Assembly: GCF_963921235.1 (NCBI RefSeq)
Contig: NC_086097.1
Span: 64,544,001-64,608,000, forward strand
Source of the DNA: Mobula hypostoma
Lineage: Eukaryota
Reading direction: 5' to 3'
DNA length: 64,000 nucleotides
In this document: positions 1 to 64,000 of the stretch, in pieces
Numbering within the stretch: position 1 is the stretch's first letter
Layout: every line of letters starts with the position of its first letter
Position numbers and translations under genes: made by a program
The notes under the pieces: model-generated
Database searches by the model: none
The model's input: only the letters and a program-made list of their open reading frames with translations
Told to the model about the DNA's origin: nothing

Positions 1-109
1 CCTATCACTCTGCTTTCCATCCCCCTGCCAAATTAGTTTAAACCCCCCCCCCACTCCTCTTACAAACCTGCCCATAAGGATACTAGTCCTCCTTGGGTTG
101 AGGTGTAAC
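1..109 (-). mobile_element. CR1 LINE ORF1 (SGNH esterase) C-terminal part, split by the CR1 insertion at 110-1336
   Basis: The minus strand reads GTTACACCTCAACCCAAGG...GGGCAGGTTTG...GGGTTTAAACTAATTTGGCAGGGGGATGG (LHLNPR...GRF), the typical end of CR1 ORF1. It continues from the 1337-1745 segment. Confidence 0.8.
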
Positions 110-1336
110 ACCATAAGACAAAGGAGCAGAAGTCGGCCATTTGGCCCACCGAGTCTGCTCCGCCATTCTATCATGAGCTGATCCAATCTCCCATTTAGTC
201 CCCCTCCCCTGCCTTCTCACCATAACCTTTCATGCCCTGGTTACTCATCTCTGCCTTAAATATACCTGATGACTTGACCTCTACTGCCACCCGTGGCAGC
301 AGATTCCACAGATTCACCACCCTCTGGCTGAAAAAATTTCTTTGCATCTCTGTTCTGAATGGGCGCCCTTCAACCCTTAAGTCATGCCCTCTTGTACTAG
401 ACTACCCCACCATGGGAAACAACTTTGCTATGTCCACTCTGTTCATGCCTTTCAACATTCGAAATGTTTCTATGAAGTCCCCCCTCATTCTTCTAAACTC
501 CAAGGAGTACAGTCCATGAGCGGACAAACGTTCCTCATGTTAACCCTCTCATTCCCAGAATCATTCCAGTGAATCTTCTGTGAACCGTCTCCAGCATCAG
601 CACATCCTTTCTTAAATAAGGAGCCCAAAACTGCACACAGTACTCCAAGTGAGGTCTTACCAGTGCCTTATAGAGCCTCAACATCACATCCCTACTCCTA
701 TACTCCATTCCTCTAGAAATGAATGCCAACATTGCATTCGCCTTCTTCACCACCGACTCAACCTGGAGGTTAACCTTAAGGGTATCCTGTACGAGGACTC
801 CCAAGTCCCATTGCAACTCAGAACTTTGAATTCCCCATTTAAATAATGGTCTGCCTGTTCATTTCTTCTACCAAAGTGCATAACCATACACTTTCCAACA
901 TTGTACTTCATTTGCCACTTCTCTGCCCATTCTTCCAATCTATCCAAGTCTCTCTGTAGACTCTCTGTTTCCTCAGCACTACCAGCCCCTCCAACTATCT
1001 TTGTATCATCAGCAAACTTAGCCACAAAGCCATCTATTCCATAATCCAAATCATTGATGTACAGAGTAAAAAGAAGTGGCCCCAACACGGACCCCTGTGG
1101 AACACTACTGGTAACCAGCAGCCAAACAGAATGGGATCCCTTTATTCCCACTCTCTGTTTCCTGCCAATCAGCCAACGCTCTGTCCACCTATGTAACTTT
1201 CCCATAATTCCATGGGCTCTTATCTTGTTTAGCAGCCTCATGTGTGGCACCTTGTCAAAGGCCTTCTGAAAATCCAAATACACAACATCCACTGCGTCTC
1301 CCTTGTCTAGCCTACTTGTAATTTCCTCAAAAAATT
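110..1336 (-). mobile_element. 5'-truncated CR1 LINE: RT domain, C-terminus and 3' UTR, frameshifted
   Basis: ORFs 747-1292 (YLDFQKAFDKVPH, VPQGSVLGPLLF, KFADDTK) and 535-816 (LYKALVRPHLEYCVQFW). The 3' end is TTCTGCTCCTTTGTCTTATGGT. Confidence 0.95.
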
Positions 1337-1745
1337 TTTGTACAGGTCATACCTTCCCCAGAAGAGATCCCAATGATTCAGAAATCCGAACCCCTGCCCT
1401 CCTGCACTATTTCCTCAGCCACACATTCATCTGCCAAATCTGCCAAATCATCCTATTCTTACCCTCATTGGCATGTGGCATAGGCAATAATCCAGAGGTT
1501 AATGCCCTGGAGGTCTGGCTTTTTGCCTTACTCCCTATACTCTCTCTTCAGACCCTCCTCCCTTTTCCTACTATGTCATTGGTACCAATATATACCATGA
1601 CTCCCAGCTGTTCAATCTCCCCCTTTAGAACGTCATTAACCAGATCTGAGACACCCCTAACCCTGGCACTTGGGAGGCAACATACCATCCGGGTGTCCCT
1701 TTCACATCCACGGAGTCTGTTTTCTATTCCTCTAATTATGGAAAA
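1337..1745 (-). mobile_element. CR1 LINE ORF1 (SGNH esterase) N-terminal part
   Basis: Minus-strand translation SIIRGIENRLRGCERDTRMVCCLPSAR resembles the GDSIVRG...CLPGA block. Further on it reads GFGFLNHWDLFWGRYDLY. Confidence 0.8.
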
Positions 1746-1759
1746 TAATTATTAGCAGA

Positions 1760-2530
1760 TCTGTAACGATTCATAGCCATTCCATTATTCCACCTCTCAA
1801 ACCCCTCACCAATTCTGCAGTTATTTTTATTTCTCTGTGGGACCATGTGTTTTCTGTTGTGATGAAGTGTTTTGGATCTGATTCTCCTCAGATCCTTTGA
1901 AATCCATTATCCCTTATCCTAAATTTATGTCCTCTTGTTTTATTTGCCTCTGATTAAGGGGAAAATATACTCTACCCTAACAATACCCTTCCAAATCTTA
2001 CATATCCCAATTGTACATTCTCTTAACCTTCCACACTTCAAGGAAAACAGACACAGCCTCTCCAGTCTCTCCTCATAACCAAACATTTGAGGCAACTTCT
2101 GCTTTGTAAACCTGAAAGGAGTGAGGAATGAATGGAAGAGGGTGTGAAATAAGGATTAGTATTTAAGTACAATGCTGTTTAGAACAAAAGAACACTAGAA
2201 TATAGGAGCAGGAGCAGGCACCTGAACCCTAAAGACTGCCCCCCCCATTCAATGTGATCTTAGCAGATCTCCTCTTCTGAGCCAGTTTCCCTTAGACCTT
2301 GATCCACTGATCTTCCAAAAACTTCATCAACACGCACAAAGAAGAAATTCCCATGCATCTTGGACTTAAAGGACCGGTCCACAATCTTGTATCTATGACT
2401 CCTCTTTCAAGATTGTCCCACTGGTAGAAACATTTTTGCTGTTACTCTTTTATGCCTCCAAATATCTGATTGTTTTCATTAAAATCATCCCTCATTTTTT
2501 TTGTAATCCAAAGAATTTAGATCAAATGTG
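1760..2530 (-). mobile_element. Two old, decayed CR1 3' ends (about 1760-2085 and 2180-2530)
   Basis: CR1 3' end signatures such as ATAGGAGCAGGAGCAGGC and CAAGGAAAACAGACACAGCCTCTCCAGTCTCTCCTCATAAC. Confidence 0.6.
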
Positions 2531-3039
2531 TTTATAATTTAGAAGTTCAGCTGAATTCCAAAAAAGAAGAGGGGAGTGGATCAAAGAAAATGTACGAGAA
2601 TCTGACATAATAGGTAAAACAAATGGCTCTCATAGAAAACATGAGCAGTTATAGCAAAGTTAATGGAAGGTCAGGGCTCTTCTAGAAATGGAGATACTTT
2701 TATGAAGCAGAATATTTGTCTTTGATAGAGGAAAAGGATGCTGCCATTGTATCAGTAAAGAAGATGGAAAGGAATCACACAGATTTGTGTTTTTTTGAAT
2801 AACTATAGCTGTGAGTCCTGGTGTCTTAGAAGGTTGTTTTTCAATAATTCATTCACACTGAACCTTTATATATCATAACAATATTTTGTTCATACAGCAT
2901 TTATCTTCTGGCAAGGAGGGTTGGAAAATTATTTCAAAATCTTCTCTTGTTCCCTTCCTTGCATCTGTTAGCAATCTGGAGGAATTTCACCTTGGTCTAC
3001 CAATGAATCTTCTTTAAAAATAATAAATCCCTTCCATTC

Positions 3040-3170
3040 CCTTTGTCTCTCTTTCTCCATCTCTCTCTCCCCCTGCCACTCTATCTCTGTCTGTCTCACT
3101 GTCTTTTTCTTTCTCTCTTCTCTGTCCCTGTCTCAATTTGTCCATCTCTGTGTTTCCTTCTCTCTGTTTA
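3040..3170. repeat. Degenerate (CT)-rich microsatellite
   Basis: Visible low-complexity TC/TCTG run. Confidence 0.7.
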
Positions 3171-3589
3171 TTTCATCCAGTATTTCTCACTTATTTAACT
3201 ACTCCCTTCACACGAAAAGTGAAACTAGCATTCATTAAAAGGCATCTATTTTCATAAATATATAACCTTTTTGGACTTCAAGAGACTTTAATCTTTCTTT
3301 TGATACATTCTGTTTTTAAGTATTTATAAACTATTCTTAGACTTTCCTTGCCTGTTTTTTTCCCCCTTTTTAACAAATCTTTGTATGGTAACTTTGTTTT
3401 AAATTCACTCCCAGATTTTCTATGCTCACCTTCTCTTTTTGATGCATGCAACTCATGATATGTGACACGGGTGTTCAAGTTGAATTAAATCCAAAGTAAG
3501 TCACAGGTTAAATGATCAAATTTCACAGCCAAATGGCCCTGTAGCTCAAAAGGGAATCTACTTCAAACAGCAGACGGATCTTCACCAGG

Positions 3590-3850
3590 GAAGAAAGATT
3601 AAGGTGAATTTGCAATGAGAGGGGAAATGTTTTTAGCAGCAAATTTTCGTAATCTAGATTCATGGCTAGGAAAAGATCACAGAAGTAAATCCAGTGCTAA
3701 CTTTCAAAAAGGAATTGGTTAAATGCTTGAAAGGAAAAAAATGATGGAGTTATGAGTGGGGAGCAGGAGAGCAGGATTAATTCAATAATGTGATTAAAGA
3801 TTTGGCGCAAGCTTGATAGACTGATTGGCCATCTTTTCTTCTGCATATTT
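3590..3850 (+). mobile_element. Old CR1 3' end
   Basis: AACTTTCAAAAAGGAATTGGTTAAATGCTTGAAAGG...GAGCAGGAGAG...GACTGATTGGCC resembles the CR1 terminal region. Confidence 0.6.
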
Positions 3851-5355
3851 CTTTGAATTTGTGGTTCTATGAATTTGCCAATGCAGTGCTGCATACTTCC
3901 AGCAAATTCTTTCAAGTAGGATAAAAAAAATACATTCACAAGATTAGTTCAGAAATCAAAGTCATGTTTTTCCTTGCAACATGAATCTTACAACAATCAT
4001 ATTGTGGCAGGAAGGGTAGGTGTTTCTCTTCCAAAGGAATTCCTTGGCACCTTTTCTAATGCCTCCAGCCTGTCGCGTCACTAATTAGCCAACGGGAACG
4101 TACATGCAGACTGTCTCCAGTTTTACAAACAAGTACGTTTTTTCAGCATGACTTCTTCCTAGATTCCTGGCTAATAGCTATGGTCTTATCAAGGCTTAAA
4201 CATGAACTACAAAGCACAGGAAATTAGCCTAACATTCCTCTACTTGAATGGTCTCAGAGAAACCCAAATCTGGGAACATAAGCAGCAACATTTTTTTAGT
4301 ACAGTGAATTCTTTCAAGTGGGCAATCTATTTATTTGGATTATAAACAATGGTTGAAACATATGATCATTGCAATTATGTGCTGTTATAATTATCCATGG
4401 ACAGATCCTATCTTTCCAAAAGAAGCAGTTTGTTGAAAGAAACATTAGTATTCTTTTCAGACAGCTTTACATTTTACAAAAATATAAAATTGATGGAAAA
4501 TCATAAACATTTGATGCTGTAATAATCAGGTGACAGGTGTTCATTGCTGATGATTACAATTTAAGCATTAAATTATTCATAAATAATTCATAATCATAAT
4601 AACTCAGCTTTTACTTGGAGTCTCATGCAAGAAATAAGATGTTATTGGTTTTTAAAAGATGTGTGCATAGAATTGCTCCTAAATCATATTTTATATCAAA
4701 ATATATTAAATGATTATCTCCTTCTATCTATGTTAACTCACGAATCCTTAATGCTATTTATTAATCTGATATTCTCCGATGGTCACATTTCCAGCTTAAA
4801 TAATTTTGAGGTTGTTTACAGTCCCATGTCTTCTCTTTATATGTAAATTAAGTACAATATACATTGAGTCATGGTTAGACCAATCTTCATTTGTAATCAA
4901 TCCTGAGAAACTGGATTAAAACTATTTAATCTATTATTGACTATTTAATTAATGAAAATCTACATTAAAATTAAAGAAACAATGCATCTCAAAAACCATT
5001 TTATATAGAAAATTTGTCCCAGATAACTTATGACTATTATGAATGAAAGTCTTTGAAAAGGGATTAGAAGCACTGAACGAAAGCTTCATCACAAAGCAAG
5101 GTTTTAAAGAAGAGCGATTTGAAAATATTTAGAGATGGTTTTTCACAGAAGGACAACTCGAGAATGAAGGTGCACCTGATGATATTGTGGTCTCAAGTAC
5201 ATCAGAGGAATGGAGAAAATAGTAGAAGGAAAATTGCGGGGCAATTGCATGTAGCAGAGAAGCAGAGAGATCACAGAGGAGTTAAATGCAAGATCAATGA
5301 GAGTGAGTGTGGCGGAGAAGCTGAGTTTTACAGAATTTGGACAGTAGCATTTGCT

Positions 5356-5440
5356 AAGGGTTTTGGCCTGAAACGTCATCTCTACTTTTTTCCATAGATG
5401 CTGTCTGGACTGCTGAGTTCCTCCACCAACTTGTGTGCGA
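5356..5440 (+). mobile_element. Penelope-like terminal fragment (3' half of the hammerhead motif)
   Basis: AAGGGTTTTGGCCTGAAACGTC...CCATAGATGCTGTCTGGACTGCTGAGTTCCTCC matches the termini at 14885-15194 and 50560-50700. Confidence 0.75.
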
Positions 5441-6909
5441 TGTGGGTACTTGCTAAAAATGTTTTGGAGTAATCAAGCTGGGGACATGCAGCTCAGAACC
5501 TATAGAAATCCAAAACTTACAAAGAAATTGGACATAATCACAGCCAGAGGTTCAGAAATAAAAACAGAAAATGGTTGGAGATTCTCAGCAAGCCAGTCAA
5601 CATCCTTAGAGCAAGCATCTCAGGTGTGTGACCTTTCACCAGACCTCTCATTAAAGTTCAGTGTTTCTGACAGAAAGGTTGAAATCATTGGCCCGGATAA
5701 TGATGGCTGACCATCTGAAAGTGCCCGTTTCAGTTTGTTCCGGACTTCAGTACCTGCATATTGCAACATAAAACATCAAGAATATCCTCAAGATAAGATG
5801 CCATCGTATCAATAGTGCCATGTCGCTGCAGAGCTCAGAAGTGGTAAGAACATTCCACATCTCCTTCAATTTACTGCCATCCATGTAAGCACACCTCCAT
5901 CGATTTCAGCAACATCAGTTATCTAAGTTGTGCTAGTAAGAATAGATGACTGGTGATTTTTATTTTTTATAATGTTTAACCTCAATATTGTTTAATTAAT
6001 TTCTATGACATAATTATATTTTAAGTAAATGTATTACTATTCAATTTTATGTTTATATATTTGATAATTCATTAAATACATTTCAACTTTTAAAAAATGT
6101 CTCTGGCTTTCAGAAACATTTAATAAAGCCTTTCACAGCACAGCAGTATATCAGGTATCAGAGTGCAAGAACCTTCCCTCAGACAACATCAGGCAGTCTG
6201 AGAGAAGGTATTTAGAATCTGATCCCTGGGGTACAATACTGCCATCTTCTCTACATTGGATGTCTGAGCAGAAGAATTGGAAGATGAGATAAAAAGAACT
6301 ACTTTCTTTCCTCTTATAGCATCATCCCTTATGTTTTTATGTCAACAATGATAATTTTACATCATCTTCAGTGGTAGGCAGTTAGCTGAATAGAGGTAGC
6401 AAGGGAATTCATGTACATATCAAGAAGATAGTTAGGGGACTGTTGTGAATGGGAAAGAGAATCAGGATAGGAGAGGACAAAACTATCTTTGTATGATTGG
6501 AAGGGGTACCTACTCACTCTGGATTAAAAATGTAGAAGGCATACATCAATGGCTTCCAGATTCCATCCCTACTGGCCTTAACCTGGCAGAGTAATTGTGG
6601 TGCCCTCCTCATTCTGTCCTTAACTAAACCTGTCACTGATCCTGGTGATGTCATCAGTCTTGACTGACGTAAGTGAAATGAGACCCTGTTAGGCTTAAGC
6701 AGGAGTTTAGTTACTCAAGACCTTAAGAATCATAAATGGCAGGATTCAGCTAGACTGCTTTGTAAAATTTCACCATGTATTCAGTAATTCAAACACTTTG
6801 TGATTTATCAGGAAAGAAATTATAATAATTAAAATTTTGATCCACTATTAGCAATAAATTTGTTTTTGTCATTCTAATCAAATCAAAGCAAATAGAATTA
6901 TTTGTTACT

Positions 6910-7410
6910 CTGTACACTTGCTCATTAATTACAATACAAATTTCTAATCAGCCAATCATGTGGCAGTAACTTAGTGCATAAAAGCATGCAGACATAGTCA
7001 AGAGGTTCAGTTGCTATTCAGACCAAACATGAGAATGGGGAAGAAATGTGAATACCCTAAGTGACTTTGACCACTGAATGATTGTTGGTGCTAGACGGGT
7101 AGGTGAGTATCTCAGAAACTGTTGATCTCCTGGGATTTTCATGCACAACAATCTCTATAGATTACAGTGAATGGTGCAAAAAACAAAACAAAACATCCAG
7201 TGCATGACAATTGTGTGTTGGCAAAAATGCTTTGTTAAAGGGAGAGTAAAGAGGAGAATGGCCAGACTGGTTCAAGCAAACAGGAAGGCGACAGTAATTC
7301 AAATCACCATCTGTTACAACAGTGGTGTGAAGAAGAGCATCTCTGAATGCATAACACATCAAACCTTGAAGTGAATGGGCTACAACAGCAGAAGACTTCA
7401 CTGGGTTCCA
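6910..7410 (+). mobile_element. Tc1 transposon 5' remnant (paired-like DNA-binding region of the transposase)
   Basis: MGKKC..SDFD..MIVGARR...ISETVDLLGFSCTTIS, plus ORF 7171-7374 RRMARLVQANRKATVIQIT..YNSGVKKSISE...TLK*MGYNSRR. Confidence 0.9.
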
Positions 7411-7699
7411 CTTCTGTGCCTTCTTTTGTTTTTGCAAGGAGATAGAACAAAAGTAAAGTATAAAAGTGCTACAAAACACTTAATATGGTGGGTAAGATAA
7501 TATAATTAAAATATTAAGTAGGTATCTAGAATTACCCCAACTTTAACAAGTGACTACTACATTTATTTGTGGTGCTGTGTTTCTTTTCTGAATGTTCAAA
7601 AGTTCAAAGTTCAAGGTAAACTTACTATCAAAATGTGTATACTATCCTGTGGTTCATTTTCTTGTGATCATTCATGTTAAGTACAAAGAGAAAAGCTTT

Positions 7700-8290
7700 C
7701 ATCTTTTAACTGGTTCCTTTTGTAAAATCTAAATCTCTCAGCTATTGCCAGTGGTTTAGGGCTCAAGTGATTTTGTAAAATTGTCTTGCTTGCTGGTTTT
7801 TCAGTGGTTAGTAGGGTAGGTTGCATAGGAGATTGTCCTTGGGCCCATTAAAGCTTAGAAGTGTAGGGGCTTTCTTCTGCTGTTCCCTGTTGTTCGCTTT
7901 ACAATACATTACAACTCTCTTGATATACAACTCCCAGCCTTCATTAGCACTATTAAATACATCAACTTTCCCAACTGAAGCCATCACCATGTTATTTTCG
8001 CTTGAAGTTCAGTGTGCATTTCTCTGTCACTATGCACTGTACTCGTGCGTTTTTTAGCATCTGTGACAGCCTTCTTGTGCTGTTTAACTCTCAGTATATA
8101 ACTGTTGGTGCAGTTGGTGATATTCTCTGACATTCAGATTCGTAGTTATCACTGATTTGTTGTGTCTGTGTACAACTACATATCAATAAAATAAAAGCAC
8201 GCAAGCATGAGATGGCTTTGACTGGTTATCCACATTGCAGTTAGAGTGAGGGAGCAATATGCATGCACAGACAACAGATCAATACATAGT
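7700..8290 (-). mobile_element. Gypsy (K02A2.6-like) LTR retrotransposon remnant: partial LTR and gag N-terminus
   Basis: ORF 7808-7990 MASVGKVDVFNSANEGWELYIKRV..YCKANN...KKAPTLLS is a typical Gypsy gag start. Confidence 0.7.
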
Positions 8291-8329
8291 GTCCTCAAAA
8301 GTGATGGACTGGCTGTTTCCACTTGGTCG

Positions 8330-8460
8330 TGTACATGGATTCATGGTCTTTTCAGAAATCTGATGGCAGAGGGGAAGAAGCTGTTCCTAAAATGTTGAGT
8401 GTGTATCTATAGGCTCCTGTACCTCCTCTTTGATGGCAACAGTGAGAAGAGGGCATTGTG
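8330..8460 (-). mobile_element. Rex1/Babar-type LINE 3' fragment; its tail is probably at 7592-7680
   Basis: TTCAGAAATCTGATGGCAGAGGGGAAGAAGCTGTTCC...GGCTCCTGTACCTCCT is the antisense of the RRYRS...RNSFFPS C-terminus. Confidence 0.7.
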
Positions 8461-11400
8461 GTCCTGTGGGGAAGGCAGAGGCTGGGCAGACTGTGTTGTT
8501 GACTTAATCCTGACTCCTCACCTCCTAGCAAAGTTGAGGTTCACTTTATAGACGGAACAGTGGAGCTATAATAATAATGCTTGACATCAACCAGGATTAA
8601 AGAGTTCAGTTGTTACTCTGCTCCTTTCACTGGAATCAGTGTCCTCTTCAACATTACTATTTGTTTTTATCAATAATACACTTTCATTCAGGTAACTGTG
8701 ACAGTACCTCCTGCCCATGTGGCCTCTGGCATTGCAAAGAAATGCAATGGTACTACTGAGGAAATAGCATTACATAAGAGATCCTACCAAGTTACACACC
8801 ATTGCAGTATGGATGCTAGTGCCATTCTATGCTTCTGGAGTCCCAGCTTTGCTATCTGGGAACATGATTACCAAACAGACATAGTTCAATGTGGTAATTA
8901 CTATAATTCTCAGAGAATCTGTTACAACACGTAATTCAAAATCGGCAATTTCTATTGTTATGTGTTGAGCAGAAGATTTAAATAATTGAAAGAAACCCAT
9001 TCCCTGAAACCTGGTATAGGTACACTAACTGTGAATGGAGTCAATTGTAGATCAACTATAGAAAGTGGCAAGTGACAGTGTAAACTTAATGTAGGAAATA
9101 ATAAGATAATACCTCAAGAAAACACAAAATTACAAAATAATATGTTTCATCCATAAGTAAGTGATATATCTAGATACTGATATTGAAAAGAAGTTCAGTG
9201 ATTATCCAGAAATATTAAAATTAATAGCCTGTGGCTATCCTAATTTCCTAGGTAGATGTCTTTTGCTCCAATGTAACAGAGTATAGCCGATAGATTTTGA
9301 GATTATTAGTACTTTGGAGAATTGTGGATTTTGCTTATGAAGACTATTCTAAATTAGCAGTTTTGCAGTTTCTGTAACATTGCAGACTGTCTCTGAAGTT
9401 CATTTGGAAACTTATTCAAGCTGTAAGGCAAGAGAGTAATGGAAAGAGATGGTTAACAACTCTGAATGTCAAATATCCTTTTAATATTTTTTTTGTTTCC
9501 AATGTATTTGGAGGACTCCCTGAAGATATTCTAATTTCCAGAACTGGTCTTCTTAACACAATCTTTCCCTTTGGAAATAGAGATTTTGCATTATGAATGC
9601 ATGAGTTATTAAAAAAATAAAATTCATATCCGGCAGCATACCAATGTGAAAACAACCAAAGTATTCTGAATAACTGCAGCTTAAACAGTACTTTGGGAGA
9701 ACACACTGATGGGATAAAGCACTAACCTTTGCTATTTAGTTATACATATTCATTAAATTATTCCAAAGTATTTTCAAATTATCAAGAAGCTTAAGGTTAA
9801 ATTGAAATGAAATGTTCATTTAGTTCAGTTTTGATATGGTCCAGAAATTCTCAAAGGGGTTGAGTTGTGATGCCCCATGACTACAATATAATTTAGAGCT
9901 CAAAGTCAGTGTTTACAAACACTCCAAACAATATTCCATGTAATTTATTGTGCTAGTACATGATAGTTCTTACACTTCTGTTTCATTACCATACCACTTT
10001 CAGATCAGTCCTTTTTGAAGTGATGATTTATTCAGAGTTAATTTCTCTCCATTGCTCATTATTGGTGACAGCTGAGTAACCTCATAATAATACCACTTAG
10101 GGTAAGCAATAAAAGTGCAAATCTCCATATAAACTTTAAATAGATGCAACATTCATGGCTTGTCATATTTTATTGATCTTACAAGTAATCCCCTGTCCCA
10201 GTATGTTCACAATGAAAGCTTAGGCAAGATGAGCCAATATGGAGAGTAGCATTTACATTCAAGCACTAATTATTCTATCGAAGACAAACCACTGTGCCTT
10301 TCTATATGGAGAGTATATATTTTAATACACTTAGTTTTTTTGTTACAATAAGATCTTTCCTGTCATTGAAATGTCCTATGTTGGTTAGGCATGATCATTT
10401 TCTCCGAATAATGAAACAGGTCTTGCATGGTATGGAACACACTGGTTGACAAACAGCATTTTGCACAGAAATACAGTTCTAGATTTGTGACTTGTTTAGG
10501 CTAGTTTTATTTTGTTAATAACATATTGGGGATTGGGGATTTTTCAATTAGTATAAATTCTGCCTTTGGAGATGCAGGGTGAAAATTCAGATTGAAGAAT
10601 TTCTTTATAAGAGGTAGGACAGAATGAATGATGAAGTGAAGGGAAGGGTTAATCGGGTGAAGGTTGTTTTAAATTGAACTTGTATAGAAATAAGGGTCTG
10701 TGTACTTACTAACCTTAGGCTTTTTTCACAGTGTTTCAATGTGCATGTGATTAATAATAAATAAATCTAAATCTAAATCTTTATAGGTTACCAAAGGTTT
10801 TAGTCCTGCATGAATTAATTAATTAAGACAACATCATCATGTTGCATGTTGCTATTATAATCAATTAGGACATTTCACAAAGGCCTAAGCAACCAAAATT
10901 GTGAGATATTAAAATATAGACAGAAGTATTGCTTAATGTGGTTTAAATTGGAAAAAAAATGAAAAATCAATACTTATCCAACTCATTCTAAACCATTTTA
11001 TTTATGAAGTATGTTTATTATTATCTAGTAGAAAACATTGTAGAAAATTACCTCAAGCAGCCACCCATAAGCATTTTGACAGATAATCTGTTTTAAGTAT
11101 TGTTGTGTATTTAATATTTCAGTCATATTTGAGTAATCTTGTAAATATATTGTTTGATTAAGCATTCTAGTTCACTTCAATAATTCATTACGGGTTATAT
11201 GTATAAATATCTGAATTGCATACGTCATCACGCCACCATGTGATATGTACGTGCCTCGATGAAAGTAAACCGAAAGTTAGACTCACACTTCAGATTCCTG
11301 TGTCTTCCTCTGAATTAGTTTAATGTTTTGAAGCCATAAAACATAACAGTTGGTGATGAGATACTTTTAAAGCAAACCAGAGATGGCTATGGACCAGTTG

Positions 11401-11694
11401 AAGAACAGTGATTCGTTTGAACTGAAAAAGATGCAGTGAGGAACAGCAAGTGAAAAAACAGCCCAGCATGTACAGAGACTGTTGAGTTTTCAAAAGGCAG
11501 AAAATGTAAGGTTCATACAATGTGAGTACTAGGTGATAATAATCATAAAAAAGAGCAGAAATGGCTAGCTATAGCAGAAAGATAGATACAACAGATAACT
11601 GGATTTTATATGCTGAGCAAATTGAACAGTATTTTGAAACAAATGAGCAATGAGAAACAAGTATCAATTTTGCTGAGTGCATTGGGTTTAAAGA

Positions 11695-12306
11695 TGCAGC
11701 CTCAGTTCAGCTAGCAGCTTAATCTAGGGGAAGCCAGCCTCCGGCCCGGCCAAACTTAAGAAATCTTGTTTGGGTGGATGCTGCATGATGTGTTCTCCTG
11801 TTACAAATCAGTACCACAAAATAACAAGAGTACACAATATGTAATTAAACGATTGAGCTTTATAGTTCTTAATTTGACTATATGGTTAGTAAAGAAACAA
11901 AAAAAGAAAAGGGCCCATTCTCATCAAACAATTTAATGCACAATGTTGGAGCTCACAGTTCTGTTCATTTGTTCCCCGTCGACCTCCCCCGAGTGTAGCC
12001 GACCCTCGGACCCTCATTCCAAGTCCACTCCATCCGGCGGTCTACCAACTCTCTCCATTCATGTCTTCTCTCTTCATCTCTCCCCAACATAAGACTGCAG
12101 AATCCCTGCTCCCAGCCCCACAAGAAAGAACAGCATCCCTCTCATTGGATAGCACACATTCCAAAGCCTCCGTTACCTCTAGTCATAACCCAAACATTGC
12201 TGCTGCAGAGAAACCATTACCTTAGCAGTAAAACATTACAGAGAGGCCATTACATTAACAGTGACACATTACAGAGAGGCCATTACATTAGCAGTGAAAT
12301 CTTACA
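11695..12306 (-). mobile_element. Solo LTR-like element inserted into the Gypsy gag
   Basis: TG...CA ends. It interrupts gag between GGTTTAAAG and AAAGGCATAC. AAAG is duplicated at 11690-11693 and 12316-12319. Confidence 0.7.
12213..12306. repeat. 33-bp tandem repeat, about 3 copies, at the LTR end
   Basis: The unit CCATTACATTAGCAGTGAAACATTACAGAGAGG repeats with substitutions. Confidence 0.85.
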
Positions 12307-13219
12307 GCTTGATACAAAGGCATACAGTTTGCTTCAAAGATTAACTGTTTTAAGCAAACCAGCAGAAACGAGCTTTTCTGATATTGTTAAAGTAATACAA
12401 GGACACTTACAACCAAAACCAGATTGTCTGAGCATTGTCAACAATGTCCAAAAAGATTGTTTAGTTTGTGAAATCTTAAAAGAAAGCCTTCAAAAATAGT
12501 TCCCAAGTGAAGCACAACTCACATTTAAAGGAGCAGCGGTTTCAATGGAAACTGCATACAGAGATGCAATTAAGTTGCAGTCAGGAAAGAAAGTGAGCAA
12601 GAATGAAATGGTAGCATTTTAACAGAAACCGGCCTGGCTGAACAGATTTTGTTACCATTGTGGCAGGGGCTTCCATATACCAGACCAATGCAGATTTAAG
12701 GGTGAAATGCAGAAAATGCAGCAAAGACACATGCAAAGAGCATGCTGGGCAGACAAAAATAAGTGCACTATACAGGGAAGAGAAAAAGATAAAAAGTCAA
12801 GTTGCAGTTTCAAAAAGAGCACTATGCTGCACATTGTTGATGAAAAGTCTGATAATGATGAGAGTAACAACAGGACTGAGTAGCCTTAAGATTTACAATG
12901 GGGGAAATGAACAATAGACAGGTATTAATGCTTATGCCAGTAGTGAACAGCAAATTAATTAAAATGGAATTAGACACTGATTCAGCTATTTCAAGCATTC
13001 TACAAAATGAGTTTGAATGGCAGTTCAAAAATACTAAACTGGAGCTTGGGGCCGTGATTGGCTGAGATAACCACAAATTGATTGGAGATCTATCTACCAT
13101 TTGCATGCCACATCCTCTACACAAGCCAACTGAAAGTGAATTAACAAACGTACTGGATGATGCCACACCTGTCTCTATGCTGAACACCATGAACAGTTGC
13201 TCAACAGAGGGCAAACAAG

Positions 13220-13460
13220 GTGTTGGTTCCAACCTCTGTGCCCCTGGTTGGAAAGCATATTGGACGTAGGGAGGACCATCCTGCTGAGAGGAATCATGAA
13301 AGTGATGAAAGCAGTGGTCCTATTATGACAGTTTTTGTAGGCAACATACCTAAGAAAGCTTCTGAGGTGTTCATCAGGCAGTTACTTGTGAAATGTGGTT
13401 TGGTTTTAAGCTGGGAGAGAGTTCAAGAAGTTTTCTGAAAAATTGAAATCATTCACCTTT
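13220..13460 (+). pseudogene. RBM25: Fragmentary retrocopy of RNA-binding protein 25 (Pro-rich linker to RRM N-terminal half)
   Basis: The translation VLVPTSVPLVGKHIGRREDHPAERNHESDESSGPIMTVFVGNIPKKASEVFIRQLLVKCGLVLSWERVQ, then +1 frameshift SEKLKSFTF, matches the RBM25 sequence as recalled (VLVPTVSMVGKHLGARKDHP...GPTTTVFVGNISEKASDMLIRQLLAKCGLVLSWKRVQGASGKLQAFGF). Confidence 0.9.
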
Positions 13461-14073
13461 GGCATTCATCTTGAGAGGACTAGACTATAAAAACAAGGAT
13501 CTAATTCTGAGGCTTTATTAGATGCAGGTCAGATCACATTGAGGTATTGAGAGTGCTTTTGGGCCCATACCTAAAGAAGGATGTGCTGGAATTGGAGTGG
13601 ATCCATAATAGGTTTACAAGAATGACTCTGTGGATGAAAGGATTAATGGTTGACGAGTGTTTGCTGGCTCTAAGCCCATTCTCACTGGAATTTAGAAGGA
13701 TAAGGGGGAAATCTCATTGAGACGACTGAATATTTAAAGCTCTGGATGGAGGGGATGTTTCCAGTACCGTGAGAATCCAGGACCAGAGGGGACCACCTCA
13801 GAGTAAAAGGACATGCCTTCAGAAGAGAAATGAGGAGGGATTTCTTTAGTCAGTATGTGATAAATCTGTGAAATTTGTTGCTTCAGATGGCTGTGGAAGC
13901 CAAAATATTGGGTATATTTAAAGTAGAGGTTGATGAGTTCTTGATTACTAAGGGTATCAAGGCTTACAGGGAGAAGGCAGGAGAATGGGATGGAGAGGGA
14001 AAAATTCATCAGCAAAGGCAGAGCAGACTCAATGGGCTGATTGGCCTGATTCTGCTCCTAGTTCTATGTCTTA
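13459..14073 (+). mobile_element. 5'-truncated CR1 LINE 3' end
   Basis: TTGGCATTCATCTTGAGAGGACTAGACTATAAAAACAAGGAT... ORF 13875-14141 (AVEAKILGIFKVEVDEFLITKGIKAYREKAGEW). Tail TTCTATGTCTTA. Confidence 0.9.
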
Positions 14074-14884
14074 CAAACTACTGCCAATTGAACCATGCAT
14101 CCTTTTGTTGGTGCAGACAAAGCAACGGTTTAGCATCTTAAAGGAGGGTACCTCAGACAGCCCAGAGGAGGGAGAAGTGGACACTGGAAATTTCAAGCGT
14201 CTACACTGTGGCTGTACAAACAGGTATCTGAGCTCAAAATTCTGAAGTGATTCTAAATTTGGCTGAAGGACACAAAAAGATTAACTGGATATTAATAGAC
14301 ATAATTAAGATAGTGTCTCCTTGAAGAGATGCAGCGAAGCTGGGCTCTGTCAACATTTCCTTTCACTCCTTGTTTCAGAGGAATATGTATAGGATTCCTA
14401 TGATTTAGAATATTGGGGTAGGAATCCGATGATCACAAATTTAACAGTGAGTTATCTCATTCCTAACTCAGTTGTTCTCCAGACAATTTCAAAACTTCTC
14501 AGAGCAATTTTTGGACATGTTTACTACCTCACATGATTCCAAGTAAGTCCATGGTATTCCTGCAATTCTAACATGAGGGTCCAAGATCAGTCCATGATAA
14601 CCCCCTGGCCCCTTGGTTTGAGCGTCTTACTTCCATCTGTCATGTCATCTGTTATGTGCCCTGAAAGTAGTTATAATGAATGTTCACGTAATAATGAGCT
14701 GACAGAATATAATACAGTGGATTCTGGTTAGTTGGTCATCGATTCATTAGGGCAGCTGCTTATTTGGGACAACTCTTAAAGAACAAAAACTAGTTGAGAA
14801 AATAGCTGGGATTCCCTTCATTTATTTAGGATACTATGCCATTTAATTGAGACAGGAGACTGTTGCTGAACAGATTCTAACTAG

Positions 14885-15194
14885 CACAAGAAAATCTGCA
14901 GATGCTGGAAATCCAAAGCAACGCACACAAAATGCTGGTGGAACTCAGCAGACCAGGCAGCATCTATGGAAAAGAGTAAACAGTCAACATTTTGGGCTGA
15001 GATCCTTCATCAGGGGTGGAAGGGAAGGGAAGAAGTCAGAGTAAGAAAGTGGGGGGGAGTGGTGGAGGAAGTATAATGTGTCAAGTGATGGGTGAAACCA
15101 GGGGAGGGGGAGGGGGTGAAGTAAAGAGCTGAGAAGTTGACTGGTGAAAGAGGTAAAAGGCTGGAAGAGGGGGAACCTGATAGGAGAGGGTAGA
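14885..15194 (-). mobile_element. Penelope-like 3' terminus with a decayed hammerhead motif
   Basis: 8-bp TSD CTAACTAG (14877-14884 and 15195-15202). The minus strand reads CCTGATGAAGGATCTCAGCCCAAAATGTTGACTG. Confidence 0.85.
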
Positions 15195-15587
15195 CTAACT
15201 AGTGTCAGTCTCAAGAATTTGCGTGGCTGTTAGACACAACATTGTGCTTCGAGTGAACAGTTTTTAAATAGCATCAGTTGCACATCTTTGTGTTCAAAAA
15301 GCAGAGATTTTTGTGACCAAGAGTTGACAAGAAATAAACAGTTAGACAATTTAGAAGTGTTCAGGCTTGGAGATGGTAGAAACGGCCCAGAGTGAACATG
15401 AAACAATTTCACTACTTCAACAAGTTAAGAATTTGAAGATATCGATAATCACCTTATATGTTACAATGAAAATTAAAATTTGGAGGATGCAATAATCGAT
15501 TACACTGTTTCGAAGGCAGTCCATTATATGTGTAAAGTGTCTGCACTAATTTTGTTCATTTACAGTCAATCAAAAGAACACGGCAGC

Positions 15588-16061
15588 ACATTGGCTGTCT
15601 GTCGTATCCGGCAAAGACAGTGAAACCTGTGTGGGAGAGTTTTTAAAGTAGAAAAGCCTTTGCACCGGAACGGTTCCACTCTCTCGACCTTGGAAGTCCA
15701 GGTCCAGTGGTATGAGTGGTTGTCACAAACTGAGGTCTTCCTTGATTGCAGTGGATGACCATGACTTCTGTCATGCCCTCTGGTCGACACAAAGATTTGC
15801 AAAACCGCCTCCTTGGCCATTGGATCTCCCTTCACACATAGCAGGACAGGCATGTCCCTATTTTAGCGGGGATGAAGCCTGCTGGTATAGCCCACTTGTC
15901 AAAGCAGTGTATTGGGGTGTGGCTGCTGTCACACGCAAACAGCAATTTGGAGCCAAAGGTGAGAGCTAGTGTCCGGTGGAGATCAAAGGTGAGTAAGCTG
16001 CCCCAGAATGGACACAATTGGCCCCCTCACCAGAGGAGCTACCCCTCCCTGGACACCCCAT
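15588..16061 (-). mobile_element. Diverged copy of the HDV-ribozyme-headed non-coding retroelement
   Basis: The minus strand ATGGGGTGTCCAGGGAGGGGTAGCTCCTCT...GCTCTCACCTTTGGCTCC...GCTGTTTGCGTGTGACAGCAGCCACACCCC aligns with 59886-60033. Degenerate TSD ACACGGCAGC / ACATGACAGT. Confidence 0.8.
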
Positions 16062-16824
16062 ACATGACAGTGGATGCCGGATAAATGCCTCTGTTGATAA
16101 CTATGAGGAACTAATACACAGTTTAGTAGAACTGTGTTAGTGATCTAACTGATCAGTATTTCGTTTAACTACATAATTTGTTACACAGATAAATGATAAT
16201 TTGTCTTTTTTTTTATACCTTTTTAACTATTTCCATGAAGCTTAGGCTAGTTGGGACAGCTGCTTAATTGGACCAAAATGTATTGATTCTGATGTGTACC
16301 AATTAACCAGAATCTGCTGCACTTCAAAATATAAAGGCTCGTTCTGCAAGTCCTCTTTACCAGTGGGTGGGGTGCATGTGGAAATTTTATCCAAGTAAAC
16401 AATATCTGTAAATGAAAAATTAAAGGCAGCACCTTACTGTCGTACACAGGACCACCTTACAATGGGCACAATAATGGAATTTGAATTTTGGTATTATGTC
16501 CATCAAAATCATGTGGAATAATAACAATAAAGGAACATGAAATGTTTAAATAATTTAATTTAAATAAGGTTCTTGCCAATTAACTGTAAGGTCAGAAGAT
16601 CAGGTGTAACGATGAAAGTCCTTCAGTGATTTTGGTTTATTCTTACAGGTAGCAAGGGTTAATATGAAAATAAATTAATCCTCTGCTGAACTTAATCAAT
16701 TCTCTACATCTAATCTTCTGTTGAAAGATTATGCTTTTATGCAAACAATGCTTTTTAGCATCAATGGATCTCTGAAGGTCTTTCAGATGCTGAGAAATGG
16801 CACTAGTGAAACCAAGGTGCAGTT

Positions 16825-17107
16825 TTATTTATTTATTTATTGACATACAGCACTGAATAGGTTCTTCTGGCCTTTCAATTATACATCCCAGCAATTCCGC
16901 CCCCCCTCCCCCCGATTTAATCCTAGCCTAATCATGGAGTAATATACAATGACCAATTAACCTACTAGCCGGAATGTCTTTAAACTGTAGGAGGATACCA
17001 GAGCACCCACAGGAAACCCACATAGTAAACAAGAGAATGTACAGACTTCTTACAGACCCCCCTGCCCCATAAAGTGTTGTGCTAGCCACAGCACTACTGT
17101 AACACCC
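16825..17107 (-). mobile_element. tRNA-derived V-domain SINE with a (TAAA)n tail
   Basis: Antisense V domain GGATACCAGAGCACCCACAGGAAACCCAC. Same family as 25271-25552. Confidence 0.8.
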
Positions 17108-17322
17108 TCACTATTCTTCTGTACCTCCCATTTTAGAGTTGCCCTTCATTCTGAAGCACAGTGCAGACCACTTGACACATGGTCTAGTACCACCCCTTTA
17201 ACACACTCCAAGATCAATCTAACCTTTCTCTCCCACATTTCCTCCAATTTTTCTTCATCTCTATGCGTATCTAAGAGTCACTTAAATTTCCCTGCTGTTC
17301 CTGCCTCTACCACCACCCCTGG

Positions 17323-18425
17323 TGTGATGGATATTCAGTGTCCATGGCCCAGGGGGTCTTTTTGCCAAGCTCAGCTTTCTAACTCTGCAGCTGACTCTTC
17401 CACAGTTCAAAGGGTTCTTTTTGAGCAAGTTACACTCCCAACCAATATTTATTGTTCAGCTCCTTGTTGTAAACAGGAACCAGTCTTCAGTTCTTGATGT
17501 AAATTGCAAGCAATAATCAATTTGAAGTTAAAAGGATGGCTTTTCAAATAAACAACGTTGTCCATAGAGCACAGAGCTGATTGTTCATGCATGCAGTGTA
17601 AAACAATTGGGTTATGTTCATTGGGCCTGCATCAGACCAAACAACACTGGCTAAGTTGTAGTTCAATGAAGCTTGCAGGCTAGACTGATACTATCAATTA
17701 GCTAATTTATCAATAGTTGGGTGATTTGGGTACTCAGAGAGTCAGCCCTCATGGCATTAATTTTGGGTGTCTGGGATCTCTGATGTAGACCATCTGTGTG
17801 AATTTCCCAGCAAAGGTATCTCAAAAAATATTACGTGTGTGAAGTCACCAAGTAGCAAAAAGCAGTGTAAGTGTAAGAGAGCAGTCAAGATTATTAGAGA
17901 TGGTCAAGGAATGACAATAAGAATGATAGCAAGACGGGGGATTAGAATCCGTTCCTCCACCTTTGATTTCTATGATGGATGACTCATTCATTTGCAACTC
18001 ATTGGTATGTCTTTTTAGCTCATAGGAACTGTACCTGTACTTTGGAAACCCTTTCTGTTTTAGAAATCATTTGTAATTTGGAAACCTTTTATAAGATAGA
18101 AATTTTCCATGAGTTTTAAGTGTTTTTTAAGAATTTTATTTCAATGTAAACATGTATCACTAAAATTAATGGTGTTTAAACTACTTTGTTAACTGGAAGT
18201 GTCTCCTCCTTGGTAGGAGGGGAGAACCCACCACTCAAACAGTGGGTATCGGCAGCTAAACTCACTGTGAACGATAAACAGGAAAGTGATTGAGCCTTTG
18301 AAGAACAGGTGAATACAGTATAACCACCCTTTATTGAGGGTACACATAGCTATCTATACCAGATAGGGTTTAAGATTATCATTTAAATTCAGAACTTTGT
18401 GGACAGCAAATCCAATACCATCACA
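17323..18425 (+). mobile_element. Solo LTR, about 1.1 kb
   Basis: Inverted ends TGTGATGG...CCATCACA. Near-TSD CTGG/CTTG inside the CR1. Homologous to 41211-42296. Confidence 0.8.
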
Positions 18426-18512
18426 CTTGCAGCAGTTTCCAGGTGTCCACTACTCTCTGTGTAAAAAAAACAAACTACCTCTGATATCTTCCCTCTAAAC
18501 ACCTTGAAGTTA

Positions 18513-18667
18513 TTAGATTAGATTATGAGGACACACAGTCCTCTTTTATTGTCATTTAGTAATGCATGAATTAAGAAATGATACAATATTCCTCTGGTGT
18601 GATATCACAGAAACACAGGACAGACCAAGACTGAAAAACTAACAAAAACCACATAATTATAACATAT
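18513..18667 (-). mobile_element. 3' tail copy of the (TAATC)n-tailed non-autonomous element
   Basis: The reverse complement matches 22792-22916, including the GAGGAC...GTCCTC hairpin. Confidence 0.85.
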
Positions 18668-20839
18668 GCCCCCTTGTTATAGTCATTTCCACCCTGGGCA
18701 AAAGTCTGTGGATATCCACTTGATCTATCTCACTTATCATTTTGTACATCTCTGTCATGTCACCCATCATCCTTCTTCTCTGCAAAGAGAAAAGCCCTAG
18801 CTTGCTCAACCTGTCTTCATAAGACCTGCTCGCTCAGCCATCCCTCATGACAGGCTCTCTAAGCCAGGTAGCATCCTGGTAAATTTTCTCTGCACCCTCT
18901 CTAAGCTTCCACATCTTTCCTATAATTAGGTGAACACAATACTCCAAGTGTGGTCTAGCCAGAGCTTTATAGAGTGCAATATTGCCTCACGGCTCTTGAA
19001 CTTCATTCCTTAGTAATGAAGGCCAACACACAAAGACATCCTTAACCGCCCTTTCAACTAGCACTGTAACTTTGAGGTATCTATGGGCATACATCCCAAG
19101 ATCCCTCTCTTCCTCCTAATTGTTAAGAATCCCGTGATTAACCCTGCATTCTGCCCTCAAGGTCATCTTCCCAAAATGAATCACTTCTCACTTTTTTGGG
19201 TTGAATTCCATTGGCAACTTCTCCGCCCGGCTCTGCATCTTATCAATGTCCCATTGTAACCTATGGCAACTTTCTATATTATTCACAAACCTCTAACCAT
19301 TGTGTCATCTGCAAGTTTACTAACCCTTCCTTCTACTTCCTCATCCAAGTCATTTATAAACATCACAAAGAACAGGGGTCCCAGAACAGATCCCTGAGGC
19401 ACACCAGTGGTCACCAACATCCAGGTTGAATACGTTCCAACTACGACCAACTATTGCCGTCTGTGAGCAAGCCAGTTCTGAATCCACGCCAAGTTTCCCT
19501 GGATCCCAGGCCCCCTGACTTCCTGAATGAGCCTACCATATGGAAACTTGACTAAAATGCATACTGTATGTACCATATCCACTGCTTTGCCTTCATTGAT
19601 GTGTTTTGTCAATTCCTCAAAGAATTCAGTCAGGCTTGTGAGCCTTAATCCGCCCCTCACAAAGCCATGATGACTATCCCTATTCAGCCAATGCTTCTCC
19701 AAATGCCAGTAAATCCTGTCTCTTAAGGATCCTCTTCAATAGTTAGCCCATCACTGACATAACACTCACTGGTCTACAACTCCCAGGGTATTCCCTATTA
19801 CCTTTCTTGAACTAAGGAATAACATTTGCCACTCTCCAATCCTTTGTCACAACTCCTGTGTCCAGTGAGGAAGCAAAGGTCATCAGCAAAGGTGCAGCAA
19901 TCTCTTCCCTCACTTCTCATAGTAATCTGGAGCATATCCCATCCAGCCCTGGGGACATTGATCAAAAGGAGACCCAGACATACTCTGCCCCTTCATCTCT
20001 GGATTGAAAAATACAAAATAAGAATTGAAATATGGTATTTGCCCTTCACATCTGCTCCATCATCTTTAAGAATTTAGAACTAATCTAATCAAATAATTCC
20101 TCTTGACCACTTCCTCTAAGGCTATTGATTCTTGATGGGGAAAGAACAGGAGGAGACTTAAGGAAAGCAATATGCAGTGAGTGTTAATGCAAAGTGTCAG
20201 TGGTTTTCAACAGTGCACAGAAACTGGAATTTGGTGATTTGTAAGGATTACCTGAAAACAAGAGGCAAAAAAAAAAATCCAAGATTAATTGTACAAGAAA
20301 CACCACTAATGGCAACCCAAGTCAAAAGTATGGGAAACAAGCAGTAAAACAACAGAAGACCAGAGTATAACATCATAAGAAGATAACTGCCTGATAGTTA
20401 TTGTAGATACTTTATTGTCCTTTGTCTTGAAGGATTTCGGTGTAAATGATAATCCACAACAAAGCTGTTAACTTTCAACCAAATTATTAACTAAATAACT
20501 ATTAAAAATAAATAACCAGCTGAAATAATTGCTTATTAAAATAAAGTGTAACGGCCAATGATGTGGCATGAATGTAGTGCATGGGAACTGTTAGAAACCA
20601 TTCTGATCCACAGTAGCCTATAGATTTTTGTTTTTGCTATTTAATCAACCGGAGTTTTCTTCATACATCTGTTTTTCTCTTCAACTGCCTATAGCATATT
20701 GTTGGATTTCCTTTTATGCTCATTTCTATTTCCCCCATTTTCATCCTCCCCCTGAATGTTCTGTAAATTGCCCAATTCTCTGTTTCACAATCTGGTATCT
20801 ATCATATGGCTTTTTCTTCTTGTCAGCTTAATTCTGTGT

Positions 20840-21800
20840 CTCATCAGTCAAAAATGGAGATCTCACCTTAATTTCCCTACCCTCTCTTTCAAGAGAGTGT
20901 ACCAAGACTGCAACCCCACTTTAAGGAACTCCTATTTTTCAATTGTAAGCTTATTCCTGTTTATGTTAGTCATATCTGTTCTCATTCCATTTGAAATGAC
21001 CTTTTCCAATTGATTATTTTTACATTGGAATGGTCTATAACAGTTAATCTAAATCTTGCAATATTAAAATTGCTCTTTCCCCATTGATATTAGTTCCATT
21101 TGTCCTGGCTTATTTCCCAGAACCAAACCTGTCAAATATGTCCTCCTCACTGGAAAACATGCTGAACAAGAAAGTTCTGAATACACTTCAGGAAGAGATC
21201 CCCTCTTTATTCCTCAGGTTGTTTTGAATCTTAGTTTGGATAGCTAGTCATGATTTCTGTTAATTCCCGTAATTATCCTGCAAATTTTATTTCTGAATAT
21301 CCTTCCCATAGACCTTATGGTGCAATCACACTGCTATTTGTAGCTTAAGCCTACACAGATAGATTCTGTCCTTGAATTATCCAGGATAACATCTCCTTTC
21401 ACACAGCAAATTTCTCTTTAATCAATAAAAACTCCTTTCTAGCCTTCCCTATGTTTTACTGAATACTTTATATCCAGTACTATCTGGAAGACATCCCTGC
21501 CCTTTCCTTTGCCATATCCATGTTATTTCCAAAACACTGGATTCAAATCCTTAATTGTACTGAAGTTCTCCAACCTCATTTAGTACACTCGTTGAGCTTG
21601 CATATACGGCATAAATTACTTTAGACCTTCTCGTACTCTCTATTGGTATGTTACTGAACTAAAACAATTGATTTGTTGTTCTGATGCTACTTACGTCTTC
21701 AGTCCATTTTTGCCTATTTCTCAATGTCACCTTCCGATGCCCAACTCTTTCCAAATTAATTTAAATCTCCCCTCGGCACTCAAGAAACTTCTCTGAACGA
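20840..21800 (-). mobile_element. Old CR1 5' region (APE endonuclease/ORF1 remnants)
   Basis: Degenerate antisense motifs such as CCTGGCTTATTTCCCAGAACCAAACC and AAGTTCTGAATACACTTCAGG. Confidence 0.55.
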
Positions 21801-21820
21801 TGCTGCTCCATGCTGTACTG

Positions 21821-24250
21821 TTTTTTTCAGATATATAAAGAGTAAAGGAGAGGTGAGAGTAGCTATTAGACCACTGGAAAATGATTCTGGAGAGGTAGTA
21901 ATGTGGGACAAGGAAATGGTGAATGAACTAAATTAGTATTTTGTATCCATCTTCACTGTGGAAGACACTAGCAGTATGCTAGAAGTTTGAGAGTGTCAGG
22001 GAGCAGAAGTGAGTGTAATTACTATTAACAGGGAGAAGGTGCTTTGAAAGCTTAGAACTCTGAAGGTGGATAGTCACCTGGACCAGATGGACTACACCCC
22101 AGGGGTCTGAAAGAGATAGCTGGCAAGATTGTGGAAGCTTTGGTAATGATCTTTCAAGCATCACTAGATTCTGCCATTGTTATGGAAGACTGGACAATTG
22201 CAAATGTCACTCCACTCTTCAAGAACGGAGGGAGGTAGAAGGAAGGAAATTATAGGCCAATTTTATAGGCAAATCCAGGAGGAGGAGAAGATGGCGGTGT
22301 GACGCAGCGCACACGGCCACTCCGAAATGATATCTGTATTTGTTAAGTAGGGGCCGTGCACAATTCTGATTTGATGGAGACAGACGTGAGAAGCACAGAG
22401 GAACATCTGGAGAAACTTCTGAAATGCCCGCTTCGCTGCCGCTGCTACTGTGCGATCGAGAATCTCCAGAGGGGAAAGCCTCAAATCCTCGGCTTTGCCT
22501 GTTGCCAGGGCCGTGGTCGAAGCGCTCGGCAGAGATGGTGCTGGGTGCTCGGTGTTGGAGGGCTGGTTGGAGCCTCGAAGTTTTCGGACGGACTCAAGAG
22601 TCAACTGTGGTCGGGTGCTTCCAGGGTGCTGCATCCGCAAGTTTGCGGCGCTGGAGGTTCATGGCAGGCAGAGTTTTATTCCTTCTACCGTCTGTGTGAG
22701 ATGATGGGACTTTCGAGAGACTTTGAGACTTTCTTTTTACTGTGCCTATAGTTTGTTCTCTATCAAATTACGGTATTGCTTTGCACTGTTGCTTGGTCTG
22801 TCTTGTGTTTCTGTGATATCATACTGGAGGAACATTGTATCATTTCTTAATGCATGCATTACTAAATGACAATAAAAGAGGACTGCTTGTCCTCATAATC
22901 TAATCTAATCTAATCTAATTAGCCTGACTTTAGTAGCTCAGAAGATGTTGGCATGATTGTTAAGGATGGTGTCTCAGGGTATTTGGAGGAACATGATAAA
23001 ATAGGCCGAAACCAACATGGTTTTCTTAGGGAAAATGTTGCCTGACAAATCTGTTGGATTTCTTTGAGGACATTATAAGCAGGATAGACAAAGGAGAATC
23101 AGTGAAAGTTGTGTACTTGGAGTTTCAGAAGGCCATTGGCAAGGTGCCACATATGAGGCTTCTTAACGAGATAAGAACTGGTGGCATTACAGGAAAGATA
23201 CTAGCATGGATAGAAGATTGGCTGATTGGCAGGAGGCAAAGAGCAGGAATAAAGGGAGTCTTTTCTGGTTGGCTGCTGGTGACTGGTGGTGTTCCACATG
23301 GGTCGGTGTTGGGACTGCTTCTTTTCACGTTAGTCAGTGATGGATGATTGAATTAATGGCTTTGTGGCCAAGTTTGCAGATAAAACAAAGACAGGTGGAG
23401 GGGCAGGTAGTGTTGAGAAAGCAGAGAGGCTGCAGGAAGACAAGCAGATTAGGAGAATGGGCAAAGAAGTGGCAGATGGAATACAGTGTCAGAAAGTGTA
23501 TGGTCATGCATTTTGGTAGAAAGAACAGAAATGGATTTTAAAAATTCAGAGATCTGAGATGCAAGGGGATATAGGAGTCCTTGTGCATGACTCCCTAAAG
23601 ATTAACTTGCAGATTGAGTCAGTGGTGAGGAAGACATATGCAATGTTATCATTTGTCTTGAGAGGACTAGAATATATTAGCAAGGATGTAATGCTGAGGC
23701 TTTATAAGGCATTTGTGAGGCCTTACTTTGAGAATTGTGAGCAATTTTGGGGCTCTTATCTAAGAAAGGATTGTAGAGGGTTCTGAGGAGGTTCAAGAGA
23801 AGGATTCCAGGAATGAAAGGGTTGCTGTATGAGGAGCATTTGATGCTCTGACCTGTACTCAGCGGAATTTAGAACAATGAAGGGGGATCTCATTGATACC
23901 TATTGAATGTTGAAAGGTCTCAACAGAGTGTATGTGGAGAGGATATTTCCCGTAGTGCGGAGTCTAGAAACAAGGACGCAGCCTCAGAATAGAGGGACGC
24001 CCATTTAGAATGGAGATGAGGAGGTTGGTGAATCTGTGGAATTCATTGCCACAGGCAGCTGTGGAGGCCATGTCATTGGGGGTATTTAAGGTGGAGGTTG
24101 ATAAGTTCTTGATTAGTCAGGGTGTGAAAGGCTACAGAGAGAAGGCAAGGGAATGAGCTTGAGAGGGAAAATGGATCAGCCATGATGAAATGGCAAAGCA
24201 GGCTCGATGGGGCAAATGGCCTAATTCTGCTCTTAATTCTTATGGTGTTA
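21821..24250 (+). mobile_element. CR1 LINE ORF2 (RT) fragment with a nested insertion
   Basis: ORFs 23054-23347 (VYLEFQKAIGKVPH, GVPHGSVLG) and 23559-23786. Tail TTCTTATGGT. Confidence 0.92.
22263..22916 (+). mobile_element. CpG-rich non-autonomous retroelement with an AAGATGGCGG head and (TAATC)n tail
   Basis: It interrupts the CR1 motif TATAGGCCAATT|AGCCTGAC. It ends with AATAAA, the hairpin GAGGAC/GTCCTC and (TAATC)4. Confidence 0.8.
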
Positions 24251-24264
24251 ACACTATTGTTATA

Positions 24265-24600
24265 AAGCAACAAACAATCTGCCAGCGGAACTCAGCAGGT
24301 TGAGTAGGTTCTGTGCGAGGAAAGAAATTGTCAACATTTGAGGTGGAAGCCCTGCATCAGGACTGAAAGTGGAGAAGGGAGATGGCCAGTATAAAGAACA
24401 GGAAGGGACTGGTGAGATTGGAGTCTGAGGTGATTGGTGGTCTGAGGAGAAGTGTTAAGATGACTGTAAGTTTGCCCCAGGCAGGGTTGGAGAGTGGCAA
24501 GTAAGTGGTAGATGGAGGCAGACAAAGAGAGAGAGGAAAAATTGTGAGGCAGATGGAGCAAGATCAGAGGAGGAAGTAGAAAATAAGCAAGAACACGCTG
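24265..24600 (-). mobile_element. Penelope-like 3' terminus
   Basis: The minus strand reads CAGTCCTGATGCAGGGCTTCCACCTCAAATGTTGAC...CCTGCTGAGTTCC. Confidence 0.7.
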
Positions 24601-24679
24601 TAGTTATACATTTGCTTTTGTCATTTTTTTTAATATGACAAGTACATTGATCCTGATTTAGTTTGTAATTCCTGAACAG

Positions 24680-25012
24680 GATGGCACAGCAGCACAGGTA
24701 GTAAAGCTCCCACCTTGCAGAGCCACAGACCCAGTTCAATCCCAACCTTGGAATCTACTTGTACAGAGTTGTCACGTTATCCTTGTGACTGTGTATGTTT
24801 TGTCTGGATACTTCAACTTCTTGCTGCATCCCAAAGTCATGCCAGTTGGTAAGTTAATTGTCCATAGTAAAATATTCCTAAGGTTGAATCCGGTGGAAGA
24901 GGAAGAGACTATGAGGAAAATAAAAGTGGAATTAAATGTAGGCTACATTGTAAAAGTGGTGGTTGATAGCAGATGCAGTTAACAGGCAAAATGGCCTGCT
25001 TCCATTGATCTC
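24680..25012 (+). mobile_element. Old tRNA-derived V-SINE with a CR1-like tail (HE1-like)
   Basis: B-box-like GACCCAGTTCAATCCC, a V domain, and a 3' end GGCAAAATGGCCTGCTTCC. Confidence 0.65.
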
Positions 25013-25270
25013 TCGAAGTCTCTGCTGGATCTCCTAAAGGATGCCTGATGGTAATTGTCATAAATCTTGTCACCTTTTAGAGAAATTTGGGATATAGTTG
25101 ACGTGTTTGCAATGTTTTATTCTTTAGCTTGCTTTGACTACTGAGAACTACTGATTCAATAATGTAAGAAGAGACGATATGAAGTTGATGCAAGTATTAT
25201 ATTTAATTATACTGCATGTTCTTTAGTATTACCCAACCCAAATAGGAGTTGAGAAGAAGTGTTCAGCAAA

Positions 25271-25552
25271 AGGGTGGCACTGTAGCGTAGTGGTTGGCAC
25301 AATGGCTTACAGTACAGGCAACCCAGGTTCAACCCTTGTAAGGAGTTTGTACATAGTCTCCGTGATGCCGTGGGTTTCCTCTGGGTGCTCTGGTTTCTTT
25401 CCACAGTTCAAAGTCGTACCAGCTGGTAGGTTAACTGGTCATTGTAAATTGTCCTATGGTTCGATAGGATTAAATTGGGGGATTGCTGGGTGGGCTCGGT
25501 CAAAGAGTTGGAAGGGCAGGGCCGATTCCACGCTGTAGCTCAATAAATAAAT
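25271..25552 (+). mobile_element. tRNA-derived V-domain SINE
   Basis: A box TAGCGTAGTGG, B box GGTTCAACCC, V domain GTGGGTTTCCTCTGGGTGCTCTGGTTTC, and a (TAAA)n tail. Confidence 0.85.
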
Positions 25553-27784
25553 ATGTAGACTGAATGCTCCAGACATACTCAGTCTCATGAATATTCAGTT
25601 GCTAAGATAACCTTGCAGTTTTGTTTGAGTGGGAGAGTTAGAAATAAGTCCAAATTTACAAACAAAAGGATACATGAATGTAATAAAATTATTTATTTCA
25701 GATTCATTTTAATTTTTGTTCATCTCAGATATATTTTCCAGGAGTAATCTTTGTCATACCAATAAATAATTTGCAGGTGTGATCTAATACAAATTTGCAA
25801 CGATACAGGTTAAGCTGGGGAGTGTTATGTTGATATACTGAGCACTCTTCCACAGAGAAGAATGGTAGGGTGGGATGGCGGGGATGTGGGTGTGGCACGA
25901 TAGGGGCAATTTCTGTAAAATCATATTTCCAGTGTGCCATCTTCTGATCTCAGCTGCACTGCAAGAAGACGACAGAGAATTGAAGTGCCTCTGTGCACTG
26001 ATAGAGACCGATTCATTCAGAAGAATTCATATGTACTTCCTGTGATTTGGCTCAGAAGAGACATACTAATCCATCTGCTTCTTCCTGTGATTTGTAAAGA
26101 AACTAATCATAGAAAGAAAGGGTAGTCCTGGAGACTTAAGAAAGCTCTTATAGTAACAGTAACATAAATTAAAGGCTCAGAGTAAGTAAAATAAAAATTT
26201 CATTAGTGATTGTCTGGTTAAATGTCTTTATACAAAATAATCACTCAATAATGGAAAGGTACACTTTCACATTAAAAAAAAATAGATATTTTCTTTGCTG
26301 TGGAAATGCTCTTTCAATGCAATTTTAAATGTATTCATCCTTATAATTATTTATTACAGCTACACTAATGTAGTAATTAACACAATTCCATGATTTTGTA
26401 TGATTTATAACTCGTGGAATATTCTCACTTACTTGGTGGAATATTCTCATTTGCTTTAGATAATTTAGTTCAGGTAATGAAGAAATTTTGATACCTAGAT
26501 GAATCAGTACCTATAAAACAAAATTAAAATTTTACCAAATAAGATCATCATTAGCCTATGGAACATCCATGATGCCAAATAAAAATGTGCAGAATCTCTT
26601 TCCCAACAGTCTATATGTCAACATGAGGCCAGTTTCATTAATACATGAGCGATCAGTGACCATTTTGGCTGTCCATTTTTTGAAACAAGGCCTTGATTGA
26701 AATTGTTGCTGATATTGACAAAACACAAATAGGTCAGTAATATGTGAAAAAAAGAGAGACAATGTTTTTTTCTAAACACTATTAATGAAGTTTCTTTAAT
26801 GAAAGCAATGAGTTCTGTGAACTGCAAAACATAGTTGGTGTTCTAAGCCTTACTCAATAAAGATATCATCTCCTTTAATATGAACACCAACATAAAGTTC
26901 AAAAGGTTGGTGTTAATGCATATTACTGTAATCTGGGGTTGTTTGTATAAAGATTTTAGTTCATTTCAGGGAAAGTGCCAGAATAAAGGCAAATGATTTA
27001 ATTTTGATTATTTTAAAGGATTACAGTTTACAGCAAGCTCTCTGTAGATATTAGGCAGAACCTATCATGGCTGTCTCACATGGGATTGAACATAATTGAG
27101 TCATGTTCAGAGTTAAGCTATTACAAATGCTGATTTGCAATGCTAATACTGCAGAGACAGCTGTCACTGGGAATTAAATATGATCATTCAAAGCCTGGAA
27201 TAAATGAGGTTGCTATTATCTACTGGCCCTGCTGCAGTCTGCTTGAGAACATGAATAAATGATACAGTCTCAATTACTGCTATATAGTATTGTAACTATG
27301 CCTTAGAAAATAAAATAAAAGAACTGTCCTCCAGCAAAAGGTAACCACATAGAGACAGGAGCACAAGCAGGAGAACTGTTAAACCCCATTGACAACGTGC
27401 AGCATGATAAACAACATAGCAGATCACATCACAGCAGCTGCTCCGTGCCTTGCGCATCCATGTAATCCTAGGCAGTTTGCCAGTTTAACAAAATAGGTTG
27501 TCATAACATTAACAATCACCAAAGAAATAACCTTTCTTTGGGAATGCTGTAAACTAGACTCTGTTTGCACTGAGAAGGGACTAATAAGACATACGAGGAT
27601 AAAGAAATTAAATCCTGCAGATACAATTGAGGGATTTGACTACCATAGTTCCTTTTAATCTTCAACTTCGTTCAAATTGCAAAAAGGTCTTTGTATATTT
27701 AGTGTATTGTAGGATTTTTCCTAGTGGTTTAATTTGGGTCAGCAAAAGGGGAGTTCAAGATAGAGGCATACAGTATATGATAAA

Positions 27785-28025
27785 ATGCACTGAATGCTAA
27801 TAATTTATTCTGCAGATGAGGCATTAAATTGAGGTCACATTCCCTAGTCCTATAGCTTTATAAATGTAGCACAATTTGCTCAGCTTTTGTCCTTCAGATA
27901 ATACCATCAAAAAACATAGAAGCAGGTCTTTCATCTCATTTCTATACATTGGGCATGCTATGTACAGATTGCTTGTCAAGTTTGCCGACAAAAACATCCG
28001 TTACTGAATTTCAAAACTATAAGTT
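27785..28025 (+). mobile_element. Possible ancient Deu-domain SINE remnant
   Basis: GATGAGGCATTAAATTGAGGTC and GCTATGTACAGATTGCTTGTCAAGTTTGCC loosely resemble the Deu domain as recalled. Confidence 0.4.
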
Positions 28026-28439
28026 TAGACTTGAAGCAATTTGAGTTGCCCTGACATTGTGCTGTAGAAATGTCTGTCATAACAAAACAAATAGCACAAT
28101 ATCTAATATTGTAATTAATTATGTGCAAAGATGAATTTTTTGAGAAAGTGTCTTGCATTCATACGAATTAATATTACTTCTCCCTTTTGATGTTGTGACA
28201 CGGTACAATTTACAAATTTGTGCTTGTGATGTGATCCTTAACCAGGAGAGTCCATGTCAGACAAATTGCTTCACCACATCTATCCATTCAGTTTAACCAA
28301 CAAAAGACTCTGATCTTGCTGATCCTGTGAACCCTTATTCAGAATATGCACTTCTACCAGATAAAACCTACATGAAATCATAACATATTTCTGGTACCAC
28401 TGAAGGAAAAAAACTTCGGCTCTAAATTTTTAAGTTCAT

Positions 28440-29080
28440 GGAATATCAGCAATTAAGTCAGGTCATTGACCTGAAACATTAGTCAGATTTTGACTCCACC
28501 GATACTGTTTGTCCTACTAAGTACTTCTGACATTTTTGTCCTTTCTTTCCACCCCACCAACCTTGATAATCTTTAAATAATGACACCTTCTGTGTCAGAC
28601 AAATTTCCTCCTCTCTGACCTTTAGAACATTCCAGAGAAACCATTCCTTCCTAGATTTCCTAATACATTCTTACATCATCACCAATTCACATTTTCTTTC
28701 CCACAGGTGAAAGACTTACCATTTTATTTCCTCCCCTCTGACTGCACTGGCCACATGAAAGTCGTTCCACCTGAACAACTAATGTGTCTTTACTTTTTTC
28801 ATGTTATTTTATTCCACTTATGGCTCTAAATGAGGTCTCATCTGCAAAGGAGTGATCAAATTTGGTTCAGATAATGGCTTTCTGGAACACAGGCTCAGTG
28901 TACACATTTACCTTTCAGTCTGATTCTGCCTCTTCTTCACATTCTGCCTGGTTCTAGCCTTCTGCACAGTTCCAACAACCCTTTGAAACCCTAAGGAATT
29001 GCATCTACTCTTCCTTGACATACCTACATATATTTCAGATCCAATATTGAGTTCAACAGTTTCAATAATAACCAATAATT
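28440..29080 (+). mobile_element. Decayed Penelope element (terminus plus GIY-YIG region)
   Basis: GGTCATTGACCTGAAACATT...CTACTAAGTACTTCTGACATTTT, plus remnants collinear with 48300-48780. Confidence 0.55.
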
Positions 29081-29309
29081 CCAGTATTTTTATTTTAGAT
29101 TTCCTGCATTTCTTCCATATTTCTTTCATAATTTCAGGTAATTATTCTCCATTTACACACCTTTTAAACATCTGTTACCTTAGAATATCACCTTTATTGT
29201 CATTTAATTTCTCTTGACTTTCATAGTCATTCCATCATTTCCTCCAAACTTGCTAATCTTCTTTTATTATAGTAATTCTTGCTTTGAAGTTCCATTGACA
29301 GATAGAACT

Positions 29310-29740
29310 TCGTCAAACTTCTATTGATGTGTAGTGGACAGTATATTGATTGTCTGCATCACAGCCTGGTATGGAAACACCAATGCCTTGAATGGAAAAT
29401 CAACAAAAAGTAGTGGATACAACCCAGTCCATCAAGGGTAAAGCCCTCTTCACCACTGAGCATATCTACATGGAGCGTTGTTACAGGATCCACAACCAAG
29501 GTCACCCACCACTCAGGTCCTGCTCTCCTTTTGCTGCTGCCATTAGGAAGAAAGTACAGGAGCCTCAGGACTCACACCACCAGGTTCAGGAACAATTATT
29601 ACCCTTCATTCATCAGGATCTTGACCGAGAGGGGATAACTGTTTGCAAAACCTATGGACTCACTTCCAAGGACTCTTCATCTCATGTTCTCAATGCTATT
29701 TATTGCTTATTTATTTATTATTATATTTTTATTTTTTCTC
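29310..29740 (+). mobile_element. Rex1/Babar-type LINE 3' end
   Basis: SILI.CITAWYGN and RKYRSLRTHTTRFRNNYYP-like motifs across frames. Confidence 0.8.
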
Positions 29741-29741
29741 A

Positions 29742-30350
29742 GTTTGAACTGGTAAAATCTGAGATATGGGCATAGCCAAGCACACTCGTTCCATAATTAC
29801 TAGGAACTTTTGGACTATTTTAGTGGTGTTTAGCATTGTGGCTTTCTGCCGTTTAATATAAATGTTGGTGTGTAGGCCTAATTGTTTAATGCTATTGTGT
29901 GGTGACTTTGGGTTGATACCAGTTGTAGATATTACTATTAGGACAATATATACCCTGTTCATATTCCATTGTCTTTCAATTTTCTCTTAAAATTCAGCAT
30001 ATTTCTAATGTTTTTCATTTATTTACTTCTGTATGTTATGTGTGTTTGGAATGGCTATATCTCTTAAGTAAGTTGTTCTTGCTTATTTATCCTGTAATAT
30101 TATATACGGACAGAGCTATCTGTAATAATGGATCAGTCATAATATAATTTGTAGGACTCTGACTCTAAAACTAGATCAGGCTTGTATTTATAGTAAGGTA
30201 TGGTGTCTTTCATGAGTTTGTATTTTAAAACAAGGTTTTGGTGAATGATGTTTACCACTTGATTGTGCCTGTGTAAGTAATCAGATTGAGTTAAATTGCT
30301 GCAGGATCCTGCAATGTGTTGGATTGTTTTTGGTTTCTCTTGGCATTTTT
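29742..30350 (-). mobile_element. R4/Dong-clade non-LTR retrotransposon C-terminus (CCHC finger and restriction-like endonuclease)
   Basis: KCQEKPKTIQHIAGSC..LTQSDYLHRHNQVVNIIHQNL (30133-30372) and VLIVISTTG...QKATMLNTTKIVQKFL (29729-29962). Confidence 0.8.
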
Positions 30351-30644
30351 GTCCTTCTCGAAAGGGCGTCATATCTTAAAGGAATTCTTTCCAGGGCTAC
30401 CTAAGAACAGATGAGAGGTTATGGAGGTGAATTGACATAATTGATTCTTTGCTCTGAGTGAACCCAAGCCACGAACAGATTTGGGATGATCACTGAGGTA
30501 GAGACAGTAGAATGTTGCTCTGATGTGCAAAGTATATGAAAAACATAATTAGTGATGAGGTTTCAAACATCCTGAATATTGAAAACTAAGACTGAGAGCA
30601 TGCCTCCAAATAAGAATTGATCTCTCATTGAATATTTTAACTGC

Positions 30645-31410
30645 ATGCACAAAGAACTGATTGTGGACTTCAAGAGGGGTAAGATGAAGGAACACAAACC
30701 AATCCTCATATGGGGATCAGAAGTGGAGTGAGTGAGCAACTTCAACTTCCTGGTGTCAATATCTCTGAGGAACTAACCTGGTCCCAAGATATCAATGCAG
30801 CTATAAAGAAGGCAAGACAGCGGCTATGTTTCATTAGGAGTTTGAGGAAATTTGGTTTATCACTTAAAACACTTGAAAACCTCTACAGATTCATAAAGAG
30901 CATTCTGGTTGGATGCATTACCATTTGGTATGGGTGGAGGGGGTAGCTACTGCACAGGATCGAAGCAAACTGAAGAGCATTGTAAAGTTAGTCAGCTCTG
31001 TTGTGGGTGCTGGCCTCCACAGTATCCAAGACATCTTCAAGAAGCAGTGCCTCAGAAAGGTGATATCCATCATTAAAAGGTTCCATCACCCACGACATGA
31101 TCTCTTCTCACTGTTACCATCAGGAAGGAGGTACAGAAGCCTGAAGGCACACGCTCAGTGATTCAGGAACAGCTTCTTCTCCTCTGGCATCTCAGTTCTA
31201 AATGGGCATTGAACCCATGAGCTATACCTCACCTTTTTAAAAAAATTGCTGTTTTTGCATTACTTATGTTAACTATTTAATATACACATATATACTTACT
31301 GTAATTCAGTTTTTTTCCTATATTCATCATGTATTGCATTGAACTGCCACTGCAAGGTTAACAAATTTCACGACGTATACCGGTGATAATAAACCTGATT
31401 CTGATTCTTA
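30645..31410 (+). mobile_element. Rex1/Babar-type LINE 3' portion
   Basis: ORFs 30710-30946 (IKKARQRLCFIRSLRKFGLS..SILVGCITIWYG) and 30913-31161 (HPRHDLFSLLPSGRRYRSL). Tail (CTGATT)n. Confidence 0.9.
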
Positions 31411-32417
31411 GATCTTCAATGAATCTTCTACAAAGACAATAAGGTTTTATCCAAAAGCTTAAATTTATATTGGCAATGGAGGAAATGTTTGGTGGACAAC
31501 TTGTGAGATTTGTTATTTTTGCCCAGAATACAGGTACTAATTAATCCCACTTCTTAATTTCACTTTCATGCACTCTCACTCTGATAAAGCACAACAATGA
31601 AGGATCTTTAATTGGTGACTCTTAGAGTTGTTTTACTGTTATATCACCGGAGGGGAATATTAAACATTCAATTATGTATTGACTCATTGTATGATGAGTG
31701 TCCTTCCTTTCCAAATAGCAAACCATAATTTTTGTGTGATGGTATTACTAATTAAATTAGATCAAAGCAGTAAAATCCACTCATAGTGGCTTGTGCAACA
31801 ACTTACTATAGATTATGGACTTGGATTCTTGCCGCACAGAATTCAGAATTTTTATCCTAGATGCTGTATATTTTAAGCATGTAATGCAAGTTGCAAATTT
31901 CAGTTCTTACAGCTGAAGTTGTCAAGACTCCCATGTAAAGCAGTTTCACCGATTACTAAACACTACGCTAAGTTGTTCTGCTTTAATTCATTGCAAAGTG
32001 ATATACAGAAGAAAGAGGAGAAAGACCATATTAGTCATTGCTAATGAAAGGAAATTTCATGATTCTTTCATTAACCAACCAGAAGTGGGAAATTTAATTC
32101 AACAAAATCATACCCATCTTATGAAACTACTTATTATGTATTCAAAGTGAAATATTAATTCCAGTCTGTTAATTAGTCCAGGTAAAATACTGTGTTCGGT
32201 TAATTTAAACTGGTTCAGCTCTTCATCTCAAATTCCACCACTATTTTACATGCTGGAAGTCATCACACACCCATACATTTGATGTGTTTATTCAGCTGGA
32301 TAACTGATCAACAGGCCATCAAAAATCTTTGCCCTCAAACTCTCACTCAGGTATACATATTACTCCAGACTCAAACACTTTCCCTAACAGTTCATTTAGG
32401 AACAGTGATGGAAAGTT

Positions 32418-32905
32418 ATCAAAGTCAAAGTAAACTTAGTAAGTACATATATGTTAAAATATATATAAAATACATACATATATAAAGCTAGAATTGTCTA
32501 AACTGAAGAAAGCTGCCAGCAAAAAGACATGAATGTCCACCTTTGAACAAAAGAATAAATAACATATATTAAGAAAAAAAATAAACTGCATAAATGTTAA
32601 CATATACAACCCTGAGCTTCATATTCTTGCAGGTATTCACAGGAAAGTAAAGAAATACAATAGAATTTATGAAAAAAACTATACATAAACAAAAACTGAC
32701 AAATAAGCAATGTGCAGGAGATAACCTGTGCAATTAAAAAAAATACTGAGAACATGAGTTGTAGAGTCCGAGAAAGTGATTCTGTAGGTCAGAGTTTTGG
32801 TGAGTGGAACTATCCACACTGATTCAGGACTGTAGGGTAATAACTGTTCTAATAACTCATCCTGAACCTGGTGGTGTGGGACCGAAGGTTCCTGCATCTC
32901 TGCCA
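32418..32905 (-). mobile_element. Rex1/Babar-type LINE 3' UTR and end
   Basis: CTGAACCTGGTGGTGTGGGACCGAAGGTTCCTG, with an antisense (CAAAGT)n tail. Confidence 0.65.
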
Positions 32906-33204
32906 TGATATAATTCAATAATGCAGGTTTATCAGATTCAGATAGCTGGAGATTGTCTGACTTGGACGTTAGCGATTACAAGACACCTTTGCGTTTACTG
33001 AATTTCTTGCAACAATCTGAAATAAAGTAAGTATACCATGGAGCTTTGCAGCAATTCAAATTTGAATGGTACTACCAGGCTGTCATATGGACTAATTTCT
33101 CAAAACTATACAAACAATACCCAAAGGAGCTGATTGTTTAATGAGTCAGCATAGGCATGGGTACATACTGGTTAGGTTACCAGATTAGAGGCAGATCTGC
33201 ACTG

Positions 33205-33370
33205 TTGATCTGAAGGAACTTAGCAGGTGGAGCAGCATCTGTGGGGGGAAAGTAATTGCTGACATTTCTGATTCAAACCCTGCACCAGGTCTGGAAGTGC
33301 TGCTCGATCCACTGAGTTCCTCAGGCAGACTGGTGCTTCAGATTCCAACATCTGGAGTCTCGTGTGTCTC
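33205..33370. mobile_element. Fold-back Penelope-terminus element
   Basis: GAGCAGCA / TGCTGCTC and GGAACTTAG / CTGAGTTCC form inverted arms around a decayed hammerhead motif. Confidence 0.65.
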
Positions 33371-36300
33371 CACTGAACTGAAGACATGGGCTTGAATCCA
33401 TCAGTGGCAATGGCTTAATTTAAATTCAAGTAATTAGATACACCTAGAATATTTTTGATAAAACCTAAGTGATTATGCCTGGAATAATGTAAAAACCCAT
33501 GAGATTCAAAAATGTTCTTCTCAACTCTCTCCTCAGTTCAGAAGCTAGTAGATGTAGACAATAAATACTTGCTTTGCAAGTTACGTCTGCATACCAAGAA
33601 TCAATATTTAGATAGCACAATGCAATTGATACCTTAGTTTGGCCATTTGTGTGAAGTCATAGTATTTCTTCTTTCTCAAGCAGAGGAGTGGAAAGACGAG
33701 TCTGACTATTTAGTCTCTGCGTTGCAATTGGATTATTTTAATCTGCAACAAGTTAAAGGAATGATTTCATTTTCATATCCTAATACATTGATGGATTATC
33801 ATCACACTCGCAATTGTAATGGTTCAGAAGTGACTACTTAAAAAATGGAATCAATGCATAAGGGGCTAGAATTTATTTTACCCTGAAATAAATATGCCAG
33901 AGTGACCTTGCACTGGAGGGTTATACTTGCTTCTTTCCTACCTTTAATGGGGTATAGATTTTTATCATGCTCCACATTCCAAGGGCAAGATCTGACCCTA
34001 GTGGTTTCCACTAAAATAATTCCACCATTTGGCACTCTTATGTATAGTGGCAAATGATAATTAGCTTAGCACCTGGCCTTACATGCAAAGACAGTAGAGG
34101 TATTCCAAAAACGTGTACCACAAACCAGGCAATGGCTGTGTGCACATTTGCATTTGAAATTCTACCTAACGTTCTTTGTTCCATAGTTGTACAACCCCTG
34201 CAACCTTGTGAAGCCTTCTCCGGTAACCGGAGCAAAACTCTCTAACGGAGATGCAAGCATTGGTTAAAGGTGCCAATAAAGCCTGGTAAAGGAGATTGTA
34301 GATCAGCAACTGATGAGCTTGTACTGAAAGCAACATGTGGAAGGAAGAAATGAGAACAAAAAACTGGAAACTCTATTTGCAGTTAACAGAATTGATGGTA
34401 ATAAAATACCCTCTTTTTGTGGTGTAATGTTAGAAGTTCCATAATGCTACAAGAAATTTTTTTCCCCTTTCTGTAAATTCATACAATTTGAGTAAATAGT
34501 TTCAATTGGCAGTTTATAATTTGGGCTGGTCTCTAAATGCCCCTTGTGTCAAAGGTCATCATTGCACAGCTCCTTCTTTCAGTGAAGCTGCAGCTATGCA
34601 GAGTATAAATAGTGACCTCATTAATCCTATTAGCAACCTGGGACAATACCAATGATGCTTGCCATCTACTGACTAGCATGGACAGCATTATTCCAACAAT
34701 CAAAAAATCAGGCAATTGATGAATGGTAATCAACTGTGTTTATACTGCTAACTCACTAACCCCCCACAATAGTCAATCAATGTGGTGAATTCTGCTAATT
34801 GGGTACCTTCTGCGTCCAGCAGAAGCTGCAATAGGAAACAAAGGGGTCTAAAATTACTGTTTGCTGCAATTACCCTCCATCTAGGAGTATAGCCAGTACA
34901 TGGCAGCCATCATTCAATCACTGCTCAAAGGATTTCAATGGCAACAAAACAAATCCTCTCTCTATGATCAGCCTTCCTGCTAGACACGAATAGTATTTTA
35001 TTTATATGGATCACATATCAATCAACCCTCTAATCGATATTTAATGGTCACCTTATATTTCTTTCATATATCTATATTTAAGTCAGTCATATATCTACAT
35101 TTTTCTCATTCTCTAAGAGTATTTGTAATTCATAGGTTACCTATTTCATTGCATGAAACCCTCTTTCCTGGGCTCTTATCATAGTGGGCTCCCTGCTGTA
35201 GCTTTCAAAAAAGCAAATTAGTGGAAGCACAATCCTTCTGACCTTTTCACCTCGATTACAAAGCATAAGCTGCAATATTGTGTTTTGTTAGACCTTTCCA
35301 TATGTTAGTGCAAAATCATTACATTGGTCTCAGCAATGGAAATGGATGGAAAATCTGAGGAAGAATCTTACAGAAATAGTTTTGGTTCCTTGTTCCTTAT
35401 TACTGGTGACAGTGGAAATTTCAAATGATGCAAATGTAAACATAACCTTCGCAAACACTCAAATCATTTGGAATTCAAAACAACAGGCCATCTGAATGAG
35501 ACATTTATCACTGTCACAAAACACTTAATTTTAAATGCCCTTAAAATTGCAATTTAATGAGGCATGCTAAAAAGAAGCTATCCAAAAATTAAAGCATGAA
35601 AACAGAGACATGTGAAATCTAAAGAAGAAAAATGCAAATGTGGAATTCGTACAATTCGATTCACATCATTGAACTGAAATAAAATAAAATTAAAATTAAT
35701 TCAAAAATGTTCAGGAGAAAACTAATTTGAATGTGAAACACGTAATGATGGGCACATCAATATCTCGACAGTACACATACACACTACTTGGCGCTATGTT
35801 AATAAATAGCTAAGATTATAGTGCAGCATGCATCACAGATTTTTCCTGTACAGGCATTCCTAACCTGATAAAGGGTTCAGTAAAATGAAAATACATTTTT
35901 CTGATAAATAAAATGTTCAATTAAGTTACTACGTAGAATTACATTCAGCCACTAATCAATATTGAACAACTCAGCAAAATTCAGTTTCAGACCTAATCAG
36001 AGGCCTTTTACTTCATTTTGCAGATATTATTCCTGCATAAAATCTGTTATGGTGGTACTTTGTTTATTTCTTTTAATTTAATATATTTAAACCTAACCTT
36101 TGCAGCAAATAGAACAAATTAAGTGGAATCAAATTTTTTTTTTGGAATGACTTAATCTGATATGGATATTGCATTCTTGTTTTTTTAAATTATTTTAGAG
36201 TAGCATAACGTCTCACAAAAAACAAAATTGATATTTGCCTGGAGCTTTTTTAACATGGCAAAGCACTGCAAAAATGCTCACAGGAGTACAATCTGTTTGA

Positions 36301-36464
36301 AAGGATTCAAACAAGAATGTTCAGACGTGCTTTTGAAAGACGGCAATACACTCAAGGATCTCAGAGGAAAAAAGGGTGGAGTTAGAGTTGAACATTTACA
36401 AGGACAGAGCAATCACGAGCTTTTGAGGAGAAGGGGAATGACAGCAAGTGTGAAGGAGAGACTA

Positions 36465-38000
36465 TATGGAACAACGATCAGTATAGCACATGAACAGGCC
36501 CATTGGCTCATGATGCTGTACTGAACTAATTAAACTAATACCATCTAATCCCTTCTGTCTGCACACGATCCATATCCCTCCATTCTCTACATATTCCTGC
36601 ACCTATCCAAGAACCTCTTAAATACCTCTGTCATATCTGGCCCCACCATCACCTCTGGCAGTGCATGCCAGGCATCCACCACCACTCTCTGTGTAACATT
36701 TTGCCCTGCATATCTTGTTTGAACATTCCCCCTTAAATTACTCATGCGTCTCATTATTTTATAAACTTCTATCAAGTCTCCCCTCAGCCTCTGTTGCTCC
36801 AGAGAAAACAATCATAGTTTGTCTGACCTCTCCTCATAGCTCCAGACATCCAATCCAATCGGTATTTTGGTAAATGTCTTCTGCACCCTCTCCAAAACCT
36901 CCACACCCTTTCTATGTATGAAGTTGAATGAAATACTCCAAATGTAGCCTAACCAGAGTTTTATAAACTTGCATTATAATTTCTGACTCTTGAACTCAGT
37001 GCCTCGATTCATAAAAGCAAGCATGCTATATGTCTTCTTCACCACTCTCAACTTGTTAGCCACTTTCATCCACTTTCAAGGAGCTATGGTCTTGGATCCC
37101 TCTGTACATCAGTTAGGGCACTGCCATTAACTGTATACTTTCCCTTTATATTTAATCTTTCAGAGGGCAACACCTCATACTTGCTAAATTAAATTTCATC
37201 CGCTGTTTTTGTGTCCATATCTGTAAATTTCACTGCATCCTTTGGCAACATTTATGACTGTCCACAATGCGACCAACCTTTGCGTCATCAACAAACTTAC
37301 TAACCCAGTCAACCAAGTTTTCATTGAAGGCTTAAACAGCAGAGGTCCCAGTAGGGATGTTTGTTGCTCACTACTAGTCATGAACCTCCAGCCAAAACAT
37401 GAGCCATCGACCATTCCTTCTGGCTTCTATAGACAAACCAATTCTGAAAATAAATGGCAAGTCACTGTGGCTTCTATGCCTTTTAATCCTCTAGATGGGG
37501 CTACCATGAGGGATCTTATCAAATGCATCACTAATATTTGTATAGCCAACAACACCTTTCATTGCCTTGGACACCTCCTCAAAAAACCCAATCAAGTTAG
37601 TAATACATGACCTTCCCAACACAATGCCACACTGACTGTCTTGAATTGGTTCATGGTTTTCCCAATGCTTATAAATTTTATCCCTAAAAATCCTCTCCAA
37701 TAGCTTTCTTACAATTGAAGAACAAACAAGAAAAATCTGCAGATGCTGGAAATCTGAGCAACACACACAAACTGCTGGAGGAATTCTGCAGGCCAGGCAG
37801 CATCGAGGAAACGAGTACAGTCAGATTTGGCCAAAAATGTCGACTGTACTCTTTTCCTAGATGCTGCATGGCCTGCTGAGATCCTCCAGTATTTTGTGTG
37901 TGCTCCTACAATTGATGTGAGATATATATTGGCCTATAATTTCCAGGATTATCACTATTTTTCTTCTTGAAGAAAGGAATATTAGTTACTCACTGGTCCT
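36465..38000 (-). mobile_element. CR1 LINE (RT region), interrupted at 37719-37903
   Basis: ORFs 36587-36811 (FSLEQQRLRGDLIEVYKIMR) and 37491-37766 (GRSCITNLIGFFEEVSK...AFDKIPH). Confidence 0.9.
37719..37903. mobile_element. Fold-back Penelope-terminus mini-element with a 12-bp TSD
   Basis: TSD TCTTACAATTGA (37707-37718) / TCCTACAATTGA (37904-37915). Inverted arms about 37761-37822 and 37842-37902. Confidence 0.85.
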
Positions 38001-38323
38001 CTGAAAACTTTAACAGTATCACCTAATGAAGCTGGGCAAAGAATATAATATTTTAGTATCTTGATGGGAAAAGTCTTCAATGGTCAAAATATTAGGGAGG
38101 AGTTGAGTTAGGGAAGGACGTAAAGAGAAATAGGAGATAAACTAAAGAAAGATGTGAGGTCAAGGCTGGAATTGGAGACTATTTAGACATTTGGCCTGGT
38201 GAGCCTGAAGGAAAGAAGGTACTGGTAGAAGGAATTGATTAAATGGTTACAGCCTTAGTTAAAGAGTCCTTGAGATTCTTGCATATCAAGGAACTGATGT
38301 CAAAGCAATCATCTACAATGAAC

Positions 38324-38401
38324 AAGTCCTGGAGAAGGGTCTTGGCCTGAAATATCGACTATTTGACCTGCTGAGTACCTCCTTGGTTTTGTGCGTGTTA
38401 G
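38324..38401 (+). mobile_element. About 78-bp Penelope-terminus insertion made mostly of a hammerhead-like motif
   Basis: AGTC-CTGGAGA-AGGGTCTTGGCCT-GAAA-TATC-GACT, with near-TSD TCTACAATGAAC / TCCACAATAAAC. Confidence 0.7.
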
Positions 38402-40334
38402 TCCACAATAAACTAATTGATGATATATGCCTCTCTCACTTGGCATTGATGAGCTTATTATGGATATCTTGGAAAGAGATGCCGAAGGAGCCCAGGGTGC
38501 AGTAGATCATTGACCTCATGGCAAAACGTTGGTCAAAGTCAAAGGGAACAGAGGTTGGAAATCTTTTCCCTTGGTCAGCACACTGAAAGACCTGCAGAAG
38601 AGTAGGATTTGGGCAGTGGAGGTAACTTCACATAAGCCCATAATGCCTTAATGAAAATATTTTTGGGAATGTTAGGAAATGCACATGGAGGCTGTATGTT
38701 TATCTAAGAGGGAGATAAGTCTGGAACAGCAGCAGGGAAATAGAAAAACTAAGGAGCTTTGAGGATTAGAACAGGGAGTTCAGTTCGTATAGTGCCCTAA
38801 ATGGGATCTATGATCACATGAAAAGTGGCTAGAAGAGTTGAGAAGGAAGTGGTGATGGGCTCAGGCCTGAAGCAGCAGTCAAAATGTACATGGGAACAGA
38901 CAAAAGAACTAAATTATATATGTTTGCTTGTGTAGAAATTATTAAGAGAACTCCGTCCTGGAGGTAAGAAAGTTGAGAGGGAAGCAGGAAAGAATCTGGA
39001 ACTAAATTCAGCGTTCCTAGGTAGAATCCTCATGGAGTATCAATGAATTATTTTCCTGTTTCAAAGACTGGCATGACCAGAAATTGTAACAACTGAGTGG
39101 GAGGGCAAAGGTCAAACAGAAGAGCAACAAAGAGCAAACCAATAAAAGTGGTTTGGTCTTCTTGCCCGAGAAGACTAGGATTTTGGAATTCAAAACACAG
39201 ATTCAATGCCAATTAAATATATGGTACATAATAGGGCAACATATTTTTATTTGTGTCTTTTAATATAGAGCAGAGCTTTGCAAAAAAAAGCTTTAGAAGA
39301 ACAAATGCCTGCCCAATTTGCTTGCTACTGTTTCTGGATTAGAAAGTGGCTTATTTTGCAATGCTTGAGGAATTTAACCTTTTTCTTTGTTTATGAGCTT
39401 TCTTACTTCAAGCTGTAAATATAAGAATTTGTCAAGGCCTTTTAAAACAGCTGTCATTCTTTTCTGCTGTACAATTGCAGTAATATAAAATTCGTCTATT
39501 TAATTGGAAGATTTAGATGAGAGGACCCAGCCAAATGATCAGAGCTGAAAATATAATCATTGAGCGATTCTAAATTTGAAAAGGTATACACAACCAGTTC
39601 AGCATTAGGCTGAGTGGATCCTCTTTCTTTCCAGAGGCTTTAAGTTAACTAAGGCTTTCTAGCTGAAAATTCACATCATAGACTCAGACCAACTGAGTAG
39701 ATGAATAAGATCGTTGAACTGTGTATTTTTAAATAGCTTTTAATAGTTAATAGTTGGTGCCGACGTTCATCAAGCAGCCTGGGTTCACAAGAGATTCATT
39801 AAACCCAGAACTGATAATCCCCACTGATTGATAACGATTCTCCAACAATCAAACATCATTCAGAAAAACAATTATGCTGCCATATAGCGATTAATTACAA
39901 TCTATATACAGCATAAAATATATACACACACATGCCATCAATTTGACTTGATGTTTCTAGCAGTAATTTTTACTCTGGTCACAGTTTTAATATGACTCAT
40001 TCAATAGCTCACTGTGGTGTACTGGTTTGGGTTATATGGTCCTGATGCATTCAGTGCTCTGGTATATAAGTGATCTTCAAAAATGTAGGCATAGCTTGAT
40101 TTCTGCTGTCTCAAAAATCCAATTGCACCCACTTTGCAACTGTGAAGAGGTTTCAGGACAGAAAAAACCTCCTAACATTTTTTGTGTGCTGTAAATTGTT
40201 AAAGGTCACCTCCATTTTACTTGTAAAATTACACAATTCATCTGGTAAATGGAAATCTTAGAAAATCACACCAGTTTATGACATAGTGTGTTAATAATGT
40301 TTAATTCAATTAAAAAGAATGCCAAGAAGATCTT

Positions 40335-40682
40335 GGGATGCAGAAGACTGAGGTGAGATTTGATAGAGGTATACAAAATTATCAGGAGAATAGATAGGGT
40401 AAATGCAAGCAGGCTTTTCCCACTGAGGTTGTGTGGGACTAGAGGTTATGGGTTAAAGTTGAAAGGTGAAATGCTTAAGCGGGACATGAAGGCAAACTTC
40501 TTCACTCAGAGGGTCCAGCACAACTGATGCATGCAAGTTCGATTCCAAAGCTTGAGAGAAGTTTGGATAGGTAAGTGGATGGGAGTAGTATGGAGGACTG
40601 TGGTCCCAGTGCAGGCTGATGGGAGTAGGCAGTTTAAATAATGTTTCTGTGCTGTACTTTTCTATGATTCTATGACTCTAAG
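40335..40682 (+). mobile_element. CR1 3' end
   Basis: RRLR.DLIEVYKIIRRIDRVN, with tail TCTATGATTCTATGACTCTA. Confidence 0.85.
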
Positions 40683-40789
40683 AAGTTAATGCATTTATTT
40701 TTGATTCACCTCTGGCATTCTGATCATTATTAGGTGTGGGAGGATCTATAATAAGTCACATCACCATTGGTGGTTACGTTAGGATATTG

Positions 40790-41110
40790 TGCATTAAAGT
40801 TTCACACCCTCTGTTCCAAATGTGTCCAGGGCCGAGACCGACAGTCTGAAGTTTGCTGAGAAAACAGTGCAATCTCAGACCTCTAACTCCTGAGTGTTAG
40901 GTCAAGACCAACTCTTCCTGCTCAGGTTAATCCAAAAGAATGGACTGTTATTCCATGAGGAGACAGGGAGTAGGTTGTCCATGGATAGTACCTTGACAAA
41001 TGCTTAAGGTTCAATCAAGGTGATGAAAACATTCTATTCCTGTCCATGAGCACGATCTTTTGTGAAAACATGTCCTGCATTTTGCTTATATTACAGGAGT
41101 GTAATTTCAC
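40790..41110 (+). mobile_element. Ancient Deu-domain SINE remnant
   Basis: CTCAGGTTAATCCAAAAGAATGGACTGTTATTCCATGAGGAGACAGGGAG and TGCTTATATTACAGGAGTG resemble the Deu domain as recalled. Confidence 0.5.
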
Positions 41111-41210
41111 TACATATTAGTGAAATTGAACATCACTACAACTGAGCATAACTTGACCTATGGTGGATACCCTATCATTTCTCCACATTGAATCCAATTT
41201 TCCTTTATTT

Positions 41211-42296
41211 TGTGATGGATATTCACTCTTCAGGGCCCAAGAGGCTTATTGTTAACCTCAGTTTCCTAGCACAGTGCCATGACCTTTCCAAAGGGTCAGA
41301 GCTGTCTGTGATAAAGTTAAACTTTTAACAAATATTCTTTGCTCAGCTTTTTGTTGTAAACAAAAACCAGCCTCCAGTTCCGAATATAATTTGCAAGCAA
41401 CAATCAGTTTGAAGTTGGACGCACAGCTTTGCAAATAACAGTGTTACAAAATACAAGCTGCTAGCCCACAACAGGTGGTTAGCTGCTAAGAGGTCTGGTT
41501 TGCAAAGTGAAATGACCAGGAGACTTCTGGTCTGCATTAGCCAAGGTAAGACAATGGAGTTATGTCACTTCGCACATCAAACATGGTGTGTACTTTAAGG
41601 GATCAGCCCCCACATCATTAATTGTGGATGTTTGGGATCTCTGTTGCCAGAAACATTTAAGGCCATCTATACGAGTTACTTTGTCCCAGAAAAGGTATCT
41701 GAGAAACACCACATGCAGATGTTGTCCAGTACAAAAATGTATAAACATCAGAAGCATTTGGGATTGTTAGGAATGACAAGGAGAATGATAGAAAGATGGG
41801 GTGACAGGAAGAAGAATGAGAATTCATTCCTCAACCTTTGATTTCTACAATGGACAACTCGATCATCAGCAACTTGTTGATATGTTCTCCTAGTCTGGAA
41901 GAATTGTAACTGTTTGGAAATCTGTTGAAGTCTGTAAAACTGCTGTAGTTTGGAAATCTTTTATAAATCAGAAATCCTCTGTGAGTGTTGAGAACTATTT
42001 AGCTAACTTTAAATGTGTAATGCTAAAAATAAAATAAACTGTGGTTAAACTACCGTGATAGCTGTAAGCATCTCCTTCTTGGTAGGGAGGAGAGATCCAC
42101 CACTCAAACAGTGGGTATTGGCAGCCAGGTTTCACCACAGAAAATAGTCAGGGAAGCAAGATGGTCTTTGAAGTGTAGGTGGTTACGGTATAACCTCTCC
42201 ATGGAGAGGGTACCCATGGACATGCTTAAATTGGACAGGACTTATATTTTCTTTTGAATGTAGGACTTAGCTGACAGGGAACCCAATACCATCATA
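41211..42296 (+). mobile_element. Solo LTR, same family as 17323-18425
   Basis: Ends TGTGATGG...CCATCATA. Shared block CCACCACTCAAACAGTGGGTAT. AATAAA at about 42027. Confidence 0.8.
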
Positions 42297-43724
42297 AGTG
42301 AATCTTTGTAACTTCCTGCTTCTAATTATACAACTCACTCTCCAAGCCAGGGTCAGGAAAACAGCTGAATCATGGAAGTTAAGTGCTGCTATCTTCTGTA
42401 CTGAAGTAAGTTCAGTCTTGCATGAATGTGCAGTCTCTGCAATCTAAGTTGAAAATGGCAGCAATGGATGTTGTCACTCCATGCTCTTTCCCATATCATA
42501 CGCTATTTGGGAATATCATTGCTAGATCGGAATCCCAGAACTCCATACTTGATGACTTTGCAGCAATACCAGAAGAAAGTTCATCCACTATTTTCTCAAC
42601 ACCAACAAGAGATGAACTACAAGTCCTAGCCTGGCCAGTAATGTTTTTATTCTAAAGGTGAAATGTTAAAAATAAAGCCATTACTAAACATAGTGGGCTA
42701 AATTAATGACAGAAAAATTATAAAAGGAATAATTATTTTCACAGTGCCTAAAAGTGCTTGTGTCCTTTCTCTGGAAATACAAAGTATGTCAGGTAGTATG
42801 AATTGTATTGTCTAGTGAAATGGATACTGTTTTATTTTCTTATTGAAGAAATTTTATTTTGAATAACGTAACTATTTTTTCATTGGAAAACAATTACAAC
42901 TAAGGCAAAATGATGTCTTGACAAATTTATGCTCCAAAGAATCAATTTCAAGACAGGTGAGCATCTGAGCATGAGTGCCAGGATTAAAATGCAACATTTT
43001 GTCATGGGCTTTCTCAATCTGTTCAGATCTATTTCACTTTTAACACTTGAAAATTTTCAACCTGGCCTTTCATATATCAGTGGTCCTGTTAGTTGTAGCC
43101 CAAATTTACAATTGGAATAAAACACCTAAAACAGTGCTTGAATTTAAAATGAAATGGGATATGAATTTAGCAAGTTAATCAATGAAAAATTAATCCAGCA
43201 GCAGTTTTTCCTTGCACTTCCTTGTATGAGGCTTAGTTATTCTCATTCTGAACTATTTATTAGGTTCTGCTGTTTTTTCTCCTGATTTTGTTTTTCCAAC
43301 TGTTTTTTCGCTATTTCTTACTCCTTCAAATCTATCATTTGTGCATATGATCTTTCTTTGAATTGTCCATTAGGAGTTCAATTAGGAGAATTGTCCACTA
43401 GAAGGAGCATGTGAGCACCTTGGGTATGATGTTCCTTCTGACAATCACATTCTCTCTGGGTAAGTTTACTGCTTGAACTCAGTACTACTTACAGAGTACT
43501 TCCTTCTTTTAATCAATTATTTGTTGTATAACTAAATACTTACACCATTTTCAAATGTCATCCCATATTTCTTCATTTCTATTTGTCCATCTGACCAAAA
43601 GGCCTTTGTGGGAATCACCGACAAATCCAGGTACATGAAATCTGAAATAATAATCAGTAAATGCTGAAAATATAATTCACATTAGTCATCAAGTAAAGAA
43701 AGAAACTTAACTTGTTAATCCGCA

Positions 43725-44090
43725 CCATTGTTTGCAAATCCCTTCCAGGGCTCATCCATCCCTATCATTGTAATCTACTCCAGCCCTACAACCTACCAAG
43801 GTTGCTGGCCCATCGAATTCTGTCCATCTGATTATTGCTAAATTTTACCACCCAACTATTGCCTATTTTACCTTCAGTTTCCTGGGCTATAGGCTCTGGA
43901 ATTCCCTGCCTAACCATCCCTCAAGCTTGATCATTCTTTCATTTCCTCAGATGATCTTTAAAAACCCACCAATTGACTAAGCTTTCAGGCCGCTGCAGCT
44001 TTCAACAATAAATGGTTTAGTATAAAGCTTTGTTTGATAAAGCTTTCTATGACATTTTTGCTGCTTTTGAGATTCTATATGAAAGCAACC
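43725..44090 (+). mobile_element. L2 LINE 3' end
   Basis: CCTTCAGTTTCCTGGGCTATAGGCTCTGGAATTCCCTGCC (FS..G.RLWNSLP) and CTTAAAAACCCACC...TTGACTAAGCTTT. Confidence 0.65.
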
Positions 44091-44164
44091 TATTACTTTC
44101 GGAGCCTGTATTTTCTTTTATTGAAAACAGACATATATTGTTACTCTGCTTGCTTCATAGGCTT

Positions 44165-44460
44165 TGGAATTGAAGTTTGAAATTGATTCATTTTTGTCAA
44201 ATGTATTGAGATACAGTACAGTGAAAGGCTTGTCTTGCATGTTGTTCATACATATAACAGCATTACATAATGCATTATTCAGAACGGAACGTAGAATAAA
44301 ATGCAACAGTTACAGAGAAAGTTAAGGTAGACAGTAAGGTACAAGATCATAATGAAGTAGATTGTGAGGTCAAGAGTCCATCTCACTGTACAAGAAAACC
44401 ATTCAATAGTCTTATAACAGTGGGGTAGAAACTGTCCTTGAGCCTGGTGGCACATGCTTT
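44165..44460 (-). mobile_element. Rex1/Babar-type LINE 3' end
   Basis: ORF 44383-44622 ends KACATRLKDSFYPTVIRLLNG. Confidence 0.75.
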
Positions 44461-44762
44461 ATAAAATGAATAACCACAGCTTTGTAAATGAAAAGCTTTT
44501 CTGTTCTTTATTCCTGCACCTAACTCAAAGCATGCAGTAAAGAAATCCAATATTTTAATATAACATGCATATAAAAATTTAATATACTCATGTAACCCTG
44601 CAGCAACTCTGTCCAATATCATAGGTTTCCAGATGCTAGTTCAGAGAATTCAAAACCCCCGAGGTCTATCCTGACTGTTGAGGTGGGATATTCAGTTCTT
44701 CCTGGTGGTCGTTTAAGTTTACAATATCAATGTGAAATGTTAGCTAAAGGAAGCTCAGGGAA

Positions 44763-45337
44763 TTGGAGTACTGTGGGCAGTTTGGGGCTCCTTATTTAAG
44801 AAAGGATGTGCTGACATTGGAGAGGGTTCAGAGAAGAGTCACTAGAATGATTCCGGGAATGAGAGGGTTAACATATGAGGAACGTTTGCCCGCACTTGGA
44901 CTGTACTCCTTAGAGTTTAGAAGAATGGGGGGCGGGGGTGGACCTCATAGAAACATTTCGAATGTTGAAAGGCATGGACAGAGTGGATGTGGCAAAATTG
45001 TTTCCCATGATGGGGGAGTCTAGTACGAGAGGGCATGACTTGAGGATTGAAGGGCACCCATTCAGAACAGAGATGCGAAGAAATTTTTTTAGCCAGAGGG
45101 TGGTGAATCTGTGGAATTTGTTGCCATGGGCAGCAGTGGAGGCCAAGTCATTGGGTGTATTTAAGGCAGAGATTGATAGGTATCTGAGTAGCCAGGGCAT
45201 CGAAGGTTATGGTGAGAAGGCGGGGGAGTGGGACTAAATGGGAGAATGGATCAGCTCATGATAAAATGGCAGAGCAGACTCGATGGGCCGAATGGCCGAC
45301 TTCTGCTCCTTTGTCTAATGGTCTTATGGTCTTATGG
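44763..45337 (+). mobile_element. Young 5'-truncated CR1, same subfamily as 110-1336
   Basis: ORFs 44763-45023 and 44938-45237 (FFSQRVVNLWNLLP), with a (TCTTATGG)n tail. Confidence 0.95.
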
Positions 45338-45796
45338 AATTACAGAGTAGCATAGAGCTGAATACTCCTCTCCTCTCTGCTGCCACACCTGAGGTATACT
45401 GGCATAGATATCATTAATTAGTAATTGTATGTCTATACGTTATGATGGCACATTTGCTATTTTAATCATTGTTTTACATTGAAGCGCCACATTAGAACAT
45501 GACAAAAGTCTTCCAAATTGCAATGATTCAGCTGCTTTGATTTATCAATGACAATTGTTTGCTTGTTCGTGAGCTTTCCATCAATGCACAACAAATCTTA
45601 TAAAAATAATATCTTAAAAATCAATATAAAATAAATCAAACTGGTAAAAAAAACTTCACTATCATTAATCCACACATTATTTCTGAATTTACTAAATGAA
45701 CAGAGGTTTCCCACTGGTTACAGCATGTTACACTTTTTAATAACCAGGTTGCCTTTGCAAAATAACATCAAATGTATTAATATTAGTCTCACAATG

Positions 45797-46500
45797 AAGT
45801 TCAAGTGAGTTCAAGTTTAAGTTTAATTGCCATTCAACTATATACATGAATACAGCCAAACCAAACAATGTTCCTCCAGGGTCAAGTGAAAATCGTAGTA
45901 CTAACAGTCACACACAGCACTTAGAGAACATATGGTTACGATAACAGAAAAACACAGTCGCAAAAACTGAAAAAAAAATATATAGCCCAAATCCTTGAGT
46001 GTCATGGCCTGCAGATTGATGGTCAGTGGCTCTCGTCACGTGCCACTGCAGCCGCAGACAAAAGCAATCCAACTCATCTTCCACTGAGTGACACTGGAGG
46101 GCAGCACCAATGAGAGTGGCCTACCCCCACCCAGTGCGGACTCCAGCTCTGGTGTCCCCTTCCCTGGACGGCTGCAGCAGGCAACCGATGGCATGAGGGT
46201 TTGATCAGCACAATACCCGAGGCCATGCAGCTCCCCTGCCAGCGGTCACACCAACGAAACAGGGAACTGGGCTAGGGGTATTCCACATTACCAAAGTCCA
46301 ACAGGGTCTTGCAATCACAAGAAAAACATCCAAGACAATCATTTGCACCATTTGTTGGACTGCACACTCTCTCTGACACTTTCCTGCTTGGGTGGTTGTA
46401 GCCAGCAGCAAAATGGTGCGCAACAAGTTCAGCTCCACCAGCATTGAACAACTTGCCAAACCATTGCACTCTTTTTGGGGCCCAGAAAGGCCATTGCAAT
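45797..46500 (-). mobile_element. Non-autonomous SINE-like retroelement with a (TTGAAC)n-type tail
   Basis: GC-richer body. The antisense tail GTTCAAGTGAGTTCAAGTTTAAGTTTAATTG and AACAATGTTCCTCCAG resemble the 22263 family tail. Confidence 0.55.
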
Positions 46501-47309
46501 CTTATCGGAATGCCAACTCATTAAAAATTGTACTTCTGTAAAACTTAGAATGTTAGCAATTTTCAATTGTGCGTAACTAATTTTGGAAGAGTAAAGCTGA
46601 AATGTAATTCCAAAAAAATTATTGAATTCGTATCAGAGCGGTGTTTAGAAATTTTATAAATCTGAAACAGCAACTCAGGCTCTTTCAAATCTACCCACCT
46701 AAGATTTAAAACAGAGTTGGAACGTGAGACAGGTGACTTCAGGAAATGAACTGGTTATATAAAGTTAGAATGAGGCCTTCTACTCTCATGTTAAAATCAT
46801 TCTGTTCTTAATGCTTTCCAGACCTAGCAGCAGAAAGAAGAGTTAGTTTCATGAAGTGAGCTCCTTTCCAGTATTGCTGATTGGTTAAAAGGACCTGAAT
46901 GTTTCCTCCAGCCCGAGCCAAGTGCCAAATAAAGTACCTTCTCAATATGTCTGGTTTCCCTAGCTATCATCACTTTCAGACTTGAAGTAGTAAGCAGGTA
47001 ATTCTTCTATCCATCCAATGCCGAAGCCTTGCAGCTTAACTTGGCTTCCTTGGTCTCCCTATAGGGATTGGGGTTTATTGCATGAGAAATTCTGGTCACA
47101 AAACCCATGTTTATCCACTCCATTCAATTCAATACATCACAATCACAGTTCATGGTTAAAATTAAGAATTACTGTCATGTTTCAAAAATGTATCATTTCT
47201 GAATATATAGTGAACTATCTTTTCCGAATCAAAACTCCAACTGCAAAGCATTTCAAAAACGTGAATTTGTATAAGCTATGGTAGTTTACTTTTGAATGCA
47301 GATGAGCAG

Positions 47310-47510
47310 ATTTGAATTTATGGATCCCCATTACTTCATGGAGTTCTGGTTTCCTCCGACATTACAAAGATGTACATCTCTGGGGTAGTACGCCATGGCA
47401 TGCATGGCAAAACTTGCAAGCTAATCCTTGGACTGTATTCGTTGTTGATACAAAACAACACATTTCACTTGTATGTGTCGGTGTTCATGTGACAAATACA
47501 TCTTATCTTT
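47310..47510 (+). mobile_element. Decayed V-SINE fragment
   Basis: TTCTGGTTTCCTCCGACATTACAAAGATGTAC and a CATGTGACAAATACATCTTATCT tail. Confidence 0.5.
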
Positions 47511-48777
47511 TAAATGAATAAACATAAAAAATTATTGAAACTGTAAAATTTGAATGTGACGTCGATTACATTTCTGCTGACCTGAATCAAGGTGGTCAAA
47601 ATTGAAGTGAGAATAAAAAGTACTATTTTAAGGTTTAAAATATGAAATGCTGATCACATTATCATGACAGATTTTCACAGCCTGTTAAATGTTTGTCTGA
47701 GATGCTTTGCTTTCATTCTCAAAGGGAAGTGGAACACAGTGTGACATAGTCTCACCCTTGCAGAATGTAATGCATCCAGCTCAGCTGGTTCTAAACACAG
47801 AAAAGGGCCAAACCTAAGTATAATTACAACAAATGTGGATTGAAAATGTCAGCAACCTCTATCAGACACTGAGAATCCATGAACTGGCATGCCAGGAGGC
47901 TTTGCTATTTTGGTTGGGATAAAAAGAGCAGAACAAATAACTCCAATCTCAGCTACTTACATCTTTTAATGAATGCCCTTCACAATCAAGGCCTTCCTCA
48001 GTCTCACTGGTTGCAAGTGCTTCAGCTATTTAAACTGCTGATGTGACTCCTTAAAGCATATCGCTCATGATTCTATTTTCACTGATTCTATTTTATTTAA
48101 CAGCGTGTGTTCAAAATGAAAGAAACAACTTTAGTCACAAAAGTTGCCTTAAAAACTGCAAAGATATCTAACAATGCGACCCTCACCTGCATCTCCTCTA
48201 TTTCCAGGACATCAGCACTCACCCCATCTTCCCACCACCTTAACAGGGAAAGAGTTCCCCTTGTTCTCACCTATGACCCCATGAACCTCCACATCCAACA
48301 CATCAATCTCTGCAATATCTGCCATCTACGGGATCCTACCGCCAAACACATTTTTACCTCCCTCCCCGCTCTCTGCTTTCCTCAGGGTTCGTTCTCTCCA
48401 TGATTCCCTCGTTCATTCATCCCTCCCCACTAATCTCCTTCCTGGCACATATTCCTGCAAACAATAGAAATGCTATTCTTGCCCATTAACCTCCTTCCTC
48501 ACCTCCATTCATGGCCCCAACCAGTCCTTCCAGGTCAGGGAACACTTCACCTGCAAATTCATTGAGGTCACCTATTGTGCCCGGTGCACCTGATGTGTCT
48601 TACTCTGCATTGGTGAGAGCTGAGAACCACTTTGTCAAGCATCTCCGCTCCATCCACCAAAAGCAGAACTTCCCAGAGACCAAACATTTTGGTTCTGATT
48701 CCCATTCCCATTCCAGCATGTCAGCCCATGGCTTCCTCTTTTGCCACACTTTCAGAGTGGAGGAGAAATACCTCATA

Positions 48778-50246
48778 TACCGGAGGGTTCCTGTACTGTG
48801 GAAGACGTCCTGCCTAGTACCTGTGCCGAAGACGCCGTGCCCCAGCGGCCTCAATGAATACAGACCGGTGGCATTGACCTTCCACATCATGGAGACCCTG
48901 GAGAGACTTGTTCTGGAGCTGCTCTGGCCTACGGTCAGGCCACACTTAGATCCTCTCCAGTTCGCCTACCAGCCCCAACTAGGAGTTGAGGATGCCGTCG
49001 TCTACCTGCTGAACCATGTCTACGCCCACCTGGACAAGTCAGCGAGCACTGTGAGGATCATGTTTTTTGACTTCTCCAGTGCGTTCAACACCATCCGCCC
49101 TGCTCTGCTGGGGGAGAAGCTGACAGCGATGCAGGTGGATGTTTCCCAGGTGTCATGGATTCTTGAATACCTGACTGGCAGACCACAGTACGTGTGCTTG
49201 CAACACTGTGTGTCCGACAGAGTGATCAGCAGCACTGGGGCTCCACAGGGGACTCTCTTATCTCCCTTTCTCTTCACCATTTACACCTCAGACTTCAACT
49301 ACTGCACAGAGTCTTGTCATCTTCAGAAGTTTTCGGATGACTCTGCCATAGTTGGATGCATCAGCAAGGGAGATGAGGTTGAGTACAGGGCTACGGTAGG
49401 AAACTTCGTCACTTGGTGTGAGCAGAATTATCTGCAGCTTAATGTGAAAAAGACTAAGGAGCTGGTGGTAGACCTGAGGAGAGCTAAGGTACCAGTGACC
49501 CTTATTTCCATCCAGGGGGTCAGTGTGGACATGGTGAAGGATTACAAATACCTGGGGATACAAATGGACAATAAACTGGACTGGTTTAAGAACACTGAGG
49601 CTGGTTTAAGAACACTGAGGGTCAGAGCCGTCTCTATTTCCTGAGGAGACTGAGGTCCTTTAACATCTGCTGGACGATGCTGAGGATGTTCTACGAGTCT
49701 GTGGTGGCCAGTGCTATCATGTTTGCTGTTGTGTGCTGGAGCAGCAGGCTGAGGGTAGCAGACACCAACAGAATCAATAAACTCATTCGTAAGGCCAGTG
49801 ATATTGTGGGGATGGAACTGGACTCTCTCACGGTGGTGTCTGAAAAGAGGATGCTGTCTAAGTTGCATGCCATCTTGGTCAATGTCTCCCATCCACTACA
49901 TAATGTACTGGGTGGGTACAGGAGTACATTCAGCCAGAGACTCATTCCACTGAGATGCAGCACAGAGTGTCATAGGAAGTCATTCCTGCCTGTGGCCATC
50001 AAACTTTACAACTCCTCCCTTGGAGGGTCAGACACCCTGAGTGATAGGCTGGTCCTGGACTTACTTCATAATTTACTGGCATAATTTACATATTACTATT
50101 TAACTATTTATTACTATTTTCTATTACTATTTATTATTTAATAATAGTAATATTACTTTAACTATTTCTATTACTATTTAATATTTATGGTGCAACTGTA
50201 ACGAAAACCAATTTCCCCCGGGATCAATAAAGTATGACTATGACTA
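48778..50246 (+). mobile_element. 5'-truncated Rex1/Babar LINE with an open RT domain
   Basis: WKTSCLVPVPK, YRPVALT, DPLQFAYQ, FFDFSSAFNTI, GAPQGTLLSPFLFTIYTSD and KFSDDSAIVG. ORF 49677-50084 is the C-terminus. Tail AATAAAG(TATGAC)n. Confidence 0.95.
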
Positions 50247-50563
50247 TTCCGTCTGGGTAGCCTCCAACCTGATGGTATGTACATCGATTTCTCCTTCTGA
50301 TACTTTTTCTCCTCCCCCCTCACTCTTTTATTCTCCACTCTGGTCTCTTATTTCTTCTCCTCATTGGCCATCACCTCCTAGTGGTGCCCCTCTTTCTTTC
50401 CTTTCTCCCATGGTCCACTCTCCTCACCAATCAGATTCCTTCTTCTCCAGCCCTTTACTTTTCCCACCCACCTGGCTTCACCTCTCACATTCGAGCAAGT
50501 CCTCATTACTCTCCCCCCCCCCCAACCACCTTTTTAATCTGGTGTCTTCGTCTTCCCTTTTCT

Positions 50564-50597
50564 GTCCTGAAGAAGGATCTTGGCCCGAAATGGTGAC
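50564..50597 (+). ncRNA. Minimal hammerhead-ribozyme-like motif of the Penelope terminus (cleavage triplet degenerate)
   Basis: GTC-CTGAAGA-AGGATCTTGGCCC-GAAA-TGGT-GAC: CUGANGA and GAAA core, with stem I GTC/GAC. Confidence 0.55.
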
Positions 50598-51617
50598 TGT
50601 TTATTTCCCTCCATAGATGCTGTCTGACCTGCTGAGTCCCTCCAGCATTTTGTGTGTTGCTCAAGATTTCCAGTATCTGCAGAATCTCTTGTGTTTATAA
50701 TGCTTTGGTAGCATAGCTTGGATTGTATTACATGAGGCAATCGCCAGGAACAAGTGACTTACAAATGAATTATTATTATGGATAGTAATGGGAAACCTTA
50801 GAGAGTATAGGCTTAGAATATATACTGTAGGTAAGAATTAGGTTCAATTAGTAAATCTTTCTTTCTAGACGAGTCTTCACCCTAATGGAACACATATATC
50901 ATCAGGTATAGATATCCTGTATTCATCCAGAATCTAAGAGTGGAAGAGGATAAGTTGTGTAAATTACTTCTCAGTACTGATTAGAAAGATTTGAGAGTTT
51001 TCATGGTTTACAGAAAAACTTCAGATTTAAAATTCTCAATCTTGTTTTCAAATCCCTCCATGCTCTTGCTCCCCAAACTTCCATCTCTGCAGGTCACAAT
51101 GGGGGCGCTGGGAGTGGACCCAAATGCAAGACACAGACACTGAAGGACTAGGAACAGGACTAGGCATGACAAGGGAGCAAGGAGAGAGGGGAAAAAGGGA
51201 CGCTGGACATGACACAGGCCCTGGACGAGACAATTATACAGGGCTGGGCTAGGACTTGACTAGGATAGTGGAACCACGACATGGAACTTGGAACTAGGAG
51301 TCTGGGCTTAGACTCCGAGCCAGAGACTGGACAAGGACCCGAAACCTGGGTCTTGACTCAGGCTCGGACCCCGGAACTAGGCTCGGACATGATGAGGCTA
51401 CAGGACGTGGCGAGGCTACAGGACGGGACAAGAGACTCCAGGACAGGATGAAGGAACTCCAGCCCAGGATGAGGGAACCCCAGCACCGGGCTGGGCAAGG
51501 TACTCCCGGGCTGGGCGAGACACATGGACAAGATGAGAACACAAAGCCGTGGCTTGGACAGGACAAGGTTATTGGACGTGGCTGGGACTGGATGAGACCC
51601 TGAAGCCTTGACTTGGA

Positions 51618-51846
51618 GAGACAGGAACGCAGAGCCTCGGTCGAGGGAGGGACAGGAACGCAGAGCCTTGGTCGAGGGAGGGACAGGAACGCAGAGCCTC
51701 AGTCGAGGGAGGGACAGGAACGCAGAGCCTCGGTCGAGGGAGGGACAGGAACGCAGAGCCTTGGTCGAGAGAGGGACAGGAACGCAGGGCCTTGGTCGAG
51801 AGAGGGACAGGAACGCAGAACCTAGGTTGAGGGAGGGACAGGAACA
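51618..51846. repeat. 31-bp minisatellite, about 7 copies
   Basis: Unit GGGACAGGAACGCAGAGCCTCGGTCGAGGGA; ACAGGAAC recurs every 31 bp from 51621. Confidence 0.95.
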
Positions 51847-51925
51847 TGGAACACAGAGCCAGGACCCCTCCTTGGAAACAGGACATAGGGCTGGAACTCA
51901 TCACACTGAACGCGGAATACGACAA

Positions 51926-52120
51926 GACAGTTCCCAACACAAGGTAGGGGCAGACAGCCAGACCTACCTAGCAAAGGCGTGGACACAGACAGTTCCCAAC
52001 ACTAGGTAGCAGCAAACGGCCAGACCTACCTAGCAAAGGTGTGGACACAGACAGTTCCCAACACTAGGTAGCGGCAAACGGCCAGACCTACCTAGTGAAG
52101 GCGTGGACACAGAGACAGTT
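51926..52120. repeat. 62-bp tandem repeat, 3 copies
   Basis: GACAGTTCCCAACAC starts at 51926, 51988 and 52050. Confidence 0.95.
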
Positions 52121-53359
52121 CAAAACAACAATAGGCAGTTACTTATCTTGCTCCAGCAGTTGAACTTGACAGTGGTGCAGGTGAGGCAACAGAAGGCAAG
52201 GCAAGGGAAGGGAAGGGTTTCAGACAGGGGTATAGGCAGGAACAATCCAGCAGCCAGAAGCTCAATCTTGAAGCTATTTATGAAGCCAACCCAAACGAGA
52301 ATCAGCTGCCTCAACAGAAACTGAGGAAAGCCGGAAAACCTGGAATAAGGAACATAGACCAGACCGTGAACCGGAATGCAGGTTTCACGGACCGGACCAT
52401 GACACTGCAAGTGTTATCAGCACTAAAAAGAATTATAGAGTTCTTCACTCCTATAAATCTGTATTTTACACATTCTTCCCTTCCTTCCTCCTGTCATCAG
52501 TGACCATGTCTTCACCCCGGAATCTCCACCTTTCGTCGTCTTCTCCCCTTTTTAGCCTACTCTTAGAACTTCTTTGATGAACATTCTGGTCACATGTTGT
52601 CATGCATTCTTCTTCATCTGTTTTTTCTGTGGCTCGTTCTTTTCCTGTGAAGCATCTTTAGTACTAAAAACATCATATGCAAAGTAGAAATAGGTACAGA
52701 AATGCTAAAAGAAACTTTGACACATAAGTACAGGAGAAATACTTGGATATTTAGAACCAGAAAGGAATATAGACATGTGATGGCAGTGAAATGCCAGAAG
52801 TATTAAATAACAATTTTACTTCGCTATTTACCAGGAGAATTAATTTGGTGGGCATGCCACTTAAGGACAAGGTAACAAAATGTATAAGTGTTCAGAATAT
52901 GAGGGGGAAGATGGTACTAAGTACAATCTGGTCAACACTTAGCAAGTGTAATTTTATAGTATTTACACCTACCAGATGAATTGTATAATCTTACAAGCAA
53001 AATGCAGGCGCACTTAATTATCCCATTAACAATTTACAGTGCACATTGTGTTGAAAAGAAAAGATTGTCACATGTTCACATCAGGGAAAAATATGATCGG
53101 CTCTGCAGAGGAGCAAATCATCATTATTTAAATATTTATCTATTTAGCATAATTAATACCACAATATGCTTTCAATATTACAATTTTGACCTTGAGTAAT
53201 GCATACATGATCAGCAAGCTAGAACTGAGCAGAGACACACAAGAAACAGTGATACTGTTTCTCGTGCCTTGTCAAAAATCTTATTGTGAGTTGCTTTGTT
53301 GATTATCTTGCCTGAGTAAAGACTTCATTGTACATAAGTCAAGGAAAACCAACAGACAA

Positions 53360-53960
53360 GTACAGCAAGTGATTGCGAAGGCAAATGGTATGTTGGCCTT
53401 TATTACAAAGATTTTGAGTGCTATAGTAAAAACATTTACTGCAATTATTTAATGCTTTGGTAAGAACATATCGTTGTGTATAGTTTGGATCTCCTTAGCT
53501 AAAGGAGGATATGCTTGCTATTGAGGGAGTACAGCAGGCTAGTTCCAGGTTTCATTGGTTGACCAAGTTAGAACCGATTGAGTAGAATTGGTATGAAGAA
53601 TTATTCATGTTTTTATTATTATTGCTCTTATCATCCAATGTTTGGGTAATAAGAAGAGATAACATTTGAAATATTCTAAAAAGAGCTAGAGAGATTTTCC
53701 CTGGCTAACTGATCAGGAACCAATGTTCATGGGTTCAGAATAAGAGATATGAGATATGTCATTCAGGATTTCCTTCAATCATATGGTAGCAGATTTTTGG
53801 AATTCTTGATCCAGACAGCTGTGGAGGCTCTATTATTGACCTTTTTGAAACATTGCTGGATAATTTTTAGTAATCAAAGGAAATAAGGGTAAAGCTGAAA
53901 AATGAGATGGTGTTAAGGGCCAAGTGTCTGGCTCCATCTGTAATTTCTTATATTCTTATT
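53360..53960 (+). mobile_element. Decayed CR1 3' end
   Basis: GAAGGCAAATGGTATGTTGGCCTTTATT (KANGMLAFI) and GACAGCTGTGGAGGCT. Confidence 0.75.
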
Positions 53961-54380
53961 GATGTTTGAGGCAATGTTACTTTTGATTCATATGCAGAAT
54001 ATAATTTCTTGATTCATGACAATATGTCAGATTTCTGATGAACTGGAGATCTTGGGACGGGCACAATTTACAATGCCCCAGGGCTGGAATTTGGTATCTA
54101 ATCTTTCAAAGTGAAACTACAAGTAATTTGATCAAAATATTCTCGATTTACAAAATATTCGCAATTATGAAACTTCATTTTAATGAGCCCCAGCACTTTA
54201 CATTGAGTTGATTGAGATATTGATTTAATATCCAAAACCTTTTAAGCTCTGCGTACTTGTGGAAGAGAAGTGTGACATTTTAAATTATTGTACTTTCTGA
54301 AGATGTTTCAACAATCCCAACAAATTTTCATAAAATTCAGACAAAGGCAGTAAAATCTGCATGATATGTTTTGTCACTAA

Positions 54381-55201
54381 AGGCTGATTTATACTTCTGC
54401 ATAGTAGCCTACACTGTAGCCTACGCAGGTGGCCTACACCATTGTGAGCATTTATACGTGTGTTGGTGTGTCTGCGTTGCCCTGCAATTCACCGCCAAAA
54501 TGCTAGTTGGCAGTGGGGTTTCTATGCCACTGTGTTGAGTTTCTTAATGTTGAAACGTCAGGACGAAGGGTCTCGGCCCGAAATGTCAACTGTACCTCTT
54601 CCTAGATATGCTGCCTGGCCTGCTGCATTCACCAGCAACTTTTATGTGTGTTGTATGAAGAAACTCAAACTTCAAACAATGGCGACTGAAACTGAAGGAT
54701 AGTGAATTTTCTGTGCTTGTCCGGCCACTGAGAGACATGGACGAGGAAATGCATTTCAAATATTTTCGGATGTTGGCAGGTAGATTTGACGATTTGGTTC
54801 ATCATCTCCAAGCATTTATTTCGCATCAGTGTATGCACAGTATACTCAGAGTCTGGCAATCACCATTCGAATTTTAGCTTCAGGTGGAAGTCAACAAGCT
54901 GTAGCAGCTAGCTACAAACTGGCGTCAAGCACAGGGTCCTCATAATTTTGGAGGTCTGTAAAGCTTTATGGAAAGCATTGCAGCCAGAGTTCCTTCCCTG
55001 CCCTTCAGTCGCCCAATGGGAAGCTATTGCAGCATAGGAGGAAATGCAATGCTACCAAGCAGAACAATCACTGTTGTTGCGGTCTGTGTCGTCGTGAAGC
55101 GTAGTTACATTTTTGAGCTGGTGAGCATCAGGCTACGGCGTAGGGTAGGCAGCTACACCATACCTACGGCGTAGATTTGACGCAGAAGTACAAATTGGCC
55201 T
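54381..55201 (+). mobile_element. Internally deleted PIF/Harbinger transposon
   Basis: TIRs AGGCTGATTTATACTTCTGC / GCAGAAGTACAAATTGGCCT, TAA TSD on both sides. Transposase N-terminal remnants [27 protein letters not shown] and [16 protein letters not shown]. Confidence 0.88.
54548..54653 (+). mobile_element. Penelope terminus inserted in the Harbinger element
   Basis: GACGAAGGGTCTCGGCCCGAAATGTCAACTGTACCTCTTCCTAG...GCTGCCTGGCCTGCTG. Confidence 0.8.
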
Positions 55202-55706
55202 TAACACTATGGTAGATCTTTTGAATGAAAGCATATCCTACGAGAGCTACATATGTATGTATGTATTAACCCTCCACTTAGATCAGTGGTTTCCAAACTT
55301 TTCTGGGTTACCACTATTAGAGCAATTTTTGGGTTTAGCACATTTACATTTAGCAAATGACTTTGGCCACCACTCTTCGGGTCTGAGTACAAATTGTGGA
55401 TTTAATTTGGAGTGTAGCTGTGAACAATGGATTCCTAAAAGCCGTGAATCCCAGACCAGGCAATGCTGATTAAAATTCATTTAGGTGCCTGTGTTTTGTG
55501 TGTGAATCAGGAGGTGTGAAGTTTGTGTGTAGTTTCAAAGAAAGCATTATAGATACATTGTAAATATAGAGTTGTCCTTTGATGTTCAGCCATAAAATAT
55601 TGAGCCCCACATTGGCCAGCCAGATCGTTTGACCGAAAGCATCTCCATATTATGTCAGCTGTACCTTGTTTTGTCAAATAAAGAAGCTGCTTCATATCTA
55701 CCAGTA

Positions 55707-56487
55707 CTTCTCTCTACAAAGAATCTAAGGAAAAGATACCCCCAGGGGTGCCCGAGAGGGGGGGGAGGATGAGCACCCAAGTCGGATGGACACAACAACA
55801 TCAGACCCAGGCAATGAACAAACGACGATGAGGAAGCAGTGTGCATGTGGCAAAATCTGCAAGAACGATCGCGGCTTGAAGATCCACCAAGCGAGGATGA
55901 AGTGTTTGGTGGGAGCAGGAGCAGCACAACGCGCAGGTGTCCAACCTGGTGAGACGAAGGAGGGGCCAGGCCCGGAGTCACCCCATAGTGCCCAGAACCT
56001 CCAAGTGTTGTAAACTAATCCCTCGAACATGGTCTAACAGGAGGCGGATCAAATAGCCTGCAGCTAACATGACTTCACTGCAGAAGCAGTTTGATGAAGA
56101 TGTTAACCAAATTCTGGAGGCAACGGTGAAGGGAGGGGCTGATAGGAAGCTGCAAACCATGACAACAATTCCCAGTGGAGGTTGGTTGTAGGGGATTCGT
56201 AGCCCGTTCTTTAGGTTGAGCCTTCAGCATTTTGGGCATCAAGGGAGGGAGGAAGAGGAGAGCCATCCGCAGTCCCACCAATGCGGCAGAGAGGGCCTCA
56301 AGATGACTGTGGCTCAAAAGAGGGGAGCCATGGAGTCATAAGTAGCTAGTCATCTGGACACAAGCTGGGGTCTGATCAGCCCTGGCTGGGTCACCTGGAG
56401 GAGGTTGTACGGTGTTGAAAGACCCGAAACACCCGATGATTCCAGGAACATCACTGAAGATGCGTCCAGAAGCATCAGTAGATATAT
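55707..56487 (+). mobile_element. Internally deleted Hero-clade (RLE non-LTR) retrotransposon
   Basis: N-terminal finger CACGKICKNDRGLKIHQARMKC and PGET..GPESPHSAQNL joined at about 56170 to the C-terminal PVEVGCRGFVARSL...AERASR.LWLKR and a 3' UTR. Confidence 0.8.
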
Positions 56488-57160
56488 AGTAGGTACACAG
56501 CAGTCCAGTGACTTAATTCATGCAACAAAAACTGACACCTTGGCTCCCAAACCATGTTCCCAGCACTCCATCTCCCTTTCTGGCCATTTACATAAAAACT
56601 ATAAAGGATTTTGATTTTCGATGCACAGTAAAAGAAAATAGGAACTGCAAATTCAAAGCAGTGACAAATAATTGCAAAAATTATTCAAGTCTATTTAAAG
56701 CTACAAATAAAATTATTTATTTTATTATAATAAAAACAATTTTAATCAACAATTTTAGAGTGTACATTAGTAATTCAACTATTCAATACTTCATTGGGTG
56801 ACTGTACTGAAGCCATGCTCCACTAAATATGAAGTTAGAAAGGCAATAAAGAACACCTCGATCATTTTTTTTTCTTAATGCAGGATAGTGTTCAGAGATT
56901 TCTTTCTGCAATCGAAAGTCTTGATATGATTTTTTGAACCTTGGCTTCTGCTCAAAGACATTTTGTAGCAAGTTCTGTTCTTCCTCTATCCTCACTGTTC
57001 ATGCTTCATTACAAGTGTTCAGGAATGGGTTTATTACGTAATCTGGAATTTGGATTGAGAGGAGATCGTGAAATCTCTCTGAGTTATCTTTATGCAGCTC
57101 ACCCAGGCGGGCTCAGTGTACATGAAGTTTATCATCTGGTATTCTTACTTTCTCTTCCAA

Positions 57161-57758
57161 CTCAGAGAGGTTTGGAAATATAAAAGCAAGGAAGTAATGT
57201 TGAGACTTCATAAAACACTGGAGAGGCCTCACTTAGAGTATTGTGAGCAAGTTTTGTGCCCTTTATCTTAGAGACTAGAAAGGATTCAAAGAGGTTCATG
57301 AAAATGATTCCAGGATTGAATGACTTGTCATATGAAGAGCATTCTGGGCCTGTATTCAGTAGAATTCAAAAAAATGAGGGTTAGCCTCATTGAAACCTAT
57401 CGAATTATGAAAGGCCTTAGTAGAGTGGATGTGGAGAGGATGTTTCCTATGGTGGATGAGTCACAGCATCAGAAGAGAGGGGCATCCTTTTAGAACAGAA
57501 ATGAGGAGGAATTTCTTTAGCCGGAGAGCAGTGAATGTGGAATTCTTTGCCACAGGCAGCTGCAGGAGCCAAACCTTTTTATATACATTTAAGGCAGAGG
57601 TGGATAGAATCTTGATTGTTCAGGGCATGAAGGGATATGGGGAGAAGGCAGGAAATTTGGACTGAGAGGAAAATTGGATCAGCCATGATGAAATGGCAGA
57701 GCAGACTCAGTGGGCCTAGTGGCCTAATTCTGCTCCTATACCTTGTGTCTTATGGTCT
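57161..57758 (+). mobile_element. CR1 3' end nested in the hAT element
   Basis: ORF 57429-57665 (EGHPFRTEMRRNFFS), tail TCTTATGGTCT. Confidence 0.9.
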
Positions 57759-58074
57759 AATTGGAAACGATCATGCCAGCTAACGTTGCACTTATATAGG
57801 GTTAACGGGTAGAAATGTGGAGACAACTGATTTGACTTTGATAAAATACACACCATTTCCTTGCAATTGAAGAATGATTTTCTTAAACCTTGTGAATAAC
57901 TCTGACAAATAAGCAATGCCATGCCTAATACTATTTAGTTGGTTATTGAATGTAACATTTGTATCTTCAAAGAATTTTATTACAGTTTCAAAAAGTGCAT
58001 AAAGGCATCTCAGGCAGTTTCCTTTTGAGAGCTATCTGACTTCTGTATGCAACAGCAAGCGTTCAATGTTCATC

Positions 58075-58601
58075 ATACCATATAACCATATAAAAATTAC
58101 AGCACGGAAACAGGCCATCTCGGCCCTTCTAGTCCGTGCCGAACACTTACTCTCACCTAGTCCCAGCCTATAACCCTCCATTCCTTTCCTGTCCATATAG
58201 CTATTCAATTTAACTTGAAATTACAACATTGAACCTGCCTCAACCACTTCTGCTGGAAGTTCGTTCCACACAACTACCACTCTCTGAGTAAAGAAGTTCC
58301 CCCTCATGTTACCCCTAAACTTTTGCCCTCTAACTCTCAACTCATGTCCTCTTGTTTGAATCTCCCCTACTCTCAGTGGAAAAAGCTTATCCACGTCATC
58401 AATCCCCCTCATAATTTTAAATACCTCTATCAAGTCCCCCCTCAACCTTCTACGCTCCAAAGAATAAAGACCCAACTTGTCCAACCTTTCTCTGTAACTT
58501 AGGTGATGAAATCCAGGTGACATTCTACTAAATCTTCTCTGTACTCTCTCTATTTTGTTGACATCTTTCCTATAGTTCGATGACCAGAACTGTACACAAT
58601 A
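58075..58601 (-). mobile_element. CR1 3' end nested in the hAT element
   Basis: ORF 58221-58646 (YCVQFWS..YRKDV..IERVQRRF...RLRGDLIEVFKIMRG), tail (TATGGT)n. Confidence 0.92.
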
Positions 58602-58786
58602 TTGGAAGTTTCCATTAGTCGATTTCCCTAAGACCAATTTTTCCAAAGTTTACCCGATGATATAATTTCCAAAAGTAACCGGCATTGAGCAATTTAGAGA
58701 CGGCTTCTTCCATCAGGCTTCTGAACGTTTCATGAATACTACTTCACCATTCCTTTGTTTGCACTATTTATTTTGTAATTTATAGT

Positions 58787-59692
58787 GTTCTCTCCCTCTC
58801 TCCCCTCTCCCCCTTTCTCTCCTCCCCTCTCTCTCCTCTCCCTCTCTCCCCCTCCCCATTTCACTCCTCTCCCTCTCTCCCCTCTCCCCCTTTCTCTCCT
58901 CCTCCTCTCTCTCTCCTCCCCCTCTCTCCCCTCTCCCCTTTCTCTCCTCCCCTCTCTCTCCTCCCTCTCTCCCCTCTCCCCCTTTCTCTCCTCCCCTCTC
59001 TCTCTCCTCCCCCTCTCTCCCCTCTCCCCTTTCTCCTCCTCTCTCTCTCTCCTCCCCCTCTCTCCCCTCTCCCCCTTTCCTCCTCTCTCTCTCTCCTCTC
59101 CCTCTCTCCTCTCCCTCTCTCCCCTCTCCCCCTTTCTCTCCTCCTCTCTCTCTCCTCCCCCTCTCTCCCCCTCCCCTTTCTCTCCTCCTCTCTCTCTCCT
59201 CTCCCTCTCTCCCCTCTCCCCTTTCTCTCCTCCTCTCTCTCTCTCCTCTCCCTCTCTCCCCTCTCCCCTTTCTCTCCTCCTCTCTTTCTCTCCTCTCCCT
59301 CTCTCCCCTCCCCATTTCTCTCCTCCTCTCTCTCTCCTCCCCCTCTCTCCTCTCCCCATTTCTCTCCTCCTCTCTCTCTCCTCTCCCTCTCTCCCCTCTC
59401 CCCTTTCTCTCCTCCTCTATCTCTCTCCTCCCCCTCTCTCCCCTCTCCCCCTTTCTCTCCTCCTCTCTCTCTCCTCCCCCTCTCTCCCCTCTCCCCCCTT
59501 TCTCTCCTCCTCTCTCTCTCCTCTCCCTCTCTCCCCTCTCCCCTTTCTCTCCTCCTCTCTCTCTCTCCTCTCCCTCTCTCCCCTCTCCCCTTTCTCTCCT
59601 CCTCTCTTTCTCTCCTCCCCCTCTCTCCTCTCCCCATTTCTCTCCTCCTCTCTCTCTCTCTCCTCCCCCTCTCTCCCCTCCCCATTTCTCTC
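58787..59692. repeat. About 900-bp polypyrimidine/polypurine (CT-rich) tract with a higher-order unit of about 45 bp
   Basis: Nearly pure C/T on the plus strand with only a few A; recurring CTCTCTCCCCTCTCCCCCTTTCTCTCCTCC. Confidence 0.95.
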
Positions 59693-59878
59693 CAGCTGCC
59701 TTTCCCAACACAAAGCTCTCAAAATTGTCGAGAACTGAGAACATGGGAGTTGAATATCACTCTGATGACGGTATTTAATGATTTGTGCAGCCAAGCACTT
59801 AGTTTTTTTGCGACACGATGTTGTCTGTGAATTACCCAGTGAATGGTAAATATGTTAGGTACAGCTTTTTACAAGAAA

Positions 59879-60072
59879 GGGGTGTATGGGGTATCAGGGA
59901 GGGGTAGCACCTCTCGTGGGGGAACACGTCGTGTCCTTTTCAGGGCGGTTAGTCCACCTTTGGTCCCCACCTGGCACTCAGCTCTCACCTGTGGCTCCCC
60001 GTAGCTGTTTGCATGCGACAGCGGCCACACCCCGGGCAATGGCTTCGACAAGCCGGCTAAACCAGGTGAGGG
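59879..60072 (+). ncRNA. HDV-like self-cleaving ribozyme (predicted)
   Basis: P1 GGGGTGT/ACACCCC; P2 CTCTCACCTGT/ACCAGGTGAGGG; P3 GGC/GCC; L3 TCCCCGT; P1.1 CC/GG; GCAA; P4 TGGCTT/AAGCCG; J4/2 GCTAA. Confidence 0.8.
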
Positions 60073-60443
60073 TAGCCAACGGGTCTCAAACCCTCGGTGA
60101 GATAGGGAGTTGTCTATCCCAGCATGTGAAGACAGACTCTGGCGGATTGAGCGGACGAGACCCATGGAAGGTCCAATGGTCAAGAAGGCGGTCTCTGCAA
60201 GCGTCGTGGAACGTGTAGAGCAGGACAAGACACAGAAGACGTCCTGGTCATCCACTGCGCCTAGTCCCATCTCCAGCCATCTAGACTCTGTCTTGCCACT
60301 GGATCCAGATGGGAATTGGGAAGAGAGAGTGAGGCTGATGCTGCGTAACTCTCCCCCACTTAAATCCAAATGATGCGCTAGTCTCGACACCATCATAATG
60401 GTGTTGAGGTCCTCATCGACGTCAACGATGGACGAACAACAAC
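59879..60443 (+). mobile_element. Full-length non-coding retroelement (RTE-like partner inferred) with a ribozyme head and (AAC)n tail
   Basis: TSD TTTACAAGAAA(G) at 59868-59878 and 60444-60454. 3' hairpins CTCGACACCAT/ATGGTGTTGAG and CATCG/CGATG, then AACAACAAC. Confidence 0.88.
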
Positions 60444-62089
60444 TTTACAAGAAAGTAATAACCCAACGGTGGCGTCCTGTCATTGCTGGTGTCCTGTTCT
60501 GTTGGACAAACAAGAATGTTGGTGAGTAGAATGTCCTCTTTGAAAGATTTCTCAACATGTCGAAATATTGACTCCTCCTTTGTGTCTGTTTCTAGTCTCC
60601 TTGCATCTTGAACCATGCTTTCATCTTTTGTGAAATGAACATAACCAAGAAGCAAAGACTTGTTGCCTGGCAAAGTTGACTCATCCAACTGCAGAGGAAA
60701 TTCTGTTATCTTAATTATGTTGCATAACGTGTCTTCCACATTCTCAGATATTCCATCTATTCATCTTGTTGTCGCTGAGCCGAATCACTTTAATTATTTG
60801 GTCTGGTCATTAATGCAAAACTGTACTCAGAACCTCCCTTACTGCTGGCAGAATCAGTTCTTCTCCAATTGTATAGGACCTTCCAGATTTAGTAATGATC
60901 AATGAAAGGTTGCATGAAGCACACAAAGTCCTGTTGTGAAGTGCCGGCAAGCATGTTTTGAAGTGTTTTCTGTTTCTGAAAAATTTCACAAAGTAACTGC
61001 AAGTAAACCAAGTTCTTGTTTACTTTATCAGAGTGTGTTCTCATCAAATATTCAAGGAGCCTAGATGGTTTCATCACCTCATTTGAAAAAAAGATTTTCA
61101 CACAACAGACAGATGGGCAGCTTTTGGTTACTTAGTGTTGGTACTGATTTGCTCTGCTTCTGTCATTTTCGTTGTGAATTAATGGTCATGGTCAATGGCC
61201 TATTGTTTAAGTCCTACCTCAAGCACTGCAATCAACAAAGGGGAAAGTTATGATCTCATCGTAGCTCAGGCAAAATCTGACTCTCAGCCTGAAGATACAT
61301 AAAGTGAGACAGCGATATGTCATTAGGCTGTTGGCTAAAGAACTGTGGTCAAGGCCATTCTAAAGGGCAGATTCTGAACATTACCCCATTGAATGCCCTA
61401 GTCTAATTCACAGGAATTGTGGTACTGCATGATTAGTGTATGGGAATCATACAAGCTAATACTGTACTACAGTAGTGAGTGGCAATAACGGGTGGGCCAG
61501 ACCAGGCCTGGAAACAACACGATTCCTTCAGTCCAACTTTCTCATGATATGCCAAATACAGACGTGCCACATTGCTTTTCAACAGCTATAACATACTTCA
61601 AGCTAAGTCTAAGAGAACAGTGGGTTAGCAAGAGGTGGGTGAATTTTGATCATTATAATCAATTATGAGACATTGAGGATCAAATGTTTCTAGCAAGTAA
61701 TTCATTTCTTAAATTAAGCCAGTAATCCTTCAACTGCCCCCCCTTGCTACTGAGTGATCCCTCTTTATCTTAGAAACTCCCAGTGCCCCGGGGGTGGGGG
61801 GTGTGGGGGAGGTGATAGTAACCACTTTGGGAACCACTGATTTAGATTCACTGTGCTGTGCCTGAAATGTCAATTGCAGTCTTTGAGAAATTATTACTGT
61901 GTTATCTGAAAATTAGTATAAAGACATGGGTTATTCCCAAAATATTCTGAAGTGAGGCAGCGATGTTAAAGCAGCAGAAGTGAGTGATGGTATTGTAACA
62001 TGCAGTTATCACGTGGCTTCTCCGTGTATTACAGGCAGGGTTATGACCACCTTAAATCATTGCACTGGCTCTCTGCATCAAAAACAATC

Positions 62090-62385
62090 TGATATTTTTG
62101 CTTGCTAGCATTTCTTAAAACTGGACTATTGAAAGGGTCTAAGGCTTTCAGCACCCTCTAATCTCCATCACCTAGCTGCACTTGTTCCGACATGATCTTT
62201 AACCTCACTCACTATCTCAACCGTGAGGCAATAAGCAAAGTAAGTTTCCCCTGGCTTCGCTCTAAATGGCCATTCCATTCTTCAGCGATGATGACCTCTA
62301 GTTCTACACATTTCATCTCTATATTTACCCCCACAAGCTCTTACATGTTTCCATGAGATCATCTCTCATTCTTCTAAGATCTAGA
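62090..62385 (-). mobile_element. Decayed CR1 3' end
   Basis: ORF 62325-62597 ends LRRMRDDLMETCKSLWG. Confidence 0.55.
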
Positions 62386-62625
62386 CCTGGTCCAGTGGCA
62401 AGCCCTAGAGTTATACCTTCCCGTTTCCTGACAACTCGACCAGAACAGCCACCAGTGGCCTGAGGTTCATTGACACATTTTCCTCCTACCTCTCTGTTGA
62501 ACATGCATAGGTAAGGGAGAGCTATCAGTCTCCATTTCCCTTTAAATAATAATGCAAAACAAAACATGGAAGTTGAGATTATGTACAGTACCTGCAAACA
62601 GATGTTTGCTCCATAATGTCACGGA

Positions 62626-62985
62626 TGAATTGAATTGAATTGACTTTATTTTTACATCCTTCACATACCTGAGGAGTAAAACTCTTTACGTTACGTCTCC
62701 ATCTGAATGTGCAATGTGCAACTAATATAGTAATTTGTAATAAATAGTATGTACAGTAAGATATACACAGAACAGTCAATATAGCTTAGAAATACAATTG
62801 TGTCGGTGTGATTTAATCGGCCTGATGGAAGAAGCTGTCCCAGAGCCTGTTGGTCCTGGCTTTTATACTATGGTACTGTTTCCTGGATGGTAGCAGCTGG
62901 AACAGTTTGTGGTTGGAGTGACTCGGGTCCCCAGTGATCTCTCAGGCCCTTTTTACGCACCTGTTGCTCTAAATGTCCTGAATAG
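62626..62985 (-). mobile_element. Rex1/Babar LINE fragment with an (ATTCA)n tail
   Basis: GAAGAAGCTGTCCCAGAGCCTGTTGGTCCTGGC...GGATGGTAGCAGCTGGAACAG is the antisense of LFQLLPSRKQYHS...DSFF. Confidence 0.8.
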
Positions 62986-63349
62986 ATGAAGGTGATAGAT
63001 GCGAGTCTTTTCCATTCAAGAAGACCAGTGAAACAGTGACGATGCCACCATCACTTGTTTTGACACTCACGGACATCAGTGTGGATACTGACACCATATG
63101 TTTCTGAGACGACAGCATCAAGGGTAGACAGCATTAATACACTTACACCACAGCAGACGGCAGCAACTGAGCAGATTCTGGTGCACTGCAGGACAAGGTT
63201 ATGCCCTGCAGAGGATTCAGATGAGAACACTAATATTCTGGGCTGAGAAGACAAATAATGCTTGGTATACCTACCAAGGTAATGAAAACTAGGCATATTG
63301 CTTCAAGTCTTCCATTTAACTGGATAATACACTATAATCTGGTTTCCTA

Positions 63350-63985
63350 CCCCCACCGATGGCCCCTTTCCCTGTCTCCAACCCCCCTCCTCTTCTTGTA
63401 CACTCTGCACTGGTCTTCTGCCCTCTCTGGATCTTTTCATCTCTAACTGCCAATGAGACATTAACCTTCTGGACTTCAACACTCCTCTCTCCCATTTGAA
63501 CCACAGTCTCTCTGAAAGCACCGCCCTCCACATGCTCTCGATCGCTTCAACCATTTTAAGTTTCCTGGCCCTGATCACATCATTTTCATTATGGATGTCC
63601 ACGCCCTGTCTGTACACTTCTACTCCCCCCATCATGAAGGCCTTAAAGCTCTCTGCTTTTTTCTGGACAACAGAAGTGACCAGTTCCCCTCCACCACCAC
63701 CCTTCTCTGTCTGGTGGAACTAGTTCTAATCCTCAACAGTTTCTCTTTTGGCTCTTTGTGCTTTCTCCAAACCTATGGTGTAGCCATGGGCACCCGCATG
63801 TGCCCCAGTCAAACCAACCTTTTCATTGGCTATGTGGGACCTCCCTGCACCATGCTGAGTTCATCAGTTTCATCAACTTTGTCTCCAACTTTCACCTTGT
63901 CCACAAATTTACTTGGTCCATTTCTGACACTTCTCTTCCCTTCCTCGATCTGTGTGTCACCATCTACTTATATCTTTTATCAAAT
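63350..63985 (+). mobile_element. Penelope RT fragment
   Basis: Across frames: IFIMDV..LYTS.PHHEGLKAL, LVELVLILNSFSF and GVAMGTRMCPS..NLFIGYV. Confidence 0.85.
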
Positions 63986-64000
63986 CAAATCAATTTCAAG

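What the first reader, a model, noticed from the sequence alone, without database searches (positions are those of the whole stretch)
59879..60443. Non-coding retroelement whose first base is G1 of a complete HDV-like ribozyme, with a hairpin inserted in L3
Seen in sequence: a 565-bp insertion bounded by an 11-12 bp TSD and ending in (AAC)3. Its 5' part folds as a nested double pseudoknot in HDV order. P1 is 59879-59885 with 60027-60033 (7 bp). J1/2 is long and structured (59886-59981). P2 is 59982-59992 with 60061-60072 (one bulge). P3 is 59993-59995 with 60024-60026. L3 begins UCCCCGU (HDV: UCCUCGC). P1.1 uses GG 60034-60035 followed by GCAA, as in genomic HDV. P4 is 60040-60055. J4/2 is GCUAA with the catalytic-position C at 60057. 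An extra hairpin GCTGT/ACAGC (60004-60022) occupies the position of the extrahelical U27. Established: HDV-like ribozymes process the 5' ends of R2 and RTE-type retrotransposons, and RTE elements end in short tandem tails. Inference: this is a ribozyme-headed, promoter-independent non-autonomous element that excises its RNA from read-through transcripts and uses an RTE-type RT. The match between TSD edge and predicted cleavage site is what that model predicts.
Basis: partly seen in the sequence, partly recalled or inferred. Interest (0 to 1): 0.88.

Follow-up and report, generated by a model that had tools for sequence, protein, structure and literature searches.

The report
Ribozyme-headed short RTE retroelement
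This 565-base insertion is one young copy of a very abundant, non-coding jumping element whose first base is the predicted cutting site of a hepatitis-delta-type self-cleaving RNA inherited from an RTE-type LINE, a known arrangement that here carries an unusual extra hairpin in the catalytic loop.

Summary
59879-60443 is a target-site-duplicated, (AAC)3-tailed copy of a young repeat family: at least 40 copies 96-97% identical, 4696 first-look candidates.

The fold is not chance. 5 of 100,000 dinucleotide shuffles pass an HDV descriptor anchored at base 1, none with P2 of 10 bp or more. 1 of 127,600 window positions passes, and it is 59879.

It is an inherited structure. An older family in this genome and RTE contigs from other assemblies (L089, L107, L129, L092, L123) carry the same core. 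They show compensatory changes in P1, P2, P3 and P4 and an invariant GC-N-AA J4/2.

In a sample chosen by 3' end, 12 of 27 copies start exactly at G1 and none carries shared sequence upstream of it.

The partner is an RTE-like LINE sharing the 3' box and tail. L089 is a full-length relative with the same head. The 40 best LINE 5' regions in this genome lack the head.

Ribozyme-bearing bipartite non-autonomous RTEs are already described. The conserved L3 hairpin appears undescribed. Cleavage itself is untested. Rfam does not match.

The parts
59868..59878 (+). Upstream copy of the target-site duplication (tttacaagaaa; 12 bp if G59879 is counted).
   Evidence: by reading. Empty-site joints 59868-71 to 60444-49 in runs X19, X1 and X20.
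59879..60443 (+). The whole 565-bp non-autonomous element, a copy of the young family.
   Evidence: 40 scored copies at 96-97% identity, 4696 first-look candidates; mean 1.94% from the majority consensus of 30 copies.
59879..59885 (+). P1 5' strand GGGGUGU. The predicted cleavage site is 5' of G59879.
   Evidence: P1 covaries in relatives: L089 GUGGUGU/ACACCAC, L107 AGGGUGU/ACACCCU, L129 GUGGUGU/ACACCAU.
59886..59981 (+). J1/2: a 96-nt rod-like peripheral domain (P1.2-like).
   Evidence: family consensus about -45 kcal/mol; three pairs switch GC/AU, AU/GC and CG/UA between the young and old families. The energy of this copy alone is not significant (z = -1.40).
59982..59992 (+). P2 5' strand (CUCUCACCUG, plus U59992).
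   Evidence: 5 of 10 P2 pairs change on both sides across relatives.
59993..59995 (+). P3 5' strand GGC.
   Evidence: 2 of 3 pairs change on both sides across relatives.
59996..60023 (+). L3: UCCCCGU, then inserted hairpin GCUGU-UUGCAUGCG-ACAGC (60004-60022), then G. C59997 and C59998 are the P1.1 partners.
   Evidence: U, CC and G of L3 are kept while positions 4-5 vary (CC, AA, CA, UA). The hairpin is absent in L092, L123 and L129.
60024..60026 (+). P3 3' strand GCC.
60027..60033 (+). P1 3' strand ACACCCC.
60034..60035 (+). GG of P1.1, followed by GCAA (60036-60039).
   Evidence: GG is kept in the young and old families and in L089, L107, L129 and L092. GCAA is UACA in the old family.
60040..60055 (+). 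P4 hairpin (U/C GGCUU CGAC AAGCC G).
   Evidence: Old family CCGCUU/AGGCGG and L107 CUACG/CGUAG. 5 of 6 pairs change on both sides.
60056..60062 (+). J4/2, GCUAAAC, with C60057 at the catalytic-cytosine position.
   Evidence: G177 G178 C179 are invariant in all 41 rows of A1. GC-N-AA is kept in L089, L107, L092, L123 and L129.
60063..60072 (+). P2 3' strand CAGGUGAGGG.
60104..60388 (+). Body homologous to the 5' UTR of the RTE-like LINE (element positions 226-510).
   Evidence: 74-77% identity to LINE positions 396-682; element 3-491 is 77% identical to L089 80-562.
60408..60443 (+). 3' box GGUCCUCAUCGACGUCAACGAUGGACGAAC plus (AAC)3, shared with the LINE 3' end.
   Evidence: 81-87% identity over 31-36 nt to the LINE tail ...GAAGGACGAACAAC(AAC)n. 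The tail length varies between copies.
60444..60455 (+). Downstream copy of the target-site duplication.
15600..16066 (-). A decayed copy of the older ribozyme-headed family, 5'-truncated by about 4 nt and embedded in another repeat.
   Evidence: 76.8% over element 5-187.. The covariance model matches 15874-15967 at 66.9 bits.

Best explanation
The element is a non-autonomous internal-deletion derivative of an RTE-type LINE, a 'bipartite non-autonomous LINE'. It keeps three pieces of the LINE.

- Positions 1-194: the LINE's 5' HDV-like self-cleaving ribozyme.
- Positions 226-510: part of the LINE's 5' UTR.
- Positions about 530-565: the 3' recognition box with an (AAC)n tail.

Inferred mechanism: it has no recognisable promoter of its own, so it is transcribed as part of longer host or neighbouring transcripts. 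The ribozyme folds as a nested double pseudoknot (P1, P1.1, P2, P3, P4), pinched by a 96-nt J1/2 rod. It cuts 5' of G1, using C60057 of J4/2. The released RNA therefore begins exactly at G1. The RTE reverse transcriptase binds the shared 3' box and copies the RNA into a new nicked site. Full-length copies result that start at G1 and are flanked by 9-13 bp duplications.

What is shown: the family, the boundaries, the fold, its conservation and covariation, the pile-up of 5' ends at G1, and the shared LINE parts.

What is inferred: cleavage itself, read-through transcription, and use of the RTE enzyme.

The 19-nt hairpin sits after the seventh L3 nucleotide. It is a lineage-specific insertion that the ribozyme evidently tolerates.
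For: Family and boundaries.

Fold specificity: 5 of 100,000 shuffles pass; 1 of 127,600 window positions, = 59879; only L107:114 reaches P2 of 10 bp or more among 578,834 positions of 80 RTE loci.

Conservation: between the young and old families the body has diverged to about 70-77% identity. Over the same span P1, P2, P3, the L3 nucleotides U/CC/G, the P1.1 GG and J4/2 are unchanged.

Covariation within this genome (41 copies):
- 94.4% of cells are paired, against 35-49% when partners are slid.
- Family-level switches occur at 3 J1/2 pairs and 1 P4 pair.

Covariation across RTE relatives (9 sequences, alignment fitted by the covariance model):
- 12 of 24 pairs change on both sides (shuffled mean 4.6; 0 of 500 shuffles reach it).
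- 92.7% of cells are paired, against 27-48% when slid.

P1: G2-C becomes U-A in L089 and L129. G1-C becomes A-U in L107 and G.U in L129.

The covariance model found L092 (E = 2e-7) and L123 (E = 0.04), neither of which was in its training set.

5' ends in the 3'-anchored sample of 27 copies:
- 12 start at G1.
- 3 start at positions 2-3.
- 1 starts at position 6.
- 10 are truncated at scattered positions.
- 1 is unresolved.
- None has shared sequence upstream.

Partner:
- LINE copy C21:71885600-71894100 has Exo_endo_phos and RVT_1 domains.
- Its endonuclease homologues are named craniofacial development protein 2-like.
- It shares the tail box with the element.
- L089 is a 4197-nt RTE contig with a 1109-aa ORF, and the same ribozyme head at 78-271.

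Literature:
- Bipartite non-autonomous RTE, Ingi and R2 elements keep the LINE 5' end, which is linked to 5' ribozymes (PMC5786205, passages).
- Structured J1/2 domains accelerate HDV-like ribozymes (PMC4908430, passages).
- J1/2 loops of 216-498 nt occur in active R2 ribozymes (PMC3774820, passages).
Against: - No cleavage assay was possible, and no RNA 5' ends were available. All sequencing runs offered were contigs.
- No Rfam HDV-like family matches the window, even at E up to 10, nor the relatives.
- L3 is 28 nt instead of the usual 7-8, inside the catalytic core. I know of no tested ribozyme with this feature.
- The L3 hairpin has no fully compensatory change. It shows only U-A to U.G changes.
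- P1.1 never varies, so covariation says nothing about it.
- The J1/2 energy of this copy is ordinary (z = -1.40).
- 6 of 29 full-length young copies, plus L075, carry G6 to A. That makes an A.C mismatch in P1, with no compensation at position 150.
- A pile-up of 5' ends at one base is also what a fixed transcription start would give.
- The alignment is fitted to the model's structure, so its counts lean towards that structure.
- The autonomous LINE copies found in this genome lack the ribozyme: 0 of 40 best 5' regions have it, 0 pattern hits, and the covariance model has no hit in L063-L066. The head is therefore not required for RTE mobility here.
Confidence: 0.75

Rival explanations
1. Fossil ribozyme. 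The head is inherited from a ribozyme-bearing RTE, but the L3 hairpin or other changes have inactivated it. The uniform 5' end at G1 would then come from a transcription start, set by an internal or captured promoter in the master copies, not from self-cleavage.
For: - The L3 insertion lies in the catalytic loop.
- Rfam models do not match.
- G6 to A copies carry a P1 mismatch.
- The autonomous LINE in this genome works without the head.
- A fixed start site also gives a pile-up at one base.
Against: - The hairpin-bearing form is shared by lineages whose endonucleases are only about 51-62% identical to the query (L107, L089).
- P1, P2 and P4 changed by compensation after that split, and the catalytic nucleotides stayed fixed. 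This points to selection on the fold after the insertion arose.
- There is no tRNA, 7SL or 5S-type head.
- The fold begins exactly at base 1, which a promoter model does not predict.
Confidence: 0.15
2. The structured head is kept mainly for another role, such as binding the RTE protein, protecting the 5' end, nuclear export, or IRES-like activity as proposed for R2 and L1Tc ribozymes. Cleavage would be secondary or absent.
For: - HDV-like ribozymes of R2 and L1Tc have been proposed to act like IRESes (PMC6765202, passages).
- Conservation and covariation show that a structure is selected. They do not show what it does.
Against: - The element has no conserved ORF to translate.
- The invariant nucleotides are exactly those of the HDV active site: the U/CC/G of L3, the P1.1 GG, and GC-N-AA of J4/2.
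- The 5' end of copies coincides with the cleavage site.
Confidence: 0.08
3. The fold is a chance product of a G-rich 5' end and C-rich complements in a GC-rich repeat.
For: - With G-U pairs allowed in P1, 49 of 20,000 shuffles pass the loose descriptor, and 277 of 20,000 pass a relaxed one.
- The J1/2 energy is not unusual.
Against: - With Watson-Crick P1, 5 of 100,000 shuffles pass, and 0 have P2 of 10 bp or more.
- Only one window position passes.
- Compensatory changes occur in four helices across independent lineages.
Confidence: 0.02

Closest known systems
HDV-like ribozymes at the 5' ends of RTE-clade LINEs (Ruminski, Webb, Riccitelli and Luptak 2011, J Biol Chem 286:41286). The paper was not held here. 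It is known to me only through citations in PMC5786205, PMC6765202 and PMC3774820, of which I read passages.
   Same: - A double-pseudoknot ribozyme whose first P1 nucleotide is the first base of the element.
- The host element is an RTE-type LINE with a short tandem-repeat tail.
- The proposed role is release from read-through transcripts.
   Different: - This is a cartilaginous-fish lineage.
- L3 carries a 19-nt hairpin.
- The ribozyme sits on an abundant non-autonomous derivative (4696 first-look candidates), while the 40 best-scoring autonomous 5' ends examined in the same genome lack it.
- I could not compare sequences with the published RTE ribozymes.
Bipartite non-autonomous LINEs of the RTE, Ingi and R2 clades (Kojima 2018, PMC5786205, passages read). 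These include R2 SIDEs (Eickbush and Eickbush 2012, PMC3414825, abstract seen) and NARTc of Trypanosoma cruzi (PMC3383444, abstract seen).
   Same: A 5' end plus a 3' end of the parent LINE, with the coding middle deleted, the 5' ribozyme kept, and mobilisation in trans.
   Different: - SIDEs are confined to rDNA, and NARTc to trypanosomes with the small L1Tc ribozyme.
- This family is dispersed genome-wide in a vertebrate.
- It has outlived the ribozyme in its autonomous partner.
Mosquito drz-Agam-2 ribozymes with a structured J1/2 (P1.2) domain (Webb et al. 2016, PMC4908430, passages read), and R2 ribozymes with J1/2 loops of 216-498 nt (PMC3774820, passages read).
   Same: A long, helical J1/2 insert between P1 and P2. 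Here it is 96 nt, with three compensatory pair switches between families.
   Different: Those ribozymes have a short L3. No insertion in L3 is described in the passages I read.
Genomic HDV ribozyme and the mammalian CPEB3 ribozyme. The comparison is recalled, not tested with a tool.
   Same: - The order of helices.
- A 7-bp P1 and a 3-bp P3.
- L3 starting UCC..G.
- A two-pair P1.1 made with the GG after P1.
- GGGCAA after P1 in the young family.
- GC-N-AA in J4/2.
   Different: - J1/2 is 96 nt instead of a few.
- L3 is 28 nt instead of 7-8.
- P4 is short.
- No Rfam model of these families matches.

Membership tests
HDV-like self-cleaving ribozymes | P1 helix whose first nucleotide follows the cleavage site, paired with a strand downstream of P3. 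| tested here: met
   7 Watson-Crick pairs, 59879-85 with 60027-33. Compensatory P1 changes occur in L089, L107 and L129.
HDV-like self-cleaving ribozymes | Nested double pseudoknot: P2 crosses P1, P3 lies inside P1, P4 lies inside P2. | tested here: met
   Helix order confirmed. P2, P3 and P4 have 5, 2 and 5 pairs with changes on both sides.
HDV-like self-cleaving ribozymes | P1.1: two C of L3 pair with the two G that follow P1. | tested here: inconclusive
   CC at L3 positions 2-3 and GG after P1 are present, and are kept in the young and old families and in L089, L107, L129 and L092. They never vary, so there is no covariation.
HDV-like self-cleaving ribozymes | Catalytic cytosine in J4/2. 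| tested here: met
   C60057 sits in GCUAA. GC-N-AA is kept in all relatives found. Only its presence and conservation are shown, not its function.
HDV-like self-cleaving ribozymes | Short L3 of about 7-8 nt (a recalled feature of the known members). | tested here: not met
   L3 is 28 nt because a 5-bp hairpin is inserted after its seventh nucleotide. Relatives L092, L123 and L129 have the 7-nt form.
HDV-like self-cleaving ribozymes | Match to a curated Rfam HDV-like covariance model. | tested here: not met
   No HDV-type hit at the gathering score or at E up to 10, in the window or in six relatives. The models cannot encode the pseudoknot, and the long inserts are penalised.
HDV-like self-cleaving ribozymes | Site-specific self-scission that leaves a 5'-OH at G1. 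| not testable with these tools
   Only contigs of public runs were available, so no read starts could be seen.
Bipartite non-autonomous LINE (RTE partner) | 3' end shared with an autonomous LINE of the same genome. | tested here: met
   31-36 nt at 81-87% identity, ending GGACGAACAAC(AAC)n.
Bipartite non-autonomous LINE (RTE partner) | 5' end shared with the parent LINE. | tested here: met
   Element 3-491 matches L089 80-562 at 77%. L089 is a full-length RTE contig from another assembly. In this genome only the 5' UTR part (226-510) is shared. The head is absent from 40 of 40 best LINE 5' regions.
Bipartite non-autonomous LINE (RTE partner) | Target-site duplications, variable simple-repeat tail and 5' truncations, as expected of target-primed reverse transcription. 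| tested here: met
   duplications of 9-13 bp, (AAC)2-6 tails, and 10 of 27 copies 5'-truncated.
Bipartite non-autonomous LINE (RTE partner) | The partner belongs to the RTE clade. | tested here: inconclusive
   One ORF with Exo_endo_phos and RVT_1 domains. L089 has an ORF of 1109 aa. Homologues are named craniofacial development protein 2-like; that this name marks RTE/BovB-derived endonucleases is recalled. No tree with reference RTE elements was built.
Classical SINE (pol III head) | Head derived from tRNA, 7SL or 5S RNA. | tested here: not met
   No Rfam family and no tRNA.

The most novel reading that the evidence does not exclude
A sub-lineage of RTE ribozymes has acquired a stable hairpin inside L3, the catalytic loop of the HDV fold, and remains an active self-cleaver. 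That would make L3 a third permissive site for peripheral domains, besides J1/2 and P4.

In this ray-like genome the ribozyme now survives only on the parasitic short element. That element amplified to thousands of copies by riding on read-through transcripts. Its autonomous RTE partner, meanwhile, swapped the ribozyme head for a captured host exon. So two different solutions to the 'no promoter' problem would coexist in one LINE/SINE pair.
Probability: 0.45. Interest if true: 0.62.

Novelty: new variant of a known kind. Interest (0 to 1): 0.5.

Why it matters
**Ribozyme biology.** If the hairpin-bearing form cleaves, the HDV active-site loop tolerates a structured insertion after its seventh nucleotide. 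That would widen the descriptors used to find such ribozymes. Rfam and strict descriptors miss this whole lineage.

**Transposon biology.** This is a clean vertebrate case of a ribozyme-headed, promoter-less short element with thousands of young copies. It comes with a natural contrast: the autonomous partner in the same genome has replaced the ribozyme with other 5' sequence. The pair is suited to test whether 5' self-cleavage or a captured 5' exon better supports amplification.

**What is ordinary.** The general arrangement, an HDV-like ribozyme at an RTE 5' end that is kept by bipartite non-autonomous derivatives, is already in print. The case is useful but not surprising.

Tried and rejected
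- **Rfam.** Scans of the window and of six related loci gave no HDV-type match. The only hits were weak chance ones (MIR162_2, int-alpA, snoRNAs).
- **Whole-genome file.** Not available.
- **First LINE guess.** The most abundant RVT_1 family in the genome has a 1264-aa ORF and looks L1-like. It has no similarity to the element, so it was rejected as partner.
- **Searching with the 3' 144 nt.** This returned only copies of the short element.
- **Pattern search for a ribozyme-type P1' upstream of the young LINE's own 5' UTR motif.** 0 hits. A relaxed descriptor over the LINE 5' end gave one internal weak hit only.
- **L056.** I considered it as a possible ribozyme-headed LINE. It is an old short copy interrupted by another repeat.
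- **The 69-aa sense ORF (60164-60373).** Its ATG is not kept in the LINE 5' UTR. The old family has a shorter frame, by reading the consensus. There is no Pfam family above cut-off. I treat it as non-coding.
- **RNA evidence.** No RNA holder was listed. All 24 runs are contigs, 18 of them only guessed to be RNA. Laying four runs gave no table of molecule starts, so there is no evidence either way on expression or RNA ends.
- **Bacterial promoter and terminator scan.** Not applicable to this organism.
- **MAFFT alignments A3 and A4.** These misplaced the 5' end of L107 and were not used for counts.
- **Earlier-findings look-up by sequence.** It found nothing.
- **Ruminski 2011 (PMC3308841).** Not held.
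- **Literature search for an L3 insertion in HDV-like ribozymes.** A search of the held library found none (4 papers, all about porins; listing). This is a limited search, not proof of absence. Dfam and Repbase could not be consulted.
Full report
**Observation**

The stretch 59879-60443 is a 565-bp insertion ending GAACAACAAC. It lies between two copies of tttacaagaaa(g).
- P1: GGGGUGU with ACACCCC.
- P2: 59982-59991 with 60063-60072, plus optional U59992-A60061 with C60062 bulged.
- P3: GGC with GCC.
- L3: UCCCCGU, followed by the hairpin GCUGU/ACAGC.
- GG then GCAA after P1.
- P4: 60040-60055.
- J4/2: GCUAA, with C60057.

**It is a repeat family**

The window's genome (3.48 Gb, 200 contigs) gave 4696 first-look candidates. 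All 40 scored copies are 96-97% identical, and 30 of the 40 align from query base 1. The mean distance of 30 copies from their majority consensus is 1.94%, and 125 of 325 differences are CpG transitions.

Copies have their own 9-13 bp duplications directly abutting GGGGTGT, and tails of (AAC)2-6.

Contigs of four public runs from four coded organisms cover the element at far higher depth than its flanks. Contigs of three of these runs (X19, X1, X20) join 59868-71 to 60444-49, which is the empty-site form. In X19, 85 contigs become unlike the window exactly before 59879. The flanks are themselves repetitive.

**Where copies begin**

The sample favours full-length copies. I therefore took the first 27 non-self hits of a search with only the last 144 nt and read their 5' ends:
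- 12 begin at G1.
- 3 begin at positions 2-3.
- 1 begins at position 6.
- 10 are truncated, at 45, 45, 166, 170, 190, 224, 238, 267, 357 and 402.
- 1 is unresolved.
- None carries family sequence upstream of G1.

This fits an RNA whose 5' end is G1. A fixed transcription start would give the same picture.

**Is the fold chance?**

I wrote an HDV descriptor anchored at base 1 with these requirements:
- P1 of 7 pairs.
- P3 of 3 pairs adjoining P1'.
- L3 of 6-40 nt with CC at positions 2-3.
- GG after P1'.
- P4 of at least 4 pairs.
- A C in J4/2.
- P2 of at least 6 pairs.

Results:

| Test | Result |
|---|---|
| Dinucleotide shuffles, G-U allowed in P1 | 49 of 20,000 pass |
| Dinucleotide shuffles, Watson-Crick P1 | 5 of 100,000 pass |
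| Same shuffles reaching P2 of 10 bp or more | 0 of 100,000 (the real P2 is 11 with a terminal G.U) |
| Window positions, both strands | 1 of 127,600 passes, = 59879 |

The descriptor was written after seeing the model, so these figures are generous to it. The fold energy of J1/2 in this copy is unremarkable (z = -1.40).

**An older family in the same genome**

A decayed relative lies in the window itself at 16066-15600 on the minus strand. Searching with it returned an older family at 70-74% identity, with 6600 first-look candidates.

Its consensus head is nearly the same as the young one, while the body has drifted:
- P1, P2, P3, J4/2, the U/CC/G of L3 and the P1.1 GG are identical.
- L3 positions 4-5 are AA instead of CC.
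- GCAA is UACA.
- P4 reads CCGCUU/AGGCGG instead of CGGCUU/AAGCCG. That is a G-C to C-G flip plus a U-A to U.G change.

On 41 copies of both families, 94.4% of cells pair, against 35-49% with slid partners. Three J1/2 pairs and one P4 pair switch between families. These are single events inherited by many copies.

**The partner LINE**

There a short LINE-derived element ends ...GAAGGACGAACAACAACAACA and shares element positions 232-505.

Following it gave a 4.28-kb LINE copy on C21. Its features:
- Exo_endo_phos and RVT_1 domains, plus a sub-threshold C2H2 motif.
- Its 5' UTR (396-682) matches element 226-510 at 74-77%.
- Its last 31-36 nt match the element's 3' end at 81-87%.
- Its endonuclease has 2473 homologues at E of 1e-10 or better. 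Among the 120 listed, at least 10 are named craniofacial development protein 2-like. As I recall, that is the label given to RTE/BovB-type endonucleases.

This LINE family has no ribozyme:
- The covariance model finds nothing in L063-L066.
- A motif pattern gave 0 hits.
- All 40 best matches in this genome to L089:78-1400 start at query 221-228 or later, that is after the ribozyme.

I saw the GC-rich segment but did not test its origin.

**Relatives elsewhere carry the ribozyme**

A scan of metagenome and assembly contigs with an endonuclease alignment kept 80 of 496 relatives.

- **L089** (4197 nt, ORF 1109 aa, tail GGACGAAC(ATC)n) has the same head at 78-271, 84% identical to the window's. 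It continues into the 5' UTR and ORF. It is an autonomous RTE with this ribozyme.
  - P1 is GUGGUGU/ACACCAC.
- **L107** (endonuclease 51% identical) has these helices:
  - P1: AGGGUGU/ACACCCU.
  - P2: CUCUUACCAG/CUGGUGAGGG, a U-A to A-U flip.
  - P4: CUACG/CGUAG.
  - L3: UCCUAGU.
  - Hairpin: GCUGU/ACGGC.
  - J4/2: identical, GCUAAA.

I built a covariance model of the core (P2, P3, hairpin, P4). It found further cores that were not in its training set:

| Locus | Bits | E-value |
|---|---|---|
| L092 | 45.5 | 2e-7 |
| L123 | 22.3 | 0.04 |
| L129 | 14.4 | 2 |

In all three the 22 hairpin positions are replaced by one nucleotide, giving a canonical 7-nt L3 (UCCAAGA, UCCUCGU, UCCCCGC). L129 has P1 GUGGUGU/ACACCAU, with a G.U first pair. 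L092 is cut off before P1. L123 has no clean P1.

On the model-fitted alignment of nine sequences:
- 12 of 24 pairs change on both sides: P2 five, P3 two, P4 five.
- The shuffled mean is 4.6, and 0 of 500 shuffles reach 12.
- 92.7% of cells pair, against 27-48% when slid.

The fit to the model biases this count upwards. The hairpin shows only wobble changes.

**Reading**

The element is the 5' roughly 500 nt plus the 3' roughly 35-60 nt of a ribozyme-headed RTE. It is a bipartite non-autonomous LINE in the sense of Kojima 2018 (PMC5786205, passages read). That paper already ties this architecture in RTE, Ingi and R2 to 5' ribozymes.

Long, helical J1/2 domains are known to activate such ribozymes (PMC4908430, passages). 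J1/2 loops of hundreds of nucleotides occur in active R2 ribozymes (PMC3774820, passages).

What I did not find described is a hairpin inside L3 (a limited library, and Ruminski 2011 was not held).

The element has no tRNA-type head and no conserved ORF.

**What remains open**

Self-cleavage, the source of transcription and use of the RTE enzyme are inferred. No raw RNA reads were available.

Three points count against activity:
- The L3 insertion.
- The Rfam misses.
- A G6 to A variant in 6 of 29 full-length copies, without compensation.

One point counts for activity. The fold has been maintained by compensation in lineages that already carried the hairpin.

**Verdict**

It is a new structural variant and a new vertebrate family of a known kind. 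Interest is moderate.

Noticed in passing
window 15600-16066 (-), and loci L031, L033, L037, L042, L043, L045, L048, L051, L053, L057, L059, L060: 12 of the 30 loci returned for the old family share the same flanking sequence on both sides and a TGCTGCC(A/G) duplication. One old, slightly 5'-truncated copy was therefore inserted into another repeat, and that repeat then multiplied carrying it.
   Followed up: partly
window 59780-59878 and 60444-60540: The flanks of the insertion are themselves a repeat. Contig depth there is in the hundreds to thousands, and many contigs join the two flanks without the element.
   Followed up: no
window 59879-60443, minus strand: The antisense strand of the young family has no stop codon over the whole 565 nt (187 codons) in the majority consensus, and over at least 150 codons in 27 of 30 copies. 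The open frame is not kept in the old family (112), the L089 head (77) or the L107 head (79), and it has no Pfam match. It is probably chance in a GC-rich young family, but it is unexplained.
   Followed up: partly
element position 6 (window 59884) in L009, L015, L018, L026, L027, L030, L075: A recurrent G to A change makes an A.C mismatch in P1. There is no compensating change at position 150, and only a weak link to one other site (column 520). It is unclear whether this reflects a second master copy, a copying error near the cDNA end, or editing.
   Followed up: partly
G000:C21:71885600-71894100 (L064+L066) and L065, L063: The young RTE-like LINE of this genome (98-99% identical copies, 488 first-look candidates for its 5' UTR) has a GC-rich 5' head of about 395 nt in place of the ribozyme. 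40 of 40 best LINE 5' regions lack the ribozyme.
   Followed up: partly
G000:C1:65939500-65946500 (L061): The strongest RVT_1 matches in the genome belong to a different, very abundant LINE with a 1264-aa ORF that is intact in many copies. It is unrelated to the element.
   Followed up: no
L092:12-87, L123:380-455, L129:431-509: More distant RTE relatives carry the same ribozyme core with a canonical 7-nt L3. In L123 and L129, J1/2 regions of about 130-150 nt are implied. The L123 L3 reads UCCUCG, as I recall for genomic HDV.
   Followed up: partly
L107:101-113: The sequence just upstream of the predicted G/A1 of the L107 ribozyme reads ...AAACAACA. It resembles the (AAC)n tail of this element lineage, so it may be the end of an adjacent copy.
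   Followed up: no
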